Shown: positions 1 through 46,514 of the stretch, piece after piece
How positions within the stretch are numbered: position 1 is the stretch's first letter
Layout of the letters: every line of letters starts with the position of its first letter
Assembly: GCF_006345805.1 (NCBI RefSeq)
Contig: NW_021833844.1
Span: 1-46,514, forward strand
From: Octopus sinensis
Lineage: Eukaryota
Reading direction: 5' to 3'
DNA: 46,514 nucleotides
The notes under the pieces: model-generated
Databases searched by the model: none
Told to the model about the DNA's origin: nothing
Seen by the model: only the letters and a program-made list of their open reading frames with translations
Made by a program: the position numbers and the translations under genes

Positions 1-930
1 TTTTAAAAATTTCAACATTGGAAAATATGTTAGCTCACCCATTCCAATAAGGCATAGATGAACCGTGAAATTTTTAACAAGTGGCTCAGTGATTTTGACT
101 GTGAACTTGCGAAGAAAAAAATAAAAATTCTACTTTCAATATATCGATACCCATCTCATCAAATAATTCCGGACGCTTCCCTCGACATACTGCTCTGAAC
201 GACATAGTCAAGCGGACTCTCGAAACTGCCGGATTCCCTCCACAGTTGGAACCGGTCGGGCTGGCTCGGGAGGATGGTAAACGTCCTGATGGTCTAACGA
301 CCTTCCCCTTTGAAAATGGCAAGTCTCTCATCTGGGACGCTACTTGTACGGATACCTTCTCCGCCGGGAACATCTTGACGTCAGCTTCAGAGCCGGGCTC
401 CGCAGCTAACCTGGCAGAAACGCTGAAGATCAAAAAATACGGCGCCTTATCGCACCGTTATATCTTCGCCCCGGTCGCAGTGGAGACGTCGGGTGTCCTC
501 GGTCCCAGGACTAAAAATTTTCTCATTAAATTGGGGAATCTGGCAAGCAGAAGGAAAAACGATCATCGAGAACGGACATGGCTTTTCCAACGCATATCAA
601 TAGCCATCTTGCGTGAGAATTGCCATTCCATCTTGTCCTCTGCCGATAATTAGTTACACAAAAATTAATTAATTCTTATTACCAAATGGTTGTCATCAAA
701 TAATTGTCACGTTAAACTCTATTGAAATTCTTTGGAAACAATTATTGAAGAGGAATCAAATGAGAAGAGAGTTAATCTTTGAGAGCTTTAGAGATTATTA
801 AAACTTATGCTTCTCAGGTAAATGCGGATATAGATTATCACGAAAATATTATGCCAATTGGGGAAATGTTAAGAAAATTAATTAAAAAACATAAAATTAA
901 TAATTTTTTTGAATATAAATAATTTTATGT
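1..930 (+). mobile_element. pogo/Tigger (DDE_1) transposase remnant interrupted by a CRE-like fragment
   Basis: Bases ~25-140 translate to ...MNREIFNKWLSDFDCELAKKKIKILL, matching the DDE_1 WMT..IF..WL..F......RKILL motif. A degraded C-terminal-like segment (RALEIIKTYASQ) follows the insertion at ~760-900. Confidence 0.55.
142..653 (+). mobile_element. CRE-like non-LTR retrotransposon, 5'-truncated (RLE endonuclease region)
   Basis: RHTALNDIV...LEPVGLAREDGKRPDGLT.FPF..GKSLIWDATC.DT...VAVETSG...WLFQRISIAILR; the ORF ends at 653 with almost no 3' UTR. Confidence 0.85.
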
Positions 931-970
931 ATTCAGTCATTTGTATATGAAAAAAAATATTTAATCTATA

Positions 971-2577
971 CAGTCCGACCCCAAAATGGGGCAGACCCCA
1001 GGGGTGGGGCACCCTCGGATTTTGGGGCACCCCCGCAATTTGGGGCACTTTATTCCAAAAGTACATTTTGGCAGAAAAAAAATAAAAATCGATAAAAAAT
1101 TATGGAATTTTTGGGGCACCATAAAATCATTTATAAGGAATTAAAAATAAAATAAAATTATAATAAATTAATTATTTTTTGTTTTATTTTCAATTTATAT
1201 TTTTATTGTTGTGGTTATGGATTACGAAACTAAATTGAAGATTGCTAAAGAAATTTTGAAGAAAAATTTATCTGAGAGGCAACTAATGAAAAAGTACAAC
1301 ACAAGTAAAGGAACAATATCAAGAATAAAACGAAATATTGTACCTTTCTTGCAACACGGCAATACTATTTCTGAGGAATATGACACATTTAAAGCCGATA
1401 AAGATAAATTTGATGATCAAGTCTTTGAAATATTTCAAAGACTACGCGTAGATAAAATTCCGATTTCAGGCCCTATTTTGAAAAAAATTGCCTTAGTTAC
1501 AGCTTCAAAAATTGGATTTACTTCTTTTAAAGCTTCCAATGGGTGGCTTGATAGATTTAAATTGCGGCATGAACTTCAATTCAAGTCAATATGTGGTGAA
1601 AAAGCTTCATGTGATTTATCTTATGTGAAAAATTATTTTGAAAAATATGACCAGAAAGTATTAAAATATGGACCTGAGAATATATTTAATTGTGATGAAA
1701 CTGCGCTTTTTATAAAAAGAACTCCTCAAAAATCATTTGTTGAACAAGGCGAACCGTGTTTTGGTTATAAACAAGGGAAAGAAAGACTCACTGTTCTTCT
1801 ATGCTGCAGTTTAATCGGGGAAAAACTTAATCCATTGATTATTGGAAAATATAAAAAACCTCGGTGTCTAAAAAATTTTGATGTTCAAGATTTTGGGTTA
1901 TTGTATTCATCTTCTCAAAATGCATGGATGACTGGAAAGACTTTTATGAGTTGGCTTACACTTATAAATGAATCGTTTTGCAAAAACAACAGAAAAATAT
2001 TATTAATACTTGACAATGCGGGATGCCATAAAACTGCCGAATGTTCGAACATCGAATTTTTATTTTTGCCGAAAAATACAACGCCCTATTTACAACCTTT
2101 CAAAAGGATGGGAGAAAATAGATGCTAAAAGTATTGTTAATTGTTGGAAGAAAATCGACAGGAACCGTGATTCTTATGCAACAAAAAACTGTCTAACAGA
2201 TGAACATTTAGATCAAGTTGTTAACGAAACAATTGATGGAGAATGCGAAGACATGAACAATAATGTTTATGATACATATTCAGAAACCGAAAATAGTGAA
2301 AATGTCGTAGCAAAAACAAAAGATCTGCTTAACAATTTAGAAGAAAAAATTTCTAATGTTGCACCAAGTATGCTCCGAGATTTTTTTGATTTTCGGCTGA
2401 AATTGACGAACAATATCAGACAAAACTCTACAAATAAAAAGAAAATAACTGAATATTTTAGTAAAAATGTTTTTTGATGTTTATTAATGGTTTAATTTTT
2501 AAAAAAATAACAAACCCCTGTTTTTGGGGCACCCCCGCATTTTGGGGCACTTGGTGCCCCATTTGGGGGTCGGACTG
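971..2577 (+). mobile_element. pogo/Tigger DNA transposon, copy 1 (internally deleted)
   Basis: TIRs CAGTCCGACCCC...GGGGTCGGACTG, TA on both sides (969-970, 2578-2579), repeated subterminal TGGGGCAC motifs. Confidence 0.93.
1217..2128 (+). pseudogene. CENP-B/Tigger-type transposase, C-terminally broken
   Basis: HTH_Tnp_Tc5 motif FKASNGWLDRFK.RH, plus IFNCDETALF, AWMT and LILDNAGCH. QPLD is lost through a ~140-nt deletion relative to copy 2. The ATG at 1217 is preferred over the GTG at 1211. Confidence 0.85.
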
Positions 2578-2714
2578 TATTGTAAGTTAATGTTTCAAAT
2601 ATAAAATATTATTTAAATTGCAACAATGGTTATTCAGAAAATTTTTTAAAAAAATAAGAGAAAATTTGATAAATAATACGACTAAGAAAATAATAGTGTT
2701 TTAGAAGTTTCAAA

Positions 2715-2915
2715 ATAAATAAAAGAAAGAGATTAAAGGAATAAAACCGGGAAATATACAAAAAATGATGAAATTTCAAATAATTTAATCATTAAAAGAA
2801 ACCACATCTCGCATTATTCCTTCTACATCCAATTAAATAAAAAAATAAAGTGTGATCAAAAATTGTTAAAATACAACAAACTAAATCACCCCGTAATAAC
2901 ACGTGGCTTAATTTA
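2715..2915. repeat. Dispersed ~200-bp repeat, inverted relative to ~28960-29170
   Basis: Shared blocks GAGATTAAAGGAATAAAA, TCATTAAAAGAAA, ATTATTCCTTCT.ATCCAATTAA and ACACGTGGCTTAATTTATTA match the reverse complement of the second locus. Confidence 0.75.
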
Positions 2916-3568
2916 TTAAGTTTTCTAGTAAAAATTAAGATAATTAAAATAATTAATAAAAATAAATTTTATTTTAATTACAACAAAATTGTACTGAACT
3001 TTATTTTGAGAAAATCTTTTCGTGTCATTTTTAAAAATCTTTTCAAGAAATAAAAAAACTTATACTTCTTGAATATAATGCAGGAAACTCAATCCGAAAA
3101 ATTTCCGAAAGTGTTCATATTCCGAAGAGTACAGTATGAAACATTATCAATAAATCGAAATTATTTAAAACCAGGGTTGTTAGATTTAAATCATTTGATT
3201 TTAATCAACAATAAAAATCAATGATTTAAATCATTAAAAAAAATCAAAAAAATCATTTAAATTTTTTTAAATGTCTGGAAGAAAGCGTGATTCTTTGTGG
3301 GCTTATTTTGATAAACGTATTATTCCTGGAAAGACCGGAAGCCGTGCCAGATGTCGTAATTGTGGGAAGGACATACAAGGTCTTGTATCTCGGATGAGGC
3401 AGCATCATTTATTATGTCGAAGTAATATTGATATCCCTGAAAATATGCCGAGACCTGAAAGCGAATTTCCTCCAAGGATGAAGGACCATTCATTAATCAA
3501 TTTCGTAACTACGACGACTTCATCTAAGAAAGATTTGATGGATCTGCAACTCGCTAGATACATATTTT

Positions 3569-4443
3569 GGTACTTTTGTCGAAGTGGTCGCAGTTTTTTT
3601 AGGCCTTTTAAAAAATCTAATAATTTTTGAGGTGGAATATATTATATTTTATTTAAGTCGCTCTATCAATAATTTAAAATATTATTAAATTTTTTACTAA
3701 TTTATTTTCTAATTTTTTTAATATTATGGCGAGCATGTACCTAATATTGATATAAACTGGCACTATAGGTCACATGGAAAATTCTGTTGTGGACTTATGC
3801 AACATCAAATTCCGACAGCTCCCAATAAGTAAGGAGGATGCAGTGCATTTTCTGCAAAATGTGGATATCCTTTCAAAGTCGAGGTGGGAAGCATTATTTA
3901 TAGTGACTGCTGGAAAGGTTAGCATTATTTGATTAACATTTAGGGTATTCAACTGATCAATTGGTTGAAAACGGCTACACACACGAAACCGTTAACCATA
4001 AGTAAGGAAATATAATATATTCAGAAAATTCTTTGTGGATCCAACGACGGGAGTGCACACCCAGACAGTAGAACGAATGTGGGGAAGTGCAAAATGCAAG
4101 AATAAAGCTCAAAGAGGAGCTGTAAGACATCATCTGGGATCTTATTTCGCAGGTTTTTTTTAGTTAGTTATTTTTTTCAGAATTTATGTGGCGAAAACAA
4201 ATACAGAACTATAAGGAATCTTTTGCACAGATTGTAAAAGACATAAATTCCTTCTACAGTCCTGGAATTTGGATGCCGCGTACTAAAAATGACTAAATTG
4301 GTTAAATAAATTTTTAAATAATTTTAATAACCATTTAAATTATTGATAGAGGGTTATAAATTAAATAATCTATTTTTCACTAAAAAAATTAATTAATTTT
4401 AATTATCTTCTAAAAAAACTGCGACCACTTCGACAAAAGTACC
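3569..4443 (+). mobile_element. Merlin (IS1016/ISXO2-like) DNA transposon, internally deleted, intron-containing
   Basis: 28-bp perfect TIR GGTACTTTTGTCGAAGTGGTCGCAGTTT. Spliced product VEVGSIIYSDCWK^GYSTDQLVENGYTHETVNHK^KFFVDPTTGVHTQTVERMWGSAK...SYFA^EFMWRK, stop at 4294-4296. Confidence 0.9.
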
Positions 4444-5329
4444 ATTTTGGTATTTGTCAAATTCGTCCAAATGCTTCTTCCTGGGTATCGTTTACCCTCT
4501 CGTCATCAAATTGGTGGTACATTACTTGATCATGTGTACGACCAAATACATGAAGACTGTCGACAAAGACTCCAGGACAAAACAGTGTCTATGATGTTGG
4601 ACGGGTGGAGCAACATTCATAATGAACCCGTTATTTGTGTCTCGGTTGTGACATCAGATGGGGAAAATTATCTCATTGACACTGTGGACACTTCTGGATA
4701 TAGCCACACTGCGGAATATCTTCAATCTGTTGCTTTAGCCTCCGCACATTGGCTGAACAACGGTTTGGATGTAGAAATTTGGAAAGAACTTGAACAGACA
4801 TATATTGACAATGGATGTACGAATATTTTAGGAAAAGTGAGAATTCGAGCAAAACAAGCATTAACACCTTTCCACTTACTTGCGAATTTGATCGACCCGA
4901 CATGTAGTGGGAAATCTCTTTCAAATGTTGAGATTGACATTGCATTGAGTTATTGTGCTCAAAATTATGAATATGCACTTCCGACTCTGATTAATTTCAG
5001 AGCAAAAGCTGATCCATTTAAACAATACATGTTTGCTCCGAATTTATTGAGTAAAGTATCACCTATAGCTTGGTGGGAGTCGAATTCATACCAGTTACCT
5101 TCACAAGTAATTTCACTATGCAAAAAAATTCTTGGAGCAGTTGCTTCAACAGGTGGAATAGAAAGAATCTTTTCACATTCGGATTTCTACATTCAAATGT
5201 ACGCAATAGGCTGGGGATCGAAAAAGCAGCCAAACTTGTTTCCATTTACAAGCTTTTAAATAAATAAAAACGATTTCCATTGTTTTTGTTTTTTATTTTA
5301 GTTCGCTTTGAAATATTTTTTTATTTATT

Positions 5330-5490
5330 AACCCGAAGACCACAAAGAAAGAAAGCGTAATGCAAACTAGTTAAGTGATCCCGGTGGACATAAGGAACTA
5401 CGATAGATCGTTCTGCGTGGCCGTTTTTCAGTGTTTATGTACAAAGAGAGAGGTTCTCTGATAAGCCAGGTGAAAGGGTCGTTTTGAAAT
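5330..5490 (-). mobile_element. Possible 3' fragment of a LINE inside the hAT right arm
   Basis: GC-richer island that ends on the minus strand in AATAAA and an A-rich tract. No diagnostic protein motif. Confidence 0.25.
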
Positions 5491-6708
5491 AAAGATCATT
5501 TAATTCAAAAAAATCTGATTTAAATCAAAAAAATCGTGATTAAATCAAAAAATCAGATTTTTTTGATTTTTTTGAAAAAATCATGATTTTTAACAACCCT
5601 GTTTAAAACTACCAAAAATAAGTCAAGATCAGGACAACCAAAAAAAATATCATCTCGATCAATTTCCATAATTAGACGAAAAGTACTTGATAATACGAGA
5701 TTATCTCGTAAACAACTCTCTACTTACTTGGGTGAGATAGGAACACCAGTATGCTCACAGACTGTTACAAATGCCCTAAGAAAAGAAGGGTTCCATAAAT
5801 GTCGTTTACGTAAAGTTCCGCTGCTTACTAAGGAACACGTCCATGCACGGCTAAAATATGCCAAAAAAAATTACTTAAAGACGACGACTTTCTAAATAAT
5901 ATTATTTGGTCGGATGAAACAAAGATAGAAATTTTTGGACACAATTATACAAGCTACGTGTGGCGTAAATCGAAGGATGAATATCGTCCAAAAAATACCA
6001 TACCAACAGTTAAACATGGAGGTGGCAGTATTATGCTATGGGGGTGTTTTTCTTCTTGGAGCGTTGTAGAACTTCATGTGATTGACGGAATATTGAATGT
6101 TTCTAAATACTGTGATATTTTGGAAAAAAATCTATTTTCGTCAATTGAGAAATGTGGTATTGCAGGAAATTGGACATTTCAACAAGACAATGATCCAAAG
6201 CACAACGCAAAAAAACTCAAAAATGGCTAGAAGAACATTTGATTGATACCCTTGAATGGCCAAGTCAGTCCCCAGATCTTAATCCGATTGAAAACCTTTG
6301 GAAAGAATTAAAAGCCAAAGTATGGGCGCATAATCCAAAAAATATCGCGGAATTAAAATCATTTTGTTTTGAAGAATGGAATAAAATTCCTGTTGAAACT
6401 TGTAAAAAGCTTGTTAACAATTATAAAAATTGCTTAAATGCAGTTTTGGAGAATAACGGATACTTTACAAAGTATTAAGTAATTTGTCCCAAGACTAATT
6501 AGCATTTGATTTTGTGACTGTTTGTTGAAAATGTCAAAATTTTTTTTAAATAAAATTTTCTTTGGATTATTTTTAAATGTTTTATTATGTAAAAAACTTT
6601 GTTTAATTTTTTAGCCTTTGGAAAAAATGAGATAAAAACAGGTATGTTTAAGAAAAGAAAATTTTATTAAAATATACAAGTGTCCCAAGACTAATTTGAC
6701 CCACTGTA

Positions 6709-6744
6709 GGTCACGGTGAGCAAAGCGAGCTTCCGAGCTAGTCA
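6709..6744 (+). mobile_element. Possible Helitron-like 3' terminus
   Basis: Short GC-rich GGTCACGGTGAGCAAAGCGAGCTTCCGAG followed by CTAG|T in AT-rich context. The hairpin is weak. Confidence 0.3.
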
Positions 6745-7682
6745 TTAATAAATTGAAACAGCATATTTTCCATCATGGTTGGATAAATTTTATATTCAGA
6801 TTATACACGTAGAATTTCAAAATCAAAATTTTCAAACTTTTTTGGTTCAATATTAACTAATCCAATATAGTAATTGTAAAGAGATGACCAATATTCGCTT
6901 ATGGCTATAAAAATATTTATAGAATTGAGTTTTATATGCATCAAATTTACTATCCTTTTGCTCGCATTTTCTGCAATTGTCTTCGGAACTTAATGTTTCA
7001 TTACATTATCTCCTCTGTGTTCTAAGACCCCTAGATATCGGCAAACTTCTTTATCGAAGGATTCTTGATTGATTAAATTATATTCATACTCATAATTAAT
7101 ACACTGATTGATAAAAACTTACGTCATTTTTGCACTTGACATTTTTTATTTATTCCCAGTTATTGTCAGAAATAAGATTGAATGATTCCAGATAATCAGT
7201 TTATTTATCAAAACATTTTTAAAATAAATTGCAACGTTCTAATAGTCGATTTATGCGCAACCTGGAAATCAGAATAACGAGACAATGGACGAGATTTCTC
7301 TTCATTTGTATTTGCCATAATTTTCTGCACTGCAATAAGTATTGTTCAAGGCTGTTCAGAAAGTTGCGAACCCATCGTATTTTATATCGATTTTATGCTT
7401 TTGGTTCCAACCAAATATCTTTGCAAACAAAAAGTTTCATCATTGTTCAATTTGAAATTAGATCACCTTGCAAAACTGAATGTTGTACATGATATTCGGG
7501 TTTCTCTTTCGTCAAAGGATTTAGAAATAGAAATATTGGTTTTTGATAAACAGCATCATTCATCTTATTAATTAAATAATTTTTTTCTTTATTTTTGAAA
7601 ATCGATAAAGCGTATGAGAAAAATTATTAAGATGCCACAGGTACAATATGAAAAGAAATTAGGAGGCCACTGCAATACATGA

Positions 7683-7904
7683 TGAGTCATAATAATTTTG
7701 ACAGCGAATTACTCATAATATTTTTAAAAACAATGACAAATTTCAACTTATAAAAACATAGTTAACATCTAAAATAAGAAAAATTTACAATTAAAATATA
7801 ACTTTGCAGATAAACTCGAATAAAATTAAAAAAATCAATTTTAATCATATAATTTTAAATTGTAACAAAATCATATTTTACGCTATATATTATTGTTATA
7901 AATA
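7683..7904 (+). promoter_or_regulatory. Putative promoter of orphan gene copy A (TGAGTCA element and TATAAATA)
   Basis: TGAGTCA at 7683-7689 and TATAAATA at 7897-7904. Both are retained upstream of the paralog (19785-19791, 19889-19896). Confidence 0.45.
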
Positions 7905-7927
7905 GCAAATAATAATTAAACGGCAAA

Positions 7928-8203
7928 ATGGTGAGAAGATTTGCAAGCGATAATAATAATTTTCTATACAGACTTCGACAAGATATAGAAAATTCTGAAA
8001 ATAATGAATTTTTTGAAAATGAACATAATATTCTTCACCGGCTCCAGGATATTGACCATTGTTTGAACGAATATTTGGCAAATGAAGAGGAGCATATACT
8101 AAATGACAGTGGTGTAAGAAACAGAGTAGAACAATTAGATAAATTGTTGACGGAGAAAATCGATTTTTATATAAATCGATCTGCAAACAGAGACACTAAT
8201 TAA
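7928..8203 (+). CDS. Orphan acidic, Asn-rich 91-aa protein, copy A
   Basis: Intact ATG..TAA and paralogous to 19920-20228. Indels are in frame and many differences are synonymous. Confidence 0.75.
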   Translation: MVRRFASDNNNFLYRLRQDIENSENNEFFENEHNILHRLQDIDHCLNEYLANEEEHILNDSGVRNRVEQLDKLLTEKIDFYINRSANRDTN

Positions 8204-8960
8204 TTAGCTATAATGTTAATTTATTTGGATAATTTCTTATTAAATTTTTCAAACAATTTCTAAGTAGTCAAACCTCTCTAAATCGACCCCTCGTTATACT
8301 GAAATTACCTAAAAATCGGACTAAACTTCTGGTCCCAATTTACCTCATAGCCCATCACTGCTATTTAATCTTTGATATATCCGATCTCCTGTATTCCGAA
8401 TACTGTCTGTATTTTGTGGTCCCAATTTGAATTTTTTAATCATAAATCGCCAATCTGACATCAAACTTTGATTTAATCTTATTATTCGGTTTTAACCTTG
8501 AATTGAAAACAACAATAAAGATTTATATTGCGGACAACTCGACTGAAAATCAAGCTTACGTTGAAAATTGTTTTTAAAGAAGAAAATTTAAATAATAAAT
8601 GAATCAAACCAAACAAGTAAGAAACTATAAGTAAAAGGTAATCGCTAAAAGCAATAAGAGCTGAATCGAAGCTTAAAACAAGGCAAAACTCATATAAAAA
8701 TTTCTATTAGTTTTAATGTTTCACTTTTTCGTTGTAAGTAAATTTAATGACTTGCTTAATATACCGACCTACCCTCTATACCGGACAATTCTGTCAGTGC
8801 CGAGAGTAATCGGTTCGAAGGATATTGAAATCAACTACAGAACATTATAAAAATAAACTACCCATAAAAAATCCAATATAAAACAATAAATAAAGATTCA
8901 ACTTAAACCCACCGTCACCTGAGATTAAAAAAGCAAGATGGAAATTGTTTAGTCATATTA

Positions 8961-10373
8961 TGTGACATGGGCCAAATGATACGTATGGGATGCGCGTTAC
9001 ACTGACCTTCAAATAATGTTAATCTGTCAATTTATCGATAAACTTCAAACAATCTTATCTTATTATTGAATTATCAACTACAAAAATAATTAATTTAAGT
9101 AAGCTTTTTAATCCTGTCCATCCCGACTATAGATTTTTTCCCATTTGAGTTTGGTTGAATCTCTCTACAATCCCCTATGTCCGTGGATTGTTAGGTCTTC
9201 CGTGAATTTGTTTGATTTTAAAATCAAAACAAATTTTCTTTATTTCCTGCTTCTTAAACTCAGAAGAATTTGACATGGCCGAAAATTTTTTTAAGTCAAT
9301 AAGATCTATCTGAAACCGTTCATTAGGACAAGAAACAAAAACATGGTGATTTATATCTCCAATTTACAATAAAAAATGTTTATACTTTAAAGGACGTGAA
9401 AATTTACAGACTTGACAATTTCGAATTACTTTTCTGATTATTTCATTCTTTACAGTAAAGTAACTTTGTCGACACTGATATTCAATTTTATTCACTCCTC
9501 CGTGAGAATGCCCGTGCAATGTTTTTGCATTAAGCTCAATTTCAGATTCATTATCCAGAGTAATGACTAACTTGGGATCAGCGGATTTAAGATACAATCT
9601 GAAACTTAATGCGCATTCAAAATACCTTTCATTGATGATAGTAAAATTCTCTATTTTATTGGCAACCTTATATTTTTTGTGCCTCGAAAAATTTTCTGGA
9701 AATTTAGCAGCCAACGCATCCTTTAAAATCTCATATTCGATAATGTCTTATACAAAACCCTAGTAAGAACTCATTACAACAAGATAAAACAAGAAAAAAC
9801 ACGCTAGAAATGTAAGTTATCCAAGTTAAAAAATTAAAATCTTAATAATTGTAACAACAGTTTGGCAATTCGCCAGGCTACATATACATCCTAAACATAA
9901 TAATGGTTTTTAAGCCTTTGATTATCATTGTAACATTAATAAATTAAAGATTATTTAACATGTTTTTTTAAATTTCAGAACAATTTATTTCAGAAACGAG
10001 TTAATTATAAGACAGGCAAGTTTTCCGCGGCTGACGACAGCAAAAATTGCCAAATATTCTACAATCGGGGATTCGTACCGCTTTGTTCCTGTGGCAGTCG
10101 AGACTTCGGGTGTCACAGGAACTGTAACTGAGTCATTCCTTAAAGAAATCGGTCGAAAAATTGCTCATGTAAAAAACGATTGGAGGGAACCAACATGGCT
10201 TTGACAAAGAATAGGTTTGGCCGTTGTTCTCGGCAATGCCTATTCGATTATGTCGTCAGTCGCTCGTTCTTAACATGTTTGAAATCGATTCATTAATATA
10301 TTTGTTCACTATAAAAAATTAAATTTCGGCTAATCAAAGAATTCTAATTTGACAACGCGCGGCCCATGTCACA
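8961..10373 (-). mobile_element. Ginger/GIN (KRBA2-like integrase) DNA transposon, family A, decayed
   Basis: TIR TGTGACATGGGCC / GGCCCATGTCACA and 5-bp TSD TATTA. Minus strand encodes H..SH.G.....C..C, PNERFQIDLIDLKK and HGRPNNPRT. The paralogous module near 20430 lacks the insertion. Confidence 0.85.
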
Positions 10374-10873
10374 TATTATACGAAAGGATTCACAACTACT
10401 TTGATAGAAAATTACTTTCGTGAACCAATGAAGCGTCGGTTGTAGGTAATTAACACTATAAGAAATATGTTATAAAGTATGTAAAACAGTGAAATTTTAT
10501 TATTTTATAAAAACAATAAGCAGCGTTCCGCCAAATTAAAGGAGTTTGTGGACGATATGTCGAGGATGCCAAGAAGTACGAAAGCAAAAAAGTTTGAGAG
10601 CCACTGTTCTCGACTATGTTCGAATGCAAGTCGTAAAAAGGCGAAGTGGGAAAAGATAGCAAGAGGATATTCGAAATGCATAGTTTAAGCGAAACCCTTG
10701 TTGGGCTACGCGAAAAAGCGCTTTGTGTTCAACTAAATGAAACTAACTCCATTAAAATTATTTTTGGTGCAAGTAACTTTCAATATTAATTAAAAAAATA
10801 AATACAGCTTTAAACTTATGCTGAAAACAATTTTTCAATCAAATTAGTTCTTTTTAAACATATGTCTAGTCAA
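9920..10873 (+). repeat. ~950-bp near-identical direct duplication (partner 23621-24572)
   Basis: Identical by eye from GATTATCATTGTAAC to ATGTCTAGTCAA, apart from rare single-base indels. Confidence 0.95.
10020..10272 (+). mobile_element. CRE-like 3' fragment inside the Ginger-like element
   Basis: AADDSKIAKYS...YRFVPVAVETSGV...EPTWL*QRIGLAVVLGN, with a premature TGA. Confidence 0.8.
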
Positions 10874-10877
10874 TTTT

Positions 10878-10968
10878 TCATCGGGAACGGACATGGCTTT
10901 TCCAACGCATATCAATAGCCATCTTGCGTGGGAATTGCCATTCCATCTTATCCTCTGCTGCTAATTAA
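10878..10968 (+). mobile_element. Very short CRE-like 3' fragment
   Basis: Near-identical to the 3' ends of the 142-653 and 14860-15579 copies (RERTWLFQRISIAILRGNCHSILSSA). Confidence 0.85.
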
Positions 10969-11134
10969 ATACTGAATAACAGATTCTTTGATTTGTAATT
11001 TTTCAAAATAAAGTTTATTTATATATATTTTTTCAAGAACTTGATTAATATTTTTTCAAGAACCTATAAAAAAAATTAATCAATCATTAAAGTTCGTAGA
11101 AAATTAAACAAAAACGCTTATCCTCAAAGAATTG

Positions 11135-11533
11135 TTAAATTACTATTATTATTAGCACCATCGCGATGTCATCGACCACGACAATGCATATAAACACAAT
11201 AACTAAATTCATTAGATAGCTTTCTCCATTTCTAGCGATTGCGTTGCCCTTGCATACAACATAAAAATACTGCCAAATTCTTTTGAAGTATTCGTTAAAA
11301 ACAACCCGTAGTGTTGCATTTGTTCGGCAGCTTAAGCGTAGTGGGTTGACAAAAAAACGATCCTCCATGTCTGTGTTCTCGGGAGCATCCACATCAAATC
11401 TGAGGATGTGATAAAACACCCCTCATCTTGCTTGCCTAATCTTCCACTGGTAATGTAATTCTTGGCCAAAAGTAAAACTTAAACAAACAGAAAAGAAAGT
11501 TAGCCGGAATAAATAAAAAGAATAATTTCCCAT
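11135..11533 (-). CDS. Hypothetical protein with hydrophobic N- and C-termini; gene structure unresolved
   Basis: The ATG at 11533 is in frame with the 11135-11419 ORF except for one TGA (11423-11425). It starts 37 bp after the RPL9 stop. No family recognised. Confidence 0.35.
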
Positions 11534-11569
11534 AATAAAATTAAAAGAAAACGAGAGAGAGTAAAGAAA

Positions 11570-12243
11570 TTATGTCGGGACAACAGTGGTCTTACTAGAG
11601 ATATAGATACCGTCCAAGAAAAGACGAGTATCCTTATTCTTTACTTTACACATCTCGTGCAAAGAAGAGGCTAACAGTCACTAAAGAACGGATACCAGAA
11701 CGAGACACCAATTCAATATCATTCCCCTCGACGTAGTACTCATCCTTCAATAACCCTGAAGGTCTAATCGTCACACCCTGCGGAAAAGAATAATTTCGTT
11801 TTTCAAGTCCTCCAAATAATTTCTCGATCTACAAAATAAACGACAATATAAAATAACTGTTAATTTTGTCCCATTTTCAGTAATGTCAATTCCAATCGGA
11901 AACATTCGACTAATTGCTCTGATTACATAACGAAATCCCTGGAATTTGACTATTTTTAGATACTTTTGTCACTCCTTTGATCATATTGGTGATGTGGGAG
12001 GAAATTGTGTTCAGAAGAGCGACATCACGAGTTGTAGAATTGACTTTTTCTAGCATAATACGTTGTTTCCCCATTTTTATAATGGTTATTGAAGCATGGC
12101 GGAAACTTCTTGTGAGACTACCCCGAGGACCTGTGATTGTTATCAGTCGTGCTTTAATTTCGAATGTAACTAAATTAATATCAATGAATATGAAAACCAT
12201 TTCTAGGAACTTTAATTTCCTGGGTACTCACAATATTTCTCAT
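11570..12243 (-). CDS. RPL9: 60S ribosomal protein L9 (uL6), divergent, 5 exons
   Basis: GPRGSLTRSF, SHITNMIKGVTK^GFRY, EGNDIELVS and KNKD.R.FLDGIY. Introns 12170-12197, 11939-11963, 11829-11857 and 11671-11695 (28, 25, 29, 25 nt) give an open frame. Confidence 0.95.
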
Positions 12244-12375
12244 TAGGCCACAAAGACTCCAAATGATATAAAAAACGTGATATTTTTAAAAAATTAATAA
12301 TTATAAATATTAATAATAATTAATTATTATCATCAATACAACAGGATTTAGAAAAGAAAAAAAATAATCAAATGA

Positions 12376-13355
12376 TTATGCAATGCTCCAATCAATCCTC
12401 TTCTTCCCTTTACTTAGCAGATACTCATTTGCCTTTGAGAAGTGTCTACATCCAAAAAATCCACTCCTGGCAGAAAAAGGCGAAGGATGTGGTGCTGTAA
12501 GTACACAATGTCTACTCTGCCTTATGTAACATTCGTCTAAACCTTATCTATGTGGGACCCCTTTTTTTGAGCATAACTCCCCCACAACATGAACACCACA
12601 TTATTCGATTTTTTATTCAACCATTCTACTACGGAATCCGTGAACTCCTCCCATCCGCGTCCCTTGTGAGAATTAGGCTGAGAACTTCTCACTGTAAGGA
12701 CAGCATTGAGCAAGAGGACTCCTACATTCTTACTGAGAGGATACCTTGCCTTGCCCAACTCTCGAGACATCCATGGCTGGGGATTTTAGTGTGGGGAATG
12801 TCCACGGAAAGTTCTTTAAAAATGTTTTGAAGGCTAAGATTAAATACATGAGGTACCTTGGGGGGATTTTTACGGATTTATCAACACTAAAACACAGGCC
12901 TAAATATGTCATAAGTTAAGAGAGACCATTTGCTTGTCCGATTCCGTGATAAGGGTCTTGACCGAGGATGACTACTGTGACCTTATTTAATGTGGGTGAG
13001 AAATTACATCGTTTATTAAGCAGAAACGAGTGAAGGAAAATACGTTTTCTGGAGATGGGAAAATTGTGTTGTTTAATCGCTCTTGTTTAATATATTCTGA
13101 TAACTATTAATATTATTAATTAAAAAACATTTATGAAATAGTCTTTTCTAAATTCGTTTTTTAATTCTTTGAACCAGGATGGACCCACATTGTCAACTAA
13201 ATTTGAAGTTTGGGATGCCGCCAATTTTATTTCAGAGGCAAGTTTACTGTTTTCAATTCTAGATATTTGATTTGTAGAAAGGTCGCTCTTCTAATCAATT
13301 TTGTTAGAAATTGAACTTTTAAAACGAATGCAGTCAGCTTGGATTGATGGGACAT
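12376..13355 (-). CDS. UNG: Uracil-DNA glycosylase family 1, 8 exons
   Basis: [11 protein letters not shown]^LCFSV, PPS^[31 protein letters not shown] and HPSPFS. Seven 23-27-nt introns. N-terminal PIP-box-like QSKLTAF; a second in-frame ATG lies at 13403. Confidence 0.96.
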
Positions 13356-13660
13356 TTTTAAATATGAAACACCCAACAAAGTTGAATATTTTCCAGAGAT
13401 CATTTATTTGTTGAGTAATTAAAAATATAATTTAGATATTCAATAACATTTAAATAATAATAAATAAAATTTTAATCGGCAACAATAGAGATTTTTTATC
13501 AGAATGAATTCGAATAGTAATTTTTTAAAATTAATTTTCGCTAAAATTAATTTAAAAATAAAAATCAATTTATATTAATATACATTTAATCGTTATATTT
13601 TAAAATTGTTTCTGGTTTACCTCAGAAAAATTGATTCCTGAATTATGTTTTGAGGTCAAC

Positions 13661-14568
13661 ATGATCTATTCTTATATGTCTAACTATGAAATAACTTTAG
13701 TATTGTGCTTATTTATATTTACTGGAGCTGTTTATACCATTCCGTACATTTTAACCAGAATTTTTTCTAGCTACAGCTCCACTTTAACTACGTTTAAACA
13801 GTATGGAACATGTTTTGTTAACGGAATTCTCGTAGCTCTGACCCTCGGAGTTTTATTTCCAGAAGGATTGGCCGAATATGAAAATATCTCCACCAAATGT
13901 TGGCCGTCTTTACATCAATGGAATATTTTTCCAATTTTTGTCATTTTCGTTTTGATGTTATCGATAATTATTAATGGATTAATGAAAAAGTCATCACTTG
14001 AAGAACACACGGGTCTTCTTCACGAATCACTTACGACACATCAAGGCTATGAGACAATCCTTCCAGAACCATCCGAACTGTCCGAAAACAATCAAAGTCG
14101 TTTGTCGGACTTTGTATCTATTTTTCTGGTTTTTACTCTCCACTCTTTGTTTGACGGTTTTACATTGGGTATACAACATGAAAAATTTACGTTATTTTTT
14201 GTCGCTACGATTGGGCATAAAATTTGCGTTTGCTTGGCTTTGGCCTGCAAAGCAGTTCCGCAAAAATTTTCTCATATTTGGCATTTTGTTTGTGGGGTTT
14301 TATTTTCATTTTCCACCCCTTTGGGTGTTTTTGTAACTCGGCAGGTTATGCATAGTTCTAGTGACTGTGGGAAGTCCGCCATATCTATGACAGTCTATAT
14401 CTTATCCTCGGGACTTTTATTGGATGTTTTATTTTTCCGAGAATTGCCTTCAAGTAGCCTGGTGTCTACTGATTCAACGAAGAGGACCTTTCTGCTCTGG
14501 CTAGTATATTAGGATCTGCGTTTTTATTTGGGACTGAGTGCATTGAGAATTATATTTCGAATAAATAG
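13661..14568 (+). CDS. ZIP (SLC39, ZIP1/2/3-like) metal transporter, intronless
   Basis: Multiple TM helices with LHSLFDGFTLG, IGHK and FSFSTPLG. The ORF stops at 14512, but one extra T in a T-run near 14490 would give a natural last helix (FSALASILGSAFLFG) ending at 14568. Confidence 0.85.
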
Positions 14569-14639
14569 ATAATTATTTGTATATTAATTTTTACAAATAA
14601 AATTTTTTATTCTTTTTTTTCCTTATAAATGATTTACAC

Positions 14640-14830
14640 TACAAATTGCATAAATCGGTTAACCGCATAAATTTATATTTAAAATCATAATTTATATGCT
14701 TTCCATTCAAAATAGATCGGTTATTGCATAATTACGTATCGGTTAATTGGATAAATCGGTTTATTGCATACTCTCATTGGGAACATTTACTATTTTTTCT
14801 TATAAAAATGTTCGCTTAATTGCATAATTT
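14640..14830. mobile_element. pogo-like MITE/subterminal remnant
   Basis: Repeated ATCGGTT(A)ATTGCATAA-type motifs; no intact TIR pair found. Confidence 0.35.
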
Positions 14831-14859
14831 TTTTTTTAAAGTAAATCAATTTATGATAA

Positions 14860-15579
14860 TTATGTATATTTAATTAGCAGCAGAGGATAGATGGAATGGC
14901 AATTCCCACGCAAGATGTCTATTGATATGCGTTGGAAAAGCCATGTCCGTTCCCGATGATCATTTCTTCTTCTGCTTGCCAAATCCCCCAGTTTAATAAG
15001 GAATTTTTTAGTTCTGGGGCCGAGGACTCCCGATGTCTCCACTGCGATCGGGGCAAAGATGTGGTGGTGAGATAATGCACTGTATTTCTTGATTTTTAGC
15101 GTTTCGGCCAGGTTGGCTGCGGAGCCCGGCTCTGAAGCCAACGACAAGATGTTCCCGGCGGAGAAGGTATCCGTGCAAGTGGCGTCCCAGATGAGAGACT
15201 TGCCATTTTCAAATGGGAAGGTCGTTAGACCATCAGGACGTTTACCATCCTCCCGAGCCAGCCCGACCGGTTCCAGCTGTGAAGGGAATCCGGCAGTTTC
15301 CAGAGTCCGCTTGACTATGTCGTTCAGAGCCGTATGTCGAGGGAAGCGTCCGGGACTTCTTTGGCACGATAACGGGTGCAATCCAAAGGGGTCAACGGTC
15401 GATCCACAGCGACACCGGTGTTCCCGGCATACGTTCAGACCTAGGCGCAGTGATATGCCGATCCTCAGGCAATCATCGTCCAATAAGGTTCCAATAGAAC
15501 CCATTGGGATAGCGGTCAACCAAGCCCCCGAATATGGTTGTGAGGCAGCCAGTAAGCAAGCCAAGCAACCAGTAAGCAT
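14860..15579 (-). mobile_element. CRE-like non-LTR retrotransposon, 5'-truncated
   Basis: GAWL.AIP, CRCG..VD..G.H.LSC, RH..LND and RPDG motifs; near-identical to the 142-653 copy. Confidence 0.9.
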
Positions 15580-15926
15580 TGCATAATTATAATTTGTAAT
15601 TTTAAAATTGAATTATTTTTTCACATGTCATGAAATAGCGATGGATGTTGCTAATGAGGACGACGAATATATCGGAATCATGTCCGATTATGAAATATTT
15701 TAATGTCAAGAGATATTTCTTGTGAAGACGATGAGGACGATTCGGATAATTGCATAAGATTTTCCGTCGACAAATGTTATAGTTTTTAACTAAATTACCT
15801 CCTTTAAATCAAGTCCAAAAATTGAATTCAATTATTTTATTTTTATACGATTTCTGATCAATTTGAATTTTTTTAAAAATAATTTTTAAATTAAATATTT
15901 AAATAACTAGTTCTGGTCTGTTTGTC

Positions 15927-16839
<913 letters not shown>

Positions 16840-17229
16840 CCTATTTTTGTTATAATTTACCTATAATATTTAAATACTCCATATATTTAATTAGTTACTT
16901 TTACTTTTCTTTAGATTAAATTTTCAATAAGCTTTTTTTATTATACTGTTTCATTTTCATAATGAAGCTTTACTAAATAAACTAATAAAACTTTTCAATA
17001 TAACTAAATAAATTTTAATCATTACATTCTGTCATATAAAAAAGGCAACTACCATCGAACTTTAAAGTAGCAAAATATAAAAGGAACATAAAAAGAAATC
17101 ATTGTTTTAAATCACGTTATTTTTACACGTTATTTTTAAATGTATGGTTTCTAGGTCTATTTCGAATTTGTCACAACCCAAATCAAAATTGTTGCAATCA
17201 AAATCAGAAAAGTTAAAAACAACATTTAT

Positions 17230-17450
17230 TAAAAGAACTTTTATTCTCTGTTTTTCTTTTCTCAGACATACTAATGTAACCGAGAATTTTCCTATCCGAA
17301 TCACAATGTTGTCGGGTTATTTCAGTAAATTTTTCTGAAATCCAGTTCTTTAATTGATTTTCATTTTGAATTTTAGCTCTTATAGCTAAATTTTTCTGAC
17401 AGAAAAATATTTTCTATCGGATTGAGGAAGGGAGACACTTCCGATCATCT
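17230..17450 (-). mobile_element. Tc1/IS630-like (DDE_3) transposase C-terminal remnant
   Basis: SPFLNPIENIF, followed in another frame by ...NENQLKNWISEKFTEITRQHCD...ILGYI. Confidence 0.65.
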
Positions 17451-17619
17451 TAAATGATGATCTGTCGACTGTTGGTCTGCGACTGAAGAGGCGGACGACC
17501 TGGACAACCTCAAAAATATTGCACCAACAGAAAATCCTGGTAGAGACTAACGGAGAAGATGTGACTGAACACGGCAAAAATAGAATTCAGAAAAAAAATT
17601 CAAAACAAAAGTGAGGTTT

Positions 17620-19040
17620 CTATCATTCTAATACGAACTTTGCATTCCCAGCGCATTCAGATTTAATTCTTCTTTTTCCTGACACTTGTTTAGTCAAGAA
17701 ATCAGATTGCTCGAGATTTGGAATAGCAGCGTTATTCTATTTATATATTAATTAAAATAATTGATTAAATAAAAATTTAATTTTTTCTATTACCACCTCA
17801 ATTTCATTATTATTAGTCATTGACTTTTCTATTCTTTTGTAAAATAGTAAATATGGAGAAGACTTCAACACACATTTAGCGTCGTGACTTGTATCTGAAA
17901 TAAAATATTATAATAAAACTTGATCGTCATCAATCATAAGCCATTCACCTCTTTGAGACATTACATAACAAATGTAATGCCCTTTGATGATAGAATAGCC
18001 TTGGTGAACAATAACTGAATATAATTCATATCGTTCAGGAGAACCCTAAAATTTATTAAACAAGATAATTACGTTAGGGTTTGTTAAATAGGGGAGCATG
18101 TTTATTTTGTGTTCAAATTGAAATTTTGATTTTAGTTTTTGTATAGATCTATATTCGTTCGAAAATCTAAATATTTTACTTGATCATATTTTATCTACTT
18201 TTTAATTTGAAAAGTCAAAATGTTTGGAAGCTTATTAATACTTAAAAGCTTTGTAGCCTCCACATAATTTGTACAGCTATTAAATAAAGTTAGTTATTTA
18301 AATATAAAAAACCTATTACATAAGTATTTATTACTCCCATTTAGTTGTTCAACTTCAAAATATGAGGAAATTGACTTTATGAGTGACGAAGCATACTATA
18401 AAAAACTTAATTTCTTATAATACTTTTATTGAAATAGACAAATCGAAAAAACGATCAAATTTGTTGAAAGAATTTCCACAACTTGTACAATAAACTAAGA
18501 AATAATATAAAAATATCAACCTTGACTAAGAAGAATTCCTTCAAATATTTGTGAAATTATAGTCGGGTCGCCAGAATTAGAACTAAAATAATTATTATTA
18601 ACATACAGATTATTATTCAGTTTTTCGAGAATGAATATAAAACATTCGTGAGCGTCTTGCTGTTCATCAACTTTTATCGTGTTAGAGAGATCTGTAATTA
18701 ATTAAAACAAAATAAGTTACTGAATAAACACTGCATAATCATATCAGGGAAAAAGGAGCAATTTAACTTCGTTTTATCGATGTGTAATTTTATCGAGCAT
18801 TCCAGACATGGTTCATTTTTTAATTTTTTTTGACCTGCAAAATTCAAATGAAAAATATAAACATAGATTAAGGTGTGGACTAGAATCATAATGTTGATAA
18901 AATGGTGGAGTAAAAATTAAAGTCTGTAATACGGAGTTCAAATAGCAATTGTTTCTCATATTTATTAGGCCTGCTTCATATTGTCCGTTTTCTAGAGATT
19001 TATTCTTTTTTGCGTTTTTTTTTCTTATCGAATTTTTCAT
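17620..19040 (-). CDS. Ubiquitin-specific protease (C19), USP36/USP42-like, about 10 exons
   Basis: Cys box AGLINMRNNCYLNSVLQTL, EQQDAHE, C..C, FDLS, LPNILTFQIK^RF, His box YELYSVIVHQG...GHY.CYV, W...DD and YLLFY. Introns are mostly 25-37 nt. The 3' end is approximate. Confidence 0.9.
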
Positions 19041-19919
19041 TGAGTTACTACAATATGTTATAAATATATTTATCAAAGAGCATGCTTATTTTTTAAAGTG
19101 AAAAAGTAACATTATACTATTCAAAAGTATAAAGTGTTTTTATATTTATCTAATCCTTAGACTTCAAGTTAGATTACTAAATGCCAGCTACTTACTTTGA
19201 TTTGTGTATTTTGCGTAGAATCGTTTATATACTCAGAAAAGATCGTAAATTAACGCCTTAAGTTAGTTCTATTTTTACTTTTGTATGTAGTCAATTTCAT
19301 TAAAACAATTGTTGATTTAAGTAATCAGATAAGTTAAATTAATTATTTTAATGAATGATATAATAAAGGATTCACTAAAAATATAAATTCATGCTGTTTG
19401 TATTAAATAAACTATTTAAATTACATTAATCCCAAGTACCTGATTCCCAATTTTTTGCAAAGTACTTTTGTTTTTAGGAAAATATGATAATCTAATATTT
19501 AGTATTTGAAGAAAAGTTTTAGTAGAATCGTATTTTTAGTTAATCTACAATATATATTTACTAAATTTTCTAATTTTGATAATTATTTCTAATTTATTTA
19601 ATTATTCAGGCAAGAAACATTAAAAAATGTTCAAAAGACTGTGCTGATTTTCGACTATTTCAAATATTTGAATAGAAAATACAAATTACATAAAGAAGAC
19701 GTAAAAGTTAAAAATTCCATTTAACTAATTATTTTCATTATCAATTTAACTATAATTAAAATTATCAAAGAAATTTATACACGATGAGTCATAATAATTT
19801 TGAAAACAAATGATTCATAATATTTTTAAATTCAATGACAAATTTTAGTTAATAAAAAATAGTCATATTCTCCGCTATATATTATTTTTATAAATAGCAA
19901 ATAATGAGTTAGCAGCAAA

Positions 19920-20228
19920 ATGGTGAGAAGGTTGCAAAACGAAAATAACAACAATGATAATAAATTTTTTGAGAATAATAGTTTTTTGGATAGACTTCGA
20001 CAAGAAATAGAAGATTTGGAGAATAATGAATTTTTTGAAAACGAAATTTATAATATTCTTCACCGGCTTCAGGATATTGACCATTGTTTGAACGAATATT
20101 TGGCAAACGAAGAGGAGCATATACTAAATGACAGTGGTGTAAAAAACAAAGTTGAACAGTTGGATCAATTGTTGACGGAGAAAATTGATCTGTATATAAA
20201 TCTATCTACAAACAGAGACACTAATTAA
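19920..20228 (+). CDS. Orphan acidic, Asn-rich 102-aa protein, copy B
   Basis: Paralog of 7928-8203; shares NILHRLQDIDHCLNEYLANEEEHILNDSGV exactly. Confidence 0.75.
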   Translation: MVRRLQNENNNNDNKFFENNSFLDRLRQEIEDLENNEFFENEIYNILHRLQDIDHCLNEYLANEEEHILNDSGVKNKVEQLDQLLTEKIDLYINLSTNRDTN

Positions 20229-21510
20229 TTAACTATAATTTAATTTATTTGGATAATTTCTTATTAAATTTTTCAAACAATTTCTTAGGTAATAGCATTT
20301 GAGCCAACTACGAGACCACATAAACATGAACTACTCAAAATAAAATCTAATATTAAACTATACAAATAGATTCAACTTAAACCTACTGCAAGCTGAGATT
20401 CAAGTAGCAAAATGGAGATTGGTTTGTCACATTCTACGAATAGATTCATAAGTCCGGCAAATATTGTGATTAAAAATTACTTTTAAAAAACAATGAAGCA
20501 TAGGTTTTAGGGAATAAAACACAATCATAAATATGTTTGAAATTCTGTAAAACTGGTGTAATTTTATTATCTTATAAAACAACAATTACTTGTTTTTTTT
20601 CTTGTGTTCTTTTGCTCCAACTGAATGTTCACTGATGACGGCGGGACATGTCAATCTTTTTAGCATTGTAGAACCTTCAGCCAAGTGAGCAGTTGCCACA
20701 TTCAAACCCGTGTCCTAAGTCTTTATTGGCCCGACACCTATCTCATGTGCACTTTGTTCCTACCTATTATTAGTTAAAAAGATCAATTAACTCTTCTTTA
20801 CTTAAAATAAACTCTGCCTATGCGGAGCTATAAAATACTATGGATTTGTGGAAATGGCCTTTATGTACAAAAAATACAACATGCTTTTAATGATAAAGCA
20901 CGTTCTATCATGTAGAGAAAGTTGTGCATTTTTCCAAATAAGAAATTTAATTTTCCCGACATTTTAAACTTTTTAAACTGAAAATCTACTGAACGAGTAT
21001 AAAAGTATAATGATTCGGAGATTTGTAGCTATTTATGTTCCAGGTAAAATTTTTAAAAAGTAAATTTGGCAAACAAATTATCATTATTGGTGATAAAGTA
21101 AATAAAGTTAAATTTTAACATTTTATTTAAAAATTAAATAAAAACTGTTTTTAACTATTTTTAAATATTCTATCTTTATATTCTAAAAAATAATACAGTT
21201 AAAAGGTCCAAAAAACTAAATAGTAAGATTATTTTTTTAACTATTTTTTTCGTAAGGATACATAAAGCATTTAACTGCTATTATTCCTTTTATGTTCTGT
21301 TTTGAGCTTTTTCAGTTGCTATAAATTGATTTATGACAAGATTTTTAATCCAAGCGGAGTTTATTTGTGATGCACAATCCCACTCAAATGAAGCTAATAA
21401 CAATTTGCAATTCACTTATGTAATTTTGCCCATAATCGTGGCTGCTGCATGTAGCACTAATTAGAGATAAGAAGTGGAACAAGGAATTATTAGAATAGAT
21501 AATTAGGCTA

Positions 21511-21789
21511 GTGCCATCCGAATTTTGGATTGCCAGCAAATCACCAACAACTGAAATATCAGTCCTTGTGAAGAAACAAAGATCTATTTGGCTACAATAT
21601 TTAAATTTCGTCTGTGAAAGAACAAATATCGAGAATAAAATCAAAAAGTGTGTTTCCTCTATGTCGAGGAGCAAGAATGAGATACAGATCTCAGGAATGA
21701 ACGCTCTGAAAAACAGTAGAAAGTACTATGAAACGATCAGAGTACTACGCAAGTACACGAAAATGAAAGACGAATTGCAGATTCTGTAA
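21511..21789 (+). CDS. Possible last exon of an unidentified gene
   Basis: A 92-codon open frame of plausible composition. No family recognised, and upstream exons could not be rebuilt. Confidence 0.25.
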   Translation: MPSEFWIASKSPTTEISVLVKKQRSIWLQYLNFVCERTNIENKIKKCVSSMSRSKNEIQISGMNALKNSRKYYETIRVLRKYTKMKDELQIL

Positions 21790-21834
21790 AAGCAGCAGAA
21801 TTAATTGTCACCAATTGAAGAAATCCCTTTCAGT

Positions 21835-22160
21835 GGAGGTAGGTCACTCGGTTGGGACGTAACCTGTGTAGATTCCTTTTCCGAGACGCTTTTGCTTTGG
21901 ACAGCATGTTATCCAGGATACGCTTGCGGAGGAGAGGAAAAGGTCGAAATACGTACTCCTTTCTGATACTTACGAGTTCGTGCCCCTTGCTTTGAGACCA
22001 CTGGCGTGGTCGATAAGAAGGCCAAGAAATTGTTGAGAATGCTCGGCGAAAAAAACACCTTGAATACGCGGAGGGGAAAGAGCTACCTCTTCCAGCCCGT
22101 CTTGGTCTCTATTCAAAGCGGGAACTGGCTCTCGATCCGCAGTTTGTCGTCGTCGGACTG
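21835..22160 (+). mobile_element. Degenerate CRE-like 3' fragment
   Basis: PFSGGRSLGWDVTCVDSFS...FVPLA.ETTG, with frameshifts. Confidence 0.7.
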
Positions 22161-22399
22161 ACCCCCAAGTCCAGGAAAACCTTATTTTGACTTTATAACT
22201 TTGTTTTTTCTTTAATTCAAGAAATTGTTTAAATCGGAAAGCAACGGAATTGCAAAATTAACTGGCTATCCCAGGAAATTCGAATAAAATAGAGGATCTA
22301 TGTAATAAATACTACTTCCAAGTTAAAAGAAGTGTTATACGGGCCGTAATAATTTAATGTGAAATCTTTAAGTTTTCTACTTTTTTAAAAGTTTGCCCA

Positions 22400-23615
22400 G
22401 TTCACTGACAAGCAAATCGTACTTATAGAGCTTTTCCGCCTCAAATTACTTTAGGTTTTTTGGGGAGATGACACCAATTTCAATAAGTGTGATTGTGTTC
22501 CAAAGATGTCCGGCTTGTTGTTCTCGACCCTCAGATCCGTGTTTATTGTCATGTCAACACAAATCTCCACAGATTTATTCGCAATCACTAACTCAACAGA
22601 ATGAGTTTTCAACCTCCTGGATTTCTAAATTCTATACTTCATGCATAAGTGGAAATTTATACACTTACTACTGTTTCCTTTGTATGAATGACCCACCGAA
22701 TCCCATCTTTACTTAGGCAGTAACGAGACTTTTTCTCAAGATCACGGAGGAATTAGAAAACTATGATAACTTTTGCGAAGATTTGATACGATTCATTCCC
22801 CTAGTTGGCCTCTTGGAAGGTAAAGCCTTTTTTTGTTTGCAGGCTTCAGGTGAATTCGGTGCTGCACAAGGATATTGCGCACATTTTTTTCAATCTGTTC
22901 AAATTCGGTTAGCTCAATATTGACGAGCTCAATGTAGTAGTTTTAGAGGGATAATGCGTGTTCATTTATGGCTTTAAATAAGTTGCAAGAGTTTAATTTT
23001 GTTTTCGAAAGATTATCGATCTTCTTTTTTAATTCTTCAAAGAGTGTGTTCAGTACTTTGCTTTTCAATATTGCACTTCTATCTTCTAGAACTCCAAGGT
23101 ATCTGTAACCATCAATCCCATCAACCAATTTAGCCTCCGACCGAAGGTCAGCCATGTTAGCTGCGGACTTTTCGACATTTTTTCAGTCCGTCGGCTCCAA
23201 AAAAATTATTTACCTCATTTATCATACTCATGATTGTATCTTCTTTTCGTGAAAATATTTTTAGGTCATCTATGAAAAGTAAGTGGTTTGTTGTGTATGT
23301 AATAAAACAGTGATTTTGATTATCTTTCATAAATTTTGGGTACCTTGCATTCAGAATTCTATTTTTTCCTCTCCGATTACGTGATGGTTCAAGGTTAATT
23401 TAATTCTCCATTTTTTAACAAAATCATCACGAAATTTACTATCCAGGGAATGAGTTCAGAATTTTCGACAATTTGATACAGAAAGTCGTGATCGACCGAA
23501 TCGAACGCTTTCTTTACATCAATCCAGGTAGAAAACAAGTTATTTCCTTTTGCTTGTAAATGCACTGATTAATTATTGCCTGCTCCTTAGCACCCTAGCA
23601 CATTCGTCGAGTTCC
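22400..23615 (-). mobile_element. R4/Dong-like non-LTR retrotransposon fragment (RT region)
   Basis: GAKEQA, WIDVKKAFDSVDH, NHLLFIDDLK, YRYLGVLE, KTKLN..NLFKAINEHA and HLKPANK.RLY. Confidence 0.85.
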
Positions 23616-23620
23616 CAGCT

Positions 23621-24572
23621 GATTATCATTGTAACATTAATAAATTAAAGATTATTTAACATGTTTTTTTAAATTTCAGAACAATTTATTTCAGAAACGA
23701 GTTAATTATAAGACAGGCAAGTTTTCCGCGGCTGACGACAGCAAAAATTGCCAAATATTCTACAATCGGGATTCGTACCGCTTTGTTCCTGTGGCAGTCG
23801 AGACTTCGGGTGTCACAGGAACTGTAACTGAGTCATTCCTTAAAGAAATCGGTCGAAAAATTGCTCATGTAAAAAACGATTGGAGGGAACCAACATGGCT
23901 TTGACAAAGAATAGGTTGGCCGTTGTTCTCGGCAATGCCTATTCGATTATGTCGTCAGTCGCTCGTTCTTAACATGTTTGAAATCGATTCATTAATATAT
24001 TTGTTCACTATAAAAAATTAAATTTCGGCTAATCAAAGAATTCTAATTTGACAACGCGCGGCCCATGTCACATATTATACGAAAGGATTCACAACTACTT
24101 TGATAGAAAATTACTTTCGTGAACCAATGAAGCGTCGGTTGTAGGTAATTAACACTATAAGAAATATGTTATAAAGTATGTAAAACAGTGAAATTTTATT
24201 ATTTTATAAAAACAATAAGCAGCGTTCCGCCAAATTAAAGGAGTTTGTGGACGATATGTCGAGGATGCCAAGAAGTACGAAAGCAAAAAAGTTTGAGAGC
24301 CACTGTTCTCGACTATGTTCGAATGCAAGTCGTAAAAAGGCGAAGTGGGAAAAGATAGCAAGAGGATATTCGAAATGCATAGTTTAAGCGAAACCCTTGT
24401 TGGGCTACGCGAAAAAGCGCTTTGTGTTCAACTAAATGAAACTAACTCCATTAAAATTATTTTTGGTGCAAGTAACTTTCAATATTAATTAAAAAAATAA
24501 ATACAGCTTTAAACTTATGCTGAAAACAATTTTTCAATCAAATTAGTTCTTTTTAAACATATGTCTAGTCAA
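23621..24572 (+). repeat. Second copy of the ~950-bp duplication (CRE fragment, one Ginger-like TIR, flank)
   Basis: Matches 9920-10873 and includes GGCCCATGTCACA|TATTA at ~24060-24077. Confidence 0.95.
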
Positions 24573-24579
24573 CCTCTGT

Positions 24580-25390
24580 CTCATGTTTGAGAGAAATATC
24601 ATCTTTACACACAGTATTCCGTTGGTCCTGAAAATCGGAAGATTTTGAGTTTTTATTCACTTTATTCTTTGCACCATGAGAAGCCAAACGTGCCATAAAA
24701 CAGATTCGGTCATATGAAAAAAGAATTGGATGGACTCCTCAGCTATAACTTGCAAAGACGTGGAGGACGCAATAAAATGCTCGAAGGATAATGCCCCAGG
24801 AAGAGACAAGATAACAATGCGATTGTTCAACCCCACGACAGACGGTCAGTGGTAAGATTACTGAACCTCGACTCGGATGAGCTAAAATTAAAAAGAGGTG
24901 TCCCCCAGGGATCAGTACTCAGTCCTCTGTTATTTAACATTGTCATGAATAATCTACCTTCCCCAAACAATGTACGCACGGAAATTCTATTATGTTTTTA
25001 ACACGGTGATCTTACCAGGACTTATATTTGGAAAAGAGGCATGGTACTTCTCTAGAAAGAGGAGTTCCATTATCGGGAAGTTTGAGAATACTCGGAGACT
25101 GGCGTTAAAAATCGCCTACTCCCAAAGCCTGGAATGCCCGATTCCCCCATGGCTCGAGGCTAAAACGCCTACGGTGGGGAAAATCGTTGAAAAAAGCATC
25201 AAAAACTACAAATTCTGGTCAACAGTCACTGAGACTTACCTGCAAAGGTAATTCTATACTGAGAGGTTGGGGTCCCTCCTTTCTTTTTTGTTTCGCGGAA
25301 GAAGTCGGTGAGCAAGCCTTACCGTTTCATTAATTATTACCCTACATACTATCCGTTGTTACCTAAATAAAGTTGTTGATTGATTGATTA
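24580..25390 (+). mobile_element. LINE remnant (Jockey/I/CR1-like RT), internally deleted
   Basis: APGRDKIT and KRGVPQGSVLSPLLFNIVM motifs; ends in AATAAA followed by a (TTGA)n tail at ~25375-25389. Confidence 0.75.
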
Positions 25391-25850
25391 AGTATCAATT
25401 TAAATTTATTGCTCGACACCCATTTTCTATCGATCCATATTTTTAACCAGGCATATTTTTAATGAGCACGACAAAGATTTTCAATCGATCAAAAGCATTC
25501 TAAATGCAAATTACTAAAAAGACTTAACAAAAAATAAAGCATGTCGTTTCAGCAAAAAATTGCTGTTAAAGACAATTAATGATTCACCTGAAATCCTAGC
25601 TCGAAATCATTAAAGAGGGGAAAAAATGAACTCTAATAATCTAACATTATAAATAAAAAATGCTAAAGGAAAAGTATAAACGGTCGAGAATTATCTACTT
25701 TGGTTTTTATGTTGTTGGTCTCAGGGTGGTTTTTAATTTTACTACAGTTATTGACTCTTATTTCTGAAGTATTGAAGTTCTATTCCTATAGCCTTTTAAA
25801 CTAATTTTAAAATATAACATAAAACTTTGGATAAATGAAACCAAACAAAA

Positions 25851-26750
25851 TCAACCAAACCAAAAGAGATAGTTAAATGGGTTTATTAAATGGAAAAGGT
25901 AACCCAATGGAAAAAGAAACCCCAGGTTAAAAAAAGGCCTGCATTTTAATTTCAAATCTTTGTTATCAAGTTTGTACGCTTTCTTCAAGTAATAGAATTG
26001 CGTACAGTAGACTGTCGACAAATTGATAAACAGGCCGTTTTTAATCACCTCAAATTGTTTAAATCCCAATTTTTTTATTTTCGAATTCATATCTCCTAAT
26101 ATAACAACTGAATCGGATCCGGACCTACAATATCTTAGACAATGCAAATACAGGCTGTCTCCGCCAATATACTCCAAATTTTTAAAAAACTCAAGAGTTT
26201 GTAATTCATTGGGAACGGAAAAGAGGATGAATCCAGTCACTGCCTGGATCCAACTTAAATATTTCAGGTTCTCGATTCGAATAGTTCTATTTATAGTAAT
26301 TTGCAATCATTACTCTTTAGGCATTATGTAAAGACTTCCGATTACGACAGAACAACGCTCAAATTGTTTGATGTTCGAATTGGTGATTGCAATTTTATCA
26401 TCCACGATTTCACAAACTATTTTTTGTAAATAAAGACATTTCTAAACTATAAAAGTTGTTGAAAAGGTTCATTTTTATTGCGAGTCCGCCCATTAATACT
26501 TCCCGTTGTCCACATTCCCACTCATTTTCACAATAGTAAATTATTTGTTCTGTGAAAATTGTTGTCATCAAAAAACTTTTAGCAAGTGTAGCGCCACATG
26601 GATATTCTGTGAACCTAACTCGCTCTTCCCCAGAATCCAGCGTGAATTTCTTGTTTTAAAACATTCTATGTATAAATAATAAGTAAATTTCTACCTTGTG
26701 AATTCACAATAAAAACCAGTGAGCTTACAATCGCTAAATAACCGAGCATT
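25851..26750 (-). CDS. Receptor L-domain protein (EGFR/insulin-receptor-like ectodomain segment), partial
   Basis: FERCSVVIGSLYI^...L.YL..I..VTGFI....L.TLEFFKNLEYIGG..LY...LGF, with Cys-containing upstream exons and tiny introns. Boundaries unresolved; no kinase domain in the window. Confidence 0.65.
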
Positions 26751-26804
26751 TTAACGAACGGCAAATCAATCTCTTTTTATAATAATCAGGAGACAGAATC
26801 AATG

Positions 26805-27135
26805 TGTGGGTCCACGATCTCTCCGAACGGTTTGCACGCACTCTCGTGCAAGAAGAGTGCTGGCAGAATTCCTCGCCACACTCACCTCAATGACGTCGTG
26901 AAAAAAGCTCTAGACGGCAGGTTTCCCCTCCACTCTAGAGCCAGTCGGTCTCTGCCGGAGTGATGGAAAGCGTCCTGACGGGATGACTACCTTCCCTTTC
27001 AGGGAAGGCAAGTCCCTGATTTGGGATGCAACTTGTGTTGACTCGTTCTCCGCGTCGGTGTTACTCAAGTCCATCACTAACCCGGGTTCTGCCAGTGCTC
27101 AGGCTGAGGAGGCTAAGAGGTCGAAGTATGGAAAT
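26805..27135 (+). mobile_element. CRE-like fragment
   Basis: GLHALSCKKSAGRIPRHTHLNDVVK...DGKRPDGMTTFPFREGKSLIWDATCVDSFS. Confidence 0.85.
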
Positions 27136-27605
27136 ATTTACTTTTTTTCCATTTTTGAAAATTTTTTTTTGTAAACTAGAGTTCTTTAAAAACTTAGACT
27201 TAAGTGCTATTAACAGTATGGAATTTAGAAAACTTCGTATAAGTAAATTTGTTTTTTAAGAATTCTTTAATTAATTAAAGCAACGTATTTTTTTATTATT
27301 AGAACCAAGATCACCTTCCAAAACATAGAACTAATCAATCAGGTGATCCTGGCTTCGTTGGCGATCCCCACCCCAAGTTGGTAAGGAGAAAATTCTGAGC
27401 TGAGGCGGGGGCATACACTCTTCGCTCCCAATTTAGCAGTCAAGTGGCGGAAGTAGTTTCCAATTGCTATAGCCAAGATTAATTGATTTTAAATAACCTT
27501 TTTCAATAATCTGGTTATTATTGGATTTTTGCTCTCTCTAAAGGTGAGAATTACTGACATTCAAAACTGCTTTGTAATAAAAATAAAGTTTTTTTCATTA
27601 ATTAT

Positions 27606-28919
27606 TGTGACCGGTTTTATTTTTGACCAGGTTTTATTTTGGACCGACATGCTCAGATTATAATAAAATTATATTTTTTGTTAATTTCTCCACTAAAAAA
27701 AAGAGATAATAATATAAAAATAATAAAAAACCTTAATATTTATTTAATTAATTAAAGCGTGCATAATGGTTCTAGTAGATTTAACAAGAGAAGAATTGAA
27801 AATAATCAGTGATATTAAGAATAGTATATTAATTGATTTCAATATGGACAAAAGAAAAAAGTATCGCCTTAAAAAAATCGCAAAATTTTTTAATTTTGTT
27901 GACGAAAAGGCATATTTTGTAAAGAATAACAAAAATCTTCGTTTTTTTTGTTCGGAAGAGAGAGAACTTAAGCTAAAAACTATCCAAGTAAGCTCATATA
28001 TTGAATTTAAAGCTATTAAATAATGAAAATCATTTTGGGCGTGATCGGATGTTAAGCCTATAAAGAAATAAAATTTACTGCGTCAAACGTTCTGAAATCT
28101 GCGATGTAATTAAATCATGTGTTGAGTGCCAGGTAATATTTTTCATTTACAAATAGTTAAAAATTTTATGTGTACGAAGCCTAGTATTACTCCAATTATT
28201 GCGAAAAGACCTCGAGATAGATATCTCGCGGATCTCGTAGATCTAAGGAGATATTCTAAAATAAACGATTCATATTCGTCTTAATCGATTCATTTTCAAA
28301 ATTTGCTGTAGTCGAATTATCTAAAACAAAATCTGCTGAGGAAATTTCTCAACTTTTTTTGAAGATTTTTTACACATACGGACCTCCAGTCATTCTACAT
28401 ACAGACAATGGATTGGAGTTCAAAAATTCAAAGATGGATGAACTTGCTGGAAAATTCAACATCAAGCGAGTATTCGGCAGACCACGATGCCCGTGGATTC
28501 AAGGACAAGTAGAAAGGTAACTAATTTTTTATATAAAGATTTAATCAATCAATCAAAAGATGGATATCTTCAACAAGCAATTCCAATGGGAGATTTTAGG
28601 ATTTTGGGTGTTAGGGCTATTATTAGAATGTATATGTGTTAGGGTTATATTTTTAAATTTTTAATTACTAGAATTATATTTAGTTTTTAATTTTTTTTGG
28701 AATGGAAGACCAATTTTTAAATAAATATCGTAACGGCAACGCTGTAATTATCAAATTTGTTGATTGGTTGGTTTGTGCATACTTCCATTTTTTAAAAAAC
28801 AAAATGAAATCAAGAAAAAACTATATAAAAGTATAATTTAACATTAACTAATATATTTTTAGTGGAATAAAATTTTTATTATTGATTTTTTTTCTCGGTC
28901 CAAAATAAAACCTGTGACA
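27606..28919 (+). mobile_element. Ginger/GIN-like integrase transposon, family B, with three tiny introns
   Basis: Imperfect 23-bp TIR TGT(G/C)AC.GGTTTTATTTT.GACC and 5-bp TSD ATTAT. ATG at 27766; H.G....C..C; RYLADLVD; LHTDNGLEF; GRPRCPWIQGQVER^FNQ. Introns 27988-28012, 28133-28156 and 28517-28538. Confidence 0.85.
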
Positions 28920-29117
28920 ATTATTATTAATTATCTTAATTTTAAAATGGTAAACCTAATACCTAATAAATTAAGCCACGTGTGAGCACGCTGTAGATTT
29001 ACTTTGTGGTGCTCTCTTAATTATTTGCTACACTTTATTTGTTTATCTTAATTGGATTCAGAAGGAATAATTCAAGATTTATTTTCTTTTAATGATTTAA
29101 TTATCTGAAAGTTCATC

Positions 29118-29310
29118 ATTTTTGTGATATTTTTCGATTTTATTCCTTTAATCTCCTTTTTTTTTACTTATTTATACTTTTTGTGATATTTTTCGAGTTT
29201 GTTCTTTTAATCTCCTTTTTTTACTTATTTCTATTTATATTTTTTGTGATATTTATCGATTTTGTTTTTTAAATCTCCTTTTTTACTTATTTATACTTTT
29301 GTGATATATA
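29118..29310 (+). repeat. Tandem repeat, ~60-bp unit, about 3 copies
   Basis: Unit TTTTGTGATATTT.TCGA.TTT.TT..TTTAATCTCCTTTTTTACTTAT.TTTATA.T. Confidence 0.8.
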
Positions 29311-29779
29311 GTGTCACCGGCTTTAGAGCGGACCCGGTTTTTGGAAGGACCACACAAAAAATTGTATAAATCGTTTTATTTTATCCTGGAAATAGTTATA
29401 CAATAAATTAGACCATGTTTAAATAATTTCTTAAGCTGTTCTGATTTTATCATTGCTCACAAAACCAACATACATACCCTTCAAAAGTGCTTTTTAAATT
29501 TTAAATAAGTAATTTATTTGATTTTTGTGTAAAATATAAAAAAAACATTATATTTTTATTTAATGATTTAAACCTAAATATTTTAAAAATCAAATCTAAA
29601 AATAACTGTCAATAAAAAACTATTCTAACCCACAAGGTTTGATATAAAAATTCAACCAGTCCCCTATGCGGCTACGGTCGCGGTATCTCTTCACTTAGAG
29701 AATTTTAAAATTTAGTTAAACTTTTTTATTCTAGAAATATTAATATTCTTATGGACATTTCCATTTTCATCTTCTAAAG

Positions 29780-32700
29780 CAGGGGTCACCAAACTTTTTG
29801 CACTCGCGGGCCGGATTGACCCCAACACAATGAACGCGGGCCGGAGCACGTGCATAGGATTATAATTTTACTAGAAATTCATAAGTGTGTTTTTTACAAA
29901 AAAAACTACAGTCCGACCCCCAAATGGGCACCAAGTGCCCCAAAATGCGGGGGTGCCCCAAAAACAGGGGTTTGTTATTTTTTTAAAATTAAACCATTAA
30001 TAATAACACATCAAAAAACATTTTTACTAAAATATTCAGTTATTTTCTTTTTATTTGTAGAGTTTGTCTGATATTGTTCGTCAATTTCAGCCGAAAATCA
30101 AAAAAATCTCGGAGCATACTTGGTGCAACATTAGAAATTTTTTCTTCTAAATTGTTAAGCAGATCTTTTGTTTTGCTACGACATTTTCACTATTTTCGGT
30201 TTCTGAATATGTATCATAAACATTATTGTTCATGTTTTCGCATTCTCCATCAATTGTTTCGTTAACAACTTGATCTAAATGTTCATCTGTTAGACAGTTT
30301 TTGTTGCATAAGAATCACGGTTCCTGTCGATTTTCTTCCAACAATTAACAAACTTTAGCATCTATTTCTCCCATCCTTTGAAATTAGCATCATAACCTGA
30401 CGCAAATTTAATTTACCAATAGAATGTGTGTAAAATCGTTTCGAAATCTTGAAAACATAAAAATTCCATAAGAAAGAGGAATAATAAATCTTTAAAAATC
30501 TTGATTATTCCCATATCCAAAGGTTGTAAATAGGGCGTTGTATTTTCGGCAAAAATAAAATTCGATGTTCGAACATTCGGCAGTTTTATGGCATCCCGCA
30601 TTGTCAAGTATTAATAATATTTTTCTGTTGTTTTTGCAAAACGATTCATTATAAGTGTAAGCCAACTCAAAAGTCTTTCCAGTCATCCATGCATTTTGAG
30701 AAGATGAATTACAATAACCCAAAATCTGAAACATCAAAATTTTTTAGACACCGAGGTTTTTTATATTTCCAATAATCAATGGATTAAGTTTTCCCCGATT
30801 AAAACTGCAGCATAGAAGAACAGTGAGTCTTTCTTTCCCTTGGTTTATAACCAAAACACGGTTCGCTTGTTCAACAAATGATTTTGAGGAGTTCTTTTTA
30901 TAAAAAGCGCAGTTTCATCACAATTAAATATATTCTCAGGTCCATATTTAATACTTTCTGGTCATATCTTTCAAAATAATTTTTCACATAAGATAAATCA
31001 CATGAAGCTTTTTCACCACATATGACTTGAATTGAAGTTCATGCCGCAAATTTAATTATCAAGCCACCCATTGGAAGCTTTAAAAGAAGTAAATCCAATT
31101 TTGAAGCTGTAACTAAGGCAATTTTTTTCAAATAGGGCCTGAAATCGGAATTTTATCTACGCGTAGTCTTTGAAATATTTCAAAGACTGATCATCAAATT
31201 TATCTTTATCGGCTTTAAAGTGTCATATTCCTCAGAATAGTATTGCCGTGTGTGCAAGAAAGGTACAATATTCGTTTTATTTTGATATTGTTCCTTTACT
31301 TGTGTTGTACTTTTTCATTAGTTGCCTCTCAGATAAATTTTTCTTCAAAATTTCTTTAGCAATCTTCAATTTAGTTTCGTAATCAATAAACAAACAATAA
31401 AATTAAATTGAAATAAAACAAAAAATAATTATTATTATAATTTATTTTTTTAATTTTTTCCTTAAATGATTTTATGGTGCCCAAAAAATTCCATAATTTT
31501 TTATCGATTTTTATTTTTTTCTGCCAAAATGTACTTTGGAATAAAGTGCCCCAAAATTGCGGGGGTGCCACAAATCCGAGGGTGCCCCAACCCGGGTCTG
31601 CCCCATTTGGGGTCGGACTGTAATTTAACAAAAATAAAGTAAAACAAAAATTTAATGAGAGCTATGGAACTGTGATTTTTTTGATAAGTTCATCAATATT
31701 TGGTTTTAAATTGCTGCATCCTATCATGAGAATTGATTTTAAGTGTCCGTCAGTCAATCTTGCACGATGGGCAGACTTTAACAATATTCATCCTCGAAAA
31801 CGTTTGCTCACATTGGTAAGTTGTGCCAAATATAGAAAATATCTTTATCGCACAAATCTTTAGTCTCGGAAACTCATCATCTTGAGATATTCGTAGAACT
31901 CAGCGAGTTTGGTCCGTCTGTGACAATCTTTGAGCTGTTCATTTGATTGTAAGTCAATAACTTCTAATGTAATTCATGTTGAACATTTTCACATTACAAA
32001 AAATGGATTTTCGAACAAAATTATATCGCTTTCAATTTTGTCAAGTTCAGAAAAACTTATGTAAAAAATGATTTTTAATTCTTTGATAATTCCAATTTGG
32101 AAAGTAATGTCGATCTCATTACAGTTTGCCTCACAAAAACTTTTAAAACAAGAAAAGTGTGTGAAAAATGACGTACTCAAGTTGTGACTCGAATAACATC
32201 AATTTTTGTCGAAATGCTTTAATTATCCTGTAGAAATCACAAATTAAGTTTCCTTTCCTTGTAATTTCAGATTAGCTCATTCATGTGAGTTGTAACATCA
32301 ACAAAAAATGATAATTTTGATAGCCAAGCAAGATCTGATAATTCGGGATAATAGTTATTTTTACTGGTTAGAAAATATCAATCTCACTTCGGAGTTTATA
32401 AAATCTATTTAATACATTACCACAGCTAAGCCATCTAACTGCAGTGTAATATGGTAAGTCAAAATATTCAGATCCAAAATCGTCAAGTAAAACTTTAAAT
32501 GACGGTGATTAAGTGAGCTCCCTCGAACAAAGTTTATTATGCGAATAACTGGATTCAACACACATGAAATATTAAGAGCCTTCGCACATAGTGCGTGCTG
32601 ATGAAGGATGAAATGAATGAACAAAGTGTTTGAAATATGTAATTCCTCCATTTATTAGTTATTTGCCCAACTAGACCCTTTTTAGAACCAGCCATATTCT

Positions 32701-33300
32701 TTGCCCCGTCAATCGTAACACAACTCAGTTTCTCCCATTCAAGGTTATAGTCACTTATAGTTTGTTCCAATTCATCAAAAATATCTTTTCCAGGGTTGTT
32801 CCATGAATAGACACAAACAGATGCCAGTTCTTCAGTTATGGAAATATTCTCATCAACTCCACGAATAAAAATAAGAAGTTGCGATGTTCCGAAATGTCAA
32901 CTGACTCATCCAATGCAAGAGAATACCACAACATATTACTTGTCTTTTCACAAATTTGTAATATATATTTTTCCAAGCTCTTCAGTTCTCCGTGATACAG
33001 AACTCGCCGACAAACTTATTCCATCAAATAGGAAGAGAATTAGTGGGCACAAACAATTAACTGCTTCAATAATGAATTTTTGATATACATCCCATCACTA
33101 AAGGGTTTCCGTGTTGTGAAATAATTTCGTTATCTCGATCCAGCTCTTGTTACATTTCATTATTTCAAATTTTTTTTTATAAGGCCTGTTGAATTTGTAA
33201 AGTGCGTTTCAGTGATTCAACTTTATCCTCGAATCTAAAGAATAGTTGTAATATTTTCTTCGATATTTTGTTATTTTTGTTGTATCGACATTATCAAATA
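29780..33300 (-). mobile_element. hAT transposon (GTF2IRD2/SPIN/Charlie-like), decayed, 5' end truncated, pogo inserted
   Basis: Terminus CAGGGGTCACCAAACT with GCGGGCCGG subterminal motifs. Minus strand gives VTIDGAKNMAG.KKG, HFILHQHALC, LPYYTAVRWLS and IFGTTYQCEQTFS.MN...R.RLTD.HL. Confidence 0.85.
29909..31620 (-). mobile_element. pogo/Tigger transposon, copy 2 (full-length, many single-base indels)
   Basis: Same TIRs as 971-2577, TA on both sides; retains the QPLDMGII segment missing from copy 1. Confidence 0.92.
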
Positions 33301-33324
33301 AGGGAAGCCTCTCTTGTTGGTTTA

Positions 33325-33385
33325 TGTGACATGATTGCGTGACACCTAATGGGCCGCGTGATACCTGACGTGACCTTGACGCTTA
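33325..33385. mobile_element. Solitary family-A-like Ginger terminus
   Basis: TGTGACATG followed by GGGCCGCG; no partner TIR found. Confidence 0.35.
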
Positions 33386-33491
33386 ACTAATGTCAATATT
33401 TAGATTGTTTGACCCAAAAAGTGTCGAGGAAACAAAATTAAAGGCCGGTTCTTTTTTTTGTAACGAAGAGATCGAAAGTAATTATTACAAT

Positions 33492-33895
33492 CTAAAGCTA
33501 CTGATGATCGAGAAGACGTTGCCCTCAGGATCGCAATGGAGATTCTTGGAACAACATTGCTTCTTCCGAGGCTGTCTCGTCTTCTCGAGATCAGATCCCG
33601 ATTTCCCGACGAGTTCGAACGATTTTTGCTCATGACCCCGGAGGTTTCTCACGGATATTGGGGAGAAGATGAAGTGTCCAGCAGGTTGGAATATTTCTGA
33701 AATATGTACTCAGCCTTCTCAGCGGCTGAGCCTACTGATCGCGGAGTCAACTATATTGGTCTTTGAGAAGGTGTCTGTGCACGTGGAGTCCCACGCGAGG
33801 CATTTCCCATACTCCACGGAAAATGGTGACTCCATCTGGGCGTTACCGTCTCCACGGTCAAGCCCAACGGGTTCCAGTTCTGTCGGGAATCCAAT
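33492..33895 (-). mobile_element. CRE-like 3' fragment
   Basis: GFPTELEPVGLDRGDG...AWDSTCTDTFS...LFQESPLRS/QRISIAILR-like end, with frameshifts. Confidence 0.8.
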
Positions 33896-34601
33896 ATTGT
33901 TAGTTAATATTAAACTTCAAAGAATAATAACTTGTTAATTATTTTTAAGTCTGGACATTGGCACAATCGAAATTTCGCTCATCGAATTTTTTATCTATTA
34001 AATTTAATGTTTAAACTACCTCAACGCGATTGTTTGATAAAATACTGGTAATTTCTGCAGATGGATAATATGGAGATTCAAACTATCCAGTCGCAACGAA
34101 GGATTTGTTCCTAACCCCTCCAAGATAGGGTATGGTCACCACTGTTGTCATACTTATATGATTCGAAGACGAAATTAGAAAATTCAAAGCTACCATTCGG
34201 AACATTTTATCAATTTAACACGTTGATATATTCATAAATATCACTTTAATCGCTCCGTAGGGTTTATATCACAACATCAAAGACGGTAGAATATGAAATT
34301 GTAGTATGGTTTTAAGAAATAAGATCAAAGAAAAATTTATTCTCGCAAAATGGATTTAGGTGGATTTTTTAAATTTAATTCGTCAAAAAGACTGGAATTT
34401 AGGCTAAACATCTGTTTTAGATCACTTTAGTTCAAAATAAAATAATTCAGTTTGTACTATTGGATTCAAACAACTTTTTATAATTTTCAGTTCCATCATT
34501 ATGTTATAAAGCATAAAGCCGTGTTCTTCATCTTTATTAGTTTAGCCCCCTTACTTATTTAGTTTAATTATTTTTAAATTTTGTGCATATAAAATTTTTT
34601 A

Positions 34602-34900
34602 GCCGGGATGGTACAGTACAGTGCTTGACAAACTTGTAGTTTTCCGAAACTCCTGGGTTCGAATCCACTGTCATCATTCCGGCCAAAGGTTCATGCATAT
34701 TACATGCATCCCGGATTGACGAGTGACGCCGTCAACAGTGATACATCACTGCGGAACCGGATGTCTACATCGCCACAAGCGAGAAACACAGATGGAGCAG
34801 AGACATCGTTCGTTCGGATTCCCTTCGTTCGGATTATCTAGTACTAAATAACATGTTCTCTCTCTGTGTTGCACATGCGGGGTTACTATAAACATTATGG
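34602..34900 (+). mobile_element. tRNA-derived SINE or structured Pol III-type repeat
   Basis: 5' GCCGGGATGGTACAG (A-box-like) and B-box GGTTCGAATCC at 34656-34666, followed by a GC-rich hairpin-forming body. 3' end uncertain. Confidence 0.6.
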
Positions 34901-34979
34901 CTTTCGTGAAAGTGTTATAATAATAATATAAAATAAAAATTTTTATTGATTATTCAGTTACTCGTAAATTCAGTTAATC

Positions 34980-37433
34980 TGTGACATGGGCGGCTGGATA
35001 CGATGGGAAACCGGTTACATTTTTGACCTTGTGATGTCAATTATTAATCATTGAATAACTTCAAAGAATAATGCATTTTAAAAAAAAATTAAAATTAATC
35101 CTTTTTTTAGTCTTGCCATTGGTACCCTCCATATCCCTCCTTTAGCATTTTATATTTAAAAAAATGATTGATTTGCCTCAACTCGATTATTGATAAAATG
35201 TTAATTATTTCAGCCCCGGATAGAAAGGAGACTCGAATCTATCCATCCCCTTGTACGGGGATTGTTTGGTCTTCCATGTATCTGAACTAGATTAAACTCT
35301 TCGCATAGATCTCTCAGAGACACATTCTTGAATTCTGAACCATTATCCGATTGCAAAATTTTGCAAGGTCCATATAGGTAGAAAAGTGATCTCAGGTTGC
35401 TGCATACTTCTTTTGAAGATTTATGAAAAAGTGGTCTAACAAATGCAAATCTGAATAAATTGTTGAGAGACCTACTACCAACCTACTATAAACATCGATG
35501 ACTGTTAAAATCCATTTGTAATTATTATTTACGACTGAAAACTTTTTTAGATCTACAAGATCTAGCTGAAACCTTTCATTCGGAGAAGAAGCAAAAATAT
35601 GATGTTTGGATCATCAGATTTTAGATAAAATCTGCGCATTAATCGAAATATAGAGTACCTTTCATTGATTATTGTAAAATTGCCCGTAAGAATTTGTCGC
35701 CTCTGAATATTTGGTATTTGGATGATTGTACTATGGGTGGTCCGCCCGATATTTTGATAAAGGACTTGGAATCTCTAATCCCAGCTTTGTCATCCATTGG
35801 TCTCGAAATCAATTCTCTTAAATCTGAAATCGTAAATGTTAACATCGATCGTGTTAGTTTTCAATACATTTTTTCTCAGTTTCGAGGCCTTTTGCCCGAT
35901 CTGAGACATACTTCCACTGCCGATCTCGAAATCTTGGGTGCTCCGATCTACGACCAATCCGCCATCCGTATTCTTAATTCCAAGAGGAATGCCCTTTCTT
36001 CCCTTGTGATAAACTTGCAGATATTGATCCCCACCTGCTTATTTCATTCTCAAAAATTATCTTCTGGATCCCGAAAATCAATTATGTCCTAAGGATTCCC
36101 GCTGCTTTTATATTCCTTTGCCTTGGATTCTTCGACGCTCTAGTGCGTTCTTCCGCTGAGAAGATTTTTAATGTCAAGTTTGATGACGTTGGTTGGTGTC
36201 AGGCCAAACTTCCTGTATCCTTTGGCGGTCTGGGGCTTCGCTCCGCGCTCGACCTTTCTCTTCCCGCTTTCCTTTCATCTTCTTCAGGATTGTATCTTTC
36301 TTGTCCATAAGATTCTTGAAAAATCACCCGAATCAACTTTGGACTCTGATATCAATTCTGCACTCTTGCTTTGGAAGGAAAAGGATTTCGTCTTACCGTC
36401 AGAACGATCTCTCCAACGTGAATGGGACAAAATTATTTGTGAATATTACGTTGACTCGTTGGAGCGTCTCTTGGACCAGCACAGACTAGCTTGCTTCCGT
36501 GCCAGTCGCCAACCGTATTCTGGCTCCTGGCTTAACTGCCTTCCCACGACCCATTTGGATACCTGCCTCGACTCCGATGCCCTCCGTTTTGGAATATGCC
36601 TTCGTCTCGGACTACCGATTTGTAATCCCCACCCCTGCCGGTGTGGATCAACGATGGACACATACGGGCTCCATGCCCTTTCCTGCAAAAAGCGCAGGTC
36701 GCATGCCTCGTCATTCGGCTCTTAACAAAGATCATTCTCCATGCCCTCGAAAAGGCAGGGTATCTTTCTGTCCTTGAGCCAATTGGTCTGACCGTGGTGA
36801 TTGAAAAAGGCCTTATGGCTCGACGTTGTTCGCTTCGCGACGCTGGGTAAACCACTAGTTTGGGATGCCACTGTGTTGATTCCTTCTCTAAGTCGGCCAT
36901 CAACGAATCCGCCTCTCTGCCCGGGTCCCGTGCTAATAGGGCTGAACATACAAAATCCGAAAAATACCAGGGCTTGTTAGACGGCTTTGGTTTTGGCCAA
37001 TTGTTGTTGAGACTTCGTGCGTCTTTGGCACAAAGCAGTTGATCATCTGAAGAAACTTGGCCACCTCTGTTCTTTACGCTCCAAGGATCCTAGGGAATTT
37101 ACATTCCTAATCCAAAGGATCCTGTTGGCCGTTGTGCGTGGGAACAGCTGTTCCATCCGGCTTGCTGGCCGATTAATTTCTGATTAATTTAACTTTCCAT
37201 ATTTTTAATAATATTTAATCTTAAAAAAAGGTTTACCAACATTTAAAAAAATAACTTTTTAAAATTATTTAAGTACACGAACAAAAACTAATTTAAATCA
37301 ATACAAGGCATAGTTAAACTTTATAATTGGCCCCTAAAATATTATTTGTGATAATCAAAGGATTTAATTTTGACATCTACAAGGTCAAAAAATGTAACCG
37401 GTTGCCCATGCGTAACGCGTTGCCCATGTCACA
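34980..37433 (-). mobile_element. Ginger/GIN-like transposon, family A, carrying a CRE-like insertion
   Basis: ~70-bp imperfect TIRs starting TGTGACATGGGC and 5-bp TSD TAATC. Integrase core PNERFQLDLVDLKK, LTVIDVYSR^FAF, LQSDNGSEF and HGRPNNPRT; intron at 35451-35482. Confidence 0.9.
35690..37175 (+). mobile_element. CRE-like retrotransposon, longest fragment (RT YLDD through RLE), frameshifted
   Basis: NIWYLDDCTMGG, ILGAPI, LP...GGLG, GSWLNCLP, CRCG...D.YGLHALSC and RHSALN. Confidence 0.88.
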
Positions 37434-37659
37434 TAATCGCCATCTTTTGGCTTGGTCCAAAATTTGGCAAGTAAACGGGGTTTGACTTTATTTATTTCTA
37501 AAATTTTAAACTCTTCGCAGATGTATGAAAAATAGATTATTCTTTACTCAAAATAATGCCACAAAAATAAAACTTTAATGATATGAAATTAGACAACACA
37601 TAAAGTGGTCAGTTGTTAGACAAGACTTAGAAATTTTTATTATCAAATAAGCATTGACT

Positions 37660-37990
37660 TATCAGGAGAGCTTTGGAAGTCCCAGGAACTCCTTCATATT
37701 TGAACCACTGGAATCGATTGAGGAGATGGAAGAAACAGGACTGTGTCACTGTGTTTTCTTTCAACAGAGGAAACACATTTATTGTAAACCGCCCCTGGAT
37801 AAATCGCCACAATTTCTTGAAATCATTATTGTCGTTAGGGGGCGGAAGATCTTCCAGGAAGAAGTTAAAAAGGGCCGAGGATAAAGAAGATCCTTGAGGT
37901 ACTCTGTTGGGCAGGAGATGATACGTAGACTTCAGGCCTCAAGTCACACCCCCCTGGAAATATCTTTTGATAGAATTCTTCTTGAGACTA
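37660..37990 (+). mobile_element. Highly degenerate CRE-like fragment
   Basis: LIRRALEVPGTPSYL(E)P and VTVFSFNRGN resemble the other copies. Confidence 0.55.
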
Positions 37991-38499
37991 AGTCAAAGAT
38001 TTTGTTTTACTGACAGAACAAAGGAAACTTTTTAAGTGTTTCGGTTTGCTTGCAAATCCAGTAAGAATGAAATCCGTGAATGTTTTTAAGCATGTAGACG
38101 CGGACTTCTCTTTAAACCTATATTGAAAGACCTCTACGGTAAAAATTCTTTTATTCTTCCAAGAACCATAAACCAATATAAAAGATGCAGAGTCGTTTCT
38201 TTATAAATGGCTGTGTCCATAATGACGGTATCACGTTTGGGTTTATCGAAGTATCCAACACCTCTCACCGAAAAAAGAAAAGGTGCTGACCGTTTCTTCT
38301 GTTTGAGGGTAGTGTGTTAGATTTTTTCTCACCTATGTGATATTTTTGCATAGAACTTTATCAGGTTATTCAATATATTCCTCTGCAAATGGAGTCTACT
38401 GCATATATTTGTTGTTGTGGTTGCTGTTCATGGTCTGTTTTTCTCGATAAGAAGAAAACGAATCCCATGGGCCCTCCTGCCTAGAAGTAAATTATAAAA

Positions 38500-41400
38500 A
38501 AGATATGGTGGATGCAGGAACGATGTCTCTGGGGCTGGATAATGCCACAAGAGCTTGTATAAACAATAACCCTACGGTTGGAAGTCGTGTTGCCAATACT
38601 AACTTTCACACTCTTTCTGCCATTATTGAGGATTCAATTGTGTCTCTAGAATGAATGTGGTGTCACAGGCTGTTCATGCCACCAGACAAAGACTGGGGAG
38701 AATACCCAGAGGTGGCTGGAGTTTTATCCTTGAAAAGTTCAAACGTGAAATTTTCTGAAAGTACTAGTCTAACCAGATTGAAAAATATGGCCAAACTCAA
38801 ACCAGTAGCTGGAACAATAAGGAAGCTGGTGGATCCAATAGCAAACAATTCCCAACAAGGGAACAAGTGGAAATCTCTATTTCAGTAATTGCCTGGAAGA
38901 GATTAATTTTAAATTAAGGAAGTTAAATCGATACCGAGAGAGGCTCGTAAGCCTACAGGAAAATTCCAAGAAATATGTCAAAGCTGATATTTTAATGGGA
39001 TTAAACTCTGCAATAATCATATTACAAAGGACGATCCACCTCGAGACATCAATGCAATTTGTGATATTTTATATGCTGCTAAGAAAGTTAAGCCACAGAC
39101 CACATGGTTGGGAAATACCGAGGCGAAGATTTCAAAATTATCCGCAGAACTAGAACTTGTAAATTGTTACGTAAGACAGCTCTGCCACAGTGTGAAAAAC
39201 AAAATGTGATGGATATTCTATCGTTATGGATATAAAAAGAAAAAAAAGAGAGCTTTTGAGAATCGAATCCTTACTACATGACCTAATCAGAGTTAAGAAA
39301 AACAAAATTGCTGTATATAACTCGAGGAAGGACTTCCGTAAGGACAATGTTTGCTTCGAACTAAACAGAAGAAGATTTGACAGAAACTTATCAGAGAGTA
39401 ATGAAGTCACAACATACTCTTTTGACGATGAGGAGTGCATGTCGTTCTGGAAAAAAGTATTGAGCAAAAGGCGCGAAATATCCGTGTCACTGGACAATGT
39501 TAGTAAAGAATAACCGGCAGTGAAGACATGTTGCCCAGATTTAACAAATAATTACATAATGGAGATCATAAATATCTTCCTGACTGGAAGGCACCGGGAT
39601 GTGACGGAATATATAATTCTTCATTAAAGACTAGACTAAATCTCTGCATGAATCTTATGTGTTGAAATCAACAAAATAATCAACGGTGATTACAGCCAGA
39701 AAACTGGTTTTATACTGGAATTACATATCTAATTCCTAAAAGAAAACGACTGTGAGACCCCGAAAAATTTACGGCCTATAACATGCATGTGTCGACACTT
39801 ATAAGTTAGTTACCAAGGTGTGTTAATGGAAAACTGAGTTCATGGATGTATTTGGCTTAATTTCCGACAATCACTTGGTACGAGGAGACAGTGTCAGGGT
39901 GCTAAAGAACAGGCCTTATTAACCAATGCCTAAATAAAGAGTATGGAAATGGGCTATACTCTGCATGGATTGATGTCAAGAAGGCTTTCGATTCTGTTGA
40001 CCACGACTTTCTTTCATGTGTTGGAATGCTCGGGGATACCCTGTATGGATTGTTAACTTTTAAAAAGGACTGTACGAATGTGGACTGTAAAGCTCCATGT
40101 TGACGGAAGGAGAATGGTTCTGTAAAGTTGAGCCGAGGGATTCTACAAGGAGACTCGTTATCCCGGAAAAGTCAGCATCAAATGTTAAATCGTTATCTTG
40201 TTGTGAGACTTTGGAAGGAGTCATAGGATATCGTACTTGGGTGTACTTGAAGATGCAGGAAGTAATGTTTCTTAAGAGTAAAGTGATGGATTCTATCATT
40301 GGAAATGTAAAGGAAAGGATAACCATCCTTTCATAAAGGAAATTAAATGCGGTATAAATTTATTCCACGCTATAAATGAATATGCCATTTCTCTATATAA
40401 TTATTACATCGGACTTATTAATATTGAACCTCATGAATTTGATTGTATTGACCGTCAAATACGACAACTTCTTACGACTCTCAGACTCCATCTCAAACCT
40501 GCAAATAAAGAGAGGTTATTTTAAGTCGGAAATCTCTGGGGAGAGGACTTGCTTCGGTCTCTTTCAGAAGTGAACTGATACTTTTCCAGTTCCTGAAAAG
40601 TTTAGAAAGACAGTCGACAGTATGCTTACGGAGATCTGGAATCGGCGTGTGATACAAACAAATAAATGGCATATGGCCACAATTGCAGGATTTCTTGCCT
40701 CCAAGTATGCAATTCTCGACATGGAGAATTTGGGTGTTGAGTTTATCAAAGATGCTCAAAGAAAATATTTGTTAAGAACATCAATTGTAAAATGCTACAT
40801 CGGTTCTATTCAAATGCATGGACGAACAAAATGTTGATCTAGCCACATCCTCAGAGTGGTTATCTAAAGGAAATAAGGCCCACGGAGTGAAGCATGTACT
40901 GTCTCTTGCAGGATAGGAATTTGTTCTTCACATCCATGGGATCTTTATGCAGTCACTGCAAAAAAATGCAAGAAAAACATTGATCATTGGCTACGCAGTG
41001 TGGTAAGATGTTAAACAGTGATTATCTGCGGAGACACAATGAAGTTGTGAACTGCATTCACCTTCATTTGTGTCGAACCTACGGTATTAAGAGAGGAAGC
41101 AAATTAAAGACTCATTCTGGTTTCAGTTTCATATAATCGAGCTTCGATGACCAATAATAATTTGGGAATACATAAGAAACTAGATATTTGTTCATCATAA
41201 TATAGACCAATGAAATCATCCGATGTCACATGACGGAAACCAAGTTAATCACAAAACCAGAATCTTCGTGGTATGATAAAACTAAACAAGAGATAACCTA
41301 ATCGAAGTTGGATCACGTCACAAGATCGCCTCAACAAGTCGAAATCAAAAATTTCATAAATAAGATCTGCTCGCAAAACCAATTTCGATACTTTATGATG

Positions 41401-41760
41401 CAAAGGTAAAGATTATCCCGGTTGTCTTGACGTGGACGGCGTTGTGTTCGAGATACTTCAAAAACTATATGGACAAATTATCGATCGAAAAAGACAAGAA
41501 CGTATATTCAACTGTTGTTTAAAAAGGACTAGAAAGCATGGTAGTTGAACACAGACATGGAGTGAGAGTATCTGCCGAAGAATACGCCTCTGCTGCTTAC
41601 CAGCTTGCAGAAGTGCATGCTGCCGTGACACCCGGTGAAAAATGTGAGAAAAATAGAAAATCTATCTGGCTGGGAGAGGGAGAGTGAGGAGGAACTGGTT
41701 GCAAGCTCTTCTCCTAAAAGGAGGAGAGAGATTCCAATAATTGGGACTGAGAATCTAAAT
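38500..41760 (+). mobile_element. R4/Dong-like (RLE) non-LTR retrotransposon, near full-length, heavily frameshifted
   Basis: ELNRRRFDR, WKAPG.DGI, PIT, GAKEQAL, WIDVKKAFDSVDH, KLN..NLFHAINEYA, HLKPANKERL, DRNL, CSHC.....DHL, RRHNEV, IEVG.T and PVVLTW. 5' limit uncertain. Confidence 0.88.
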
Positions 41761-41789
41761 TAAATAGTCTAGCTTAAGTTAAATTTTGT

Positions 41790-42230
41790 TTCTTTTAATA
41801 ATTGAGTTTTGGACTAATTGACATTGAGCAACACGAGTTTCAAGCCATTGATACCGAAGTTCGAAGGATTCTATCTAATTTACATGTTCATCTGAAACCT
41901 GCAAATAAGGAAAGATTATATATAAGCAGATCTAACTGTGTTAGAGGACTTAATTCAATTGTCCATAAAGTGAATGCATGTTATACCAATTTTGACTGAT
42001 CTTGAAGAAAGTCTACAATGTGTCTCAGAAAGTCTGGAATCTTGCGGGTCTTAAAATAAAGAAAACACATATGGCCACTATCTCAAAGATTTCTTACCTT
42101 CAAATACAATATTGAAGATCCTTCAGAATTGAATATAAACATAATCAAGGAGAATCAACAAAAGAATCTAATGAAGATTATTAAATCGAAGATGTTGCAT
42201 TCCGTACTTTTCAAATGTGTGAAGATCAGA
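41790..42230 (+). mobile_element. R4/Dong-like fragment
   Basis: EFQAIDTEVRRIL..LHVHLKPANKERLYISR....RGL. Confidence 0.8.
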
Positions 42231-42889
42231 AAATAAAAAAAAGAAATTTAATAAATATTAAAATTAAAAAAAAGTGAAAATAAAATAATATCAAAATAGA
42301 GAACGATAGAACATTTGAATAAATATAAAGGAAACAATACAAATAATAATTTCGAAATTACAAATGTCGAAACTAATAATGCTATTTATCAAATAACATC
42401 GTTATATACAAAATGAAAACCATTTTTTTTATAGTAAAGTATGAAGCCTAATTTGGAAATTAGCGATTTGTAAAAAATTTCTAAATTTAGTACTTAAGCA
42501 GGAAATTGTAAGCATAACTTATTGATTAAAATACTTAATAAAAAATTAGATTAATAAATTAAAATATTCCAAAAGAAATTAATCCTATCTGGTTCCGAAG
42601 ACGATCGCAGATGACCGACCTATTAATTGATCGGACTGACTCCATAGCAGATTAACCTGAACTCTTAACAGCAAACCAGACGCACCCCTGAAGAACTCGA
42701 TTTCCTGAGCAACTGTCTTGTATACTTTCCGTCCACATAATGTCACTTTCTCCGACTTCCCTTACAACAAAATTTCATCCGTAACAATCAATTTGAGACA
42801 CGAAGAATGTGTCAGGAAAAAAAACCAGGCAATCTCAATTAGTGTATAAACCAGCAAAATGATAATAAGTAATTTGTTATGTGGATTGA

Positions 42890-43380
42890 TGTAAGGAAAG
42901 CATTTGACTCACTTGGTAGACTACGAATTCTTAATCTTGCAAAACCCTGGCCTCCGTGTTAGATGGTAGTGTTTATCCAGAAAACTTATCACAAAATGGG
43001 AAAATTAGTTAAATCTGGTATACAGAAAATATGAGAGGTTAAATCAATGAAGGTATTTCGCAAGGAGATTCTTTCTCACCTCCGATTTTTGAGTGGTTAA
43101 TGGACCCTCTGAACAAATACTTAACGGAAAATTCCGCGAAAGTGATTATAAGAAAACTCGGGCAGGAGGAAACCCGCATATCCCACTAACCACCTCCTAT
43201 TTATGGACGATATAAAGCTTTTTGCATCATAGTGAAATTGACGGTTAAAAAATTGAATCGTTTTTGCCCTAGCTGGTTGAAAAGAAACGCTGAAAAATGT
43301 GCGACAAATATAAAGTCTTTTTCAATGAAAGCTTGCTCTCGATGGGTTGAATGATAACAATATTTGGGGGTCCTCGGAAT
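42890..43380 (+). mobile_element. R4/Dong-like RT fragment
   Basis: RKAFDS, GI.QGDS.SP and NHLLFMDDIKLF. Confidence 0.75.
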
Positions 43381-43636
43381 CTAGACCGTGCGTCGACATA
43401 AATATGGCCATCCGTGCAGTGAACGTAAGCCTTAATAAGAAGGAGGTTGTTGATTTAATAAAATAAATCAAATTACGATAAACACAAATTAACATATTAA
43501 TTAAAATTTTTTTGACGAAATATTAGATTAATCCCATTAAGATTAAATTTTAATCTATAAAAAAATTTTTAAACACTTTATTTATTAATAATATTTAAAT
43601 TAATATATAAAATTTAAATATATTTTAATAATTAAA

Positions 43637-44969
43637 ATGGTTTTTTGTTGCAATTAAAAGATTAAGGCTTTTGAGAGAAAAGACATTAAACTCCCAAAAT
43701 AAAATTCCCGAAAGAATTCTTTACGAAAAACACACAAACTTCATAGCAGAATATGGAAGAGATACCGATTATTTTGTAAACACATTGCAACAAATACCTT
43801 TAGGATATAATGTCTCTCAATCTATTAGAATGAATGGAATTTATTGGTCTTTAACTGCTCTTGATCTCATGGACAAATTAGAAACCATTCCTCGCAATGA
43901 AATAATCAAATTTATAACCACGTGCTTTCAAAAATCGGGAGGATTCTCACCTTATCCTGACCACGAAGCACACTTGTTGTCTACTCTTAGTGCAATACAG
44001 GTCGTTTATCTGTTTTGTTATTATAGATATTAATTATATATGATTCAATTCATTTATTTGATATTGAAGCTATTGCTTCATATGTATCTAGTCTTCAATG
44101 TGAGGATGGCAGCTTTAGTGGGGACGAATGGGGTACGCACCACATGAGTACCTAATATAATACATTTTATTTTTAATTATATATATTAATTATATATTTA
44201 ATATTATAATATTTAGGAGAAGCTGATACAAGATTAACATTTTGCGGAGTCGCCTCTCTTTCATTGATTGTCATTTTGATATTGACAAACATATAGGGTA
44301 AGGTACACCTGGTCAACAGGTCTTCTACTATAAACTACGTCCTGTCCTGTCGTAACTTTGATGGAGGGTTTGGATCTCTCCCCGGGAGTGAGTCACACTC
44401 AGGCCAGGTTATATATTATAATAATAATTATTTTTAAATAACTTTTTAATTGTAATAAATTTATTAACATAATTAGATTTATTGTTGTTTAGCCACTTTG
44501 GCCATTTTGAAGGGATTACATCATGTGGATACAAGCTCATTGGCTTCTTGGCTGCAGTCTCGACAGTTGCCTTCAGGGGGACTGAATGGTTGGGGGATTT
44601 TGACTAATTCAAGGGAGGCCAGAGAAGATGCCGGATATTTGTTATTCCTGGTGGGTATTGGCATCTCTGAGTATAATTGGTCGAATGGAATGGATTGATA
44701 AGGTGTAGACTGATGGATGAAGGTTTGTAGAGATCTCTCCGTGATTTTATTCTTTCCTCTCAAGATGAAGAACTAGGAGGCATTGCTGACATTCCTGGGG
44801 ATGTTGTGAGTCGTGTTGTGACTAGTTGTAGCCTGATCCTTATCATACATTATTCGGGTTGGCAGGTCTAGCTCTTTTGGAGGAAGAGGGACTTAAAAAG
44901 GTCAATCCAATCTACTGTATGCCACAATATATTGTGGATAAAATTGAAATTGAGTGCTATTATCTATAA
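43637..44969 (+). CDS. RABGGTB: Rab geranylgeranyltransferase beta subunit, 9 exons
   Basis: [16 protein letters not shown]^IL, DGSF.GDEWG^[21 protein letters not shown]^[14 protein letters not shown]^RPEK.PD.CYSWW and DPYHTLFG. Introns 27, 26, 84, 27, 69, 25, 28 and 26 nt. One extra base in a homopolymer near 43690. Confidence 0.96.
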
Positions 44970-45022
44970 TAAAAATGAGTTAATTTAAAATAATATATAT
45001 TTCTCGTGTCTTGTAGTGTTTA

Positions 45023-45279
45023 ATGGATTGTCGATTTTTTATAGATAAAAATGATGAGAGATTAAACAGTTTTTGGCTACAAATATATTTTAGATATTAA
45101 AATGTTTATTAATAAACCAAGGAGGCCAATTGATCCACACAACGCAGGAATAGTAAGTTTGCACGCGAATTATTTTACAGGTTGCTAATTCACTATATCA
45201 GCAATTCCACAACAGTACATCTCTCCCAAGTATTGTGGATGACATAATTTCTGATATTCTCTCTAAAAATGATAAATAA
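45023..45279 (+). CDS. Small spliced orphan gene, 67 aa (absent from the ORF track)
   Basis: Exons 45023-45068, 45094-45152 and 45181-45279, with 25- and 28-nt GT-AG introns, give MDCRFFIDKNDERLNNIKMFINKPRRPIDPHNAGIVANSLYQQFHNSTSLPSIVDDIISDILSKNDK*. Confidence 0.6.
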
Positions 45280-45699
45280 AATTGATTTTATGCTATATCA
45301 TTCATTAAACAATTTTTGTATCAAAACAAAAGAAAAAATATGATTGAATTACTAAAGATTTTGCACAGATAGAAAATTTCTTGGAAAAAAACGGAGAGAA
45401 TTGAGTTTTAAAAATAAAAAGGAATTTTAGTAGTTTTTTATCTTATGATGGAAAATAGTTAATTTATGTTCATAAATGTAAAATTTCTGTTGTTGGCAGG
45501 AGGGTAATTGAGTTTTGGAAATGTCAATATTCGAAAGGCTTTTAGTTCTGAAAAGTACTTGTATTCATATTTCTTTAAGTTTACTTTATTAAAAGAAATC
45601 AAACACTTTATTTATGAAAAAATAAACCTTCACCATAATTTGAATCACTTGATTGTTTGGTAGATTTGACATTTTTAGTATATATTACAGAGCGCCTGA

Positions 45700-46447
45700 G
45701 CACGCTTAACAAATCAAGTCTGAATAAAATTGTTACACGGTAATTCAAATGCATACAAGCTTTCACCATGAAAGTACCGTTAAGGGAGATACAATTGACA
45801 GTCTAAAACTCAGAGCATTTGTTTGAAAATTGTGATTTTCACCGAATCAAATTTTGATATGAATCATTACAAAAAGAAAATAACATGATTGCTACGAAAA
45901 TCTGGGACACGTTTTAAAATTTTCCTTGACCTTAATTTCAGTTTCATTGTCCAAAGTGATGAAAAAGTTTGGATCGTCAGATTTGACACATAAAGTGTGC
46001 ATTAATCGTAAATCTAAAGTACTTTTTATTGGTTATTTTAAATTTTCAATCTTTTTGACAGGACTATATTTCAGTAAAATCTCCTGGAAATCTATTTTTC
46101 AAAGAATCTTTTAAAATTCGATACTCTGAAGAATTTTTGACATATTCTTTAGAAAAAAGGAAAATCTGAAATTGAAAAGGATTTTGTCAATGTTTGGAAA
46201 AACAACTCTTTTCTTTAATTAACATAAGCAAAACAAGATTTCGATCGATGTTTATTTAGACTTATCTAAGTAGATTCTAAATTGACTATAACTAAAGATA
46301 TCGACGCTATTGTGACGAAAAAGCAATGTCGAGTTTCTGGGACATATTTTAATCATAAAAATCAATAAATGTGTTGTTAAATGTTTTTAAATAATTAAAA
46401 AGATTTTTTTAATCCGACCCGCAGAAGAAATGATTTTGACAGCCCTG
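45700..46447 (+). mobile_element. hAT (GTF2IRD2-like) C-terminal remnant with right terminus
   Basis: ...DIDAIVTKKQCRVSG near 46300-46345; the end reads CAGGGCTGTCAAA...GCGGGTCGGATT on the minus strand, like the 29780 terminus. Left limit approximate. Confidence 0.65.
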
Positions 46448-46514
46448 GTCTACAGGTTACTATGAATTATTAGAATTAATTATTTGGCTAATTTTGACTT
46501 TAGACGTCCTCCTC

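What the first reader, a model, noticed from the sequence alone, without database searches (positions are those of the whole stretch)
7677..8260. Duplicated orphan-gene module under apparent purifying selection with a shared promoter
Seen: intronless ORFs 7928-8203 and 19920-20228 differ by about 10 synonymous changes, several conservative replacements (D/E, R/K, F/L) and in-frame indels only (11 codons net), with an invariant 30-aa core. Both keep TGAGTCA, a degenerate second copy of it about 20 bp later, and TATAAATA about 30 bp before the ATG. The protein is acidic, Asn-rich and probably helical, with an internal repeat (FFENN.FL.RL.Q.I / FFENE..NILHRLQDI). Known: TGA(C/G)TCA is the AP-1/bZIP site. 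Inference: a lineage-specific, possibly inducible family spreading as a cassette of about 800 bp. This is the best candidate for a novel system in the window.
Basis: partly seen in the sequence, partly recalled or inferred. Interest (0 to 1): 0.75.

Follow-up and report, generated by a model that had tools for sequence, protein, structure and literature searches.

The report
Orphan family of small acidic proteins
The two look-alike short genes are real members of a family of about 21 copies, known only from this animal genome, that encode small acidic two-helix proteins with a shared compact promoter; the family grew by local duplication rather than by jumping, and its function is still unknown.

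Summary
ORFs 7928-8203 (91 aa) and 19920-20228 (102 aa) are paralogues: 32 base differences (15 synonymous), in-frame indels only, an invariant 30-aa core. Both keep TGAGTCA, a degenerate second copy, and TATAAATA 31 nt before the ATG.

They belong to a larger family: 21 places on 12 contigs, 16 with intact ORFs, in three subtypes (A/B, D, E) lying in same-strand tandem arrays. All keep one layout:
- a gap-free 66-bp upstream module (TGAGTCA, TTACTCAT, AATGACA);
- an indel-tolerant spacer;
- TATAAATAG 29-31 nt before ATGGTG;
- a 74-102-codon intronless ORF;
- AATAAA/ATTAAA 35 nt after the stop.

No homologue was found by any sequence, profile or fold search. AlphaFold gives a confident antiparallel helical hairpin (pLDDT 87).

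Purifying selection is clear for A versus B (dN/dS 0.19, P=0.005) and for frame retention across subtypes. It is absent among recent D/E copies (omega about 1), and five copies are disabled.

There are no terminal repeats or constant TE or viral neighbours, and homology runs past the poly(A) signal. So this is tandem or segmental duplication, not a mobile cassette.

Verdict: a lineage-restricted, weakly constrained small-protein family, plausibly bZIP/AP-1-inducible. Moderate interest.

The parts
7681..7746 (+). Gene A: distal conserved upstream module, 66 bp and gap-free in every lineage. Holds three bZIP-type sites.
   Evidence: 75% identical between A/B and D/E with no indels, against 53-54% in adjacent blocks. 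The composite pattern occurs once per family locus.
7683..7689 (+). TGAGTCA (consensus TRE/AP-1 heptamer, within ATGAGTCAT)
   Evidence: conserved position in A, B, D and E
7709..7716 (+). TTACTCAT, a one-mismatch TRE-like site 26 bp downstream of the first
   Evidence: B has TGATTCAT at the same place.
7732..7738 (+). AATGACA half-site, third element of the module
7747..7850 (+). Variable spacer between the distal module and the core promoter. Mostly absent from B, and independently deleted in copy E_C12462a.
7851..7905 (+). Proximal conserved block ending in TATAAATAG (TATAAATA = 7897-7904). Putative core promoter.
   Evidence: The nonamer's core ATAAATAG is invariant in 17 of the 19 copies that keep the promoter (one has ATAGATAG, one is disrupted); spacing from the first T to the ATG is 29-31 nt in 18. 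The 18-mer is unique to the two genes in the window.
7928..8203 (+). Gene A ORF: 91 aa, acidic (pI 4.85), intronless
8239..8244 (+). ATTAAA poly(A) signal, 36 nt after the stop
   Evidence: AATAAA or ATTAAA at +30 to +36 in 20 of 21 copies
8204..8264 (+). 3' UTR and 3' flank shared with B and with pseudogene C
8265..8831 (.). 567-bp insertion specific to A's 3' flank, with possible 8-bp target duplication AGTARTC. Not part of the gene.
8832..8959 (+). Continuation of the 3' flank shared with B (20305-20433) and C, beyond the poly(A) site
   Evidence: 78% identity
19783..19848 (+). Gene B: distal conserved module. TGAGTCA 19785-19791, TGATTCA 19811-19817, AATGACA 19834-19840.
19889..19896 (+). 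Gene B: TATAAATA, 31 nt before the ATG
19920..20228 (+). Gene B ORF: 102 aa, pI 4.42. Carries the full internal FFEN..L.RL.Q.I repeat.
20263..20268 (+). Gene B: ATTAAA, 35 nt after the stop
20229..20433 (+). Gene B: 3' UTR and flank homologous to A and to pseudogene C

Best explanation
The two ORFs are members of a lineage-restricted multigene family of small (74-102 aa), acidic, Asn/Glu/Ile/Leu-rich proteins without a signal peptide.

Shown:
- At least 21 places in this 2.7-Gb animal genome, 16 with intact ORFs.
- The family expanded by tandem and segmental DNA duplication (birth-and-death evolution), not by transposition.
- Each copy is a very compact, intronless unit: a 66-bp upstream module with three AP-1/bZIP-type sites, a spacer that tolerates deletions, an invariant TATAAATAG 29-31 nt before ATGGTG, the ORF, and AAUAAA/AUUAAA 35 nt after the stop.

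Predicted: the protein folds as an antiparallel amphipathic helical hairpin. A/B have a third helix made by an internal duplication.

Inferred:
- RNA polymerase II starts within a few nucleotides of the ATG. This would give an mRNA of about 300-380 nt with an extremely short leader.
- The upstream module makes transcription responsive to bZIP factors (AP-1/Jun-Fos- or CNC-type), that is to stress, injury or infection signals.
- The protein acts stoichiometrically in the cytosol or nucleus by coiled-coil binding to itself or to a partner, not as an enzyme.
- Weak and uneven constraint on the protein, combined with a well-kept promoter, fits an inducible, fast-evolving effector or modulator.
For: Family and layout:
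- Searches find 21 places on 12 contigs, with same-strand E-to-D pairs 2 kb apart on four contigs and A-to-B 12 kb apart in the window.
- TATA-to-ATG spacing of 29-31 nt is. The poly(A) signal at a fixed +35 is.

Coding:
- A versus B has dN/dS 0.19. It has 15 synonymous changes where 8.5 +/- 2.2 are expected, P=0.0046.
- Between subtypes dS exceeds 1, yet the frame stays open. Random placement of the same substitutions gives a stop in 98-99.9% of trials.
- All indels are in frame.

Core promoter reading:
- Upstream ATGs occur in the spacer (2-3 in D/E). One lies between the TATA and the start codon in B and E, which argues that these stretches are not in the mRNA.
- The one copy with a disrupted TATA also has a premature stop.

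Fold: AF2 on D type gives pLDDT 87 and pTM 0.66, with helices 11-44 and 50-76. Both helices are amphipathic (P=0.006 and 0.003). The best fold matches are designed helical-hairpin dimers at TM 0.78, with no significant E-value.

Orphan status: Pfam none; 5.8-billion word search none; HMM profile against 1.84 billion representatives none; PDB profile none; BFVD and PDB folds none; IMG/VR and metagenome scans none.

Not mobile.
Against: - No expression data of any kind. The transcription start, inducibility and existence of the protein are all inferred.
- Within the D/E subtypes omega is about 1 and coding divergence equals flank divergence.
- Five of 21 copies are disabled, so many copies may be drifting.
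- A leader of only 0-8 nt is unusual for animal mRNAs and is expected to favour leaky scanning (PMC3177215).
- TGAGTCA is not enriched in the window as such.
- Databases leave out this genome and possibly its close relatives (notes). 'Orphan' therefore means no relative beyond that circle.
Copy number is a lower bound and wider context could not be fetched.
Confidence: 0.6

Rival explanations
1. Alternative gene model. The TRE-like module plus the A/T-rich ATAAAAA just after it is the proximal promoter. The 45-195-nt spacer is an outron or 5' leader that is removed. The conserved TTATTATAAATAG / CAG next to the ATG is a (trans-)splice acceptor region rather than a TATA box.
For: - The spacer tolerates two independent large deletions and carries upstream ATGs, as an outron would.
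- yUnAy-like branch sequences (TCTCAC, TTTTAC) sit about 45 nt before the ATG (alignment).
- AP-1 sites usually lie within about 100 bp of a start site (general knowledge).
- The nearest relatives of a LINE in the window come from a marine metagenome and from arthropods. Several marine invertebrate groups trans-splice (general knowledge).
Against: - TATAAATAG matches the TATA consensus in 18 of the 19 copies that keep the promoter, far stricter than an acceptor tract needs.
- The tract just before CAG is purine-rich (AAAAAACAG).
- Gene A and D_C8919 lack the CAG.
- No conserved GT donor follows the module, and 44 nt in B is too short for a cis intron.
- ATAAAAA is not conserved in D.
Confidence: 0.2
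2. Mostly non-functional DNA: a recently amplified segment whose open frames persist by youth and AT-rich composition. Any coding function was lost, or never existed, in most copies.
For: - Omega is about 1.2 in D+E and not different from 1.
- Coding divergence is about equal to flank divergence in recent pairs.
- Five disabled copies: one frameshift, a stop in both copies of pseudogene C, one premature stop with a damaged TATA, one lost ATG.
- An antisense frame is also open in A/B/C, which shows how easily such composition gives ORFs.
Against: - A versus B has a significant synonymous excess and a 3rd-position bias of 8/6/18.
- A/B versus D/E have dS above 1 with the frame, start context, length and stop position all kept. 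Fewer than 2% of random substitution sets avoid stops.
- Indels are all multiples of three.
- The promoter and poly(A) signal are kept at fixed distances.
Confidence: 0.12
3. A mobile cassette: an accessory ORF of a transposon or virus, or a retrocopy, that spreads as a discrete unit of about 800 bp.
For: - Multiple dispersed copies on 12 contigs.
- Intronless.
- TE debris lies near every copy.
Against: - No terminal inverted or direct repeats and no target duplications at the homology ends.
- Homology includes the promoter and runs more than 200 bp past the poly(A) signal, so this is not a retrocopy.
- Copies sit in same-orientation tandem arrays.
- Flanking TE fragments are different families at different loci.
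- No relative in IMG/VR, BFVD or Pfam.
Confidence: 0.06

Closest known systems
Taxonomically restricted (orphan) small-protein gene families in tandem clusters that are stress- or immune-induced, for example Drosophila Turandot and Bomanin genes (recalled from general knowledge, not tested here)
   Same: Short intronless or nearly intronless genes in same-strand clusters. Lineage-restricted, with birth-and-death turnover, compact promoters carrying stress-pathway sites, and fast protein evolution.
   Different: Those families encode secreted peptides with signal sequences. These proteins start MV(K/R/Q)R and have no hydrophobic leader, so they should stay inside the cell. There is no sequence similarity, and induction is not shown here.
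AP-1/TRE-driven TATA promoters of immediate-early and stress genes (TGA(C/G)TCA bound by Jun/Fos-type bZIP dimers; general knowledge)
   Same: A consensus TGAGTCA, often as palindromic ATGAGTCAT, plus two TRE-like sites spaced 25-26 bp apart. These are conserved across paralogues whose synonymous sites are saturated, and lie upstream of a consensus TATA box.
   Different: The module sits about 230-290 bp (110-135 bp in B) from the TATA box rather than within about 100 bp. Binding and inducibility are untested. The heptamer is not over-represented in the window.
TISU-type mRNAs with very short 5' UTRs (PMC2518114, PMC3177215)
   Same: The predicted leader is only a few nucleotides, with a strong start context (A at -3, G at +4; CAAAATGGTG against SAASATGGCGGC).
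   Different: TISU genes are described in mammals. According to general knowledge they are TATA-less housekeeping genes; here a TATA box is the most conserved element. The match to the TISU consensus is partial. The start site is not mapped.
Designed helical-hairpin heterodimers (DHD131, PDB 6dkm) and natural antiparallel coiled-coil hairpins
   Same: Predicted fold: two long amphipathic helices joined by a short loop. TM-score 0.78, rmsd 1.7 A over 68 residues.
   Different: Foldseek E=0.58, so this is a shared fold class only with no implied ancestry or function. The oligomeric state is unknown.

Membership tests
Protein-coding gene under purifying selection | Excess of synonymous over non-synonymous change (dN/dS below 1) between copies | tested here: met
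   A versus B: dN 0.078, dS 0.405, ratio 0.19. 15 synonymous changes against 8.5 expected, P=0.0046. A/B versus D/E: ratio 0.23-0.45.
Protein-coding gene under purifying selection | The same constraint holds across the whole family | tested here: not met
   GY+F3X4 gives omega 0.70 for the family (P=0.04 against 1), 1.22 for D+E, 1.45 for E and 0.81 for D, the last three not different from 1. Coding divergence is about equal to flank divergence in recent pairs.
Protein-coding gene under purifying selection | Reading frame kept open over saturated divergence; indels in multiples of three | tested here: met
   No stops, where 98-99.9% of randomised substitution sets create one. All indels are in frame.
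Orphan / taxonomically restricted gene family | No detectable homologue outside the lineage by sequence, profile or fold | tested here: met
   Searches are all negative. Caveat: the window's genome and possibly near relatives are left out of the libraries, so the breadth of the lineage is unknown.
Transposable element or viral cassette | Discrete ends with terminal repeats and target-site duplications | tested here: not met
   Only weak AT-rich inverted matches, none at the homology ends. Homology decays gradually.
Transposable element or viral cassette | Constant linkage to transposase, RT or viral genes, or similarity to viral proteins | tested here: not met
   Different TE debris at different loci. 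IMG/VR scan and BFVD fold search negative.
Processed retrocopy | Homology confined to the transcript, with a poly(A) tract at the 3' end and no promoter copied | tested here: not met
   Promoter modules are copied. The flank shared by A, B and C continues more than 200 bp past ATTAAA, with no A-tract.
AP-1/TRE-regulated promoter | Consensus TGA(C/G)TCA at a conserved position upstream of the core promoter | tested here: met
   TGAGTCA at the same column in A, B, D and E. It is lost only where the upstream DNA was replaced (D_C8919/D_C12580, D_C12597, E_C12597) or by a point change (E_C12468, TAAGTCA).
AP-1/TRE-regulated promoter | Binding by Jun/Fos-type bZIP factors and stimulus-dependent transcription | not testable with these tools
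   Needs EMSA or ChIP, reporter assays and RNA-seq time courses.
TATA-box RNA polymerase II core promoter | TATAWAWR about 25-31 bp upstream of the transcription start | tested here: inconclusive
   TATAAATA is near-invariant (18 of 19 promoter-bearing copies) and lies 29-31 nt before the ATG, with a CA dinucleotide 3-5 nt before the ATG in most copies. The start site itself is not mapped.
BAG domain / MED7 / other helical Pfam or PDB families | Significant profile match | tested here: not met
   Best PDB profile hits are MED7 E=0.11 and BAG1 E=0.19. Best Pfam hits have E of 0.01 or more, all below the curated cut-offs and inconsistent between members.
Secreted peptide family (AMP- or Turandot-like) | N-terminal signal peptide | tested here: not met
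   The N-termini MVRRLQNENNN and MVKRIPTPNNNENN are polar, with no hydrophobic stretch. This was judged by eye; no predictor was run.

The most novel reading that the evidence does not exclude
This is a previously undescribed class of intracellular, stimulus-induced coiled-coil hairpin proteins. They would be made from near-leaderless mRNAs that a conserved triple bZIP-site enhancer switches on. They would evolve under episodic diversifying selection (E versus E': 27 non-synonymous and 3 synonymous changes). That would make them a lineage-specific effector or decoy in a conflict such as antiviral or anti-transposon defence, or a feedback inhibitor of the bZIP factors that induce it.
Probability: 0.15. 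Interest if true: 0.55.

Novelty: new member of a known kind. Interest (0 to 1): 0.33.

Why it matters
If expressed, the family would be a clean, compact case for studying how lineage-specific genes arise and turn over. It offers about 21 dated copies with one promoter design, a regulatory module that is better conserved than the protein, and an unusually tight TATA-to-ATG spacing that implies almost leaderless animal mRNAs.

It would also give the host's annotators some 16 short genes that gene predictors probably miss. It does not by itself open a long-standing question. Without expression or interaction data the function stays conjectural.

Tried and rejected
Searches that found nothing:
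- Homology: Pfam on single proteins and on all members; 5.8-billion-protein word search; HMM profile against 1.84 billion representatives; PDB profile; exact-protein look-ups; IMG/VR and metagenome scans.
- Fold searches of both models against PDB and BFVD: only generic helical matches with E above 0.5.
- Rfam and tRNA scans of the window: nothing.
- Literature searches for the assembly size and for comparable families: uninformative.

Ideas considered and rejected:
- Pol III snRNA-type promoter (DSE, PSE, TATA). Rejected because T-runs inside the ORF would terminate Pol III after 50-80 nt, while the ORF is conserved.
- Alternative or antisense reading frames as the real gene. The sense +1 frame has early stops. 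The antisense ORF is open only in A/B/C, and the 8/6/18 codon-position pattern fits the sense frame.
- A cis intron between the module and the TATA. There is no conserved donor, and only 44 nt separate them in B.
- The 955-bp, 99.8%-identical direct repeats at 9919-10873 and 23620-24572 as LTRs enclosing gene B. They are 5'-truncated LINE tails inserted independently.

Host identity: the ZIP gene gave no hits. A LINE fragment's nearest relatives are marine-metagenome and arthropod sequences. The species was not identified.

Full report
**The observation**

- The DNA is 81.5% identical over 449 nt, with two further homologous blocks.
- Over 273 aligned coding bases there are 32 differences: 15 synonymous and 17 non-synonymous, at codon positions 8/6/18.
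- The only indels are 10 and 1 codons.
- A 30-residue stretch, NILHRLQDIDHCLNEYLANEEEHILNDSGV, is invariant.
- TGAGTCA lies at 7683 and 19785. A degenerate second copy (TTACTCA / TGATTCA) lies 26 bp further on. TATAAATA sits with its first T 31 nt before the ATG in both genes.
- The proteins are acidic (pI 4.4-4.9) and 16-19% Asn.
- The internal FFEN..L.RL.Q.I repeat has modest statistical support. It coincides with a 22-residue segment that only A/B possess.

Only the '10 synonymous changes' (15 in fact) and the '800-bp cassette' need correcting.

**It is a family, not a pair**

Six-frame searches of the whole assembly with B-, E- and D-type proteins found 21 places on 12 contigs. There are three subtypes.

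| Subtype | Where | Length | Features |
|---|---|---|---|
| A/B | the window, near-identical copies on C9684 and C10883, and a 5'-truncated pseudogene 'C' on C10703/C10288 | 91-102 aa | third helix from an internal duplication |
| E | other contigs | 77-78 aa | MVQRIPTPEN...NRNNN |
| D | other contigs | 74-77 aa | ...IGNRI |

- A/B are 37-44% identical to D/E, yet start, frame, length and stop position correspond.
- E-to-D pairs lie 2 kb apart on the same strand on four contigs. C12462 carries four copies. A and B lie 12 kb apart on the same strand.
- Several locus pairs are 95-99% identical over kilobases and are alleles or very recent duplicates. The number of distinct loci per haploid genome is perhaps 10-12.
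- Sixteen copies are intact. Five are disabled by a frameshift, stops, or a lost ATG.

**One gene design throughout**

Aligning 420 bp upstream of all copies shows the following.

- A 66-bp distal module is gap-free in every lineage: ATGAGTCA(C/T)AA...AAATTACTCATAATAT...AATGACA(A/T)ATT. It is 75% identical between A/B and D/E, against 53-54% in the neighbouring blocks.
- A spacer follows that has suffered two independent large deletions (in B and in E_C12462a), each leaving both flanking blocks intact.
- A proximal block ends in TATAAATAG (unchanged in 17 of the 19 promoter-bearing copies), 29-31 nt before ATGGTG in 18 of them.
- The one copy whose TATA is disrupted also has a premature stop.
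- AATAAA or ATTAAA lies 30-36 nt after the stop in 20 of 21 copies.
- In the D/E subtypes the 300 bp upstream is better conserved than the coding sequence. Between E and E' it differs at 9% of sites, against 24% at first codon positions and 28% in the 3' flank.
- TGAGTCA by itself is not enriched in the window. The evidence is positional conservation across paralogues whose synonymous sites are saturated.

**Is it coding?**

Yes, but constraint is uneven.

- A versus B gives dN/dS 0.19. A randomisation that keeps the substitution spectrum gives P=0.0046 for the synonymous excess, and 84% of random sets create a stop.
- Between subtypes dS exceeds 1, dN/dS is 0.23-0.45, and 98-99.9% of random sets create stops where none is seen.
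- A codon model, however, gives omega 0.70 for the whole family (P=0.04 against 1) and 1.2 for D+E. Recent pairs diverge as much in the coding sequence as in the flanks.
- One comparison (E versus E') has 27 non-synonymous and 3 synonymous changes, at codon positions 19/9/2. After controlling for the mutation spectrum this is only marginal.
- No other frame explains this. The sense +1 frame has early stops. The antisense ORF (7896-8186) is open only in A/B/C and does not fit the codon-position pattern.

The picture is birth-and-death evolution with weak purifying selection and possibly episodic diversification.

**Not a mobile cassette**

- Homology between A and B covers A 7675-7762, 7851-8264 and 8832-8959, matching B 19777-20433. 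A carries a private 567-bp insertion at 8265-8831.
- The shared 3' flank, also present in pseudogene C, continues more than 200 bp beyond the poly(A) signal, and the promoter is copied. A retrocopy is therefore excluded.
- No terminal repeats or target duplications mark the ends.
- Upstream homology fades gradually.
- The TE fragments around the 20 loci examined are of different kinds (LINE, Tc1, hAT, pogo).
- Only two copies exist in the window.
- The other repeats in the window are ordinary TE copies.

**Relatives and fold**

- Nothing was found in Pfam, the 5.8-billion-protein word search, an HMM profile search of 1.84 billion representatives, PDB sequences (best MED7 E=0.11, BAG1 E=0.19), IMG/VR or metagenome contigs.
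- The libraries leave out the window's own genome and perhaps near relatives.
- AlphaFold2 on the B type is mediocre (pLDDT 63, three helices). On the D type with 16 sequences it is confident (pLDDT 87, pTM 0.66): an antiparallel hairpin of helices 11-44 and 50-76. Both helices are amphipathic.
- Foldseek finds only generic hairpins. The best is a designed heterodimer module, at TM 0.78 and E=0.58.

**How it probably works**

Shown: the compact conserved layout, the coding frame, and the tandem mode of expansion.

Inferred:
- The TATAAATAG block is the core promoter, so transcripts would start within about 0-8 nt of the ATG. Upstream ATGs in the spacer, and between the TATA and the start in B and E, support the idea that those stretches are not in the mRNA. 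Such short leaders normally promote leaky scanning (PMC3177215). The start context (A at -3, G at +4) is strong and partly resembles TISU (PMC2518114).
- The three TRE-like sites make the genes responsive to AP-1- or CNC-type bZIP factors.
- The product is an intracellular coiled-coil hairpin that works by binding itself or a partner.

An alternative gene model cannot be excluded without transcript data, and I give it about 0.2. In it the promoter lies at the module, the spacer is an outron, and there is an acceptor at TAG/CAG.

**Host and surroundings**

- The window carries TE debris and animal genes: a ZIP transporter ORF, a receptor L-domain exon and a prenyltransferase-beta exon.
- A LINE tail's nearest relatives (70% identity) come from a Tara Oceans marine metagenome. 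The named hits are arthropods.
- The species was not identified.
Copy number is therefore a lower bound and wider synteny could not be examined.

**Verdict**

This is a real, previously unannotatable, lineage-restricted family of small acidic helical-hairpin proteins with a strikingly conserved promoter design. It expanded by local duplication and is only weakly constrained. It is a new member of a familiar kind (orphan small-protein families), not a new system. Interest is moderate to low (0.33) until expression or interaction data exist.

Noticed in passing
window 9919-10873 and 23620-24572: Two 955-bp direct repeats, 99.8% identical and 13.7 kb apart, bracket the ZIP gene and gene B. They carry a LINE C-terminal ORF fragment and have unrelated flanks. 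They look like two young 5'-truncated LINE insertions, not LTRs. An older fragment of the same repeat lies at 20425-20586, just after gene B's shared flank.
   Followed up: partly
window 7896-8186 (-); L001, L002, L005, L006: An antisense ORF of 96-108 aa overlaps the gene in the A/B/C subtype only. It stays open even in pseudogene C, where the sense frame has a stop. The codon-position pattern of A-B differences (8/6/18) fits the sense frame, so it is probably a by-product of composition.
   Followed up: partly
E_C8591 (L014) versus E_C12462b (L020): These two E-type paralogues differ at 30 coding sites, at codon positions 19/9/2 (27 non-synonymous, 3 synonymous; dN/dS 2.2). Their 300-bp promoters differ at only 9% of sites. 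This may reflect diversifying selection, but it is only marginal after controlling for the mutation spectrum.
   Followed up: partly
window 13604-14512 (+): A single-exon ZIP zinc-transporter-like ORF (Pfam Zip, E=6e-15) found no relative at E<=1e-5 in the 5.8-billion-protein word search. It is either very divergent or its relatives are masked.
   Followed up: partly
window 969-2579 and 29907-31622: Two pogo/Tigger-type DNA transposon copies (DDE_1 plus HTH_Tnp_Tc5) in inverted orientation, 95-97% identical. Both appear frameshifted.
   Followed up: no
window 8265-8831: A 567-bp insertion private to gene A's 3' flank, bounded by AAGTAGTC and GAGTAATC (a possible 8-bp target duplication). It contains an 87-bp-spaced internal repeat, TTYTGGTCCCAATTT.
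   Followed up: partly
L017 (G000:C12471, E-type copy): This copy has both a rearranged TATA block (TTATTAAATAGCAAAAAATAGC) and a premature stop at codon 3. Promoter and ORF decay together, as expected if both matter.
   Followed up: no
window 14860-15612 (-), 86-653, 35643-36725: LINE C-terminal fragments. Their closest database relatives (70% aa) come from a Tara Oceans marine metagenome. The named hits are arthropods (Orchesella, Nymphon, Bicyclus), a hint that the host is a marine invertebrate, possibly an arthropod.
   Followed up: partly
window 25851-26306 (-) and 43632-44033 (+): Host-gene exons: a receptor L-domain (EGFR/insulin-receptor-type) exon and a prenyltransferase beta-subunit exon. 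Gene models were not reconstructed.
   Followed up: no
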